Positions 1 to 64,000 of a stretch of 64,000 nucleotides of DNA are shown here, piece by piece. Made by a program: the position numbers and the translations under genes. The stretch lies in the NCBI GenBank assembly GCA_964036045.1, contig OZ038378.1, forward strand, positions 14,818,001 through 14,882,000, given 5' to 3'. The notes beneath the pieces are model-generated. The model did no database searches. It had not been told where the DNA came from and was given only the letters and a program-made list of their open reading frames with translations. The DNA comes from Eutreptiella sp. 'Long Island Sound 2002'. Taxonomy: Eukaryota > Protista > Euglenida. Each line of letters begins with the position of its first letter. Within the stretch, counting starts at the first letter, position 1.

Positions 1-348
1 GGGGTTGGGGTGCACATCTCCGCATTGGAGGACCCAGTTGGTGTTATATGGCGTGTTATATGGGCTGGTTACCGTGGTGATCGTGACAGGTGCATGGTAG
101 CGGCATGGCGCTGCCGTGATTGGGGCGGTCGGGGTGTGGAAGAAACAGACGATATAGAGGAGGAGTAGGCCTGGCTGCCATATACGGTAACTATGGGGGT
201 TGGGGCCCCGTGCGTAACCGTGCCGGTGCCGTAACGGCGGGGTATATCGTCTGCGGACTCTCCGGTTCACGGGGAGTAGATATACCGGCCCCTCAGTATG
301 CGTGGGGGCCAGGAGTAGGAGGAGGGCCATAATGGCGATGCAGGGCAT
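1..348 (-). CDS. N-terminus of putative ORF2 (pol leader), open to the window edge, ending in a 2A-like motif
   Basis: Manual translation from ATG 348: MPCIAIMALLLLLAPTHTEGPVYLLPVNRRVRRRYTPPLRHRHGYARGPNPHSYRIWQPGLLLLYIVCFFHTPTAPITAAPCRYHAPVTITTVTSPYNTPYNTNWVLQCGDVHPNP, with no stop. Absent from the ORF track because it is edge-truncated. Confidence 0.6.
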   Translation of the reverse strand, partial: MPCIAIMALLLLLAPTHTEGPVYLLPVNRRVRRRYTPPLRHRHGYARGPNPHSYRIWQPGLLLLYIVCFFHTPTAPITAAPCRYHAPVTITTVTSPYNTPYNTNWVLQCGDVHPNP

Positions 349-362
349 GAGGAACAGGCACC

Positions 363-2396
363 TCACTTTTTCCCTTTGCCCTGCGGGTTTTTTGGCGGCC
401 CCTTTCCTTTCCCCTTGTGTCTGTTGTCCACGGTGAAGGCAGCCGTACTGTCTGCTTGTTGTGTGGATTGCGGCGATGCAGGTGCTGCCTTCTTCTTTTT
501 TGGTGGTGGCGTTGTTTTTGTGGGCGTTTTCTGTGGTGTCTTGTTGTGGGCCTTGGTTTTCTGTGCTGGGTGTGACTGCCGTGCGTGTGTTGTGGTTAAT
601 TTTGCCGGGTTGTCTGGTTGCTGGACGGGGGTTTCATCCGTGTCCATGGTGGCCACATTTGGGTGGGTGTCTGATGGGGTGTCGTCGTTAGTGGTATGGC
701 CGAGTTCGTTCAGGATGGCCTCGTCCCAGTCTGCCACGTTGATGGGTTCCGGCTCTGCGAACAGCTGCTTTTCCCTGTTGATTTCCTTGATGACGCGTTC
801 AGTCATCATGTCTGAGCCCAGTTGTTTCCCTGCCTTCATTTGTCTCCTGAAGGCCGCGTCGTCGCCCGTTTCCTGCGGCATTTTGTGCGCGAGCATCTGG
901 TCGATGCGCTCTGCCGCCTGTGTGTCCGTGTTGTCATCTCCTAGCGTGATGTGGACGTATTCACCGGGTGCCACTCCGATGTATTGTCCGGCACTGAGGG
1001 CCACTGCCGTGGCGTGCTGGTATTGGAGGGAGGCGTAGGTGCAGCCCGCGTCGCTCCACATGTTGGGTTCCGGCTTCCAGCTGGTCCAGCATCCAAAGAA
1101 TGATGCCACGACTTTCGCCGTGTCGTCTCCTGCACCCTGTGTCCACCCTACGAACACCGTCGTGGTGTCGTGCCTAGTCGGTTTTGGCGGTCGCTTGATG
1201 TCCCTAGAGCGGCTCGTGGACTGTGTCCAGTTGTTGCGGTTGAGGATGACGTTGGTCATCACGTGGACCAGTTCGTAGCTTTTCATGCCCTTTAGTAGTT
1301 GGGCAATCAAGCGTCGGTCTGCGTCTGGGTGGAATTGTACCAGTAGACGGTATGAGTCCACTGGTCGGAACCCCTTGAGGAAGGATGCAATGCTCCTTCC
1401 TAGCTCGAGCTGTTCCCTGTCCAGGTCGTCCAGTATCTCCTGTACGGACGTTATTCTGTCTTCTTTGTGTTCCGTGTATTGTTGTCTCAGTATATACAGG
1501 CTCTCATAGTCCGTTTCGGTGAGCCAGTAGGGTCCAGGGTTGCCGGCGTTTTCCTCCTCTTGTTTTATGGTCTGCAGTGCTTGTGTCAAGCGAGGCAGCA
1601 ATTGCATGGGCAGGTGTAGTCTCCAGGCGTGCGACCCACTTTGCCCCGCGGTGTGTTCGGATGCGCACTTCCACCGAAAAGTGTTGTGGGGGTCTTTGCT
1701 TGCTATGGTGGATGCGACGTCAGACTGGTGGCCGTTGATCCGTTTCATAAATGCGTCTCGCGTCCTAATGCCCGTTTCTGGTGGGCACTCCACTACGATT
1801 GTAGTCTTGGCCGGTTCTGGTTGTAGTGTGTCTGTGCGGTCTTCCAGTCCCACTTGTATGGGTGTGCCCTTCGTGAGTGCGTATGTTTTGTGCGTGGGCT
1901 CGTGTCCCATCTTTATGGTGTTGTCCAGGTGGAGGACCATGATGGGTTTGGGTTGTAGGTGGTCGACCATAGTTTCGTGTTCCGGGGACCACTTGCGCAC
2001 GGGGAATTTGTCGAATTGGTATACGCCCCTTACATAGCGGGCCAGTTTGCGCAGGGGGGCGCGGTGGAGGCAGTCCATGCGGTAGGTTTGTAGTGCTGTA
2101 ATGTCTTGGCGGTCCGCCTCGTAAGCCAGGATCAGTTCCTTGGCCCCCGGGTCGCCGAGTGCCCGTAGGACTTGGTCAACCCGTTCGTCCTCGCTTCCGC
2201 CCCATTCCGTTTGTATGGCGGCGCGCTGCATGCGTCGTTCATGGTTGCGGCGGGTCCCGGTTGCCTGTGGCAGTAGTAAGTATGTCTTGTTCCGGATGTC
2301 TGGGTTCCCCTTGATGGTCGGCTTCCGTGTGTACTGTGTATTGGTGTGCTTCGGCCATCTCGGATACCGTGTGTATACCGTCAGAGTCTGCCTCAT
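363..2396 (-). CDS. ORF1-like protein of the LINE element (RRM-like segments, basic disordered C-terminus)
   Basis: 677-aa uninterrupted ORF. The segment TTVFVG...DTAKVVASFFG...YASLQY...YVHIT resembles an RRM beta-alpha-beta pattern (inference). The tail is Lys/Pro-rich. Confidence 0.6.
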   Translation of the reverse strand: MRQTLTVYTRYPRWPKHTNTQYTRKPTIKGNPDIRNKTYLLLPQATGTRRNHERRMQRAAIQTEWGGSEDERVDQVLRALGDPGAKELILAYEADRQDITALQTYRMDCLHRAPLRKLARYVRGVYQFDKFPVRKWSPEHETMVDHLQPKPIMVLHLDNTIKMGHEPTHKTYALTKGTPIQVGLEDRTDTLQPEPAKTTIVVECPPETGIRTRDAFMKRINGHQSDVASTIASKDPHNTFRWKCASEHTAGQSGSHAWRLHLPMQLLPRLTQALQTIKQEEENAGNPGPYWLTETDYESLYILRQQYTEHKEDRITSVQEILDDLDREQLELGRSIASFLKGFRPVDSYRLLVQFHPDADRRLIAQLLKGMKSYELVHVMTNVILNRNNWTQSTSRSRDIKRPPKPTRHDTTTVFVGWTQGAGDDTAKVVASFFGCWTSWKPEPNMWSDAGCTYASLQYQHATAVALSAGQYIGVAPGEYVHITLGDDNTDTQAAERIDQMLAHKMPQETGDDAAFRRQMKAGKQLGSDMMTERVIKEINREKQLFAEPEPINVADWDEAILNELGHTTNDDTPSDTHPNVATMDTDETPVQQPDNPAKLTTTHARQSHPAQKTKAHNKTPQKTPTKTTPPPKKKKAAPASPQSTQQADSTAAFTVDNRHKGKGKGPPKNPQGKGKK

Positions 2397-3369
2397 GCCT
2401 CACCGTCATGACGTCGCGCAGTTTGTGTTGCGCAAACAGAGGGAGTTGGTAGGTGTTCCTGTCATACCATACCCCTTCCTGTGTTTGCCTCCTGATGTGC
2501 TCTGTGGTCACTGCACGGTTTGGGTGCTTTGTTAAGTAAGTTTTTAGTCTGGTTTGTGCGTCGTACACAACTGATGCTTTCAATGTGTCTTGCTCTGCTG
2601 TAGTCATTGGTTGTTGTGACGCGCCTGTGTTGAGCTTTACGAGTTCTTCTATGAGCTGGTATTCCGTAGGTGTGTGTATGGGTAGTTTGTCCAGTGGGTT
2701 GTTGCCGTCTTCGTGGAATGTGTATGCCTGTGTATCCTCTTGGGGTGGAGGGGGGACGTAACTAAGCCCTTCGGTGTGTTGGTCAGGTGGTGTGCTAGGT
2801 TCCCCATTCTGGGGGGGTTCCCGCTCAGTGGTATCCTCTGGTGGGGGGTTTGGGGTTGACTCCACGATGTCCGGGTTTTCCATTTCGTCCCCTTGGTCTT
2901 GCACACCAGTGTGCAGTCCGGACGTGTGTCTTTCGTAGTTTTCTGCCAGGGTGCGCACCATGCCATGGGGCGGGGCGTTGCTATCCGGGCCTGGGTTTGG
3001 TTCCACATCACCATCCTGCGTGGCATCCGGCACCCATTGGGTGTGTTGTGGGTAGACCACGTCTGGGGTAACGGATGTGATCCTGTCATGGCGCACGTCC
3101 GATGGGTGGTCGGGTGGCACCCAGTCGGTGGTGTCATACTCCAGGAGCAGGTCGTGTTGCAAGGGTTGGACCACGGCACGGCTGCTATATGTTTCAAATG
3201 CTGCATTGACACATAGACATCTCCATCTGTGCCAGCATCCAAGATTATGGCAACATGCAAATACGCTCAGAATTGCAACATCGAATGCCACCAAAACCTT
3301 TGGCTGTCCCCAATAAAAGAAAAAAACAACAAAAAAAACCCGCATTCCTGAATGACAGCCCTGCTGCAA
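2239..3369 (-). CDS. Upstream ORF containing the 2A motif; overlaps the 677-aa ORF in the +1 frame (probably one frameshifted ORF1)
   Basis: 376-aa ORF containing WVPDATQDGDVEPNPGP. The first ~60 codons (above ~3185) look like flanking non-element sequence. Confidence 0.5.
   Translation of the reverse strand: MQQGCHSGMRVFFVVFFFYWGQPKVLVAFDVAILSVFACCHNLGCWHRWRCLCVNAAFETYSSRAVVQPLQHDLLLEYDTTDWVPPDHPSDVRHDRITSVTPDVVYPQHTQWVPDATQDGDVEPNPGPDSNAPPHGMVRTLAENYERHTSGLHTGVQDQGDEMENPDIVESTPNPPPEDTTEREPPQNGEPSTPPDQHTEGLSYVPPPPQEDTQAYTFHEDGNNPLDKLPIHTPTEYQLIEELVKLNTGASQQPMTTAEQDTLKASVVYDAQTRLKTYLTKHPNRAVTTEHIRRQTQEGVWYDRNTYQLPLFAQHKLRDVMTVRHEADSDGIHTVSEMAEAHQYTVHTEADHQGEPRHPEQDILTTATGNRDPPQP
2986..3036 (-). 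other. 2A / StopGo ribosomal-skip motif WVPDATQDGDVEPNPG|P
   Basis: Exact D-V-E-x-N-P-G-P core, with upstream W-x-x-D-x-T-x-D-G context as in iflavirus-type 2As (WxxDLTxDGDVExNPGP). Confidence 0.85.
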
Positions 3370-4404
3370 GGTGATTTAGAGGGAACACACCGGCCACTGT
3401 GAGCAGGAGTGGAGCAAGTATGGGTGGGTCACTAGGCTGTTGGCCCGAACAGGGGTGATTTCTCTTGCATGAAGGTAAAGGATCTGTATTTTGGGGGTGG
3501 GCCATGACATCAGGTTTTGAAATAACCAGCAGTATCCTGACCTCATGCCACACTCACTTTTGGGGGTGATGGTGGGGGCGGGGGGTGATCCATCAACCAT
3601 TTGGGGGGTTGGCAGCAGCAAAAGGAGTTGATGCCGTTTGTGACACCCAGGAACCACCCAACAGGCCACCTTTCTAGGCTTAGCATCCACCTTACTGCGC
3701 TTAGTGCATGATGCCAGCACTGACTCTGCTCTGGATACATTTCAGCCGAATTGCGTGTTGCATGTGTTTCCCTCAATGGACGATTGTTTTTGGTGTAGGG
3801 TTGTGATGTGTGCTGGCTGGCGCTGTGCATTTGCTTCCGCTACACGCATGGCTTCACCACGGGCCACAGAAACCATGGGCCGGGGGTCATAAAATTTACT
3901 GTGTGTTTTTCACTGATTTTTGAATTCTCCCCAAATTCTGAGTATTCTGAATCTCAACAAATGTGGTGAAAACAGAAATTCACCAACTGCCGTATGCCTA
4001 AAACAAAACCTCCAGCGTGTCCGCCGCCCACAAAATCCATTGACCCATACAAACCCATACAACCATTTTCAGGTTCATTTCCACTGCAACAGTATTGGTG
4101 TGCTTCGGCTATGTACAGCGTAGTGATGTTGATATGTACATTTCGCTGAGGGTCATAGGCCTTGAGACGGCAGTTGGGTATGAAGATATAGCCGCAGCCG
4201 TCGCCAGATACTCTCTGCCTGCATGCTACCACAAGGGTGGAGCCGTCTCAGTTTGAGGGATTCAAGGCACTCATTCGGCCATACTAAGCTGGCACCTTAG
4301 GGGTCGTGGTGGGGGGAGAGTGAACAAGCTCAAATCTCTGTGCTGGGAAGAGGCAAAGTGTGCAAAATGCGTTGCTGTGTCGAGTAACAAAAAGTGGGAT
4401 GATA

Positions 4405-5144
4405 GGGGGAGTCTTTGCACTGCGCGCGCACTGCGCGCTACTTTTAGACTATGTTCCCCCCGAAGAGCCCCCAAGCAAACCCCTTGGAAACGCCCTTAGA
4501 ATTAGGTGACCCAAACTGCCCTAGCTCAAGAAAGCTGCAAACTACCTTCCCTTCACATAACACACATCATGCACAACTGGAAAAGCCATGAACAGCGCAT
4601 TGGTCGCCACCCTCAAGAACACAGAACTGTCTCTCTGTTCCACCTGTCTTTGAATCAAAAATTGCTGCAAATGCAAGAGTACACGCACTTACTCATGCAA
4701 CTCCGTACCGGATCCCCTCCATATGTTCCTTACGATGCCCCGGTGCCACATGCGTGCAAACAAGTGCTCAATGCGTGCCCTATAGAAACCATGAACATCA
4801 TTGTACTCCTTTTGCCGCTCGGTCAACGTCTTTCGACCGATAAATGGCCATGCCACATGGAGGCGCCCCTTGTATGCACCATCCATGGAGCCAATCTCAT
4901 AATCCATACAATGTCCCTTCACTTTCCTCAATAGCACCGGAAGGTTAGGGCCCAAAAGAGGGCGGAAATGCTACGTCACCCTTGCATTCTCGGGGGGGTC
5001 CCCAAACAAAGGGGGACAAAATCAGAAGTCAAAACCTCCGCTAGGGGTCACCCTGATGTCCCTAGTATCTCAAAGTATGGGTCTCTAGTACGGCCAGACG
5101 CCCAAATAGTTGCACTGCGCGCGCACTGCGCTTGAGGCGCCCCC
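4405..5144 (-). mobile_element. Defective PIF/Harbinger/ISL2EU-like (DDE_Tnp_4) transposon, subfamily B
   Basis: Ends are GGGGGAGTCTTTGC and GGCGCCCCC, flanked by ATA/ATA (4402-4404, 5145-5147). The left subterminal region is homologous to the copies at 6303 and 11327. The internal fragment reads DGAYKG...YNDVHGFYRARIEHLF. Confidence 0.7.
4560..4955 (-). pseudogene. DDE_Tnp_4 transposase fragment (C-terminal half of the catalytic core)
   Basis: MDGAYKGRLHVAWPFIGRKTLTERQKEYNDVHGFYRARIEHLFARMWHRGIVRNIWR matches D-x-x-Y...N...R-x-x-(I/V)-E of the IS5/Harbinger DDE family. There is an in-frame stop at 4689. Confidence 0.8.
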
Positions 5145-6302
5145 ATAGAAAAGGGAACATGTTCATTGAAGACTTAGACTGCCTATAGTATCTCGGTCTG
5201 GCGGATGCGCAGCCGGCGCCGAAAACAAATGGCGCCGGTTCGAGCCCAACCGAAGGCACTCCTCTTCTGCCAGCAGGCACAAGAAGATTATGAGGAGGAG
5301 GCGCGCCTCCCCGCCGCCGACATAGTTGGTAGCAGGGCGCAAAGCTGTAGGCGGCTGGCTCCAGGCTGCCTCATTTTTTGCATGTAACCTGTGGCCTCCG
5401 CTTGCAATCACGTGGAGGTACAAAAACTAGGGGGCACAAACATCTGTTCCATAGCTATTGTATTGATGCGCTTCAAAAAACCGGAGACACACCACCCCTC
5501 CCCCGACGCTATCGGTGGAGGAGCGCACAATTGCCGGGGGCGGTGGTGGGGACCACACCAACGGGCCCTTGACCGTGTGGACGAGACGAGGATTCCAACC
5601 CCGGTTGTGACAATGTGAGTCTATGTCACTGTCCGTTTGAGTAGGCCATGTTTCTTACTCCAAACAAACGGAGTTCCTTTGCGTTATAGTTGATGTGATT
5701 GGAAAAAGATGGACTGATTCTGATTATGTGAGGGGTCCACTGACGTTAGTGGCGCTGTCGTGGTTGTACAGTAGGTTTGTGGAGCCCCCCCCCCCCCCCC
5801 CCGCCCCCTTGGGGTCGGGTCTTGGCCGGTAGCAGCCCCCATGGTCCACGACCATTGCCGTTCCCGAGCAGTGCACCGCAGCTTCCGAAATAGAGCTTGT
5901 GAGGTGATCCCCTTGTGTCGGAGAACAAATGCAGCCATATTCCCATGGAGCAAAGGGTCGTGCTTGGTGGGTTTGTGGCCTGGTTAGTGGAGGCAAGCGG
6001 CGACGAACTATTGTCCCCTTGACATACGCCTGTTCAGTGGCATCCAGCTCCTTTAAAGACAGGGCAACAATCAAAGGAATGAGGAATAATGGTTGAACCC
6101 CAATCTTGGTCGCAAGACTAGGTTTAATGAGGGAGAATGCTTCGAACTTGGTCACACAGCCTAAGACATAAAACACCGAACCTTCGACAACGATTTCATG
6201 GGACCAGGTGTGGCGGACATTTAGGCAGAATGTGTCTAAGATAGGAATGCGTATTCATGTAGGCAAAGAGAACCGCGGATGCTTGCACACACACACTTCG
6301 TT

Positions 6303-6872
6303 GGGGGAACGTTTGCCCGGCGCGCGCCCGGCGCGCTACTTTTCTATTAACTATCCCAACTTCAGCCGCAGATTAACCCTCTCATGGAGAAGCCCCCCAA
6401 GTAGACCACGTTGGACTGTACACCTTCCCTACAAAGCACTTTGCGTAATAAGGCAATAGCTGTGAATTCAACAACTCCAAGTGTCAATTGTATTGTACTT
6501 AACAAATAACATTGGTCCCACAAGTGTGGGTGTCAATACATTCGGCACAATAGTGCTCTTCACACTCACCAGCAAATTCTGATGGTGGAATGCTTCCGAC
6601 AATACAACACACACACTTTTGCCTCATCCTCTGCCTCATCTCGCATGGTGGCTGAGTTGCTTTTGTTAGTCCAGACATGAGGCGGGACATGCCCCCATGG
6701 TCCATAGGGGGTCTGACGCAGGGTCCCCATGGTGGGGAGAAATGAATATGGCTACATCACCCCTGCCTAGATGTCCAAATAGTTGCACTGCGCGCGCAGT
6801 GCACTTACCTAAAAGGTGGGGCATGGGTCAAAAAAGATGCGCGGCGCGCGCCTAGCGCGCTAACGCTCCCCT
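6303..6872 (-). mobile_element. 570-bp internally deleted (MITE-like) copy of the DDE_Tnp_4 family
   Basis: Left end GGGGGAACGTTTGC, right end GCTAACGCTCCCCT, TSD GTT/GTT (6300-6302, 6873-6875). It retains the Cys-rich C-terminal coding segment with a frameshift. Confidence 0.8.
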
Positions 6873-9800
6873 GTTGGGTGTTGTTGGGCCCGTTGGGCCC
6901 AAGCCAAGCAACCACCCACAAAGCGGAGTGAGGAGGGGGGGGGGGGGGGTGTTACCATCCGATATTCAAAGAATGGGCTACTTTAGAGGCTTATTACCAT
7001 CCGCAATTCCATGTAACGACAAACTTTAAAGTTTGTGACCATCCGCACTTCAATAAAAACAGTGCTTTGGCAATGTGTTTCCATTGGCAGTTCAATGAAA
7101 AGACTGCTTTGGAGTTGTGTCGTCACCCGTAGTTCCATGAAATGACAACCTTCGGGGTGCGTTACCCTCAACACGTCGGTCGGTACCAAAAAATCTATGC
7201 TACCCAGTAAGCTGCATGTGGTGTGCAAAAATAGGCAAGAAACCGTAAGAGGGAGGCATCCCACCACCGCACACTTTACCACCACACCGTGCTATTTGGG
7301 CTCAATCACGGTCGGTAACAGATACTGGATGCCCCTGCCCAGGCAATTCCAGCCAATGTTATTATTATTATCCAGCTGTGCTATTTGGCTTGAAATGGGG
7401 CATGCCCATGTAAACTGAAATGCAAAACCTTTGCAAGATGGTGCACGAACAATATTGAAGCACGACACAGCATTGCAGCAACAAACCCAAGGCAATCATC
7501 ATGCAAAAGAAGCGAATGATTGAAACAGGACACAGGGTCAGAAGACAGGGGGAATCATACAGAAACGTGTTCCTCCCCTGTCCATGCTATGCCAAATTCC
7601 AAATGAATATGGCATATGGCATCAACACCCACTGCAGCATAGCAATAAATACAGCGGTGGTCGTCGTTCTCGCAACTGCATCTCAGTACATTCAATATAA
7701 AAAGCCGCAAAAGAGCGACATAAATAACAGTAATCGAGGCGCAAAGAGCCCACGCAATTTGCCAAGTTACGGTGCGTCCAAGGTGTGGTCTGGTGCCCAT
7801 GCATCTGGTGCATGGAGGCACCTATGGATTTGACAATTTCCCCAGCACTCCCGTCTGCCCTGCGCACTTATCAACACTGCATTCTGGGCCTTTGTCCCAG
7901 ATGCACATCACATCTGTGCCCCCAAGGCCCCCTCAGTTGCTCATACTCTGAGTTGACAGATATTGCATAGTGACCTACTGTAGCTTGCACAAAGCCATGA
8001 TGGGGGGGCTCAATGGTGGAAGGAATTCATTTTAAGGAGCTATAGTCCATGGGTCCATCGCCATATCTACACCAAACCTGACATCGGCGACAGGCCATTA
8101 AGGCAGTTAGATTGGCTGGAACCTGTATGACAAGAGGCTCCATCTGTAGTGCAAATTATGTTTGCTCTGTGGACGCTCTGCCATGAACTACCTGGGCTGC
8201 TGGAGACCTGTCGACCTGCATCATAGAATACAGCATGGTGGAGTGTGTGGGGGCGGGCTCAGGAACCCAGCCCCTGCCCCAGCCCCTGGGCCCAATGGTG
8301 AGCTGTGCCCCAGCTACAGGAGCCCTGAGTCATGAAAAGAAAATTGTGCACAGCTCAAGCACAACCTAGAAATAGGAATAGGAATAGAAATGATCAAAAT
8401 AGACAACCTGAGGGGCCATAAATTGACATGCAGCCTGCACACACCATGTGTGCAGATGCCACATCTCTACTTCTGGTTGGGGGGGGGGGGGGGCAAAGAG
8501 TTGAATTTGCCCAGTGTGTGCACAGTGTACAGTGCGCGCTTGAAGGGTTATTGTAAACAAGCATCACATAAGACACAGCATATTTACAAGAGCAGACAGG
8601 GGGTGCAATAGATCCGTTGGTACTATTTGATAAAAGGGTGCAAAGAGAGATGAAAGAGCAAAATGCTGCAATGAAGGCTTTGGCCCAAATACCCGAATAC
8701 CCGAATATACATATATATATAGACAGAGCAGTATATACAGGGCGCACTTCAAACCGTTGCTTGCTCCCATGCGCCCATTGTGAGTCATGGCACACAAGCA
8801 TTAAGAATCAAAACGGCCGAAGATCCTGTGACCCCCCCCCGTGCGTCCCCTGGGACACGCAACTGGAACATGGCTCTGGTAGAGTGATGGCGAGCAGTCT
8901 GTGACCCACTGAGCATCAAGAAGCAGGTAAAATCGCGGCATCCATGACGGGACTTGAATCATACTTTGCATCACGGATTTCTTTGTATTTGTGTGTCTGT
9001 TGGGTACCCAGTGAGCCCCGAGTTACTCTTGAGAAAACTGCATTCTACACGTGGCATGCACAGTGGCATCCCCTGTGCGCACACCTGAATACTTATGTGA
9101 GCTGGCTCTGATGGCTCTGACACGGCTCTGACATCAAATTGCAAAAAGCCTATGAAGAATAGTGAAAACTTAAAGGTGAGTCCTCTGAGGCATCCCTTTC
9201 TGTGTGTTTTGTGTTCTCAGTCTTACGTTTCCTGCGCTGGTGCACGGTCGCTGTGCCAGGAAAGGATGCCAGAAAAGATGCAGCATGATTGAATAATATA
9301 AAACAGGAGTGTTGAGCTATCCAAAGTCAGCAGAAATTGCATGTGGAGGATCTTAATGTCTTGGCTGCTGTCACAGGGTATTGCAGGAGTATCAGTCGCA
9401 TTGCATACACCCATACTTTTGACATCCTTGTGTTAATATTGTTACCTTTCCAAGGTTAACCATGGCCATCTTGACACCATGTGTGCCTGCAGTTCTGTCA
9501 GTCGCACACTTGGCAACTGGACTGGCATGAGGGCAAAAGAAAGGTTATACCTTGTCTGGTCCAAGTTGGCAATGACAAGATACAATGTCCAACTGTGGGA
9601 CCGGACCATAGCAATGTTCGTGCACTGTACGCGCACTGCGTAGGGACTGTGTGTGCACTGCGTAGGGACTGTGTGTGCACTGCGTGCATAGCAAAACCCA
9701 CTGGATACGAATCCCTCTTAAAAAAGAGCACTTCTGTGTAGCAAGGAAAGGTAGCAACAGCATGCAAGCACCCATCGCGGTGGAGGATGGCGGAGGGAGC

Positions 9801-10301
9801 AACGGGTGGCGTAAAGTGCCTCACACAAGAGAAAATGTCATACATGGGGTCCTCACTAAGGCCCTAAGGCCCTCGTTATGAAGCGGGCCCTTGGACCCGC
9901 CCCCCCCCCACCATAGAGGGAGCATCTGCACGGCGCGCGTACTAGGAGCTACTTTTATGGCAAATTTACCCGGAACAGCCAGAGTTTTACCCCCTCCCAA
10001 AATAGACTTTGATTGTTGTAGCCCCCCCCCATTGTATAAGCTACGCCAATTAGGGACCGTATTTATTTGGGACTTAAGTCCCAAATTAATACGGTCCCTA
10101 CACCTATTGTAGCTTGGACACGGGCGTAGCTTGCGCGCGACACATGCAACTACCAACACACACCTAAGTGAGCGCATAGTATGAGTGCACCTCAACCTTC
10201 ACCCATGTTCCCAAAAGCATGCAAACACAAGAAAGTGTTTGAAACATGGAAATTCAGGCTCACACCCATGTTCTCACAAGCAATGAAGCATGAGAAGCCT
10301 A

Positions 10302-10896
10302 CCGGCGCGCTACTTTTCTATAAACTATCCCAACTTCAGCCCCAGATTTACCCTCTCATGGAGAAGCCCCCCAAGTAGACCATATTGCACTGCACACCTT
10401 CCCTACAAAGCACGTGGCATGATAAGGCAATATCTGTGAATTCAGCAACTCCAACTGTCATTTGTATTGTACTTATCAAACATTGGTCCCACAAGTGTGG
10501 GTGTCAATATATTCAGTACAATAGTGCTCCTTACACTCATCACAAACTGCGACGGTGGAGTGCCTCTGGCAACACAACACACACACTTCTGCCTCATCCT
10601 CTTCTGCCTCATCTGGCGTGGCGGCCGAGTTGCTTTGGTCAGTCCAAACATGAGGCGGGACATGCTCCCATGGTCCGTAGGGGGGGTGATGGACTTGCCT
10701 GCGGATGCAAAACTGTGTAAAATGGGGTCACCATGATGCTCCTAGTATCTCAAAGTATGGGTCTCTAGTACAGCCAGACGCCCAAATAGCTGCACTCTGC
10801 TAAGTGCGCCCCCTTAGTGCACCCCCTAAAATGCCACTGGTGGGGCGCGGGTCCAAAAAGATGCCCGGCGCGCGCCCGGCGCGCTAACGTTCCCCC
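10302..10896 (-). mobile_element. Left-truncated MITE-like copy of the DDE_Tnp_4 family
   Basis: Closely similar to 11327-11770 and 6320-6700. Intact right end GCTAACGTTCCCCC; the left TIR is missing. Confidence 0.8.
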
Positions 10897-11326
10897 ATGG
10901 TGTATGATTGCAAGAAGGGTTTCCAAGCCGAACATGAACAACTGTACATTCTCACCACTTAAAGATGCCTTTGCAGATGCCTTTGCCTAAGGTTTAGGGG
11001 ATGGTCTGGGCTGAGGCAACTTCAAGTTCTTGGGACTGAATTGCCTTGCATGTGGTCTCTTGTAAAATACAACTTCCCATCAAAGGCATGGGCCATTTCC
11101 CACCCACCTCGGGCAGCCTCATCCCAAACAAATTCAGTAGGAGCATCATCGGAGTCACTAGAATCATCACTTGAAGAAGAGGACTCAGATGTGGGGTGGG
11201 TTCAAGTGGGCAAACACTCACAACAAATGTGTCCATTTTGCATTCCATGGTGCTTCTACACATTGGAGACTCTCATACACGAGGCTCAAACAAACGGAGC
11301 AACACAATGCATGCAAAATCAATAAT

Positions 11327-12319
11327 GGGGGAATGTTTGCCCGGCGCGCACCCGGCGCGCTACTTTTCTATTAACTATCCCGACTTCAGCCCCAGATTTA
11401 CCCTCCCATGGAGAAGCCCCCCAAGTAGACCACATTGCACTGCACACCTTCCCTACAAAGCACGTTGCAAAATAAAGCAATATCTGTGATGTCAACCACT
11501 CCAACTGTCATTTGTAGTGTAATTAACAAACAACATTGGTCCCACAAGTGTGGGTGTCAATACATTCATTACAATAGTGCTCCTTATACTCATCACAAAC
11601 TGCGACGGTGGAGCGCCTTTGGCAACACAAAACACACACTTCCGCCTCATCCTCTGCCTCATCTTGCGTGGCGGCCGAGTTGCTTTGGTCAGTCCAAACG
11701 TGAGGCGGGACATGCTCCCATGGTCCGTAGGGGGGGTGACGGACTTGCCTCCGGATGCAAAACTGAGTGAAATGCAACAAAATGCGGACTGACTGGTGCA
11801 ACTCATTGGGGCCGCCACGCCAGATGTTCCTAACCAAACCCCAATGCCACAACCGAGCAAACAGCTGCCCTATACCACCCATGGACATCATTGTAACCTT
11901 GTTGGCAGGCTGTCAAAGTGCCATTCTTTCTTCCAATGAATGGCACAATGACATGAATCCGGCCTTTATAAGCACCATCATGGCCCCCAACTTCAAAATC
12001 AAAGAAATCACCTCGGGTACGAGAAGGTCCATACCCATCCCAAATCAAAACATCTGCTGATGTCCCGGGGGCCAAGGGGCAAATCCATATAATGTTGCCC
12101 AACATATCAACGGCAACAGTCACCTTGTAAACATGCGACGCATACCAAGGATTCCACAGGTCTGCACTCCATATCCCGCCAATGGAACTGATGGGCATGG
12201 AGTCTGTGAAATGCGTCAAATAGCTGCACTCTGCTAAGTGCGCCCCCTTAGCGCACCCCCTAAAAGGTCACCGGTGGGGCACGGGTCCAAAAAGATGCCC
12301 GGCGCGCTAACGTTCCCCC
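11327..12319 (-). mobile_element. 993-bp defective DDE_Tnp_4 transposon with AAT target-site duplication
   Basis: TIRs GGGGGAATGTTTGC and GCTAACGTTCCCCC, flanked by AAT/AAT (11324-11326, 12320-12322). The uninterrupted target (CAAAATCAATAATGTCATAAAC) is present in a paralogous repeat at ~28373-28394. Confidence 0.9.
11523..12219 (-). pseudogene. DDE_Tnp_4 transposase, N-terminally deleted and frameshifted, with a C-terminal Cys/His zinc module
   Basis: YKVTVAVDMLGNIIWICPLAPGTSAD...GHDGAYKG...YNDVHGWYRA, then a frameshift, then QLFARLWHWGLVRNIWR...CVLCCQRRSTVAVCDEYKEHYCNECIDTHTC. Confidence 0.85.
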
Positions 12320-12322
12320 AAT

Positions 12323-12600
12323 GTCATAAACCCCAATGACACAAGCACCAAATGCGGATGCCAACAAACGCAATGAAATGGAACTAAGTAGATTCCTTGC
12401 CTTTGACTCCTTGAAAATTTATGGTGCCAGGCACAATCCGCAAATAAACGCAGGTAAGAAGACATTTGGCCGGTGGCCTGTAGATTGTTTATTTGGGGGC
12501 TTATTATTATTCTTGTTACATTATTCTTTTTGTTTTTTGTCGTTTGTAGAGAAAATATGAAAAAAACAAAAAAATTTGCATTGCAGAACTGTTGTTTCTT
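12323..12600. repeat. Right half of a dispersed repeat interrupted by the 11327-12319 insertion (left half ~11245-11326); uninterrupted paralogue at ~28304-28660
   Basis: Near-identical sequence reads continuously across 28304-28660. Confidence 0.8.
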
Positions 12601-14945
12601 TTTATACTTATAGGGGGGGGGGGGGGTACCACCAATCCATCACCACATGTGTGGGTCTTGAAAGCTCCCCTACAAGATATAAGGCACAAACTACTATGTG
12701 GCTTGTGCAAGCAAGTCATCCCCACAAGTGTGCATGTTGAATCAATTTGAGCAATAATTCAAACTATAAACATTGCACTCAGAGAGAATGGCTTTCTTCA
12801 TGCAGCAAATGCATATATGGCCCCACCGTCTTACCCCTGTGGTTTTTATACCCTATGGACTTTCCCTCCTGTCGTGGGGTTTTTATACCCTTTGGATTTT
12901 GTCCTAGCTTTGTGTATTTTTCCTACCTCATGGGTTTTTTCACCCTTGTTGCAACAGAAGAGGGACCTATAGCTCTTTTGGCCTAGCCAACAGCTAATCT
13001 ACGGCTGCTTGGTCAGCCAGACGGCTAAATCTCGCAATGCACGAGGTGCTCCTCCATAGGATGGCTGAATTATAAAATTTGCTGCCTCCAGTTGTGCAAT
13101 GAGGCTCCCCATCCTTCCATGATCTCTTGATAGATATCCAGTTGCACATCCTTGAGGCTCACTTGCCTCACTATTGTATTCAACCCACCAATCAGGCTTG
13201 TCATGCATGAATGAGCTGGCTCTACACAGCCGTTGCGTCATGAATATACTATTTGTCGCATGATTCGCCATCATCATAATCTGACCTCCACCTAGAAAGA
13301 CACGAAGTGGTTAAAAATGGTGCAAAGGTGGTGAAAAGGGGTAAAAAAGAGTGTGTAGCATAGCATGACGTGTGCCAAGGTTGCATAACAAGTGTGTGGC
13401 CGCTGATTCAGCTAAACCCCTCAACAACTACCAAAAACCCTTTCTACAAACCCCACCCACACCCACCCAAGAAGTCCAATAACTTTTGGAAAAGCCCAAA
13501 ACTGGGGTTTGGGTGGTTGTCAACATAAAAAACTTCGCACCATGTGCATTGCATGGACGCATTGCGCGCACAATGCATGAACAACATTCCCCATGAGGCA
13601 TGGTAGTCTGTCTTTGTCCTCACACGACAAGAGTGGATGCCATGCTACCATGCATGCAAGGCCTGTCAAAGGCCACTCCCATAGATGCAAGACAACACCA
13701 AGGGGAATCACAATGGCAGGTTTGCATGGAGACCACAACTTCGTGCGTCAAAAGTGCATCACTGAACTGGCATAACTGAGTGCAGGATGACCTACGGGCA
13801 CGGTTGGGCAGAAGGACAGTGGCACAATGGAATTGGGGCGCAGTAACTAACTTCTCCCAAATCTTTGTGCACCCGTCCAGTCTGTTCTGCTCTCTCCACT
13901 GGACCAATCAGACACTGGGACCCAGGGGCGACAATAAATGTTTGACATCCATAAAGAGGTGTCTCAAAAGCAATGTCCCAGAATACAACATTGGGGGGGT
14001 CGGAGAGTGCAGTGCCTCAAACAGGTCTGTGCAAGCCTTCGCGAATATCTCAGTTCACGGGTGTTTATTGAGAAACCGTGGGTGCGCTACGTTAGAGTGT
14101 GCTCTTGGCAGCGTCCATCAGGGACGAAAGTGCACAAGTGCACGTGTGCCAAGAGCAGCCACCACCTGGTCTTGGCAGTGACCAGCTTGTAGTTGGCCGT
14201 TCTACCATGTCTGATGTCTGCAGATGTGGCCTTGCCCTTGAAATGCATGCGCCCCTTTGCCGGACCAGGGTCCGTACGTGGTCACCGTATGTGTCCCATA
14301 TTTCTTACAGGCCTGAGACGAGAGTAGTAATACCCGTCACCCAAGGCCGAGACACTCCCGGGGAGAAAAGAGTCTTGGAACAGAACAAAAATGCATGCTG
14401 ACCACTGAACACATGCGAACAATATTGTACACGAGGAGTGCATCATGAATGGAAGGAGTGGGGCATGGAGGTGAGAGAATGTCGCGCAGAAGCATGGAAG
14501 CATACAAAAGGACTGCATGCAGGATCAAAAACATTCAAAAAAGTGCAGAATCACGACACAAAGAGACAGTACACATAGAACGACTGGCAGACAGGAAAAC
14601 ATGCAGGAGGGTGAGCGAGAGAAAACAACAGCAATATATGGATCGATTGGATCAGGTGATCACTAAGCACAGGGTAATCGGAGTTGATCAGCTCTGCGGT
14701 TGCCCTGGTACAGAACTAGAGCATGTGCCCCAAATTGGCCATGACCTTCGTCTGAGGCAACGAGAGCATCAACCACAGTTTCGGGCTGCGCAGCAAAAAA
14801 ACGGAGTCAACGTGCAAGGAAGAGCACCCGAAAGGATGTGGGTCGCAAACAGGAATGCGAGGGTCGGCGCTGCAACATGCTCATCCCAGTTTCTTCAGAC
14901 CCGCCTCGTAGCCAGCTTATCCAAGACTGCGCGACCAGCCCTCCC

Positions 14946-15520
14946 TGCACACACACACACACACACATACACACACACGTGCATGCACACACGCACACTC
15001 ACACTCACACATGCCGAAACTGCGAGATAACAAGCGAAACACGTCTGTGTATGCGCATGCGCGTTCCTGCATGTGCGGCTGTTACCTGACTGCTCACGAG
15101 AGTTTTCTTGTCAACACACACTGGTACACCAACCAACACCAACCAACAATTGACCCCTTTTCATTGGTCATGACCCCTGCCACTGCACACCATCCCCGCC
15201 AGGGCCCATCAGATTCCTGGCAGAGTATGACCAGCGGCAGGTAAGCAGATCCAATCTTATGATCACTGGGTGTATAATGCCGTATGTATGTATGTGTGTG
15301 TGTGTTGGGGAGGGGGGGCAAAACATTTGAAACCACATCATAGCGTTCGCTAACATACAGCACCTCTCTACCGCTCTGTAATGTTTGTCGCTGATTCACA
15401 GCTTCTCTGCCTGCCTACCCAGTTGTGTGTGTGTGTGTGTGTGTGTGTGTATGCTCTGTGCTATGAACGATTGAGACCTATATGTGGCACTGGGCTGTGT
15501 GTGTGTGTATGTGTGTGTCC
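14946..15520. repeat. (CA)n/(TG)n microsatellite cluster
   Basis: Dinucleotide runs at ~14946-15010, 15285-15305, 15423-15450 and 15496-15517. Confidence 0.9.
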
Positions 15521-16460
15521 ATATATACGCATGCTGGTGGATAAAGCCCGGGTGTGGCATGAGATCCGTGGCAGGGTACACAATCCCTAGCTGTTTCCGA
15601 TGCCCACTGGCCTGCATGGTCACCAACCGCAAACGATCCCTGGCCATAGTAGGTATGACATGTACAGCTACATAAGATACCTGATTTATTGCGAATGAAA
15701 CAACACATAGTATAAAGTATACAGGGGGTACAGACAGTGTGTGGCCAGGGATTGGGGACAGCCACAAGCTGGATACGGGAGGAGGGGGGCCATCAACACG
15801 CTTTGTGTCATCATTGGCATGTCAAAGAAATACATGCTTCAAAGTGCATGGGTTCTGTTGGTCTTTGGGGCCGATGGCATTGGGTGGAAAGTAACAGTCT
15901 GAACTTTCAACTCTTTATTTTGTAATAAGAAGCCATATATATCACAGCCGTTTCTGGCCGTGCTATTGCAATGCAGCCTTAGCCGGAAAGCCTGACTTGC
16001 TTGGGTAACAGGAGGCTCCCCACAGGGCAGTTTCTCATCTCAGCAGCACTCGCGTGCTGCATCCCATGGGTGTGGTTCAGTGTGACATCTACGCAGCAGT
16101 GATGTGCATGCGGCATTAACAAGTTTGCGGCCGTTCCATGCATGCGCCCATGAGGGTGTTTCAATCGCACCGTGCGCCGCACCACGTGCTTTAGTAGACG
16201 CGTCATTTACCAATGTACACCCGTTTCCCACACACGGATGCGGTCCCGGGGGGCAACTACCAACGGTCCTGATGCGACCACCCCCCCAGCTATCTGCCAA
16301 AACTCGGGGGGGCAGTGGGGGGGGGGGGGGGGGTCCAGCCGAGGGTCGGGGGGCGGGTGTTCCTGCCGGGGGTCGGGAAGGGGGTGTTCCTGCCAGGGGT
16401 CGGGGGGGGGGCGTCTGGCCGGGGGTCAGGGGGGCGTCCAGCCAGGGGTGAGGGGGGGGG

Positions 16461-16481
16461 GGTTAAGGTTAGGGTTAAGGT
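16461..16481 (+). repeat. Interstitial telomere-like tract (GGTTAA/GGTTAG), left flank of the 16482-17598 element
   Basis: GGTTAAGGTTAGGGTTAAGGT read directly. Confidence 0.65.
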
Positions 16482-17598
16482 TACCGAGCTGGTGGAACCA
16501 GTCTTGGTTTTATAACCCTTTTTAGTGTCTAGGGTGGACCTATCAGGTTTAGCAGCAGCAGCAAGCAGCACGCGCGAAATGGGTAAAAATCAGAACTCCG
16601 TCGTGGTGCTTCAGATTCAGGTGAAATTTTGGTGGATGATACCTATGGGTGTGAAGTACAATCACATAAAGTTTGAGCAAGAACCTCAACGGTGGCGGCC
16701 GGGAATGGGATTCGCAAGTGGCAGACCTCAGTTTCAAAAACTGCAGTTTAGGGCCAAAAATAGCCATTTTTGGGCCAAAAAAAGCCCTGGAACACATTCA
16801 AAACGGCCAAACAAAGGGAAACGGTGGGTACACTCAACGTGCGGCTTGACTTCCCCGTGTCAACGAGCTCTTTGCGGCCCTCTAACTCCATGATATGTCC
16901 CGGAAACAGCCCAAAAAGGCCCCCAGAAGCTCCAAATGCCGACAGCCACAAACCAAGAATAGGCCATATCTTTGGCTACATGGCTCAAAATGCGATTCCG
17001 AGGGCACCTACTCCACCCGCAACCCCCCACTTTTTGTGGTTTCCACCCCTCAGAATTGCCCAAACGGACGCCTAGACCCCAATACCTAGGCCCACTAGGT
17101 TGCGGCAAGCTGCAAGCTCAAGCCCAAACAGGTGGGTGCCCAAATGGGTCAACAGGGTCCAGTAGGGGCAAAAAGATGACGTTTCTCAAAAATATCCTAG
17201 ACCATGTGCGACGCTAAAACAAGTGTTTTTGGACCGTTTTGAGCTTGTGGTGGCCCATTTTGGTCCTCCGAAAATCCCAGAATGCCTTGAAAATGGGCTG
17301 TTTTGGGACCAAAAATGGGTCAAAAATGGGTCAAAAACGAATTTTTCCAAACCTCATCCTAGACCATTTGGGTTGCACAAACGGGTGGAATGAGCCCATT
17401 TTGAACCCATTTTGGGGCATTTTGGCCCCTCAGAAGTCCAAAAAGCCTTGAAAGTGGGCCTCGTGGTGATGGGGTTCACTTGCAAACTGATTTCACTTTG
17501 TCAAGAGCCATCAATGTGTGAATCATTCTTGATGTCCCTCACTAGTCATAGCTGATGTTCCCTCCCCCACCAGCTCGGTCCCAATATTCAGTCTTGAT
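16482..17598 (+). mobile_element. Non-autonomous Helentron/Helitron2-like element (HINE-type), single copy
   Basis: Starts T-ACCGAGCTGGTGG. The reverse complement CCACCAGCTCGGT lies at 17567-17579, 19 nt before the end ...AGTCTTGA-T (asymmetric 13-bp subterminal IRs). It has a CAG/CAAG microsatellite near the 5' end and degenerate ~165-bp internal repeats. Head and tail are homologous to the 57.6-62.4 kb array unit. Confidence 0.7.
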
Positions 17599-17639
17599 TA
17601 GGGCTAGGGCTAGGGTTAGGGCTAGGGTTGTTGTTAGGG
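17599..17639 (+). repeat. Interstitial telomere-like tract (TTAGGG/CTAGGG), right flank of the element
   Basis: TAGGGCTAGGGCTAGGGTTAGGGCTAGGGTT read directly. Confidence 0.7.
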
Positions 17640-18559
17640 CCTGCAGCCCTCCTGTAGCCCTCCTTCAGGTCAAAAATTTTTCTTGTTGTTTTAACACAAA
17701 TATGATTTCTCTACAAAATTTTGAGTATTTTGAGTATAAACACATAGTATGGAAAAAAAAATTGGTGCCTTCGGCGCCGGACAGTTTTCTCTAGGGACAC
17801 TTGTTGAGGGCCGACCTGGCACCACTAGCTTTCAAAATCCGGGGGGGGGGGGGGGGGGGGCTTGGGGGGGGTCGCATACAAGGACCCAGCCCGGCTGCCC
17901 CCCCCCCGGGGATGCGGTGAGGGTTAGCAACAACAGTCGACTCCACTCCAAGGACGTCATCCCTGCTGCGCATCGGCTGCAACTACCACAGACTCGGTGG
18001 AGGTGCCATATGGTGGGGAGGCACAGGGCTCTAAGGCAGGAGAATCCGCAATAGGGAATGTGAGATGCTACACTGGGCAATCCTAGTATGGCTAGAGCGC
18101 TCATATCTAATAGCAATGCACTCGAGGAAGGACGAGAAGCCCACAACAGTGGAGGCACGCGCTCCATGCCTCTTAGATGAAAAAAATCACCTCCTGGCTT
18201 CAAGATGTCAGCATTCATTGCCATGTGCTCTGTGGAATACAAAGGAGGCAAAACATAGGAAAATCAATATTTCCGAATGTAAAATGTCCCTTGCAGCCCA
18301 CAAACACACCATACACATTTGCCTCTGGACAAAAATGTTGGTATTTCTCCCCAAACACAGCAATTGGCCACCCCTGTTGTCCAGTGCCCTATGATCGCTT
18401 TTGTGCAACATTCATTGTGACCATCGTTTGACGCCAGTTGGGCTTAAACCGCGCTGCGCACCCGCACCGCGCGAGCTGCACCCTCCATGGCATGTGTATG
18501 GCGGTGATATGCATGCGGCAGTATGATGTGCATGCGACAACAACATGCATGTGCCAGTG

Positions 18560-19450
18560 ACATACATGGGGCAATTCCAAGTACTTCATGTTGGAATATT
18601 CACCGGCTGGAATTGGTGTAACAGAGACGACTTTGAGAAAGGGCCCTGAGCTCAAGCAGCGGGCCATACCGGCCCTACCTCTAATCCTTCGTCATGGCGC
18701 TCTGGCCCATCGTCAAAGAGCTGTCCTCAGGAAGAGGCTCTGGGACGGGGGGTTCACAAGCTCCAGAGGCCCCCAGTAGACCACCCAGACCCCAATTTGG
18801 GCGAGTGGGTGCAGAGGACATTGGGACACAGGGTTGGGCAGGGGATGGCCGGGGGTGGCCGGGACAAGATGTACAACGACTTCTAAGCTGCTGCCACAAC
18901 GCGGGGACGGGCGCAGGCCGTTCGAAGCTCGTGATGTCAGTAAGTCGGTAAGGGCGTATCGCATCATCGCCTGTACAGCGTAGCGGGGGGCCACACAGAG
19001 CGCACGCTGCACGCTGGCGGCCGAAACATTGAGAATTTTGAGGTGCCGTGGGCAAAACATACCCTGAAACAAATACGTCCCAAGCCCCGAACGTCGCGAG
19101 TTGGGGCGAATCTCGAACTGATGGCGCCGAAAGCGGGTTACTCGAGGTCGGGCCACCGGGGGGGGGGGGGGGGGGCAGGGGTCGTGTGGAAGTTTCGATG
19201 TCCATAACCCCTGCGACTATGGGGCGGTGCTTCTGTGTGTCTGGGCAACAGACGTCCACGTTGGAGTCCTGGTGCCTGCCCCTCTGTGGTATACACCGCA
19301 GGCAGTGGCCCTGCCAATGCCAAAACTTCGGTGCAAAGCCCCTACATCATGGCCTTCGGGGGTGTTCAGGGCCTTTGGCTCTACTCTCAGCGTCGGTTTA
19401 GTCGTTACCATGTTCCATTGAGATGGTGCTCAAGAACAGTGAAACGTAGG
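18560..19450 (+). pseudogene. Degenerate RT/RNase H relic of a DIRS-order (TATE/VIPER-like) retrotransposon
   Basis: Frameshifted remnants such as YSP..., VLRKRLWDGGF and an RNase H-like tail. Motifs are weak and recognised by eye only. Confidence 0.35.
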
Positions 19451-20198
19451 ACGGTGAAAGCGGGGGGCACGAGGCCCCCAGACCCAAGGGGCAGACGTTC
19501 TGTTGTGGGGGATCAATGGTCGGTGCTGATCGACTGAATGTCCCCGCCATAGACACTTTCAGCCATTAGTCCATTGAATAGTGGAGCACCCCAACCAAGA
19601 AGGGGACACATGCATCTGTGAGAGAACCTCTGGACTAATGGCTGAAAGTACTGTTGTGGGGGGGGGGGGGCAAATCCCGTGACGAATGGGTCACTGGGCC
19701 TGCCCAGAAGGGGGGACACACCGAAAGTTGCTGTTCAGACTTCACGGGAACGTGGGCCGTGGGCCCTGGGGACCGGAGATGGACCCCTGTCACGCAGACA
19801 GGCAGCAGGCCCAGTGTGCCCCCGGCGCGGCAGTACGGCAGTGCCCTGCGAGGGGCGCGGAGGGAGAGAGGCACGACACAGAGAGACTGCGATGTCGGGC
19901 GGGAGGGGGCTGCTGGAGCGTGGCGGGTGCGGAACTGGGCGTCCCGTCCCGTGCCCCAGCCAAGCCCAAATATGGCAGCGGCTCGGGCCGCCTTTGGCGT
20001 TACTACCTCCCGCCTGCCCATATGGCCCTGTCTGCGGTAAAGCGCCCCCCAGCCCGGGTTTGGCACGACCGCCGCGCACTGCCGCTACACCACTGCGGAT
20101 CCATGTGGGAGGGTGTGGGGCGCAGGGCTGTGCGATGGGAGGGGCCCGTGGGCCGTGCAGCGGCAGGGGCTGCGCGGTGGGGGACTGCGGCGGGGGCG

Positions 20199-22903
20199 CT
20201 AAGCGCTGCGCCCCATCGGCACCGGGTCCGCCCACCGGACGGGCTGCGGCCCTGCGGCGCTGTTCTGTTCGCAGACGGAGGCGCTGCGGCGGCGGTGCGT
20301 CCTGACGGTGAACGTGAGGCGGGCCCCGCTGGGGCTGCGGTGCATCGGCCTGGCCTCCTCCGTGTCGGCGCCCGGTCGCCTGCAGGGGCCCTCCTCTTCG
20401 CCGGGGCCACGAGGGGTGGGGTGCGGGGTCCGGACTGCCTTCGCGAATCGGCCGGCACTGCGCCGGCCGCCGGGGGCTGGCGGGTCCTGCAGCCGCCGCA
20501 CGCGCACCGGCTTTTTGGGTCGGCCCCCGTCTGAGTTGAAGCGCTCGCGGGCCTTGGCGTTCAAATACGGCCCAGCGTAGCCGCTGTCCTGGCGGTCGGG
20601 GGCGGGACTCAGTGCATAGCCCGGGCTCCCGTACCGCCTCTGACCGTCGGAGGATGGGCTGCCAGACCGCGTGCTCGGCCGCACGATGGCAGTCCTCCGT
20701 CCGCCGGCCCCGGCGCCCAGCAGCCCCGACACCGCCCCCTCCAGATCAGAGTGGAGACCCAGGCTCGTGAACGGGTTGGAGGGGGTGAAGGGGTCTGTGG
20801 GGCTGAAGGGGCCGGTGGGGCTGAAGCACGGGGAGGTGGCCGGGAGGAGGCACGGGCCGGGGGAGCTGAGGCAGGGGCTTACACGGGCCGGGCTCTCCAG
20901 GCGGTGGAAGCCCGGGCCCTCGGAGGCAACGGGGTCGTCCCCGCAGTCCAGACTGTCCGCGCTGCCGCCGAGGGGCTTGAGGGCGGGGCTCTGGAAGGGG
21001 ACCCCTGGACTCTCCGCATAGCCGCTCGACAGACGGCCTAGAACGGGGCTGACCGAGACGGACGTTGTGCTGCTGCTGGGCCCCTCGTGCGGCGTGCAGG
21101 GGGTCCCCAGCCCCTCCGGCCCTGGCGCCTGGTGGCTGTGCACCCCGGGACTATCGGTTGTGCCGGCCACGGCCTTGGCCTCCGCTTTGGTGGGACTGCT
21201 CTGACCGGAAGCCCCGGGACCACCCCCCGGCCCCTCCACACACTCAACGGGGGGGCTCTGGGCGAGGCCGGGGCCTTGCAGGATCTCACACGCCGCCTCG
21301 AGACGCCTCTTGATGACGAAGCTTCCGTACCTGTTCAGCAGCGGCTTCTCAGGGGAGGCGGAGACGAGGCTCCCGCGGCGCGTGGCTTTGACGGCAAACG
21401 TGAGGCGGCCAGAGGAGGTCGAGGCGAGGGACAGTTTGCGGTCGTCCGCACAACCCCCGCTCTGCTTCTGCGGAGGGGCATCGTCCCCCTTCGGCTGCAG
21501 GGCGGCAAACACGGAGGCCCGGGTCGCTCTGTGGCTCGTCGCGGCCCGCGGGACACTGTCTGTGGCCGCGGAGGAGGGGCTGCCCGACCGAGCACTTGGC
21601 CGCGGCATAGACGAGGCCACTTGCGTGGCCACACTGGCGGGGGGCTCGGTGGTGACGAACACAAGGCTCCTCCGGCCGCGCAGATCGGCGCGGGCGCCAT
21701 CGCTCGCTGGCGGCGCCTCGACGCCATCAGGAGTGCCTGCGGCAGACGCCCCTCCGGTGCGGGCCTCCGACACCACCTCCCCGTTGCTTCTCCATCGGCC
21801 CTCGGGGCTGTCGGATTTCCCCGTCATGTGCCTGGGCTCCAGGCTTTCCGGAATACCAACCGTGGGCCTGGCCTCGGGGCTTGCACCCGTGCCCCGCCGG
21901 ACGGTAGAGGGACTGCCAACGCCAGAGGTCCTACCACTGACGGTCGGCCTGCCACTCATGGAAGTCACGGAGCCCTCCAGACCATCACCGCTCAGGCTCT
22001 GCTGGGGGCCGGGTCTGTCCGCGTGCCACGGTTCGGTGCCAGACGCGGCGCGGTCGGGCCGCCACGCGACTCCGGGACGCCGGCCCCGCGCATACCGGAC
22101 CCGGGCGGGGCTACCCGCCATGCCGCCGCTGCCGCGCAAGGGCCCCATGGCCTCTTCCACAAACGGGTCTTCGCCGACGGCCCCGGGCATGTCCCCGGCC
22201 ATGGCCTCGATGGCATGGCTCAGGGTGGCAACCCGATTGGCCGTGTGCCGCTTCAGTGCGGACCCTCCGGACGTCAGTCCGGCGGTGCACGCAGCCACAG
22301 CGGCCGCGGCAGCCACGGTCAGAGCGGCAGCGGCCGCTGCGCTGCTTTGGCCGCCATCCGTTGCGCAGGTGCTCGAGGACGTCCTCTTTGGGCAGTCCAG
22401 TAACGACATCTCACTGAGACCCATCAACAACGGACTCAATTCCTCGCCATCGGGGATCGCAGGGCTCAGGGTTGGACTGTTGGACAGTCCATTTGCTGCT
22501 GCGGTGCGCTTGGCTTTGACAATGACTGTGGCACTCCCACCCAATCCACCAAATGACCCGAAATGTGGCACTTCTTCAGGGCTTGAGGGCTGGTTCAAGG
22601 AGGCCATCCTACTGCTCACGCTGTGGGCGTCCGAGAGGCTGGCACATCGGGACGAGGTGTCGAGCGACTCGTCGGCAAACGCCGGTCTGGGGCCCAACGC
22701 GTGCCGGTGAATAGGAGAGCACAGAGTCGGACTTTGCGTGCTCCTGCCTTCTGTGCTCAAGCTACCACTCCTCGGACTCTGGGTGTCATCGTCGCTGCAA
22801 CTGCTGAGCCTCACACAAGCCTCGTCGCTGCTGAGCGGCGCACAAGTGGTGCGACTAAAAGAGGAGGGATCGGGTTTGGGCGGGCTTACGCATGTGGGTA
22901 CGC
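20199..22903 (-). CDS. 2.7-kb GC-rich terminal coding exon; Ser/Pro/Gly/Ala-rich, predicted disordered (~900 aa); possibly the tail of the bestrophin-family gene
   Basis: 903-aa ORF with a candidate acceptor TCATGTCAG| at 22905-22904 and stop at 20199. Sharp GC increase relative to the flanks. Linkage to upstream exons is inferred, not shown. Confidence 0.7.
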
Positions 22904-24172
22904 CTGACATGAATTGAGATATACTGCCGCTGCTTGCGGAGATTCAGAGATGTGCTGAAGCAGTCGAGGAGGATTTTTTGGTGCTGGCGTGCTGCCATGC
23001 ACAACATTGTGTTGCGGCAGGTGCACATACAATGCAGGTTCTTTTTGCGGCCGTACGTTCATCACATTGCTGTGGTCGAGAACTCGTTCAAAAAAAAATT
23101 AGATTGCTTTTTTTGCAGGTCATGCCAGATTGGTTAGCACATATCCAATGCCGTGGCCAATCAATCAGCTGTGCCACATGTGCCTGCTCCCAATGCTCTC
23201 AGTACCCTCAGCACAACTCCCATGCATCTTCCCTGCCTGAGCCCCTGAAATATCCCCAAAAGCAGTCCGGTCAGGGGGGGGGGGGGTAGAAAAAAAAATC
23301 CTGGTACCAGCGTACAGATTTTTCTTTTCCGGGGGATACCCCCGGAGGAGGGAGGGGGGGGGGGGATACGAAAAAAATTTCACCGAAAAAATTTTCCAGA
23401 CCCCAAAACCTGAAATTTCCTCAACTCCACCCCACCTCTTTGGGTTTGGAAGGTGCAAGGAGGATATTTTCAAGGTAACCATTGATGTTTCAGCCGATAC
23501 GGGTGGTATTTGTGTTTCAGGGCACAAAGAACCCCAATCTGTTCCGGCTGCAGTGCAGCGCCCACCCTGGCCTCTTATCGGTAGGCCCAAAAGTGGGCGG
23601 AAATGCTACATAACCCCTGCATTCTCGGGGGTCCCCAACAAAGGGGACAAGATCAAAGCACAAAAAAAGCAACAAAAAGCAAAAAGAAAAATTTCCATTG
23701 TGTCCCACATCCTACCTGCAAACATGGAGATTGCTAGCCCCAAGTATTGAACCAGAGACCTTCCCATCACAAAGGCACGGTTTACCCACTAGGGTACAGG
23801 CCATCTCTGACAGATATCTGCACAAAGATGGTATTGATATTTGGTCCAATATGGTTTTCATCCATTATTGAGTTCTCCAGAAAAATCTGAGTATTTTGAG
23901 TATAGACACATGGGGTGAAAACCCAATTTTTCACCCTGTGCCACATGAAGCAAATCCTCCTTATGGCGCACAATGTAGCAAAGTGAAGGTTACATGCAAA
24001 TCCTCGTTGCGAAACAAAATTCCTACAGGGGGTGCGAGTTTTCTTTCGGCGGGTACCCCCGGAGGAGGAGGGGGGGGGGGGCACCCCCCGTATTAATATC
24101 ACACGCGTGATATTATTTCGGTGCGTGATATTATTTCGTGCGTGATATTATTTTGACCCCCCCCTTGCCCCC

Positions 24173-24345
24173 CTGCTGCAGGTCTTTTTTCTTGTAATGA
24201 CTGATTCTGCTGACATTCCCTTTCTTGCTGATGTGATTGAGGCGCGGCAGTATGATGAACTTGTTGTCGAACATGTCTTTGAGGCCATGATTGATGAAGA
24301 CGGGCCAAGTTTTCAGGCCGATAGGGTGATTTGCCGATAAGCCAG
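24173..24345 (-). CDS. Possible host exon (Gln-rich frame WLIGKSPYRPENLARLHQSWPQRHVRQQ..., or the alternative frame)
   Basis: CAACAG acceptor at 24347-24346, two open frames, no GT donor found. Confidence 0.3.
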
Positions 24346-26305
24346 CTGTTGCCAAATGACGTGTCCAGAACTACGCGGGTCACGGTCAAGCTTAGTGAGC
24401 GATGTCACCGGTGAGTTAGCAAAATCTAAACACATCCACGCGTAGGGCTTGACCCAGGGCTACTCAGAAATGCCTTTGTTGGTTTGTTTTGACACGATTT
24501 ACCCCATGGAGGGAGAGGGTTTTGCTAAAGAGTTCACTGCCCAGATGCAGTTTTTTGCTGAATTCTGTTCAGTACCAGTCATGGTCGCACTTTGGGAGAG
24601 GATTCATTGGCTGACTATACAAAAACCAAGTTGGTCATCTTGTAGAGGACGATCCACCCTACTCATATACACCAATTTTTCATGAAATGGACACATCTAC
24701 CCCAAACTATGAGGCGCGCACGTAGATAAATCTGCATGCTGCCACAAATGGGGTCTGCTACACTGAAGGAGGGAGGATATACCTTCTGCACATTGGGGCA
24801 TTGCTCATGCTCTCACTAGGCCTTTTTGTCACCTCAACGGTGTCCATGGTTCCCCTAACCCCCTTTTGTGGCAACGTTGGGGTGACTAAACCCTCTTTTG
24901 ACTCTTGGTCCGCAAACCCCTTGGGCCGGCCTCAACACAAGCCCGGGAAGAGGCAGCCTCCTTGGCTGCAACCAAGTATTGAGCCACCCCAAGTGAGGCA
25001 GCCCGCACCGGTCGACCACTACGATTTACGGATTCATCTTCCAGATTTTTGAGAGTAGAATGGTCATGATGACACATCCCCTCATCGGAATCTGGTTGTG
25101 AGCAAGGAACAAAGTCTAGAACCGCGCCTAACGTGGACACAGAGGTGGCACTGCAAATAAAGAAGGAATCGTGAACTAACCATGGCCGTGCCATTGACCC
25201 TCACCACAACCCTGATTAGGCTAACCAAAAGTGACTGTGACCGTGACCGTGACCGCGGCTGACCAGCGACATTCGCGATGGAGGGCTAACCTGCTAACCG
25301 GGCTAACCGGGGGGGGGGGGGGGGGTGCTCCGCGAGTCTGTCCCACGATCGGGGACATGTGATTGGCCACGCGTGGCCTTGGTAGCCGGGGCAGCTTCCC
25401 TTTGGGGAGTGGCGGAGCACTGTACATATTACTCAGGAGGGTCCATTATAATAGAAGTTTTTGGTTTTTTTGGTTTTTGTGAAATTTCGCGTCGAAAAAT
25501 AGTTGCTCGGAAGAAAGTAGCCGGCCCCCTAGCGGGAGCCCGGAAAAAATAGCCCGCTTCTTGCGTCCCAAAGGAGCCCCCGATGTCGGGTCGGATGTGT
25601 GGGCCGGCTTTGGACCCTAGACCGAAAAGCTGGCAGTCTGTGTCGGTCCCTGAATCCGTGAGGGAAACGCAACCCCTGGAAAAAAATTGGGGGCGGGGAG
25701 CTTTGCACTTATCCGGAGGATAATGACATTCTATGCTAGGCGTCCAGGCTACATGTGAAGCAGCATCATATTGCGTGTAATGCACCCTCCTCCCTGCATT
25801 TAAGGGAGGCCTAGGTACTTCAGGATGAGTAACTTAAGGGTCGGGAACTTCAGTAGCGGCAGCATTGTCAACATCACTGTCCCAATCATCCCCAGTGGAG
25901 TACTCCTCAACGTCAGCCACCGACTTCTTTGGGGGCACCAATCCTTATTCTCAAACTTGCAGCCCCTGCTGGTACACCACGATTATCTACATATTAGCCT
26001 TTGCATGCCATGTGACCTGTAGGCCCAAGAATTTACGTGCGTAGACCGGGAGAAAACATTTTGGGTCTGAAATAGCAACACAACACACACCCATACAGCG
26101 CCTTTGGACGGGCCATGGGAAAGAAATCACCCTCACTCAACAAGTGGGGTGGTGGGCCAAAATGGGATTCTGCATCCACATCAATGGCTGCAGAGACGGC
26201 TGGCTAAGTGCCACGCACGGCCGATCGGCGAAACTTTTTCTTGGGAGGTGGAGGAGCAGGGGCTGCCTCAACTTCGGTACTGCGGGTGCTATCAACACTA
26301 CTTAC

Positions 26306-26550
26306 CTCGACAGCACTACTCGTGCAAGCACTGCCGTCCCTTGATGCCACACGGCCGTCACTTACACCACCACTACCACTGTCGCTGCTGCTACTACTGC
26401 CAATGTTGCTGCTGCTACCGGTACTGCTGCTGGACGCCTGCCCAGAGTCCGATGCCTCAACAATCGCCACGCGCCTGAGCTTGGCTGCCCACGGAGGCTG
26501 AACACGGGAAGGCGCATCAGCCACCTCCGCTTGGAAGGAAGCATCGGAGT
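26306..26550 (-). CDS. Putative Ser/Gly-rich host exon
   Basis: CCCTATAG acceptor. Open frame DSDASFQAEVADAPSRVQPPWAAKLRRVAIVEASDSGQASSSS... GTAAGT donor at 26305, with an alternative GTAAGT at 26365. Confidence 0.55.
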
Positions 26551-26859
26551 CTATAGGGTTGGGGTCGGCAACTATCTCAACCAACGGTGGCACAAAAAGA
26601 GGCCCCCGTGGATTGAGAGTCCCAAGTGGCACATTGGCTACCAAAGTCCATATCAACACAATGGGCAACATTTGTCCAACTTAAGGGGTACTTTAAGGTG
26701 GAATAAGCAAATGGTTCACCCCGAAAAAGGGGAGGCTTCGGTTATATGAAAACATTACTTTTGCACAAATTTTGGCCAACGGAAAAAGGGGGGAGGGTTA
26801 TGTAAAACCCCCCATGCTATCGTTTTCCGGAGAAGCCCCCCCCCCCCCATATCTCCTAC

Positions 26860-27095
26860 CTCCTCGAGGGTCCCCATAGGGGAGAAAGATCAGAAGTGGC
26901 TACTAAACCCTTGTCTTCTTGGGGCCCCGAAATTGGGTGGAATGGCTACATCATTCAATATGCCTACATCACCCATGTCTTCTCGAGGTCCCCATGGTGG
27001 GGAGAGATAAATATGGCTACACAACCCCTGCCTTTTCAAGGTCCCCATGTTGGGGAGAAATCAATATGGCCACATAACCATTGGCTTCTCGGGGG
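26860..27095 (+). repeat. Degenerate ~50-bp minisatellite (GGTCCCCATGGTGGGGAGA...ATATGGCTACATCACCCCTGCCTT); relatives at ~4960-5030, 6720-6770, 23575-23660 and 47995-48340 (reverse)
   Basis: Repeated units read directly; the same core motif is dispersed in the window. Confidence 0.7.
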
Positions 27096-27364
27096 GAGTG
27101 TGTGCATAGCGCGCGCAAGCGCGGACACATCGCGCACATTGATAGGAAGAAATTGGGGGTTTTTGCTACAATTGGCAATATTCTTGCCTATACAAACCAT
27201 ACTACACCCCCACAATGTTGGACAGCCTAATGTTTCACCCCACCCCTAGCACAAGAGATGCCATTGTACCCAGCCACAGCAAAGACACATGCAAAAAAAA
27301 GGCAAGAATAAAAATTGTCCTTAACTTGAAGTGTGAACGCCATACCCCCCTTCGCTTAGCATAC

Positions 27365-27565
27365 CTACAGGACATGGCATCACTGGACATGGTGTCCACA
27401 TCCACAACCTCCTTTCGGCTATGTACAGCCACACGGCGATACTTCTTGCTTCGCGATGTGATTTCTTTGCCGGTGGCTGATGAGGAGGACGAATCAGAAT
27501 TGTCTGCACTTACAGTAGAGCCACTAGATTTGTATTGGGCGAATCTCGAAAAAGATACCACCAGC
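27365..27565 (-). CDS. Putative Ser-rich host exon (201 nt, phase 2 to phase 2)
   Basis: Polypyrimidine TCCTTTTCTATAG acceptor, AG|GTATGC donor, open frame LVVSFSRFAQYKSSGSTVSADNSDSSSSSATGKEITSRSKKYRRVAVHSRKEVVDVDTMSSDAMSC. Confidence 0.65.
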
Positions 27566-27885
27566 CTATAGAAAAGGAGACCCGAGGGGGCATTTTGCGC
27601 ACTATGCCTGTGCTGTGCACAAAGTTTGTACAGGGCCATGCCCAATTTGCAAAGGAGTGCCTAGTACCTGTAACAATGAGCCTTGTTATGCATTTATATG
27701 AGTTGCATGCACACTTTGCTCTCATTTCTAGTGCATTGGTATGTGTTGTTTTGCATCCCCAAGATGGCGAGAAAAGGGGGATGGAGAAAGGGCAAAAATG
27801 GTTGAAAATGGGTAAAAATGGGTGATGTTTAAATATGGTTTGAGAGAGGTTTCAAAAGGGTTTGAGTATTTGCCGATATACAAAA

Positions 27886-28300
27886 TCCTATTGCCTTCGG
27901 CTGTGCACCTCGAAGAGAGACTGACAGTCGGCGAATCAATCAGCTAGTCACGCCAGCAGTCAGTCAAACAGTCAGTCGAGCAAGTAGGCAGGCAGTCAGA
28001 AACACACAGTTTGGGTTTTTTTCCAGTGATAGACTCGGCTTCAAACAGTTGGGAGAACAGGTTCTGCAGAACGCGCAGCGGTCGAGTGCAAGGCAGTCGA
28101 TCGCATGTTTGTGGGTCGGCGGTTCGGACCCTAGTCCACCAACCACGGTGGTGGCGCCGGCGCGGAAAGTCAGCTTGCCGGGAATCGAACCGCCGACCTC
28201 CACATGTGTGGTCAGCTGTATTACCATTGTGTTGTCGCTTACACTAGCAGCCCCAAGTATCCCCACTGCTTGGCTCCTTCTGAGCACAAACTTTTGACCC
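27886..28300 (-). mobile_element. Partial copy of the tRNA-module-bearing HINE-like family
   Basis: Homologous to 30578-30965: TGCCTTCGGC hairpin, CACCTCGAAGAGAG, two convergent GGTTCG-containing modules. Confidence 0.6.
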
Positions 28301-30577
28301 TCCCCATGGTGCTTCTACACATTGGAGACTGTCATACAGGAGGCTCAAACAAACGGAGCAACACAATGCATGCAAAATCAATAATGTCATAAACACCAAT
28401 GACACAAGCACCAAATGCGGATGCCAACAAACACAATGAAATGGAACTAAGCAGATCCCTTGCCTTTGACTCCTTGAAAACTTATGGTGCCAGGCACAAT
28501 CCGCAAATAAACGCAGGTAAGAAGACATTTGGCCGGTGGCCTTTAGATTGTTATTTGGGGGCTTATTATCATTCTTGTTGTATTATTCTTTTCATTTTTT
28601 TTGTCGTTGGCGGAGAAAATATGGGAAAAAAAATTGCATTGCACAACTGTTGTTTCTTTTTTGGATCCACCCTTTCGTTGAGCATCCACACCCCGTCCCA
28701 AGAATGAGCAGGCGAACGACTGTCTGAAATGTAAACAAAATGACGAAAAGCACACAAATTACACTACCAAGAGGCCCAAAACCATGATCAAGTAACGTGC
28801 AACTATCAATAAACACCAACAAACACCAGCGTTTGCCCAAAAACTGACATTTTTGAAAATAAGTGAATGAACATGTTTATATTCCATTTGGGCTATGGCC
28901 TGGGCTAACCAACCCTGTGGGTATCAGCCCCTCCACAAAACAGGGTGTTCACACCATGACACCATGCAAAAAATCACTCCAAACTCATTTGCTGTTTTTC
29001 CTCTCCATTTCGAATTATTTTCTATGTCTTGTCTGCCTGCATGATCTCCTTGCATGGCTTAAGAGTGTTCATGGGGCATGGCTCCCCTTGAGTGGCAACT
29101 ATGCATGATCCCTGCAGTGTACTTGTGCAGAGTGCGAAGTGAAGTATGCAATGCCAGCATGCAAAATGCAAACTAGGGCAAAATGCTATGTGTAGTACGC
29201 AATGCACAGTCTTTGGTGTGCAAAGTAGTCCATGGGCATTCCCTCTTCCGTGAGTGCCGTGGGTCTAGTGAAATCATGTCTCCTCCCAAATGGCCTACAG
29301 CTCCCTCTACAGCATGCGTAGGATGAATGGCTGGCCCACAATAATGCCACAACCAACACGTTTTGACTACCAAAGCAAGCTCATTGTAAAGCAATGGACA
29401 AAATTCAGAGTGAAGCAAATATCAGGTCCATGACCACATTGAGTTCGCAAACCTGGTCCCCAACCCTGTCCACAAACTCATGCCAAACCATGCCAATATG
29501 TTCTCAGAGAAAACAATCAGTAATGAGGTGCAAATCAGGTGCAAAGGGCTGCTGCATGCCATCTGGCAGAGCAATCCACAAAGCCGTGCCCTCAACAATG
29601 AGGTTGCGAATCAACAGAGTGCTCAGGCGTGTGTATTCTGCAGAGGGGAGGGGGGAGGGTTGGCACCCCTGAGTGGAATATTGTCTTAAACTAGTGGCGG
29701 CTATTGGCCTCTTACCACTTACCCTTGTCCTTTCCTTGAAGCCTTTCCCTCTGTAGGTGGCAGTGCCCATTGGCCTCTCACCACCTAGTTCCCTTGATCT
29801 ACTAGTCTTGCCTGTCCTTCCAAACCTGCACTCCGTTCCTTTCCCTTTGGCAGGTTGCGCCACCAGAGTGTCCGGACTGTCCCTGTTTCACTGCTGTGTG
29901 TCGGGTCCACACAGAGGAGGGCAAGGCCCTCGCCCTTGGCCAGGCACATCCAGGCGCAAACCTCATGCCGGTGGTGCAGGAACACTCTCCAACGGTGGCT
30001 GTTGGGCCCTGGGATGTCCACTTGCAGGGTTACTCACCCCATGGGGGCACATAACAACCTTAGAGCTGCCCTTTCCCGTGCTCAATCCTCCATTTGGCGA
30101 GCGCCTCATATTTCCCTCCACCCACTCCCCCTGTATCCACAGTGTGTGCAGGGGGGGGGGGGGATCGTTGGTGCAAAACATAAAATCATGAACAAGCCTG
30201 CATCGATCGTGGGGGGGGGGGGGATTGCTTGGGCCTCAACTCAGAGCACCCTGATCGAACGAAATGATTGGAAAAACCTGTATTCCATCATCACGAAGGG
30301 AACGGATGCAAAAGAAGATCAGAGACATGCCCAAGACACATGGGAATTACACAATGCCACAGTACATAGTACCATAATACTGCCTAGTCATGCAGGTCAG
30401 AGCCAACTGCAATGTGTGCGGCGCTGGCGGTATTTGGAAGGAAACACATGTTCTGAATTTCTATTTGAATGAACACACTTCAATGCATCCAGGAAGTGAC
30501 TCACTCCCTCACTCCCTCACTCACTCACTCATCCGTTGACTGATTCACACAGCCACCCACCCACCCACCCACTCCAA

Positions 30578-31217
30578 ATTCTATTGCCTTCGGCAGTGCA
30601 CCTCGAAGAGAGGTTGACAGTCAGCCAATCAGTCCCTGAGCCAGCAAGCAGGCAGTCAGACAGATTCACACAGTTTGGGTTTTTTGTCAGTGGCAGATGC
30701 GGCCCCAAGCAGCAGGGAGGCCCTTCGCCGGAATCCAAGTAGTGACCGAGTGGTAGCGCAGCCGCATCCGTGTGGTCGGCGGTTCGAACCCCACTTTGCC
30801 CACTTTGGCGCCGCCGCCAGCGGCGGCGCCAAAAGTCAGCATATCAGGATTGGAACCGACGCCTGCACGCCTGCTGTCGGCTGCGTTGCCATTGGACCGC
30901 TGGCCGTGCTACCAGCACCATGCGTCCCCACTGCTTGTAGCCTATTAAGCAAAAACTTTTGACCCCCCCCCCCACCCCCACCCCCACCCCCACCCCCCCC
31001 CACCCCCCCTCAAAAAAGTGATATCCAGTTTTAGGGGGTAGAGGCCTCAAAATCAAAAAATCCATTGGGGGATGCTCTTATTGGGCAAAATAATGATTTT
31101 ACAAGGGGTTGGACATCCAATATCATGCCTTGGGGTATGCTACGCGAATGACCCCAAAAAAGGGGGGTATATGACGCCCGCGCCTGCGCTTGATCTAACA
31201 ACCTCTCTTCGAGGTGA
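30578..31217 (-). mobile_element. ~640-bp Helitron2/Helentron-like non-autonomous element with 18-bp asymmetric IRs and a GAA-triloop 3' hairpin
   Basis: Perfect IR CACCTCGAAGAGAGGTTG (30599-30616 vs 31199-31216). On the minus strand one IR is terminal and the other is followed by TGCCGAAGGCA and a short ATAGAAT-TT tail. No TSD. The 5' part recurs at ~44400-44595 and 44850-45020. Confidence 0.6.
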
Positions 31218-34019
31218 TTCACAAAGTTATTGCTCGAAATCATGAAACTGAAATACCAGGGTGCATGCCTGCAGAAACCTCCTGCCAGCAGCCCCATATG
31301 TGCAAAATTCTCCATCACTGAGGGCGTAGGTGCACAGTGCAGGTACCCCTACTGTCAGAATTGCACAGCCCAGTAAAGAAAAATTGCACGCCAACAGATT
31401 CAGTAATACAGCTACAGCCATTCTTTCATATGGCCTACGCATTCACTCACTGACTCACTCCTTGGCCAGTCAGTAAGTCAACAAAAAAGGAAAATGAGTC
31501 AGTCACTCATTTACATTCATTCCTTCAGTCATTGTGTGCATTCTGAACCCCTGCTTGGGTCAGGCAGGAATTGCTTCAGATTGCTGTGGGCACAGAAATT
31601 GCTGGGTTTGTTGCGTTCAGACAGCATTGAGCGTGGGGTCGTGGATGGGGCTTCAGGCCAGGTGGGATGAATGAATAGTAAATGGGTAGGGCATAAGGTG
31701 GCTGTTATGGTGGTGGCTTACTGTTTGATGGTGGTCCAAGAATCACGAGATGCTGGAGGCTAGGTGCTACTTCGCTCCAGATAGCACACTACAGACATGG
31801 CATCCGCTGCCTGTAGCTCTGGAAATCAGCCTCTAGGCTGTCTCAAATGGTTGCTGCTGTTGGTTCTGGGTTGCCAACATCCCGAAATCACACACCCTTT
31901 GGGCGGATGGAGCTTTGCAGGGTGTTGTATCAGGAATTCCAACCATTTGGCTTGCCAACTTCCACAGCCTGTATACAGCCTATATAGTGCTGAGAATCAG
32001 TACCCTGGAGAGGATTACAGCAATAGGGTGGCACTGTGTGGCCCCGTGGCGTATCAAGAATCTGGTCATTGGTCAAGACAAGAACAACCGCACGGTGGTG
32101 GTGGGGGGGGGGGGGGCTTTGCTGCGGTGGTTGTTGCTGAGGGGAATGTGCTGCAGAGGCTTTTTTCCTGGGTGCTGTTGGGAGGAAATGTGCAGGTAAC
32201 AGTGGGGGCTATGCGGGAGCGGGAACTATTCAAGGGGGCGGCCTGCTGTCTAGACGAAGGGAGGGTGCTAACATGAATGTGAGGCAAACAACGCAGGAGG
32301 GTACGAAACCACTATGCCGAGAAAGAGGAATGACTGTGCACGACTGAATCTTTACTGGCCGACCATTGGCTGCAGAGCTACCATGTGGCGAATACTTGCA
32401 TTTAAGGCTGAGCTAGATCAACACTGCAAGCACGGCTATCTTCAGTAAAAGCAGTGGCGGGCCAGGGGATCTTGTTGGAAGCTGTATAGTGGGGCCCCCT
32501 CGGGCGAAGGGGGGGGATAGTAGACATGTGTAACTTGCCAGAAACTAATGTTTGTGTTCAGACACACCCTTCCTCATGTGAGAGTTGCTCAGGGGTCACA
32601 GGTATGAAGATATGATGGGAGTATCATTCCAATAATGGCTATCGCCAAGCATGCTGGCATTGGGAGTTGAGGAATACACCGGAGAAGTGTGCGGTGTGAA
32701 GAAAGCATTCCGCAAGGTATAAGCCTCAAAGAAATCTGGGGCCCATCCGCTACAACGGGGAATCAATCCCAGACCTGCTGCATTTTGTTCAACATGGCCT
32801 TTGCTGAGGCTTGGGATATCCGGTGTCTTGTGGGGTGCAGTAATCTGTGCGAAACACGCAAAATATGGGACTTGGGTTGAAGACGGGATGAAACATCAAA
32901 CCCCTCCCAATGCTGTTGGCCTGGGCCTATGCCACACATAGAGGGGCATCCTGGACCAGTATCATTATGGTCCACACCCGTTCTACTGTGGTCAAGGGGG
33001 ATGGCCTCTTCGAATGACCCCCAACCGGGCGTAAACTTTTGGGGGTCTGGAGGGGGGTAGGTGGGTCGGCCGATCAGCTGCCGAGTCCCCGGGGGAGGAG
33101 GGGGTCGGTGGGTACACAAACATACATACCTCAAAATGATCCCCATGACGCGCTGATCGTTTTAAAAAATATACAAGTGGGGGAAAAGAATTTTCAGAAA
33201 AAATTGCCCATCAGCTCAGGCTCCCCATCAGCCAAGGTCCAACCTGGAGGTCAGGTCGGGGGTCAATTTTTTTGTTTGTATTTTTCATCCTCCCCACCCC
33301 CCTCCCAGACCCCCCTAAGTTTTCAAACCCGTCTTTCTCCAATTTGAGATTTTGGGGGGAAATCCTGGCACCAAAAGCGCCGAAACTTTTGTTTTGGCCT
33401 CCTGGGGGGGTTTTTTTTGCCCTATGTGTCTATACTCAAAATACTGGATCTCGAACAGGCCACCCCCCTTGACTGCGGTTTAGACCGCTGCTATTGTGGT
33501 CAACACAAAGTGTGATGCAATTCAGACCAGTAGTATCATGATCTAAACTCATTCTACTGAGGGCTAGGTGTTGTTGTGAGCCAAGCCCATTCTGAGTCAA
33601 AGAACCCTGGTGCCAAAAAAAAGAACCTTCCATGTCGGAAAATGTTTTGGACCACCTTTCTGGTCCGGATAGAACTTTGGGCCACCGTTTCTGTGCCAAT
33701 CACTTTGCATATTCCAGACAGGTGGCATGACTTTCTGACGTTCAAAAAAGGCGGCACAAAATACTTCCTACGCCGGAAAACACTTTGCAACACCTTTTAT
33801 TGCTTCAACCCCCCAAAATCGGCGAAGAAATCCCAACAAATCGGCGAAAAAATCGGGGGACCGATTTTTCGGCAAAACAGGCTCCCACTGCCCTGGATCT
33901 CAGTCCCAGGCCCCAAAGACACCTTCCTTATGGTTGCTCAACAGTTGGAGTCATGTGGAAACCCAAAATATCTCTCAATTTTCGAAAATTTTTTTTTCGT
34001 CTCTCAGTCTTTACATGGT

Positions 34020-34530
34020 CCCTGAGCAATGGTGTGGCAGTGCGCAGTGATGGTCCAGTGGTATATGCCTTGAGCCTCATTTTTGCTGGAGTGGGTTCAG
34101 TTCCCACTGTTTACGGACTGGAATTTTTTTACTTTTTTTTTTCACTTGTCGTACTGAGAAACTTGATTTTCCATGCACAAACAAAGCCTGCTGGAAGAAG
34201 ATAGATGCACACAGGCTTCCCATTTGCATCTCACTGTGTGCTGGGTGGGTGTGCAGCACTGATTTGCAATAGTCTCTCGGTCTGTACATGGTTCCTGAGA
34301 AGGAGTATAGTAGTACAAGGCAGTGGTCCAGTGGTTTGCACCCTGTGCTGCTGATTCACTGGCGTGGGTGCAAATGCAGGTCCGATTTTTTGGCATTTTT
34401 ATCACTTGTCTTGCTGAGAAAATTGGTTTTCCATGCACAAACAAAGCTTGCCAGAAGAAGATGAATGCATACAGGCTTCCCATTTGCATCTCACTGTGTG
34501 CTGGGTGGGTGTGCAGCTCTGATCTGCAAC
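34020..34530. repeat. ~260-bp tandem duplication
   Basis: 34142-34268 and 34402-34529 are closely similar with a 260-nt offset. Confidence 0.8.
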
Positions 34531-34540
34531 CAAAGCTGTC

Positions 34541-34674
34541 CTACAGTAGTCAATCTGATGGGAAAATTGTTGTTGCTTATCCCGCAGAAAAGTTTGATCA
34601 CTGGGGGACAATGAATCCCAGGGGACCAGAGATGCGTCTTTCTCTGGGCAGTAAAAACACTTCATGGTGCCAAT
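34541..34674 (-). CDS. Probable exon after the bestrophin core (IGTMKCFYCPEKDASLVPWDSLSPSDQTFLRDKQQQFSHQ...)
   Basis: Strong pyrimidine-rich TTCTTCAG acceptor, in phase 0 with the preceding exon. The 3' boundary is uncertain (no GT at the expected position). Confidence 0.5.
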
Positions 34675-35739
34675 CTGAAGAACCAGTATAGAAAGAAAGA
34701 GTATTATCCAGTGTCCCGAAGTAAATGATGCACATCTTAGGTTGACATCTCCAAATCAGGTGTCCTACAATCCCAGAAGCCCCAACAAGTCGGCAGAACG
34801 AATGGGCAAAATCACAGAAACCCAAAGAATCGGCAAAACAAATTGGCGAAATTCAGAAACCCAACAAATCGGCGGAACAAATTGGCGAGGTCGGCTGAAT
34901 TCGGCCGCCAATTTGGGGAAAGGGGGGGGGGGGGGGTTGTTGCTTAGATGGAATTTTGGGCCACCTTTTCTTCTACCGGCAAACATTTTGCTCACACTTT
35001 CCAATGCCCACAAGGATTATGCTCATGTCCCCATGCCAACTACTTCCCATATGCAAAAGGAGGCATTAAAATCTTTTTGCACAGTCCAAACAAAGCGGGA
35101 CAAAACACTACTTTCCGACGCTGAAAGTATTTCGCACCACCTTTTTGGACACAGGCAGTGTTTTGCGCTACCTTTTTGAGACGTGGAAGGTATTTGAACC
35201 ACCTTTTTTGCGGCGGGGGGGGGGGGGGGGTGATGGTTACACAAACTTTTTCAATCCAGATGGAACTTGGGCCACCTTTTCTTCTGCCAGAAAGCATTTT
35301 GCGCATTTCCAATGCCACAGTATCTGCTCATGTTCTCATGCAGAATACTTCCTATTCCTGAAAAAACAGCGCTAAATACTTTTTGACATCCGGAAAAGGT
35401 GAGGCAAAAAAAGACCTGCCGCCGAAACAGGTGGTGCCAAATACTTTCCCATGCTCGTCGAGAACCCCATGCACAACGCTTTTCCTGCACCTTGTGGTGA
35501 GGACAATTAATTGTGGCGCATGCTACCAAGAAAACCCCCCGCAGCATCCTGCAGTGTGGTGTCGCACTCTGAGAACGAGGGCAGTTGAACCACGTGACGC
35601 TTTTGATGTCACAGCCACGGAGCAGCACAGCACAGCACACATGACACGGTGCCATGCAACACAATGCAACATGACATGACATGACATGACATGACATGAC
35701 TGCATCGCACAGGAAAACACAACACAACACAGGGCACAC

Positions 35740-35943
35740 CTGTTGCATCATAACCTGTTCAGAAGTGTTCCAATCCTTGTCAATGGGGAAATCACAGCTG
35801 TCAAAGCCGAATGGGTCGGCCATACTGATGGCCACCACCCACATGATTTCCATGAAATATGTGGCCAATAGGGTGCCGACAGCCTCGATGACGTAAGACG
35901 GGGCCTGATGCACAAAATCCATGACATGACAGTTGGTGAGTCG
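35740..35943 (-). CDS. Bestrophin-family (UPF0187/YneE-type) exon with TM4 and the acidic DPFG-x-D-x-x-D motif
   Basis: ...VIEAVGTLLATYFMEIMWVVAISMADPFGFDSCDFPIDKDW... matches the family motif (E/D)(D/N)PFGxDxxDLP. Donor CAG|GTGTGC; the acceptor (AAG) is weak. Confidence 0.85.
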
Positions 35944-38003
35944 CTTTTTTGGTCACCAGGCGGCAGGCGGATCCAACCGCCGTAACTCGGCCACCAGCTC
36001 CCGTCAACGGACCGTTGCCTGACAGTCAACTGTATGCCTGCTTGTCACCCAGGGGGGGGAGGCTCCTTTGTGTGGTGGGGTGGGGGAGGGTCAGCTCCTC
36101 GGGGAACATAATGCTCTCCGCGACTGGTTTGTGGTGCCAGCCCCAGGGGCTTCCGTGTCGCCATGAATTTGTTGGCCCCGAAAAAACAAGCACTTTTTCC
36201 TTCCAAAACGACAGGAAAGCACCGGAGAGGTAGGCGGAGCGCAATCTTTTGATTCTCCTGGTGACGGACCATTGAGTCGAAGGCCCAAAATTGGTTTGCT
36301 CACTGCGGCCAAAAGCCTTGTACCGTTTAGTCTGTCATGCAGTGCACCACAGATGGATTTGCGCAGGCTTACACAGCGTGCAGCACCCCTTCCACCACAA
36401 ACAAACTTAACAGGATGACTACAAATGGTTGCACTTGGATCGGAGATGCGCAATTCGGCAGGGACTGTCTGGACCCTAGGGCCTCAATATGCAGGAGGGC
36501 TCATTGACCATATCCATTTTGCTATGGTGTAGCTGGTACCATGCTGCGCTTCAACAACCCCCACCCCCTTCTCTCAGTCACAAAAAGATGCCCACAATCC
36601 CTTCGGGGGAGGTAGCTTTGACAAAGTGCAACTTGCGCACTACACAGAAACAGCAATATCTGTTGATGGCAGTCCTTTGGTTGTCATGCTGCTTGAGCCT
36701 TGTAGTACTATGGCTTGGGACGGGTGGCACAAACCTGCAGATGAACTCAAAGTGACGGTCTACATGCAGCCAATTGGGACGATTCCAGAAACGGTGACAC
36801 TACAATGGGCACCACAAACATCTGGTCGTCATAGGTTATGTAGCTTGGACAAGTAGCGGGGGGTAAGAAGTATCAACTGGTCTGTTTTCATTGACCTTCA
36901 TGATCCCCCCCCAATGACTGTGTGCCATTGTTTCTTAAGGGATTGCGCTATGTTTGAGTCAAGTGCCCCATGAGGCAGCCTGCCAAACCAGAACATACAT
37001 CCAAACAAACATCCAAACGGCAAACATTCCATGTCCACCTCCTTGTTCCTCGATGGACAACCCCCACCCCTCCCCCGACCCTTGTCCTCAGGAAGGGTGT
37101 CTCAGCATGCAACAGGAATGGACGCCTGACGCTGAGGAGCCCTTTGGGACCAAACATCAATTGCCAATTTCGACAGGGCCACTATCTTGCTCTGCTGGGG
37201 TTACATGGCTTTGCCAGTGCATTCCCGTTCCAAATCACACAAGATAATACCATGGCTCTCCAGGGATGCCTGCAGAAGGTTGCCTCCAATGCACCAGCGA
37301 GGGTCTCGGTATGTGTACAGTGGCGGGTGCTATCTACTGGATGTACATATGCAAAATCACAAACTTCGTCATTGGGACATTGTTTGTCAATATTTCATCA
37401 GAACAATATGACACAGGGCCAAGGGGGGCACCAAACTACTAAGGCACCAGCAATGGCATGAAGAGCCGAGGGCACTGATGAGTAAGGCCTCTCGCACATC
37501 TCTGTCCTCCTCTTTGCATCGATCTTTGCATCTGGTGCATAGAGTTGAGGGTTAGTGAAGGACGATCCTGGGTGTAGAGCACTGTCACAATGCAGTCTTG
37601 TCTGATTCATTCGTCATTGTCAGACATTCATCAATCCATTCATTCATTCTTTCTTCGCATGTCATCACCTTCACCACACCAGAACCTTCATCAAGTACTG
37701 AACTCCAATGATCACGTGCAGCCATTGTGTCCACGGTGCATTGGTTCTCAACTACCACCACTGCTGCAGCCTGCTTCTTTCTTTCCAAGTGGCTCCTGTT
37801 TGAACCCCCCCCAAAAGCTGAACCCTCCTTCCCCACCAAATGCCACTCTTATTCAGACCCGGGACTCCATGGAAAAATTCGCCTCCAAGAAGATGGCAAA
37901 CTTTTGCCCTTTGGAAAAATGCATAGGCTGGGGTGGGAGGCTCGCCCAGTCCCAGAGTATTACAAACAAGGCATTGAAGAAATGGATGGCAAAGTAGACA
38001 GAC

Positions 38004-38153
38004 CCGGTACGTCGAGCCAAGAGCTACCATAGCCAGTGGAGTGAGTACGACAGTAGCGAATGTGACACAGCGCATCATGTAAAAGTATGAGAATGGGATC
38101 GGGGTGCTCAAATGCATCAGGAGATGGGTGGCTTGCCCACGCATTTTGCTGAT
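38004..38153 (-). CDS. Bestrophin-family exon containing TPIPFxY and TM3
   Basis: ISKMRGQATHLLMHLSTPIPFSYFYMMRCVTFATVVLTPLAMVALGSTYR. Acceptor TTCCACAG; phase 0 with both neighbours. Confidence 0.85.
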
Positions 38154-41100
38154 CTGTGGAAACATGGGATGGGCAATCATGGGGGGGGGGGGGGGCAACA
38201 TTGGGTGGGGGGTAAAGAAGAGGTTTTGGGTTGTGGAGGGGTGCAAGCAATCACACAATCGAAATCTCAAGGGGAGCACGTTTCTTATTTCACAGGAAAA
38301 ACGGGGGCTGTCCAGTAGAAAGTTCGATTTTAGATGTGAAGAGAGGTCACTCATTTCTCATTTCTGGTAGCCTAATTGGAGGATAATGACAGCCATTTTG
38401 ACCACCTGTCGGCAGCTAAAGGAGAGGTGGCAGTTGTCGGCTGTATGACGGCGATTTGCGGTTATGCACTAACCGGGGTTGTGGGCCAACCGACCGCAGT
38501 TGGAATGGACATTTGTGAACGAAACGTAAGGGAAACGTAAGGGAAGAAACCCGCTGGGGCCAGTTGGCGGGTGTGTTGTATGACCCACCGAACAGTGTCC
38601 CTCCCAAGAGATGTTGGGGTGACTGCACTCCTGTATCCAGGCGAAGGAGGCCCTCAACTGTACAGCCCCTGATTCCACACATTGACTGCCTTGGGCTGCG
38701 TTGACAGACTGGGAGATGGTCAACTGCGGCACAGAAGTGTACAATATTCTTGATTTGGTAGGTGTGTCTGCAGACTTGAGTCATTTGTGTGCCCTCGTAA
38801 GAACGGCACGGCCCAATGGCATGGTGGGGGTGTCCATTAGGGGATGCAGGTGGATGACAGCGTGTACAGAGCTGAACAGGGTCGTGACAGGTTGGGTAGT
38901 GTGTAGGGCGTTGCTGCCACGCTTGCACGAGCAGGTTCTCCACCTTCTGAGCTGCTGCAAAAAATTGTCCACGATGGATCAATTTCAGGCCCAAAAAGCA
39001 GTTATTAAGCAAGGGCCTCGGGCCACAGACCTTCACCCGCAAAATGCTGTCCCCTTGTACGTGGCAGTACCATTCTACTTTTGAATTCCTCTGGGCCCCC
39101 CCAGTACATCAAGATGCTAAAAATGCTTGAGCAGCAGTGGATTTCCCAGAAATTTAGCTTTGACCAACAGTGTGCCGCCACTGCCCCAAGAGGTCTGCAT
39201 TGAATTCCCCCACCATGAACACAACCTCTGAACGGTCTTGTCCAAAAATCTAGTGTTTGGACTATTTGCTCACAATTGAAAGGAGAGGCCTCAGTTCCCG
39301 ATCCGATACAAAGAATTATCGTTGGTCAGCAGCATTTGCCAAGGCCCACTCAGTGTCTGCTGCAGACAGACACTTGGGGCGGGGCTGGGGACGGGCATTT
39401 TGTGAACCTTAGTACCAGTCGAGGTAAAACTTAGTAAACGTGGTAAAACTTAGTGGAAGCGAGGAAAAACTTGGTAAACACAAATTTTTTCACAAGTTCT
39501 TTTAAAAAATATTTTTAATAAGTAAACAAATTTTTACTATGTTGCCCCCCCCCATTTTCACTAAGGAACTCCACATTTCGATGGTAGGTGGTACTTTTGT
39601 TTAAGGGCATAAAGCCCCTGAGTCGATTGCCAGCCACTTGTGTTAGTGGCGCCCCTACCGGGCCAAACCATCACGCACACCAATTCGTTGGCCCTTAGCC
39701 AATATAACATAGCATAACATAATATAGTTGGGATTGGGTACTAGCAACAAAAACAGGCTCAAGAAAAGAGTCCCGACAAGGCCATGGCCAACATCAGTGC
39801 AGTGGCACTGTGGGAACAAGACCGGGTGTAACAAAAAAAAGGACCTGGCAACGCAACAACCAATGGTAGTGCCAACTACTTGCAAGTAGTTACAAAAAAG
39901 GTGCTTTAAGATCAAGTCGGCCTTAGTATCTGTATGTCTCGGGGTGCCTGGTGCTGTGGGATTCGTTGTGCACATCCCAAAGATCCCCAAGAACCCAAAG
40001 GTCATTTTCACATCCCCTTGCACCTTTGTGGAAAATTCTTGATCATTTTTCAATCGACCATCAGCATTTTGGGGGTATTGAGGAGGCATCGCATACCACT
40101 TGCGACAGATCCACACATACCGGGATGCGTGTTATCAGTGGTATCACGAGCAACAACAACAGTAGCAAAAGCAGAAGCAGTAGCATTAGCAGCAGCAACA
40201 AGGTTGGCCACCCAAAATTGGCGCAATCCTACACATATCCCCGATTGGCACAAGATAGAGGCATGGAAAGTACAATGAAGAACCTTACATTTGCACCACG
40301 TTATGCTGGGTGCGCCATCACTAAAAGAGCATGTGTGAGGGTGGTTTGCAGATTTGGGCTCGGTGTACATCCGAGACACCTCCCAGTGCATTACTAGGGT
40401 TCCGGGTGTAGGGGCCAACTTGGAACGGCTGTAGTACAATGTTGCTTGTGCCATTTCACGCAACAACCACAATCTATCCCATGGCACTTGCAATTTGCCA
40501 TTGACAACACATCTAGACAGGGCACAATGCAACATCAAGAGACATGCTGGATGGCAATTAACACCATCATCTTGCCTAATGAAGGTGGAATATAGGGGTG
40601 CAATTGCAAATGCAAGGGCACCGCAAGAATTCAAAAACTTTGCCCACTTCTTCCTCTGCTATGGCTGAATACCTTCCCGTTCAGCAATCAAATCCACAAC
40701 CACCAACTCCTCCTTACTTGCCCCAAGAATGTGTGGCTCGCACCAGGACTGCATGCGCTTCCCCCTTCAACTCCCATTTCTTGGTCCCCACATTCTATGG
40801 TGGTGTTCATGGGTGCTCCTTGTGGGCTGGGGTCCGAGGAACACACATAGCAAGAAAAAATAGAAACCGAATCAAGAGGTGCAAGTATGTTGGGGGGAGG
40901 GGGGGGGGACCTTAAGCTGAGCTCCCCATTGTGGCCATGCACAGCCACAAAGAGAAAACACAACATAAAACATTTAGTGGAGGAAAAAAAGCCAGGCCAA
41001 ATGTTTACTGTAACCCCCAATATGTCCAATGAGCGTTGCAAGCATGAATGTAATTTGTTGTTGATAATGTGTCAGATGATGTAATGCAATTCGATTGTCC

Positions 41101-42779
41101 ATCCCCAAAATGCAATGCACCTCATCATGTGTATGTGACTCTTTACCCATAAATGATGAGTAAGCTTCGTAATCAGCTCATGTAATCAGCTCAAGGGTGA
41201 AGGTTCACAAACAGCCAAGCAATAGTACACTACATGTGTATTCCAAGGGTATCATCCGTGCCCACAGGACTCATTGTAACCAATTTCTTCGTGTATACCT
41301 TGCTACCATCCACAGAGCTTTGGTGGAGGACACTGTTGGAAGCACAGAGGGCAAAAGAAAAAAAAAGCCACGCCGGAGTGTGAGAGCCCATCACCCCAAC
41401 TCAATGGGCCATGCCGAAGCGTGGGAGTCCATCACCGCAACTCGAGGGGCCACACCAAAGCGTGGGAGTTCTTAACCCCAACCCCAGGGGCCAGCCCAAA
41501 GCATGGGAGTCCATCACAGGGCCTCCAACGCTTTGGGGTTGGGAAGCCACTTGGGGGGCCTCCAACGTGGAGAAGGAGTCTGTGAACCGGTTATCCTCAA
41601 TAGCAGCGGAAAACTATCAAATCCGTGGCAGACAATAAGGAGAAATGAATAATTTTTACTATGAAGTTTTTTAATTGGTAGGGAAAAAATTCCTTTTTCT
41701 ACTAAGTTTTTTACTTAGTAAAAAAATTTTGCTCTACTAATTTTTTTACTTATCAAAAACAATGTTTTCCCTACTAAATTTTGGAATTTAGTAGAAAACC
41801 CGCCCGCAAAGGAAAAACTTAGTACCCAAATATGTTTTTCTGTTTTTTCAAACTTAGCAAAAAAGTTTTTCTGAGAAATTTCTTTACCGAATTTTACCCC
41901 AGACCCCGGGGGGGGGGGGGGGGGGTCCCATGAAAAAAGCACCATATGATTTTGGTGCCCCTGCCTGCAGTATGGGAGTTGGAATCACCCCCACCATCCC
42001 CTTGGCGAGTTCGGCTAAGCACAGGGGGCATTTGCCACCAAGACTGAGTAACTGTGCCGGTGGGTACTTCCGGGTGTTAGGGAGGACATTCCACACTGGT
42101 CAACCCCTGACGGCTAGGAAACGTTTTTGAACTGACAGTGGGAGACAATTTTCAAAAATGTTTCACTGCCATCAGGGTCGTCCATCAGGCTGTGCGCCTG
42201 CCCAATTCTTGGTGCCGTTGGCAGGGAAAGTTCGCCTGCGGCGCCTGCCAAATTCCAGGTGGCTCTAGCAGGGAAAATTCGTCTGGTGGTGGCAGGGAAC
42301 TTTCCCATAATTCCTCAAGGGCTATTGTGGGCTTGTCTATGTGGGCTTGTCTGCTGCTGGCAACCCCAGCCTTTTTGGTGGAATTATGGGGAATTATGGG
42401 CAATTGGGGAATTATGGGGGAAATATGGATGTCATGTCCTGTGCTGCTGGTTGTTGTTTGCCGTAGTCGCATGGCGCTTTGATTGTGCAGACATGTCAGA
42501 TTTTCGTCCTCACAACATTTCTCTTTATGTGCTCGTCTCTGACCTTTACAAGGCACCCAGAGAATACATTTCTCAGGGGCAGGTGGCGAAGCAAATGAAG
42601 AAGCTGAACATCAAGGTGCTGGGGGCCATAGTGGTGGTGCATGGATGTCATGTGCTGCTGCATTAGATGTCGTGCCACCCGGACAGCGTGCTACCTTTGC
42701 GTCCGCTTTTGCTGAGGCTGTGACTGCTGCTGGTCTGCAAGGTATTGGCACAGCTATGCAAGGTGTTGGCACGCCTGAT

Positions 42780-42840
42780 GCTGGAGGAGGAGGAGGAGGA
42801 GGAGGAGGAGGACGAGGATGAGGAGGAGGAGGAGGAGGTG
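42780..42840 (+). repeat. (GGA)n microsatellite; nearby 21-bp repeats (43020-43095) and 10-bp TTCCCCATAA repeats (43105-43215, inverse at 42380-42425)
   Basis: Read directly. Confidence 0.85.
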
Positions 42841-43421
42841 CAGCGGCTATTGGGGCAGGCCCGTGATGGGCCCCACACTGGTGCAAAGGAGAGTGCTGAG
42901 TGGCAGCCCCACTTCTAATACTTCTCCGATTTCCAGTACATGGTGAGGCAGCAACATTTCCGTTCCGCGGCTTCACGTGCCTGTGCCTTGTGCTTGCCTC
43001 TGACTCACCGACCAGGAATTAACGGCAAGCCACCAAGAATGAACAGCAAGCCACCAGAAATCAACAGCAAACCACCAGGAATCAACAGCAAGCCATAATT
43101 CCTCATAGTTCCCCATAGTTCCCCCATATGTCTCCATACTTACCCATCGTTCCCCCATAGTTCCCCATAATTCCCCATAAATTCCCATAATTTGGCCATA
43201 ATTCCCCATAATTCCAGTCGTCCGGAAGGGAGCTGTCTTCTGGCGCTGGCGGGCGCACAGCCCTGTAACCCACCGTCAACTAATTGCAGGTGAGAGCGGG
43301 ACAGCTGTCTCTCTTTTTGGCGAGATCCAAGCTGTAAGGCAGCGTACTTATGGGACTGTGTTGACCTGCCCCCACCCCCCAAGGTTTGCGGCATAAGGTG
43401 GTCCAGGAGCAGCACAAAGAC

Positions 43422-43547
43422 CTTGTGACTGAGCAGGAAATGCGACGAGATAGGCTCGTCAAGGTCTCCTCTTTCTGCAGCATCCGCCACTGCTGAGAGA
43501 AACCATTGGAACGGCATATGGAATGGTGCTTTGGCATTCTGGATCAC
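43422..43547 (-). CDS. Bestrophin-family exon (cytosolic helices)
   Basis: VIQNAKAPFHMPFQWFLSAVADAAERGDLDEPISSHFLLSHK; 126 nt, CCACAG acceptor, AAG|GT donor. It joins in frame to both neighbouring exons. Confidence 0.8.
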
Positions 43548-46229
43548 CTGTGGTGATGTTGAAGGAGCATTTGAGCAGGTGGTAACTGGAGAATACTCTG
43601 CTCTTAAATGCAATGCATTCAGCAACATGCCTCCCATTCTTTTGCCTCCCCATGCGGCAAACACCAACAGTGCTTAAGGGCTGGGTAAGCATTTTGAGTG
43701 GCTCCCAAACCACTTCCAAACAGACAGGTTGATAGAGTCAGACTGCCCATGGGGTTGTGGCCATGATTAAAAGAGGCATTGAACCAACAAAGTACAAACT
43801 CCTGATTTTCTGCAGGCAGCAAGCAATCTGGTGAAGGGTCTTCTGCCCAGTGTCCCAACTCTTTCACCGCAGCATGAGCTGAAAAATGTAGCTGTCCTGC
43901 AAGCTGCAAAAAATTGAAAATTTGAGATAGCGGGGAATCCCGGCTCAGTAGGTCTATACCTGGCTGGTCTGCACTATCTTGGGGCCCGGAGGGCCTTCTG
44001 GGAGGGGGTACTCACAAAAGGGGGTGCCAATAAGCCGCACCAAGGGGGCCTAATTGGTGCTACATGGGTCCCATGGATGAAAATGTACTCTCATTGTCAC
44101 CAAATGATCAACTATCAAGGACCGAAGTGTCCCTGAGGACCGTCAAGGGTTGCTGGATGTGTATTTTTCACCCAACACATGTAGGCCAGTTTTTACTGCA
44201 AACGGTCATTTGGTGTCTTTCATATGGGCTATGACCGGCCCTAGGCAAGGCTAGAGGCTGCAGAAAACTTCCTTTTGTAGCATGGTATGAGTAAAGTGTC
44301 ACAACATCCCCAGTTGCACCCCTCAGAAGGGGTAACACGGAATCACCAAGGCCGCCAAAAACCCTGACATATCAAAGATGACGAAAGCCCACATAAACTG
44401 CAAAAACTGATTGGGGATGCAAAAACTGATTGGATTGGACAAAAGTAATGATTTCATACAAGGGGTTAGACCAACAATTCAACCCCTTGGGGTAGGGTAC
44501 ACAAATAGCCCAAAAGGGGGAGGGGGGTGTATGTGGCCTTTTACTCATATATGCGGGCCTGCGTGGCTTTGATCTAACAACCTTTGCGAGGTGACTTTCA
44601 GCCGACACATGCCAACCTGAAAATCGCTAAGTCCTCGTCCACAAGGGCGCATAGGGGGGTTGACCAAGGGTACCCGGAGTTTGGACACGAGACTCGCGCC
44701 ATTGGATAGAGGATCCATGTCTTAGAAAAACGTTATTCAGGACATGGGTCTAAATCAACACACAGCGGCCTCAATACGCAAAAAAGGTTTGACCCCTCTC
44801 CCCGACCAAAAAAGTGGCACTGGGTGCAGGGGGGGGGGGGGCTGGAGGGGAAATCGAAAAAATCATTGGGGGATCATTTTGTCTCACAAAATGATGATTT
44901 TACAAGGGGTTAGACATCTGATATCACCCATTGGAGTATACTACATGAATGACCCCCCCCCAAAGGGGATATATGGTGCTTGCTCCTACGATTGATCTAA
45001 CAACCTCTCTTTGAGGTAATTTACTGAAAATGGGGGATTCTTACTAAGTGACATCATTCCAAAAATTCTAACCCCCCAAAAAAATTGCATCCACATGTGA
45101 ATATTTGATGGGGGTTGATTAAATATCCGCAGGCTGGGTACTTGACAGGGCACATGGACACTGTCATGCATTTTGCCTTTGGCTACAGCATGGGTGATGA
45201 TGGATGATGATGGGTGGTCTATCAATGTAGCAGAATCATCATCAGTGAAACTCCTATCAGATATCCAAACATCAGACACTGATACTGATGGCCACAATCA
45301 TAAATGCTGATGCTGGGTGCGGGAGGATGTTTCAGATGAAGGAGATGCTGCAACTGCAGACTGTTTTGAGAAATATATAGTAAGAACAAGCAAGGTACAT
45401 AGAATTCAGCAAGAAGTTGTAAAGTTGCTAAAGCCAAAGCATTAAGCCTACAGCCCGTGTGGCATAGAAAAAAGCAAGGTTTCATGTCAACCAACTACAA
45501 ACTTCTTCAAAAAAGAAGGGACCGCACCTCCTGCTACCTAGTAATGTATTGGTTGGTATGGAGATACTCCAAGATATGGAGATACACCATGACCAGCCCT
45601 GCATTGTGCTACGTGTGCTTTGCGCTTCTGCTTGCAGTCATAGACTAAGCTTTTGTACACCTGTGAATTTTGTAATTTTGCCGTGAATTTTCAATGGGTG
45701 TATAAATGTTAAATGGGGGCTGAATATTCAACCGATCTGAATATTTTTTGGGGGGGGGTTATAAACAGCCAAATGAAAAGTGAATTGGGGTGGTCATGCA
45801 ATGCAGTGTTGCCACCATTGGCCAAAAGAGGACCAGGGGATGTGGTGAATTGAGCTCAGGGGATGGGGTGGCTTTTTGGCGTCTCAAGTGTGCAAGAAAG
45901 GGCTATTTTGAGGATTGTGGTGCTATTTTTGGAATGATGTCACTCCGTAAGATTACCCCATTTTTGGCAACTTTGAAGGCCTGCGACCCATTCCCAGTGT
46001 CTCAGATCCACCTGACACCTTTTTTCTGCAATTGCCTACCCACAGGGGTGGTGCATTTGTGGTCCCCCTTGGAGTCCCATGGGCTTGTGGGGATGGGGTG
46101 GGCCTGTGGTTCACACACACACACACACACACACGCACAGGGGGAGGAGGAGGAGGAGGAGGAGGAGGAGGAGATGCGGCCTATCATTGTCACCACTCGA
46201 CATCCCCATGGTGCCCCACGGCCCACACC

Positions 46230-46800
46230 AGTGGAATAGTACGTGCCGGTGCGGTGGCCCCAAGCGCCTTCCCCATCTGGGCATCATGACAGCGCCTCTC
46301 TCCCAATAGTCTCCTACACTAGAAGAGACCACAGCCTGGTGCCAGGTCCCATAGGCCGCTGCCCGATGCAAGAGCAGGGTGAGGTTACCTCTGCAACCCC
46401 AACCTCCAACCACCTATGTGGGCCTCCCTGTCCTCAAGGAGGGGAGGACTTGGGTCTCATGGTGCAACATCACCAAAGAGGGGGGCTGGGTTGGCCGCCC
46501 AGTACAGGGAGAGGGAGAGAGGGGCGCCGCGGCATAAACGACTTTCGGGTAGTGCTCCACGGACCTTCGGCCAGGTTCCAGCCACCACCTGCACGGAGTT
46601 CCGTCTTGGGGACTGCTGCGGGCTGAGTGGAGTTAGCCGTAGTGTGTATCCCCTTCCAGTTCAGATGTTGCACAGGCAGATTACGGTCTGTTGTATCCAG
46701 CCGGAGATGGGGGCCGTGCTGCCCAGGGTGGCTGACAGTCAATGCGGCCCCCCACCTCTCCAGGGTAAGTGCACAGGCAGGGTGGGGTGGGGGGGGGCTA
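46230..46800 (-). pseudogene. Possible degenerate RNase H relic of a DIRS-order element
   Basis: Only faint motif remnants (SELEG...; VLFHW...). Confidence 0.25.
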
Positions 46801-47338
46801 GCTCCCCTCCTAATTATGCCTACGTTTGCTCGTTGCATCCGCTCCCGCGCACCTGCCCCTCCCTGCCCTGACGCCCCCCCCAACCCACTGTGTGTCCCTG
46901 CCCGTGTGGCCCCTGCCGGTGTGTGCCCTTCCGTGGGTCCCTGCTTGTGAGCTCTTGCCCGTGTGTCCCTGTCCATCCTGTCCTTGTCTGTGTGTCCCGT
47001 CTGTGCATCGCTTGCAGTGTGTCCCTGTCCATGTCCGCCCATGTGTCCCCCTGCCCACAGGTCACTGTCCACACGTCCCTGTTCCTTTTTAGTCCCTGCC
47101 CGTGCATCCCCGTCTTTGTGCCCATGTTTGTGCGTCCCAGTCCAAGCCCTTGCCCCCCACCCCTCAACTTGTGTTTCTGCCTGTGCTTGCCAGAGACTAA
47201 AACACAGAGATCATCCGCATACATTTTCGGACTGCTTGTCGGAACTTGTTGTGTCCCATCTGTGTCCCCCCTGCGTGCACACACACAAACACACAGATGA
47301 CTGCGACCTTACAGCACAAACAGCCAACAGCCAAACAC

Positions 47339-47401
<63 letters not shown>

Positions 47402-47418
47402 GGCAGACAGACAGACAG
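47339..47418 (+). repeat. (CAGA)n tetranucleotide microsatellite
   Basis: About 19 near-perfect units read directly. Confidence 0.95.
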
Positions 47419-47607
47419 GCGGGCAGTGGTTGCAGAGTGGATCTTGTCAGGCCACTACACAGGCACCAATCAGTATAAACACCATGAACAGGCACCTTTC
47501 TGAAACAATAAGTGGGCGAGTGGGGTGAAGGTCAGCCGCATGTGCCAGCTACTTGGGGCAGACCCCTAGCAGAAAGCGCAGGTTGCATTTCCTGATGCAC
47601 CATGTAC

Positions 47608-47829
47608 CTGCCTCTCCGCTGGGGTCAGAGTCCCACGCTCCTGCAGATTATCCAGGAACTGAGTATGCGTTGTGATGAGTTTCCCCGTGCCCTCATCACG
47701 GATACCAATATCTTCTTCATCTTGATCCCCATCCCCATCCTTGTCTGCTATGAAGGTCCGAAGTTGCCACAGCAGAAGGGCTTGAGCTGCGGATATGTAC
47801 CTGCATAATTTTAGCAGCAGTGCCCGATC
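47608..47829 (-). CDS. Bestrophin-family exon (cytosolic domain) with an acidic DKDGDGDQDEED insert
   Basis: Manual translation (not in the ORF track): DRALLLKLCRYISAAQALLLWQLRTFIADKDGDGDQDEEDIGIRDEGTGKLITTHTQFLDNLQERGTLTPAERQ. G-x-L-T-x-x-E is typical of bestrophins. Donor CAG|GTACAT is in phase 0; the exact acceptor is uncertain. Confidence 0.8.
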
Positions 47830-49600
47830 CTCACAAAGAAAAAGGCTTCAAGTGCAGGACCAAAGCACAGGGGGATGTCTGGATGGCAAACTGCGGGAGG
47901 GAGCGGGCTGATTACAGGTATGGAAAGTGCAGGAGGATGCAACCATGGGCACATGTTGGAGATCAGACATGCGTGGCACTGTGACTGGCTGAATATCTAT
48001 ACTTGATTAATTGCCTCCACAATATGTTCAGGCGACCACCTCTCCAGGGGGTGCAAAAGCAGTGAAATCTTGAAATAGGTTTTCTTGCAGGCCAAGTCTC
48101 CTGTACAAGTGGTCAAACAGGGTGCATTGAAGGCGGGGTGAGGCAGCCACTTCTGATTTTGTTCTCCTTTGTTGGGGACCACTTCTCATTTTGTTCCTCT
48201 ATGTTGGGGATCCCCGAGAATGTAGGGGTGACGTGGCATTTCCGCCCTCTTTTGGGCCCCCGAGAAGGCAGGGGTGAGGTAGTCACTTCTGATTTTGTTC
48301 CCCTTTGTTGGGAACCACTTCTCATTTTTGGGGGGATAAAACATGCTTGATATGTGTTTTTCTTATCATCGTGGGCAGTCCAATTTGGTCATGGGGGGCT
48401 ATGAAGAAGGGCTGGTGCAGAAACTGCCTCCACAGCTCGAAAATCGAAAATTTGAAGACTGAAATTTTTGATATCGCGACCGCCAAGAAGAATCAAAGAA
48501 CACTTCTGATGTATGTTTCACCCCCTCTTTACATGTTTTTCAGCCAGTCTTGCCAGATTCCCAAACCTCGTCCATCCGCCTATGCATGCACACTTCGCCA
48601 ATAGCACGTACCAGTGTGTAGTGGATTCATCTGATTATGATTCTTAGTGCCCCCTTCTGTACCACACGTCGTCTGGTAATTGGTTTTTGACAGGGCCCCA
48701 AACCTGCTGGATGCATTTAAAACGTCAAATTCGTCGTTTTGCTCATGCACAAGACTCTCAGTTGCGGCTATGGTTGGGGTTGGGGTGCAGATTCAAGCAG
48801 GGCGAATTTGGCTTCATGAAGTCTTGACGACAGGGTCCTTCGCCTGTGGCTTTTGCGCCTTGGCGTGTAAACAGGGCAGGCAAAGGTCTGTCACAGAGCA
48901 CTCACTTTCACAGCATCACCCCGATTGGCTTCAAACAAAACACAGTTCCTCAGGGTACGTGGCTTCACACAATGGTGGCTTGAACAAATGTGGAATGCAA
49001 TACATTCTACAAAAAGCTCTTCGCACATGATTGGACTGGCTTTCATGTGATGTAATATAACGCCAAGCCAACTTTCCTTCTGTGCACACAAATGCAAGCC
49101 AAACCATTGAAAGGGGTTGCCAGAAAGGCTAAGAAAGCTTGCATCACACCAGCCCTGTGCAGCAGCCAGCCATGAAAAAGTCCGATGTACGAGACACACA
49201 CAACGGATTGAAGATCTGTGGGTGGGCCCTGAACAGCTCTCTGGATGTTCTTCCTCCCTCTCACAATTGAAAGAACCCAGACAGCTGTAACAAGTAACTT
49301 GGCTTTCCCTTTGAGTGCCCAAGCAGAGACAGGCCACGCCCCCCTCCACACCGCAGAGCAATGCTGACGTGGTCTGGGGCAGCCCTGCTCAGTCCTGCTA
49401 GCGGCGTGTGCGATAGAGAGCAGCTTCGCCCCTCCTCCTCGGCCCACACAGTGATTGGTGGCTGGTCAACTGACAGCGTTTGGTGGTTGACCTCCCAGCC
49501 AGGGATACCAAAAGAAAAAGAAACCCTCCCCAAAAGGCACAGGAGCAGACGCGCCGCTCGTCTTGGGGCAGACGGCATGATGAGGCACACATAGCCTCCG

Positions 49601-49634
<34 letters not shown>

Positions 49635-51519
49635 TTTGCAACATGATGCGTGGTGGCGATGGAGAGATTGTCTAAGCGGCACTTGGGTCAGCACCTGACC
49701 AACTCCTCTTTCACTCTCATCTCAGGCACGACTGCAGAAATCAACATTGAAGCATCCATGCCACCCCCGAAGACGACCCGCGTATCGTCCCGCATTTTCC
49801 ACCATCTGCGAAGGCAAGTGGGACCCGATAATCCACCAGACGCATAATGACACAGCGATGGGAAACACCTCGCAACTGTAGGAGAAAAACAAAACCTTGT
49901 CTAATTTGGTCTGCACTCCTGTAGCTCCTGCAGCACTACACTGTCATCCCCAAGGGCAGGCAAAATAGCGCATTCACAACACACCAAGGGCAATGTGGAG
50001 TAACCAGCCGTGCCACTTGCACCACCGTCAATCGCACAAAACAACCATTGGCAGCAGGTGTTCTCTCATCCCACCCCCTGCCCAAATTAAGCTTTAATTT
50101 GTCCTGGAGGTGCTTTTGTTGTGCGCACAGTCCTCACCAACCCCATGGAGGTGTGCACACAGAAGCATGCCCAGACATGCATTTGTGTGCGCAGTTGTAT
50201 ACTGACACCACAACATGGCGTGTTATGTTTGTGTCTGTTTGTATGCATGTCACTGGAACATGAAAGATAGTTAAAGGGATAAGTGCCCTGCACCCCACCA
50301 TGTCCGGGCGATGCTAGTAGTTCCAAAAATTGCACAAACAACAGCAGGTGTTGTTGAGACATGGGCGTTGTTTGTGTATGCTATGAGAAAACACAAGCAC
50401 TGCAAGCAAGAAAAAGCATCATTGAGGTCCAAAGCATCGAAATCTGCTTGTGGGGCAGGCCTGAGGGTTCACAATCTGGTGATGGGGTGGTGCTGAACAT
50501 TTGACAAAAAAAACCACACAAGCACCACAAATGCTGAGCAGTAAAATCTTTTCCAAAAATGTACCTCATGTGAAACTTCTGCACATGCTTGGGTACAGGC
50601 TTGGGGCCACTGTAGGGGTAGGCTTGGGGGCAGGGACTGGCTCTGGCACAGCTAGAGATGAGGGGCACAGGACTCATCAACCAAATTCCAACTTAATACG
50701 ACTTGTTCCAAAATGCATGTGCCAGTCTGCAAACTCCCACTCAGCCTTTGCCCTCACTACATCCACATGCCGCTCACTCGTAGAAGACATGGGCTCATTA
50801 CTGTCATTAGAAGAAAGATAACAACTTGGGTCATTAGAATCTGATAAATCTGAATCCGAAGAGCCCCGATTAGAGCTGGTTTGATCACAATTGGTATCCA
50901 TTCTCGGATCAAAATCCGGGTCGGACCCCAAATTGGCTTCAAAATCAGTGGACATTAGGTGGTTCACATCAAAAAATACCACATCTGATAGTTGGCGCAA
51001 TTTCACGTCTTGTGAGAATTGTGCTTTGGTGAAAGCTTGAAACATAGCATCATCCGTGATTCTAGAAGTTGCAGTTTGCAAATTCCTAAAAGTGTGGCAT
51101 TGGGATTGGATCTAGCTCTTAGAATAACACACACAGGCCCGGGGCTTTGGCTAGCCCGCAGAAATTGCAAAGGCAATTACCATACCACCGCTACGACATT
51201 TCGTGCCCGTTCAAACTTAAGTATGTACTTCAAGTCTTGAATCTTCCCTAAGGGAAAGCAAATTCCGTGGCCTCTTTGCCACAAAATCGTAGGTATGAGA
51301 ACTATCTCGACAGGCAGAAATAGAAAGCAGTTGGGGGGGCCTTTAGGCTCTACCCAACAGCAAAAACAATAAGAAATTTGTGGAGTAAATCGGATCAAAT
51401 TACATATAATTCATGAGGAAACCACCATTAGCACAACAACGGATGTTTGCACCACAGGGCTTGCTGCATGAAAGTGAGATCCTCATCTGGTAGCCGGAGT
51501 CTTTTCCACTCCTTCCATG

Positions 51520-51800
51520 TCTCTGGCGTTTGCCACTTGCACTGCCATCTGGGACCACTCCGCGCCCCATTGTGAACAGTAGGGGCGCCCGAAACATCGA
51601 CATGAGCAGTGAGATCACGGGGTGGGGGGAGTGCAATGTACATGAAGAAGGCGACCAGGCAGTTATGAAACACGCTATCATAGGCTTTGGAGAAATCGAC
51701 CGAGACAAATAACCCCTGGTCCATCGCCTCCCAGGCCCCTCTGGCATCCCACATATGGTCGAATATGAAACGACCTTTTATGAACGCTTTTTGAAGGGGA
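51520..51800 (-). pseudogene. Non-LTR retrotransposon reverse-transcriptase fragment
   Basis: QKAFIKGRFIFDH...LFVSVDFSKAYDSV matches the LINE RT motifs Q-x-(G/A)-F-x-x-G-R and D-F-x-K-A-(F/Y)-D-x-V. Frameshifted. Confidence 0.85.
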
Positions 51801-51869
51801 TGGCAAAAGCCACGATGCCCGGGGGCGGGGGGGGGGGGTCAAGGGTTGGAACCCCCCCCCCCCTGGCTA

Positions 51870-54800
51870 CTTGCGCCTTGCCGCCCAATAAACTGCTCCC
51901 TCCCTGCTGTGTGTGGGGGTACTCCTCTGTTACCTGTGGTTGGGCCTCCATCCTACTCGCCCCCCACCCCTGCACCAGGCACGTGTCCTCCCAATGATGG
52001 CTCGGTCTTGGTTGCCTTTCAAGGCGGCTCCATGAACTTTGAGCCCTCCTCTGTCGGCGGGCGTGGTCGCTGCACCCATCCTTGCATGCCGCGCGCGGCA
52101 ACGACCCTCTCTCGTTGCACTAGCAGCGCATCCGTGGTCGTGAAATGTACTGCCCACGCCCGGTAGGCGCCCGATCCGGGCGTGGGTGGCCCTCATGGGC
52201 GTACATGCAGCAATTGGTGTCCAAACGCGCAGCATCACCCGCATGATGGCGCCCTGTGCAGCGGGCACAAGCCCCCCGTAGACCCTTTGCCGCTCCCGAG
52301 ACCGCAGCGTGCTGGGGGCGCTCCTTCCACCCGCCGTGGCACCCCATCCTTGGCGGGTACCGGGCTTGCCACTGGTTGCGTAGGAGGGGGCCGGGGCACA
52401 TGCGTCGCTCGCTAGTATGGCTTGAGTGTGGGTCCTCCAGCCGGCGACGGCGGGTAGAACCCCCCAGAAAGTCTTGCATAGGCGTCGCAGCCAATAGTCG
52501 ACGCAGGCTTCGTTGCCAGATCGTTGTGCAGATCGTTGTGCAATGCGCCACCTAGTGCTTGAGCTGGCGCACCATGAGGTCTCCTCACAAAGTACAGTCG
52601 CTTTGTGACACCCAAACATGCTCGCGAGGAATTAGGGTACGACAATGGGAAGTCTCGTCCCCTTGCAGCAGGCGTCCCGACAGCAGGTGCAGCTGCATCA
52701 CCTTGACGGCTTGACACAGCACACAACCTCTTTCTTGCAGCCGGAGCACAAGTTTCTGAAAGATGCATCGATTGGTCCCACAGGGACAAGTATATGATGA
52801 CCAGAGCACAGAGACTGAGGGAACTGGATGCAGCACATGCACACACACAGGATTCTGTAGTAGCAACACTGTCACAAGTGGAATCACAAGTGGAATCACA
52901 AGTGAATGTAGGGAATGGTGCCTTGGGAGCAGTGGGAGGTGGGAGGGAGCTACAACGCACTGTACATGTGCTACGCACACTGCACCATGGGGGCATCCAG
53001 ATGGCATGGGCCAGGGCTACACATGTCCTACAGACAAGACTGAAATTTGTTCCACACATCACACTAGATCACACTGTTTGCCATTCTCAAGCCAGCCAAA
53101 AATCTGTGCTGGATCTTCCGCGCGCACGCACACAGGATTTTAAAATCTGAGGATTTGAAAATCTGATGATTTGCAGCCAGAAAATTCTGTGAATGTGTGA
53201 GCATGAGAATGTATTTAAGTCGTTGTAGGAAATGCAATTGTACATGCCGGTCATGCTGAATGCAATGCATTAACTTGTGTTCATGTGTTTCTGCTTTATC
53301 AGCTGATGAGGACCTAAGCCGGGTCGAACCTAGTACATTTATCGGGATTGCATTGTGATTGTGGTGCTTGAGTCCAGCTGCAAGGGTATCATCGAAAACA
53401 AACAGTTTTTTGATCCCCAAAATTGCAAGGATTGGTTTTATTGGCAAAAGCAAGTGTCAAAACAACAAAGTACAGTCGCTTTGTGACACCCAAACATGCT
53501 CACGAGGAATAAGGGTACGACAGTGGGAAGTCTCGTCCCCTTGCAGCAGGCGTCCTGACAGTAGGTGCAGCTGCATCACCTTGACCGCTTGACGCAGCAC
53601 ACAACCTCTTTCTTGCAGCCGGAGCACAAGTGATGCGCAGGATGTGCTCAGGCCTAGCAGGAAGTGCCTTGCTGGCGGTGAGCTCAAAATCTAGGGCAAG
53701 CACAGCATACGTGACAGCCCCCTCCACCCACAAGAGCCCTGACGCCCATCGCATCAGATTGCGCCGGCTGTCGATCCCACTTCCATCCTCGTGGCAACCC
53801 TGACACCAAGCGCAGCGCCGGCTGCTGGGGTGGGTGGGGGCAGCAGGCCGCAGAGCTCCTCCTAGGGGTAGGAGTGTCCCCTTGCCGGTCTGGGCAGGTC
53901 TGGAAATAGCAACCCGGCTTGGCAGCCGGCGCCAGCGGCAGACTCGCGTTCACACTGCATGCGTGCAGACATCACTGCCAGCCCGAGTCCAAATAGGCAG
54001 TACACGGACTCGTCAATGACCTCATCATCGACACTTTCAGATACCCAAGCAGGGAGGAGGCAGGTCCTGGAGAGGCATACCGGCCACTGGGCGACCGGAC
54101 CCAGGAGCGGCACACGCCTTGCGGGCCCGGCAGTCGATGGACCCCCCCAGCCAAAAGTTGTGGAAACAACTGCAGGTGTTGTTTAGACAAGGAGTTGTTT
54201 TGACACAGGGGGTGCAGGGTAACAGTTTCAAATTATTTGACCGCAGGGACTGGGGGATAGGGCTGAAGCCTGCAGCCAGCCACTGCCCCCTCCCGCCCTT
54301 CTACCAGGAGAGGGGGGGAAGGATGCCAAGGACAACATGCAGGCAGGAGGCACCTCACAAATGCTGTGTGGATGAAGAAACCACCGACGATGGAGACGAA
54401 TGGAAACAGCAATCGATAATATCGAAATGCGGCGTCTGCCACTTGTTGGAAGTCTTGCAGAGTCTGTGAATTCGTACCACCATCCAGCTCATACAGGCAC
54501 ACCTGTAGAGCTGATATGGGACAGATTGGTATGGCACCAGGCGTGCGTGGGTGTTAGGCTTTCTCCCTCAAGCCGGGTATGCACGAGTAGGTCCAAACAG
54601 GGGCAAGGGTGAACCATGAAGAGCAAAAAACAGGATGGGGCAGGCGAGTGTCGACCATCATACATGGAGGGCGAGGGTTAAGATCCACCCTTTGCAAGAC
54701 CTTCGTTTCCTCACGCATCCCCACGGCCCTGCACACAAGTGTACAACAACTCTCTGCCCTGAAGAGGAACTGTGCCATCCGTCCATGCTGGATACCCAGG

Positions 54801-55560
54801 GGCATAGACTGACACCGCAAAAGACCGGCGCACAAATGTGTGTTGCCCCCCACCCATGGCCTGAAAGCCCCCCCTGTGGCCACTAGGGGATGGCCCTGAG
54901 CAAGCGGATGGCAGAAGCATGGGAGGGGGCCACTCCCTCGGTCGACGGCCTAGAAAGGCCGAGCTGCCCCCCACGGTTGGTTGAAGGAAGAGGCTCAGAC
55001 ATGGGGGCTGAAAGCTGCAAATGACAGGCACCCCCGTGGAATGTATTGAAGGGGCGCACCTGTAACAACACGCCCCGGGAAAACGAAGGGAGTCAGGAAC
55101 CACCAGCGTCCGGCAGGGGAACTGGTTCTCAGTAACAATGGGCCCCTCACCACAGGCCGCTCAGTAATACCCGCCCCCCTGCACCACCAGAACTCAGTAA
55201 GAACGTGCTGCGTCCAGCGTGTGGCTCAGTAGGACCCTGCTCCATCCGGTCACCTCTGAGCGGGCAGATGCTAGTGGCAAGTCTGGTCAGGAAAGCAATA
55301 GCATGGCAGGCTGCTGCAACCCTCTCACTGGCAGGCACTCGCAACTGCGAGGGAGAGTCAGCAGGGCTCAGCTTTGAGGGGATCCGAAACACCCACACCG
55401 ACAACCGCACTCCACCCCTGCAGAGGAGCTGGCGTATCTCTGCTGCGCTTTGCACACCGCTGCGGAAGACCTCCCCAACAAAGTGTGCCCTGGCAAGGGC
55501 AATGACTTCCTGCCCAGGCAGCTTTGAGTGAGTTTTTGTTGCCGCCCTACACCAACAAAG
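51870..55560 (-). mobile_element. Degenerate TATE/VIPER-like (YR-RT-RNase H) retrotransposon remnants, probably at least two fragments
   Basis: YR-like remnants at ~54750-55530 (GVRL..., HTFVRR), RT-like remnants at ~53900-54600 (FDIIDCCFHS; FWLGGSID), RNase H-like remnants at ~53470-53800 and 51900-52400. Many frameshifts. Confidence 0.45.
53330..53377 (-). CDS. Candidate 48-nt micro-exon of the bestrophin-family gene (AGLKHHNHNAIPINVLG)
   Basis: CTTGCAG acceptor; phase 1 to phase 1 fits the first exon; weak GTTCGA donor. Confidence 0.3.
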
Positions 55561-55929
55561 CGAATCGCTTCCTCCAAGGAAATGGTCACAGCCTCACCAC
55601 ATGACGCACAACATGAATGGAATGGGGAACCACAAAGATGTGAATGCATCCCTCAATTGCCCCCCCAAAAGGCAGAAAACCACTGCAGGGGACAGGACAC
55701 AGAAAGGGGGGGGCATAAAAGCAGAAGGGGGGGGCGGGGGGTCAGGGTCGCTCCCATAAACCCAATCTGGCACCCACCACCCTTTTCCAGACCTTCAGGT
55801 TCAGATCAACACAACTGGGATTCAGCATCTTCATCCACTTACCCTCCCCAATGCAGCGTCACAATGGCCGCAATGGGGGCAAACAAGCGACTGCCCTCTT
55901 CACGCTTTTTCTGGGGCGGAGGGTCATAC

Positions 55930-56086
55930 CTATGAAGCTCAACGAGACAAGCAGATTATAGATCAGCGGCTTCTTGATATCCTTGATGCCAGAAGCTTTG
56001 ATGTTGGTTAAAACCCGCCAAGTGGGTGCACCGGGATTATACAAAAACCCCGCCAAGGAGCGCGACACGCCTTTCAAGTCTGGCAT
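55930..56086 (-). CDS. Probable first coding exon of the bestrophin-family gene
   Basis: MPDLKGVSRSLAGFLYNPGAPTWRVLTNIKASGIKDIKKPLIYNLLVSLSFI resembles the family N-terminus (Y-x-P...W...(G)S...TM1). Donor G|GTATGA. A TCCTCAG acceptor 12 nt upstream of the ATG could be a trans-splice site. An alternative ATG is at 56113. Confidence 0.6.
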
Positions 56087-56149
56087 AGACGTGGTGGCCT
56101 GAGGAGTTAGCATACAACAATGGCAGGCTCCACTCTAGCTCAGGTACTG

Positions 56150-56680
56150 CCTCTAGTGATGCATCCAGTATTGCATTTGGTTCAGCTAGGACTGCGGTCG
56201 ATACTGCATCTGGTACTGCATCTGATACTGCATTTGGTACTACATCTCATGTTGCATCTTGTAGTGCACCTAGCGCTTCATCTAAGACTGCACCTGGTAG
56301 AGCACCCGGCACTGCATCTGGCAGTAGTGCACCTGGTGCTGCATGGGGTACTGCACCAGCAACTGCTACTGCATCTGGTTCTGCATCTCTTACTGCATCT
56401 GATACTGCACCCGCTCACAATACTGCATCTGGTATTGCATCTGGCACCACATCGAGTAATAAATCGGGTACTGCATCTGGTACCGCATCTGTACTGCTGC
56501 TGGTACTGCAGCTGGTGTTGTATCTGGTGCTGCCTCTGGTATCTGGTACTGCACCTGGTATGACATTGGATTACTGCATCTGGCACTGCATCTGGTACTG
56601 CATTTGGCGTTGCGTCTGCAACTGCACCTTGCACCATCTGGTATAACATCGGATTACTGCACGTGGCACTGCATATCTCT
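56150..56680 (+). repeat. Degenerate 12-bp minisatellite (CTGGTACTGCAT)n, with a further patch at 56870-56930
   Basis: Repeated ACTGCATCTGGT units; these generate the spurious LHLV-repeat ORF. Confidence 0.9.
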
Positions 56681-57593
56681 CGGGATCCCAACACGGAGCG
56701 TTTTGGCACTTTTTGGAAAATTTTGCAGGTTTTGCTTTCATGTGTGGAAAAGGCATTTTTTGAAGGGTGGGGAACTCAAAAAGCATGTTTTGGAAGGTAT
56801 GTAGATGGGCAGGGGTGGGTTTTGGGGCCTAGTAAGGGGTTGGAAGCCTAAAAGTTGGGCATGGCATCATGGTACTGCATCTGCATCTGGCACTAGATCT
56901 GGTACTGCGCTTGGTGTTGTGTCTGCAACACCAATAGGTATAGGACAGGACACGGCAGGGCACGGCAGGGCTGGACAGGCTGCTCGTGCGTGCTCATGCC
57001 TCTGATTGTCAAGGGCCAAGCAGCAATTGATGACTGTCAGAATCCCTGGAGATTGCCCTGCATTACCGTATCATCGGGTTTGTTGTCGTGCACTCGTTGT
57101 GACCCTCCCTTTGAACAGTGAAAAATGTAAGTCGCGTACAAAAAAATCGTCCAGTCGTGTTTTTTTTTTGCGGTAAATGCGTCTAATTTTTTTTTTTGCA
57201 GCAAGTCATGTAAATTATAAAAAAAATTGAAAAATTGAAAGAAATGCAACTTTTGCAATACATGCGCAATATGTACAGCTGCCGGTTCCGTGCGGCACCC
57301 CATAGCGACCTTAACGATGGGACGCCGAGTCCACAACGCACATAGTACTCTGTGTGGCCACCAATTAGTTGGGACTCGGCCAATATAACATAGTTTCACA
57401 TGGTGTCATTGGCACTAGACACAAAATCACACCCAAAAAAGGAGTCGTGACAGGGCCATGGCCAACATCCAATGTGCCAGCACTGGGAACAAAATCAGGC
57501 CCAGGAAAAAGCGTCCTGACGGGGCCATGGCCAACGCTAGTGCCACCATTATAGGCCACCAAGGCACTGGTATGGGGCCAATATAATAGCATT

Positions 57594-59545
57594 TACCGAA
57601 CTGGGTTTACCCTGTCAAGGTTTTACACCACCTTTTAGGGTCCAAGGGTGAGCTACACGTTTTAGCAGCAACAGCAGCAGCAGCAGCAAGCGTCAGGCGG
57701 TTAAAAAGTCCTTGCGACCACACCGCGGCTCAAAACCGGCATCCAAGTAGCTCAAAACGACCGGGGAGCAAAGGCGCATCACCACAAACAAGTTTCGTGC
57801 CGTTTCGAGCCGTCTAGCCCGTTCTATGGCCGATTTAGTGTCCAAAAATGGCCGTTTTGGGGCTGTTTTCGGCTGTTTTCAGGACGATCGTCCTGAAATT
57901 TCAGGACGATCGCCGCTACGCCAAGCAGGTGTTTCCGATGAGGGCCGTTGTTCTTTCATGGCGATTGGGCTATCAAAGGATGGCAAATGGGTGTTCAATA
58001 AGGCGTGTACCACGCCGTGGTGCCGCGCGGTGGTCCATTTTGAGGTAAAAATGAGCCGTTTCTGAGCCGTGTTTCAGGACAATCATCCTGACCGTGGAGG
58101 TACATCTGCAAAGCAAGCGGTCTTTCTTCAACGGTGATCTCCAATGCGTTACGCAAGACTAGGACCCAGCTCGGTCCTAGTTCGAGTCTTGATTACCGAG
58201 CTGGGTTTACCCTGTCGAGGTTTTACACCACCTTTTAGGGGCCAAGGATGAGCTACACGTTTTAGCAAGCAGCAAGCAGCAGCAAGCAGCAAGCAGCAAG
58301 CAGCAAGCAGGCGATTAAAAAGTCCTTGTGACCACACCGTGGCTCAAAACCGGCATCCAAGTAGCTCAAAACGACCGGGGAGCCAAGGCGCATCACCACA
58401 AACAAGTTTTGTTGCATTTCGAGCCGTCTAGCCCGTTCTATGGCCGATTTAGTGTGCAACAATGGCCGTTTTTAGGCTGTTTTCGGCTGTTTTCAGGACG
58501 ATCGTCCTGAAAGTTCAGGACGATCGCCGCTACGCCAAGCAGGTGTTTCCGATGAGGGCCGTTGTTCTTTCATGGCGATTGGGCTATCAAAGGATGGCAA
58601 ATGGGTGTTCAATAAGGCATGTACCACGCCGTGGTGCCACGCCGTGGTCCATTTTGAGGTAAAAATGAGCCGTTATTGAGTCGTGTTTCAGGACAATCGT
58701 CGTAACCATGGAGGCACATCTCTGATGCAAGCGGTCTTTCTTCAACGGTGATTTCCAATGCGTTACGCAAGACTAGGACCCAGCTCGGTCCTAGTTCGAG
58801 TCTTGATTACCGAGCTGGGTTTACCCTGTCGAGGTTTTACACCACCTTTTAGGGGCCAAGGATGAGCTACACATTTTTAGCGAGCTGGGTTTACCCTGTC
58901 GAGGTTTTACACCACCTTTTAGGGGCCAAGGCTGAGCAGCACGTTTTAGCAGCAGCAGCAAGCAAGCAGCAGCAGCAAGCAGCAACAGGCGAGTAAAAAG
59001 TCCTTGTGACGACACTGTGGCTCAAAACCGGCATCCAAGTAGCTCAAAACGACCGGGGAGCAAATGCGCATCACCGCAAACAAGTTTCGTTGCATTTTGA
59101 GCCGTCTAGGCCGTTCTACGGCCGATTTAGTGTCCAAAAATGGCCGTTTTGGGGCTGTTTTTAGGACGATCGTCCTGAAAACTCAGGACGATCGCCGGTG
59201 TGTCAAGTAGGTGTTTCCAATGAGGGCCGTTGTTCTTTCACAGCGATTGGGCTATCAAATGATGGCAAATGGGTGTTCAACAAGGCATGTACCATGCCGT
59301 GGTGCCACACCGTGGTCCATTTTGAGGTGAAAATGAGCCGTTTTTGAGCCATGTTTCAGGACGATCATCCTGACTGTGGAGGCAAATCTGCAAAGCAAGC
59401 GGTCTTTCATCTGCAGTGATTTCCAAGGCGTTACGCAAGACTAGGACCCAGCTCGGTCCTAGTTCGAGTCTTGATTACCGAGCTGGGTTTACCCTGTCAA
59501 GGTTTTACACCACCTTTTAGGGTCCAAGGGTGAGCAACACGTTTT

Positions 59546-59577
<32 letters not shown>

Positions 59578-62372
59578 GCGTCAGGCGAGTAAAAAGTCCT
59601 TGCGACGACACCGTGGCTCAAAACCGGCATCCAAGTAGCTCAAAACGACCGGGGAGCAAAGGCGCATCACCACAAACAAGTTTCGTGCCGTTTCGAGCCG
59701 TCTAGCCCGTTCTACGGCCGATTTAGTGTCCAAAAATGGCCGTTTTGGGGCTGTTTTCGGCTGTTTTCAGGACGATCGTCCTGAAATTTCAGGACGATCG
59801 CCGCTACGCCAAGCAAGTGTTTCCGATGAGGGCCGTTGTTCTTTCATGGCGATTGGGCTATCAAAGGATGACGAATGGGTGTTCAATAAGGCGTGTACCA
59901 CGCCGTGGTGCCACGCGGTGGTCCATTTTGAAGTGAAAATGAGCCGTTTTTGAGCCGTGTTTTAGCACAATCGTCGTGACCGTGGAGGTACATCCCTAAA
60001 GCAAGCGGTCTTTCTTCAACGGTGATTTCCAATGCGTTACGCAAGACTAGGACCCAGCTCGGTCCTAGTTCGAGTCTTGATTACCGAGCTGGGTTTACCC
60101 TGTCGAGGTTTTACACCACCTTTTAGGGTCCAAGGGTGAGCAGCACGTTTTAGCAGCAGCAAGCAGCAGCAGCAGCAAGCAGCAAGCAGAAGGTCCAAAA
60201 GTCCTTGTGACCACACCGTGGCTCAAAACCGGCATCCAAGTAGCTCAAAACGACCGGAGAGCCAAGGCGCATCAGCACAACCAAGTTTCGTTGCATTTTG
60301 AGCCGTCTAGCCCACTCTATGGCCCATTTGGTGTCCAAAAATGGCCGTTTTTGGGCAGTTTTTAGGACGATCGTCCTAAAAACTCAGGACGATCGCCGGT
60401 GTGTCAAGTGCGCATTTGCAATAAGGGCCGTTGTTCTTCCATGGCGATTGGGCAATCAAATGATGGCAAATGGGTGTTGAACAAGGCATGTACCATGCCG
60501 TGGTGCCACACGGGGGTCCATTTTGTGGTAAAAATGAGCCGTTTTTGAGCCGTGTTTTGGGACAATTGTCCTCACCGTGGAGGCACATCTCAAAAGCAAG
60601 CAGTTTTTCCTCCGAGGTGATTTCCAATGCGTTACACAAGACTAGGACCCAGCTCGGTCCTAGTTCGAGTCTTGAGTACCGAGCTGGGTTTACCGTGTCG
60701 AGGTTTTACACCACCTTTTAGGGGCCAAGGGTGAGCAACACGTTTCAGCAGCAGCAGCAAGCATCAGGCGAGTAAAAAGTCCTTGCGACGACACCGTGGG
60801 TGAAAACCGGCATCCAAGTAGCTCAAAACGACTGGGGAGCCAAGGCGCATCACCACAATCAAGTTTCGTTACATTTCTAGCCGTCTAGCCCGTTCTACGG
60901 CCGATTTAGTGTCCAACAATGGCCGTTTTTGGGCTGTTTTCGGCTGTTTTCGGGACGATCGTCCTGAAAACTCACGACGATCGCCGGTGTGTCAAGTGGG
61001 CGTTTGCAATGAGGGCCGTTGTTCTTCCATGGCGATTGGGCTATGAAATGATGGCAAATGGGAGTTCAATAAGGCGTGTACCACGCCGTGGTGAAAATGA
61101 GCCGTTTTTGAGCCATGTTTCAAGACGATCGTCCTGACCGTGGAGGCACATGTGCAAAGCAAGCGGTCTTTCTTGAAAGGTGATCTCCGATGCGTGACGC
61201 AAGACTAGGACCCAGCTCGGTCCTAATTCGAGTCTTGATTACCGAGCTCGGTTTACCCTGTCGAGGTTTTACACCACCTTTTAGGGTCCAAGGGTGAGCA
61301 ACAACTTTTAGCAGCAGCAGCAGCAGCAACAGCAACAACTAGCAAGCAGGCGAGTAAAAAGTCCTTGCGACCACACCGTGGCTCAAAACCGGCATCCAAG
61401 TAGCTCAAAACGACCCAGGAGCCAAGGCGCATCAGCACAAACAAGTTTCGTTGCATTTCGAGCCGTCTAGCCCGTTCTACGGCCGATTTAGTGTCCAAAA
61501 ATGGCCGTTTTGGGGCTGTTTTCGGCTGTTTTCAGGACGATCGTCCTGAAATTTCAGGACGATCGCCGCTACGCCAAGCAGGTGTTTCCGATGAGGGCCG
61601 TTGTTCTTTCATGGCGATTGGGCTATCAAAGGATGGCACATGGGTGTTCAATAAGGCGTGTACCACGCCGTGGTGCCGCGCCGTGGTCCATTTTGAGGTA
61701 AAAATGAGCCGTTTCTGAGCCGTGTTTCAGCACAATCGTCGTGACCGTGGAGGTACATCTGCAAAGCAAGCGGTCTTTCTTCAACGGTGATTTCCAATGC
61801 GTTACGCAAGACTAGGACCCAGCTCGGTCCTAGTTCGAGTCTTGATAGCAAGTAGCAAGCAGCAGCAGTAGCAGCAGCAGCAACAAGCAGCAACAGGCGA
61901 GTAAAAAGTCCTAGCAATGACACCGTGGCTCAAAAACTGCATCCAAGTAGCTCAAAACGACCGGGCAGCAAACGCGCATCACCACGAACAAGTTTCGTGC
62001 CGTTTCGAGGCATCTAGCCCGTTCTACAGCCAATTTAGTGTCCAAAAATGGCCGTTATGGGGCTGTTCTTAGGACGATCGTCCTGAAAGTTCAGGACGAT
62101 CGCCGGTGTGCCAAGTAGGTGTTCCCAATGGGGGCCGTTGTTCTTTCATAGCGATTGGGCTATCAAATGATGGCAAACGAGTGTTCAATAAGGCATGTAC
62201 CATGCCGTGGTGCCACGCGGTGGTCCATTTGGAGGTGACAATAAGCCTTTTTTGCCGTTTTTCAAGACAATTGTCCTTACCGTGGAAGCACATCTCCAAA
62301 GCAAGCAGTCTTTCCTCGACGGTGATTTCAAATGCGCGTTACACAAGACTAGGACCCAGCTCGGTCCTAGTT
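57594..62372 (+). repeat. Head-to-tail array of eight ~600-bp HINE-like units
   Basis: Unit starts at 57594, 58194, 58808, 59476, 60082, 60677, 61240 and ~61847 (head deleted). Each has 12-bp subterminal IRs ACCGAGCTGGGT/ACCCAGCTCGGT, a 9-bp stem ACTAGGACC/GGTCCTAGT and a variable CAG/CAAG microsatellite. Unit 3 has a 70-bp internal duplication. Confidence 0.95.
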
Positions 62373-62945
62373 TAGGTTATGCACCCTGCACTGAAACATG
62401 CACTGCACCACAAGTCCAACACACAGCCTGTCAATTGCTGACAACAACTCGGGGTTCAGGTCCATGCCCCTACCCGATGAATACGCTTTCTTGTTGCGCT
62501 TTTCGTCCCAGAATGTAACGAACCCCGGCACTGATATCCACTCCCACGTGACGCTGGCCGCGTCGCCCACCCTCCAGCGGTACACGATGCTGCATATGGC
62601 CAGGAACACCAGCCGGCCCCAGGCCCAGTGGCCCCAGCTGGTGGTGATCGTCTCGACGTGGTCCCATGTGGCGACCGGCTTAGGCTGTGCCCTGCGCGCC
62701 CATCCTTTACCAATCGCCCTGGCTTGCATCCAGTGGACCTCGGCAACCACCGCTTGGATGATGCGTAGCTTTTCCAGTAGTCGCACCCCTGAGATGAGTG
62801 CTGTCGCGCTTGACCCGCTCTTTCGCTTGGCTGCCAAGGCATTGAGCCTCCTCTCCACGGCGTCCACCAGGAGCTCGTCTGGTGTGCTGGCCAGCAGTGC
62901 TTGTCGCAGCGCGCTGGTGTACGTGTCCACCGACCCGGGTTCCAT
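62367..62945 (-). pseudogene. Tyrosine recombinase, N-terminal half (truncated after the catalytic R and K region)
   Basis: ...LVFLAICSIVYRWRVGDAASV...FVTFWDEKRNKK matches the YR box I (L-R-x-x-E/D-like) and the catalytic Lys hairpin. H-x-x-R and Tyr are missing, and the last ~35 codons are probably unrelated sequence. Confidence 0.7.
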
Positions 62946-64000
62946 GACCCGGATGGCTGTCGCTCCCGTGCTCGACCCTGAGTCGGTGTGCGTGAGCCTC
63001 CGGACATGCTGTAATGCCTCCCATGCATCGCGGACTGTGGGGGCCCCAGTGGGGACCTCCGGGCCCCCCCCGCCCCTTCACTGGCCCTCCCCTGCCGGGC
63101 AGGGGTCCTTGGACCAGTGCATATGGCCACATTTTATGCACGGCGTGGGGGGCGGCTTGCTGGTGTCGTACGCCACTCCTTTCGCCGACACCCAGAGCCT
63201 GGTGTCGCCGATCTGCTGGAAACCTCCAGTGGACCCCTTCTTGCCGCAGTCCGCGGCCCAGTGCCCGTCTTCGCCACACCGGAAGCACCTGCCCGGCTTG
63301 GCAGGCCGTCCTTCGCCATTAGCTCCCGTCTGTTGCTTGGGTGTCTGCGGGGTCTGCGCGTTGTGGTGCTGGACTGTCGCCCTACCATTTTGCTTCGCCA
63401 GGATTTTCTGGTGTAGCACGTTCCATACCGCCAACACGAACTTGTCCTCCCACCAGTTTTCCGCATTCAAAGGTCTCGTCTGCAGCTCTGCCACCGCGGA
63501 TGCCAGCGTGGTCATCCACTGGTATGGCAACGCCCTGCCCAGCATTTTCGCTATCTCCTCGTCGGTGAGCGCCGGGGCTGCCCGCGCTTTTGCCTTCTCC
63601 ATCTCGAGGGTGGCCCTGGCCAGCTTCGCCTCCAGTTCCACTATCCGTTGTTTGGCGGGCGTTTGATCTGCTTCCACGATGGCGTATGCATCTTTGACGA
63701 AGATTCCCGCGTCGAAATCGGGTCGCATGTGCTTCCGGCCGTGATACACTCCCATTGCCCTGATCAAATCCGCCTTGTCGGTGAAATCTCCTCCGACCGT
63801 ATCCATGAACTGCTGCAGCATCTCGTCCGACACGTCCTCCACCGCCAGCCACTCGTGCATGCCGATTTCCCATTCCGCCACGTTCATCTTGTAGGCTTCG
63901 CTCTGGAGTAATACCTTGTACGGCCCTGCTGCCCACTTCTTCCAGTCAGACCGCACCTGGTCCACCGCCTCAGTGATCATGTCTGCGGCTCTCTGGTCCT
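62470..64000 (-). mobile_element. TATE/VIPER-like tyrosine-recombinase retrotransposon, 5' part (gag then YR), 3'-truncated near the array
   Basis: Gag with a CCHC knuckle is immediately followed by a YR N-terminal half; gag-YR-(RT/RH) is the VIPER/TATE gene order. Confidence 0.75.
63078..63980 (-). CDS. Gag-like protein with coiled coil, CCHC zinc knuckle and a second Cys/His motif
   Basis: 300-aa intact ORF containing CFRCGEDGHWAADC (C-x2-C-x4-H-x4-C) and PPPTPCIKCGHMHWSKDPC. Confidence 0.85.
   Translation of the reverse strand: MITEAVDQVRSDWKKWAAGPYKVLLQSEAYKMNVAEWEIGMHEWLAVEDVSDEMLQQFMDTVGGDFTDKADLIRAMGVYHGRKHMRPDFDAGIFVKDAYAIVEADQTPAKQRIVELEAKLARATLEMEKAKARAAPALTDEEIAKMLGRALPYQWMTTLASAVAELQTRPLNAENWWEDKFVLAVWNVLHQKILAKQNGRATVQHHNAQTPQTPKQQTGANGEGRPAKPGRCFRCGEDGHWAADCGKKGSTGGFQQIGDTRLWVSAKGVAYDTSKPPPTPCIKCGHMHWSKDPCPAGEGQ

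Follow-up and report, generated by a model that had tools for sequence, protein, structure and literature searches.

The non-coding element of 1117 bp at 16482–17598 of the window, the whole stretch of 64,000 nucleotides analysed here, is probably a non-autonomous Helitron2-type rolling-circle transposon that homes to TTAGGG-type repeats and is mobilised by a RepHel protein encoded elsewhere. It represents a family, designated family A, of ~9,000 copies genome-wide. The window lies at 14.8 Mb on the 201-Mb contig 1 of a 2.28-Gb eukaryotic assembly and its sequence is non-human; all features in it are given on the forward (+) strand. An Rfam scan of the window gave no matches, Pfam applied to seven window ORFs returned a zinc knuckle only, and a search of a protein atlas yielded Helitron helicases belonging to many phyla.

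The element interrupts a telomere-like tract. GGTTAAGGT stands before its start, TACCGAGCTGGTGG, and its end, CCACCAGCTCGGTCCCAATATTCAGTCTTGAT, is followed by TAGGGCTAGGG; the coordinates are given in the T^T register, GGG^TTA being equally possible. Excision of 16482–17598 in silico joins GGTTAAGGT to TAGGGCTAGGG in an uninterrupted tract, just as the earlier note on this DNA had seen. The left part of the tract, read as TTAAGG TTAGGG TTAAGG T (16463–16481), is preceded by a G-rich 27-bp minisatellite. The right part (17599–17639), read as TAGGG CTAGGG CTAGGG TTAGGG CTAGGG, leads into the right arm of a second, surrounding transposon, H.

Structure of the element

Inverted-repeat searches detect a 5' asymmetric terminal repeat, ACCGAGCTGGTGG (16483–16495), and a 3' subterminal repeat, CCACCAGCTCGGT (17567–17579), 19 nt from the 3' end. 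The two arms are 13 nt long and 100% complementary; the 5' arm begins 1–2 nt from the junction, and 18–19 nt separate the 3' arm from the end both in family A and in family B, the occupant of an array elsewhere in the window. Folding gives a 5' hairpin, ACCGAGCTGGT/ACCAGTCTTGGT (16483–16508), which takes in the entire 5' repeat; in family A it reaches −9.6 kcal/mol (z = −2.7), and none of 200 shuffled sequences folds equally well. Neither a hairpin (z = −0.1) nor a palindrome is found in the 3' tail of family A. In the window copy this tail (17580–17598) ends in AGTCTTGAT, an end motif which a motif search finds to be common to families A, B and C, and the conserved 3' terminus of family A reads ...AGTCTTGA(T). 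The first base of the family is C (CACCGAG) in ~97 of 100 copies, the T of the window copy being a rarer variant.

Directly 3' of the hairpin (16514–16520), every copy contains TAACCCT, the exact complement of AGGGT^TA, which are the bases across the insertion point of family A. A CAG/CAAG microsatellite was read at 16553–16571; one is also seen in array family B and behind the 5' end of the Helitrons of group 3 described below. The core (16672–17460) is ~75% identical to a repeated 5' untranslated module of Helitrons encoding RepHel with SAP and J-domains, and lies in the same orientation as their ORF. The asymmetric inverted repeats, the 5' hairpin and the microsatellite together bear out the rolling-circle type of architecture that had been proposed for this element.

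Telomere-type repeats as the insertion target

The 3' end motif has 9,859 matches in the genome against 0 in a reversed control, the majority of them belonging to family A, and 6,801 5' ends were matched under a search filter keeping three in four. The 3' motifs are divided between the strands (4,893 forward, 4,966 reverse) and occur at ~4 per Mb along C1. Their density is even over the first 30 Mb of contig 1, with no subtelomeric bias in that sample; with the window itself at 14.8 Mb of a 201-Mb contig, the subtelomeric location that had been suspected is not borne out. The first 0.6 Mb of contig 1 is rich in CCCTAA.

One hundred 5' flanks and 100 3' flanks were sampled from the first ~30 Mb of contig 1. 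TAGGGT directly precedes CACCGAG in 86 of the former, 11 more have at most one mismatch, and internal rearrangements account for the other 3. On the 3' side, TTAG opens 90 of the flanks and TTAGGG opens 69, and only two are unrelated. The orientation of insertion is constant relative to the G-rich strand (~100 of 100 flanks), and the chromosomal orientation is variable. About 45–49 of each hundred flanks are junctions to the next head-to-tail copy, and the spacers in these arrays of family A are ~6n nt long: 6, 12 or 18, or 7, 13, 19 or more when they consist of TTAGGG units and a T. The remaining 3' flanks belong to H (13), to the repeats H2 (14) and H3 (3), and to ~26 other contexts, many of which are unique.

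Tract length and variant units (CTAGGG, TTAAGG, TTAGCCCTAGGG) vary among copies and track the host repeat. In some copies the telomere-like flank is nearly absent on one side (...CACGTAGGGT|, ...GTTGAGGT|, |TAG+TCAAG), and the 5' flank can consist of TAGGGT or GAGGT only (C1:23970500, C1:9131588). These junctions suggest a minimal target of about AGGGT^TAG. As for the cut register, T^T and GGG^TTA would fit the flanks equally, since the periodicity of the tract prevents the register from being fixed from sequence.

The nature of the tract in the window becomes clear from the surrounding repeat. Inverted-repeat and repeat searches delimit H at 16245–17911 as a non-coding TIR transposon of ~550 bp without the insert and 1.67 kb with it, consisting of imperfect terminal inverted repeats of ~45 nt, the G-rich 27-bp minisatellite and an internal TTAGGG-like tract. 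It is bordered by a 7-bp target duplication, ATGCGGT, with the left copy at 16238–16244 and the right copy at 17912–17918; another copy of H (L015) has CCCCAGT as a 7-bp duplication on both sides. The H family comprises roughly two thousand copies, its right arm giving 1,947 first-look candidates with 92–95% identity. The tract in the window is the internal microsatellite of this TIR transposon, and is neither telomeric nor subtelomeric.

Copies of H and H3 with and without the element allow the target to be told from the insert. Where the left anchor of H is matched exactly (226 copies), poly-G and then TTAGGG-type units follow in every case. The 5' end of the element appears after 2, 3, 4, 5, 7 or 8 units or not at all within 63 nt; about two thirds of these copies hold it, most commonly after exactly two units. 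In eight H copies, a short unbroken tract runs straight into the right arm and the element is absent. For H3, 123 copies have both arms and no element between them. The arm-to-arm match of these empty sites, which were read as lengths and first 35 nt, is 68 nt in ~90% and otherwise 62, 67 or 74 nt; 68 nt corresponds to a gap of 39 nt, and the gap varies in steps of six. At least 28 empty sites open with three or more perfect TTAGGG units after the left arm. In a filled H3 copy (L024), the flanks between the same anchors are 16 nt on the left and 23 nt on the right, which again makes 39 nt. The insertion therefore neither added nor removed bases, and a five-unit tract existed before it.

Three filled H3 copies were seen, all with the element after two units, and they may go back to one event that was later copied; empty copies of H or H3 could in principle also be deletions arising by recombination between flanking repeats. 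The TTAGGG-type repeats belong to the target rather than to the element, and insertion does not duplicate target sequence. The seamless insertion without target-site duplication that the earlier note had proposed is thus upheld by the H3 sites, whose empty length equals the filled length minus the element. Of the observations that it had named as contrary, a tract belonging to the element is contradicted by the H and H3 copies that hold the tract alone, and neither a true target-site duplication nor a DDE partner appeared. Addition of repeats by telomerase to a linear intermediate was considered and rejected, as the empty sites already contain the tract.

The history of the copies was followed in a maximum-likelihood tree of 27 full family A copies with a mean pairwise identity of 94%. 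The copies residing in H (the window copy, L015 and L022) are not monophyletic and are found in different parts of the tree; L015 belongs to a clade with 100/100 support together with copies from two arrays and from an H2 context. Two neighbours in one array (L002a and L002b) fall into two different 100/100 clades, and the units of an array of five (L005a–L008b) and of one of three (L020a/b and L021b) are scattered, with 99–100% support for partners elsewhere. The separate clades of their units imply that these arrays arose as new copies inserted, independently and time after time, into repeat units next to one already present. In other arrays (C1:14.12, 22.17 and 27.99 Mb) an identical odd spacer recurs through at least nine units in a row, or a higher-order pattern is seen; judging from these repeat patterns they grew by tandem amplification, and both processes operate. 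Around one array (C1:16346986–16352223) there is an off-model direct duplication of 11 bp, CTATCATAGGG.

These data bear on the other ways in which the locus might be read. The TTAGGG units could be terminal microsatellites carried by the element, with true insertion sites in unrelated sequence. The 5' flank of a solitary copy mostly contains two or three units, also where the surrounding DNA is unique; TTAG can follow TCTTGA without a telomere-like continuation (TTAG|TGATG, TTAG|TCAAG, TTAG|CTGTTG); and at an off-model junction inside another family A copy, GTTTAG|GGT|CACC (C1:17833001), the GGT does not come from the target. Helentrons carry variable numbers of flanking T (PMC4067079), which makes some co-mobilisation of flank units conceivable. 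On the other hand, carried repeats are at odds with the equality between the empty H3 tract and the summed flanks of the filled site, with H copies holding the tract without the element, with tract lengths and variants that vary greatly from copy to copy in keeping with the host repeat and not with the element, and with the copies whose 5' flank is reduced to TAGGGT or GAGGT. We therefore regard carried repeats as very unlikely. Even harder to believe is that the inverted repeats and telomere-like flanks are incidental features of a satellite monomer or of an ordinary TIR (DDE) MITE. Such a sequence could well show a perfect 13-nt inverted repeat, tandem arrays and no coding capacity, but in family A the repeats are asymmetric (1–2 nt from the 5' end versus 19 nt from the 3' end), a conserved 3' tail lies within the boundary, orientation is fixed to the G-strand in ~100 of 100 flanks, thousands of copies are dispersed at ~4 per Mb, and the core is homologous to a Helitron UTR. 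In its asymmetric repeats and its lack of a target duplication, family A departs from TIR (DDE) elements and MITEs on two counts on which the surrounding H agrees with them.

The window copy might also be the passenger of a composite, H with A inside, for whose movement the TIR transposase of H was responsible; on a wider view, much of the spread of family A would then be due to hitch-hiking on H, H2 and H3 and to tandem amplification. This is suggested by the terminal inverted repeats and the 7-bp duplication of H at this locus, by the ~30 of 56 non-tandem 3' flanks that are arms of H, H2 or H3, by the predominance of filled sites, mostly after two units, among the exact-left-anchor H copies (about two thirds), and by the arrays whose identical odd spacers speak for tandem amplification. 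It is opposed by the different, well supported element lineages to which the copies within H belong, by the varying position of the element in the H tract, by the left tract of the window copy, TTAAGGTTAGGGTTAAGGT, and by its T variant of the element, neither of which is found in any other listed H copy, and by the many copies in unique flanks. We consider this reading unlikely; it concerns the history of one locus and is compatible with homing of a rolling-circle element to the repeat.

A sister family and candidate partners

The same ends occur in a head-to-tail array of eight family B units of ~600 bp (57594–62372), at whose junctions TCTTGAT abuts TACCGAG. The array contains a partial duplication of 70 bp at 58808–58877, and its last unit is truncated at both the 5' and the 3' side. 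The window contains 15 occurrences of ACCGAGCTGG, where 0.16 would be expected, and 7 of AGTCTTGAT, for which the expectation is 0.41; all of those outside the element at 16482–17598 fall within this array. The motif counts and the junctions thus agree with the earlier observation that element and array share their end motifs. Similarity between families A and B is confined to ~90 nt at the start and ~30 nt at the end. Their inverted repeats differ at positions 11–12 of both arms with complementarity kept (TGG/CCA versus GT/AC), whereas the arm changes seen within a family, among usable pairs, are pair-breaking only. The compensatory changes that had been reported for the inverted repeats therefore hold between families A and B, at two positions, and not within a family, where changes merely break pairs. 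In B the 5' hairpin is weak (z = 0.15), and a strong 3' hairpin (z = −2.8) encloses the repeat rather than following it.

Outside tandem junctions, B has ordinary sequence on its 5' side (361 matches, under a filter keeping three in four). In about half of these flanks GG stands just before TTACCGAG, compared with about one in ten expected, and one flank consists of a family A copy followed by TTAGGG. Four 3' flanks were read, and they start with TTAT, TTAG, TTTG and TAAT. At the relative place of TAACCCT in A, family B has ACCCT, and it lands after ...GG(T). To judge from these junctions, B shares with A the GG(T)|YACCGAG junction and not the requirement for a telomere repeat, and it stacks without spacers. 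The proposal of a system that exploits TTAGGG repeats as targets consequently stands for family A (86 of 100 5' flanks and 90 of 100 3' flanks) and not for family B, which is usually found as ...GG|TTACCGAG in ordinary sequence.

Intact RepHel ORFs, 1,500–2,600 aa long, are abundant in the genome, as a search with PF14214 shows. Seven RepHel elements of three families were examined as candidate partners, and neither ACCGAGCTGG (ACCGAG) nor AGTCTTGA occurs at the ends of any of them. Group 1 is a canonical Helitron that ends in a hairpin and CTAGT (L053/L055), group 2 has an ORF of ~2,000 aa, and in group 3 the ORF has 2,500–2,600 aa, matches Rep and PIF1 less strongly and carries SAP and J-domains as a tail. 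No AP endonuclease domain is detected in the three families scanned, and the only BLAST matches between the Helitron loci and the termini of A and B are microsatellites. Positions 191–979 of the element are ~75% identical to a module that follows the 5' end and a CAAGCAA microsatellite in group-3 elements. This homology of the core implies that family A is a derivative of the group-3 lineage or of a close relative, with different termini.

Related systems, mechanism and implications

Helitron2 elements are defined by asymmetric terminal inverted repeats of 8–15 bp, of which the 5' one lies 0–2 bp from the end and the 3' one ~20–30 bp from the 3' end with a hairpin immediately downstream; a 5' hairpin is formed from the 5' repeat, and insertion occurs at T^T or T^C without duplication (PMC3627910). 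Helitron-1N1_CRe of Chlamydomonas, a non-autonomous Helitron2 element, has the target TTTT^T/C (Bao and Jurka, 2013, PMC3627910). Family A resembles this type in its 13-nt repeat, the 5' arm 1–2 nt from the junction and the 5' hairpin, in its mode of insertion (39 = 16 + 23 nt in H3; GGGT^TAGGG in 86–90 of 100 flanks), in the compensatory changes between related families and in a high copy number relative to autonomous partners. The spacing of the 3' repeat in A and B, 18–19 nt, is slightly under the stated range, and the 3' hairpin behind the 3' repeat is missing from family A. Further differences are the target, a hexameric telomere-type repeat used at one phase, the arrays with spacers of 6n nt, and the lack of an autonomous partner with family A ends among the seven RepHel elements.

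In HINE (DINE-1) elements, the 3' subTIR lies 38–60 bp from the end and is followed by a palindrome of 5–10 bp (Thomas et al., 2014, PMC4067079), and the Helentron partner protein is a Rep-helicase-AP endonuclease (PMC4067079). SubTIRs of 12–15 bp, a microsatellite, insertion into TT without duplication, tandem arrays and a very high copy number are common to these elements and family A. Unlike them, family A has its 3' repeat 19 nt from the end and no palindrome, and the RepHel families seen here end in nothing extra or in SAP and J-domains. The Helentron/HINE label given in the earlier note is not supported: the 3' repeat lies at 19 rather than 38–60 nt, and the three RepHel families examined have neither an AP endonuclease nor the ends of family A, so that "Helitron2-like" fits better than "Helentron". 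Canonical Helitron1 elements are also different: they have 5' TC, 3' CTRR with a subterminal hairpin and an A^T target, whereas family A ends in TCTTGA(T) and has the target G/T^T.

The telomere-capping Helitrons of Paramecium are the one clear precedent that a literature search found for Helitron insertion into telomere repeats. They have telomeric repeats on both flanks, whose lengths vary among copies and which were judged to be the target by arguments like those applied to family A (BMC Biol 2026, PMC13085455). They are autonomous, belong to a separate RepHel clade, reside at the very ends of germline chromosomes and were read as insertions into the C-rich strand (PMC13085455). A fixed orientation relative to the repeat strand and the creation of internal blocks of telomeric repeats are shared with family A. 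In contrast, family A is non-coding, is located in short interstitial tracts at ~4 per Mb and in both chromosomal orientations, away from the chromosome ends occupied in Paramecium, and is continuous with the G-rich strand. Telomeric Helitrons of Drosophila biarmipes and subtelomeric ones of cnidarians are also cited, in the passages concerned not as repeat-specific insertions (PMC13085455, PMC11934779). The search for Helitrons of euglenids found nothing.

Two groups outside the Helitrons show a comparable behaviour. TRAS and SART of Bombyx are telomere-repeat-specific non-LTR retrotransposons that insert at one fixed position and in one orientation. They form head-to-tail stacks with short repeat tracts between them, and their transposition is RNA-mediated, with their own endonuclease and reverse transcriptase and with poly(A) or a target duplication. 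Family A shares the fixed position and orientation and the stacking, without the RNA-mediated features; a SINE or retroposon was rejected for the element, which has no poly(A) and no duplication. IS200/IS605 elements (IS608) are bacterial HUH elements with subterminal hairpins that transpose as single-stranded DNA and insert scarlessly and strand-specifically 3' of a short fixed sequence. In these elements, a guide adjacent to the hairpin pairs with the target and so directs the Y1 transposase to it. The scarless, strand-specific insertion 3' of a short fixed sequence is also seen in family A, which likewise has a hairpin close to its end and presumably transposes through single-stranded DNA.

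We propose that a RepHel protein supplied from elsewhere in the genome mobilises family A. Its HUH nuclease would nick the G-strand, in single-stranded form, at about AGGGT^TAG, where the element would then be joined; both the enzyme and its specificity are inferred. Pairing of the two inverted repeats presumably helps to set the end point of replication, as has been proposed for Helitron2. The insertions themselves lie on the G-rich strand, in a single orientation and at the fixed phase GGGT^TAGGG or, equally, GGG^TTAGGG. Repeated insertions into units beside resident copies produce head-to-tail arrays, some of which are then tandemly amplified. Family B would need only about GG^TT, and would hence land in ordinary sequence and stack without spacers. 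By analogy with IS200/IS605, TAACCCT might even act as a guide by which family A finds its target through base pairing in a eukaryotic Helitron, an idea that we consider improbable. If it were true, the target would be reprogrammable, and sister families with the same ends and differing targets would be explained.

Site-specific DNA transposons are rare in eukaryotes, and how the Helitron nuclease chooses its target is still unsettled. With its thousands of natural insertions in a six-base repeat, made at one phase, and with a sister family that has the same ends and a looser target, family A offers a comparison for target recognition by RepHel. The behaviour known from the chromosome ends of Paramecium (PMC13085455) is extended to a different type of Helitron and to chromosome interiors, where interstitial telomere-type tracts may serve as nurseries for satellite-like arrays through homing and subsequent tandem amplification.

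Host transposon of family A and the motif beside the 5' hairpin

The window's copy of family A, a non-coding Helitron2-type element of 1117 bp, is carried by a TIR transposon, H (window 16245-17911), a non-coding element of ~550 bp whose arms lie at 16245-16462 and 17640-17911. H is characterized by a 7-bp target duplication, poly-G runs and a 27-bp G-rich minisatellite, and the TTAGGG-like microsatellite internal to it is H's own sequence. H is present in ~2,000 copies with 92-95% identity, and the family A insert was found in about two-thirds of the copies sampled.

Immediately 3' of the family A 5' hairpin lies TAACCCT (window 16514-16520), which is perfectly complementary to AGGGT^TA, the sequence across the insertion point, and ACCCT occupies the equivalent position in family B, the sister family with ~600-bp units (window 58210-58214). 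The match of TAACCCT to the family A target could be a coincidence, as a given 7-mer is expected somewhere in 1.1 kb with a probability of ~7%.

Arrays, junctions and related families

Satellite-like arrays of family A are located on contig 1 of the same genome at 14122354-14133029, 22173965-22183328 and 27989628-28004877, and the window lies just 0.7 Mb downstream of the first. In two of these three arrays, at least nine units share the same odd spacer (TTAGCCCTAAAGTTAGGGT or TTAGGGTAAGGGT), and a higher-order pattern with three spacer types is seen in one of the three. Another family A array (contig 1, 16346986-16352299) is bordered on both sides by an 11-bp direct duplication of the flank (CTATCATAGGG), and locus L012 has a possible duplication of 5-6 bp (TGATGT). 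These duplications recall the variable-length duplications produced by one-ended Helitron2 transposition in Chlamydomonas (PMC3627910). Two family A copies are also joined tail to tail at 17834194-17834270 of contig 1, where the intervening tract changes strand (TTAGGGTTA|CCCTAACC).

Within the family B array, 70 bp of the 5' end are duplicated (window 58808-58877; TRF, 96% match), and the last unit (window 61847-62372) is missing everything ahead of the microsatellite as well as its final 11 nt. A third family, C, of ~1.4 kb, lies on the reverse strand of L027 (134-1527); its 3' end is of the same type as those of A and B (CAGCTCGGTCCTAGTCGCAAGTCTTGA), its internal segments resemble family B, and its 5' flank is degenerate telomere-like sequence (GGGTAGGGTCACAGT|CACCGAGCTC).

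RepHel Helitrons

The group-3 Helitron (L045:4290-10000 with L046:1-1894; also L043/L044 and L047/L048), whose copies are mutually 98-99% identical, has an intact ORF of 2,500-2,600 aa, in which matches to SAP and DnaJ (J-domain) come after RepHel. Its 5' end is adjoined by (TA)n tracts, with up to ~45 units in L043, and its 3' end bears three repeated hairpin modules. In group-2 Helitrons, another RepHel family, CCCTAACCCTAAC is found ~140 nt past the RepHel stop codon, internal to the element, and is kept in both copies (L049:10019-10031 and L051:10501-10513).

Telomere-type tracts on contig 1

Contig 1 has ~12 separate (CCCTAA)n tracts within its first 0.6 Mb (10412-590061), all oriented as expected of a left chromosome end, and ~30 tracts of mixed orientation lie in the remainder of its first 37 Mb. 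The tracts of the first 0.6 Mb are reminiscent of the internal telomere blocks of the same polarity described in Paramecium.
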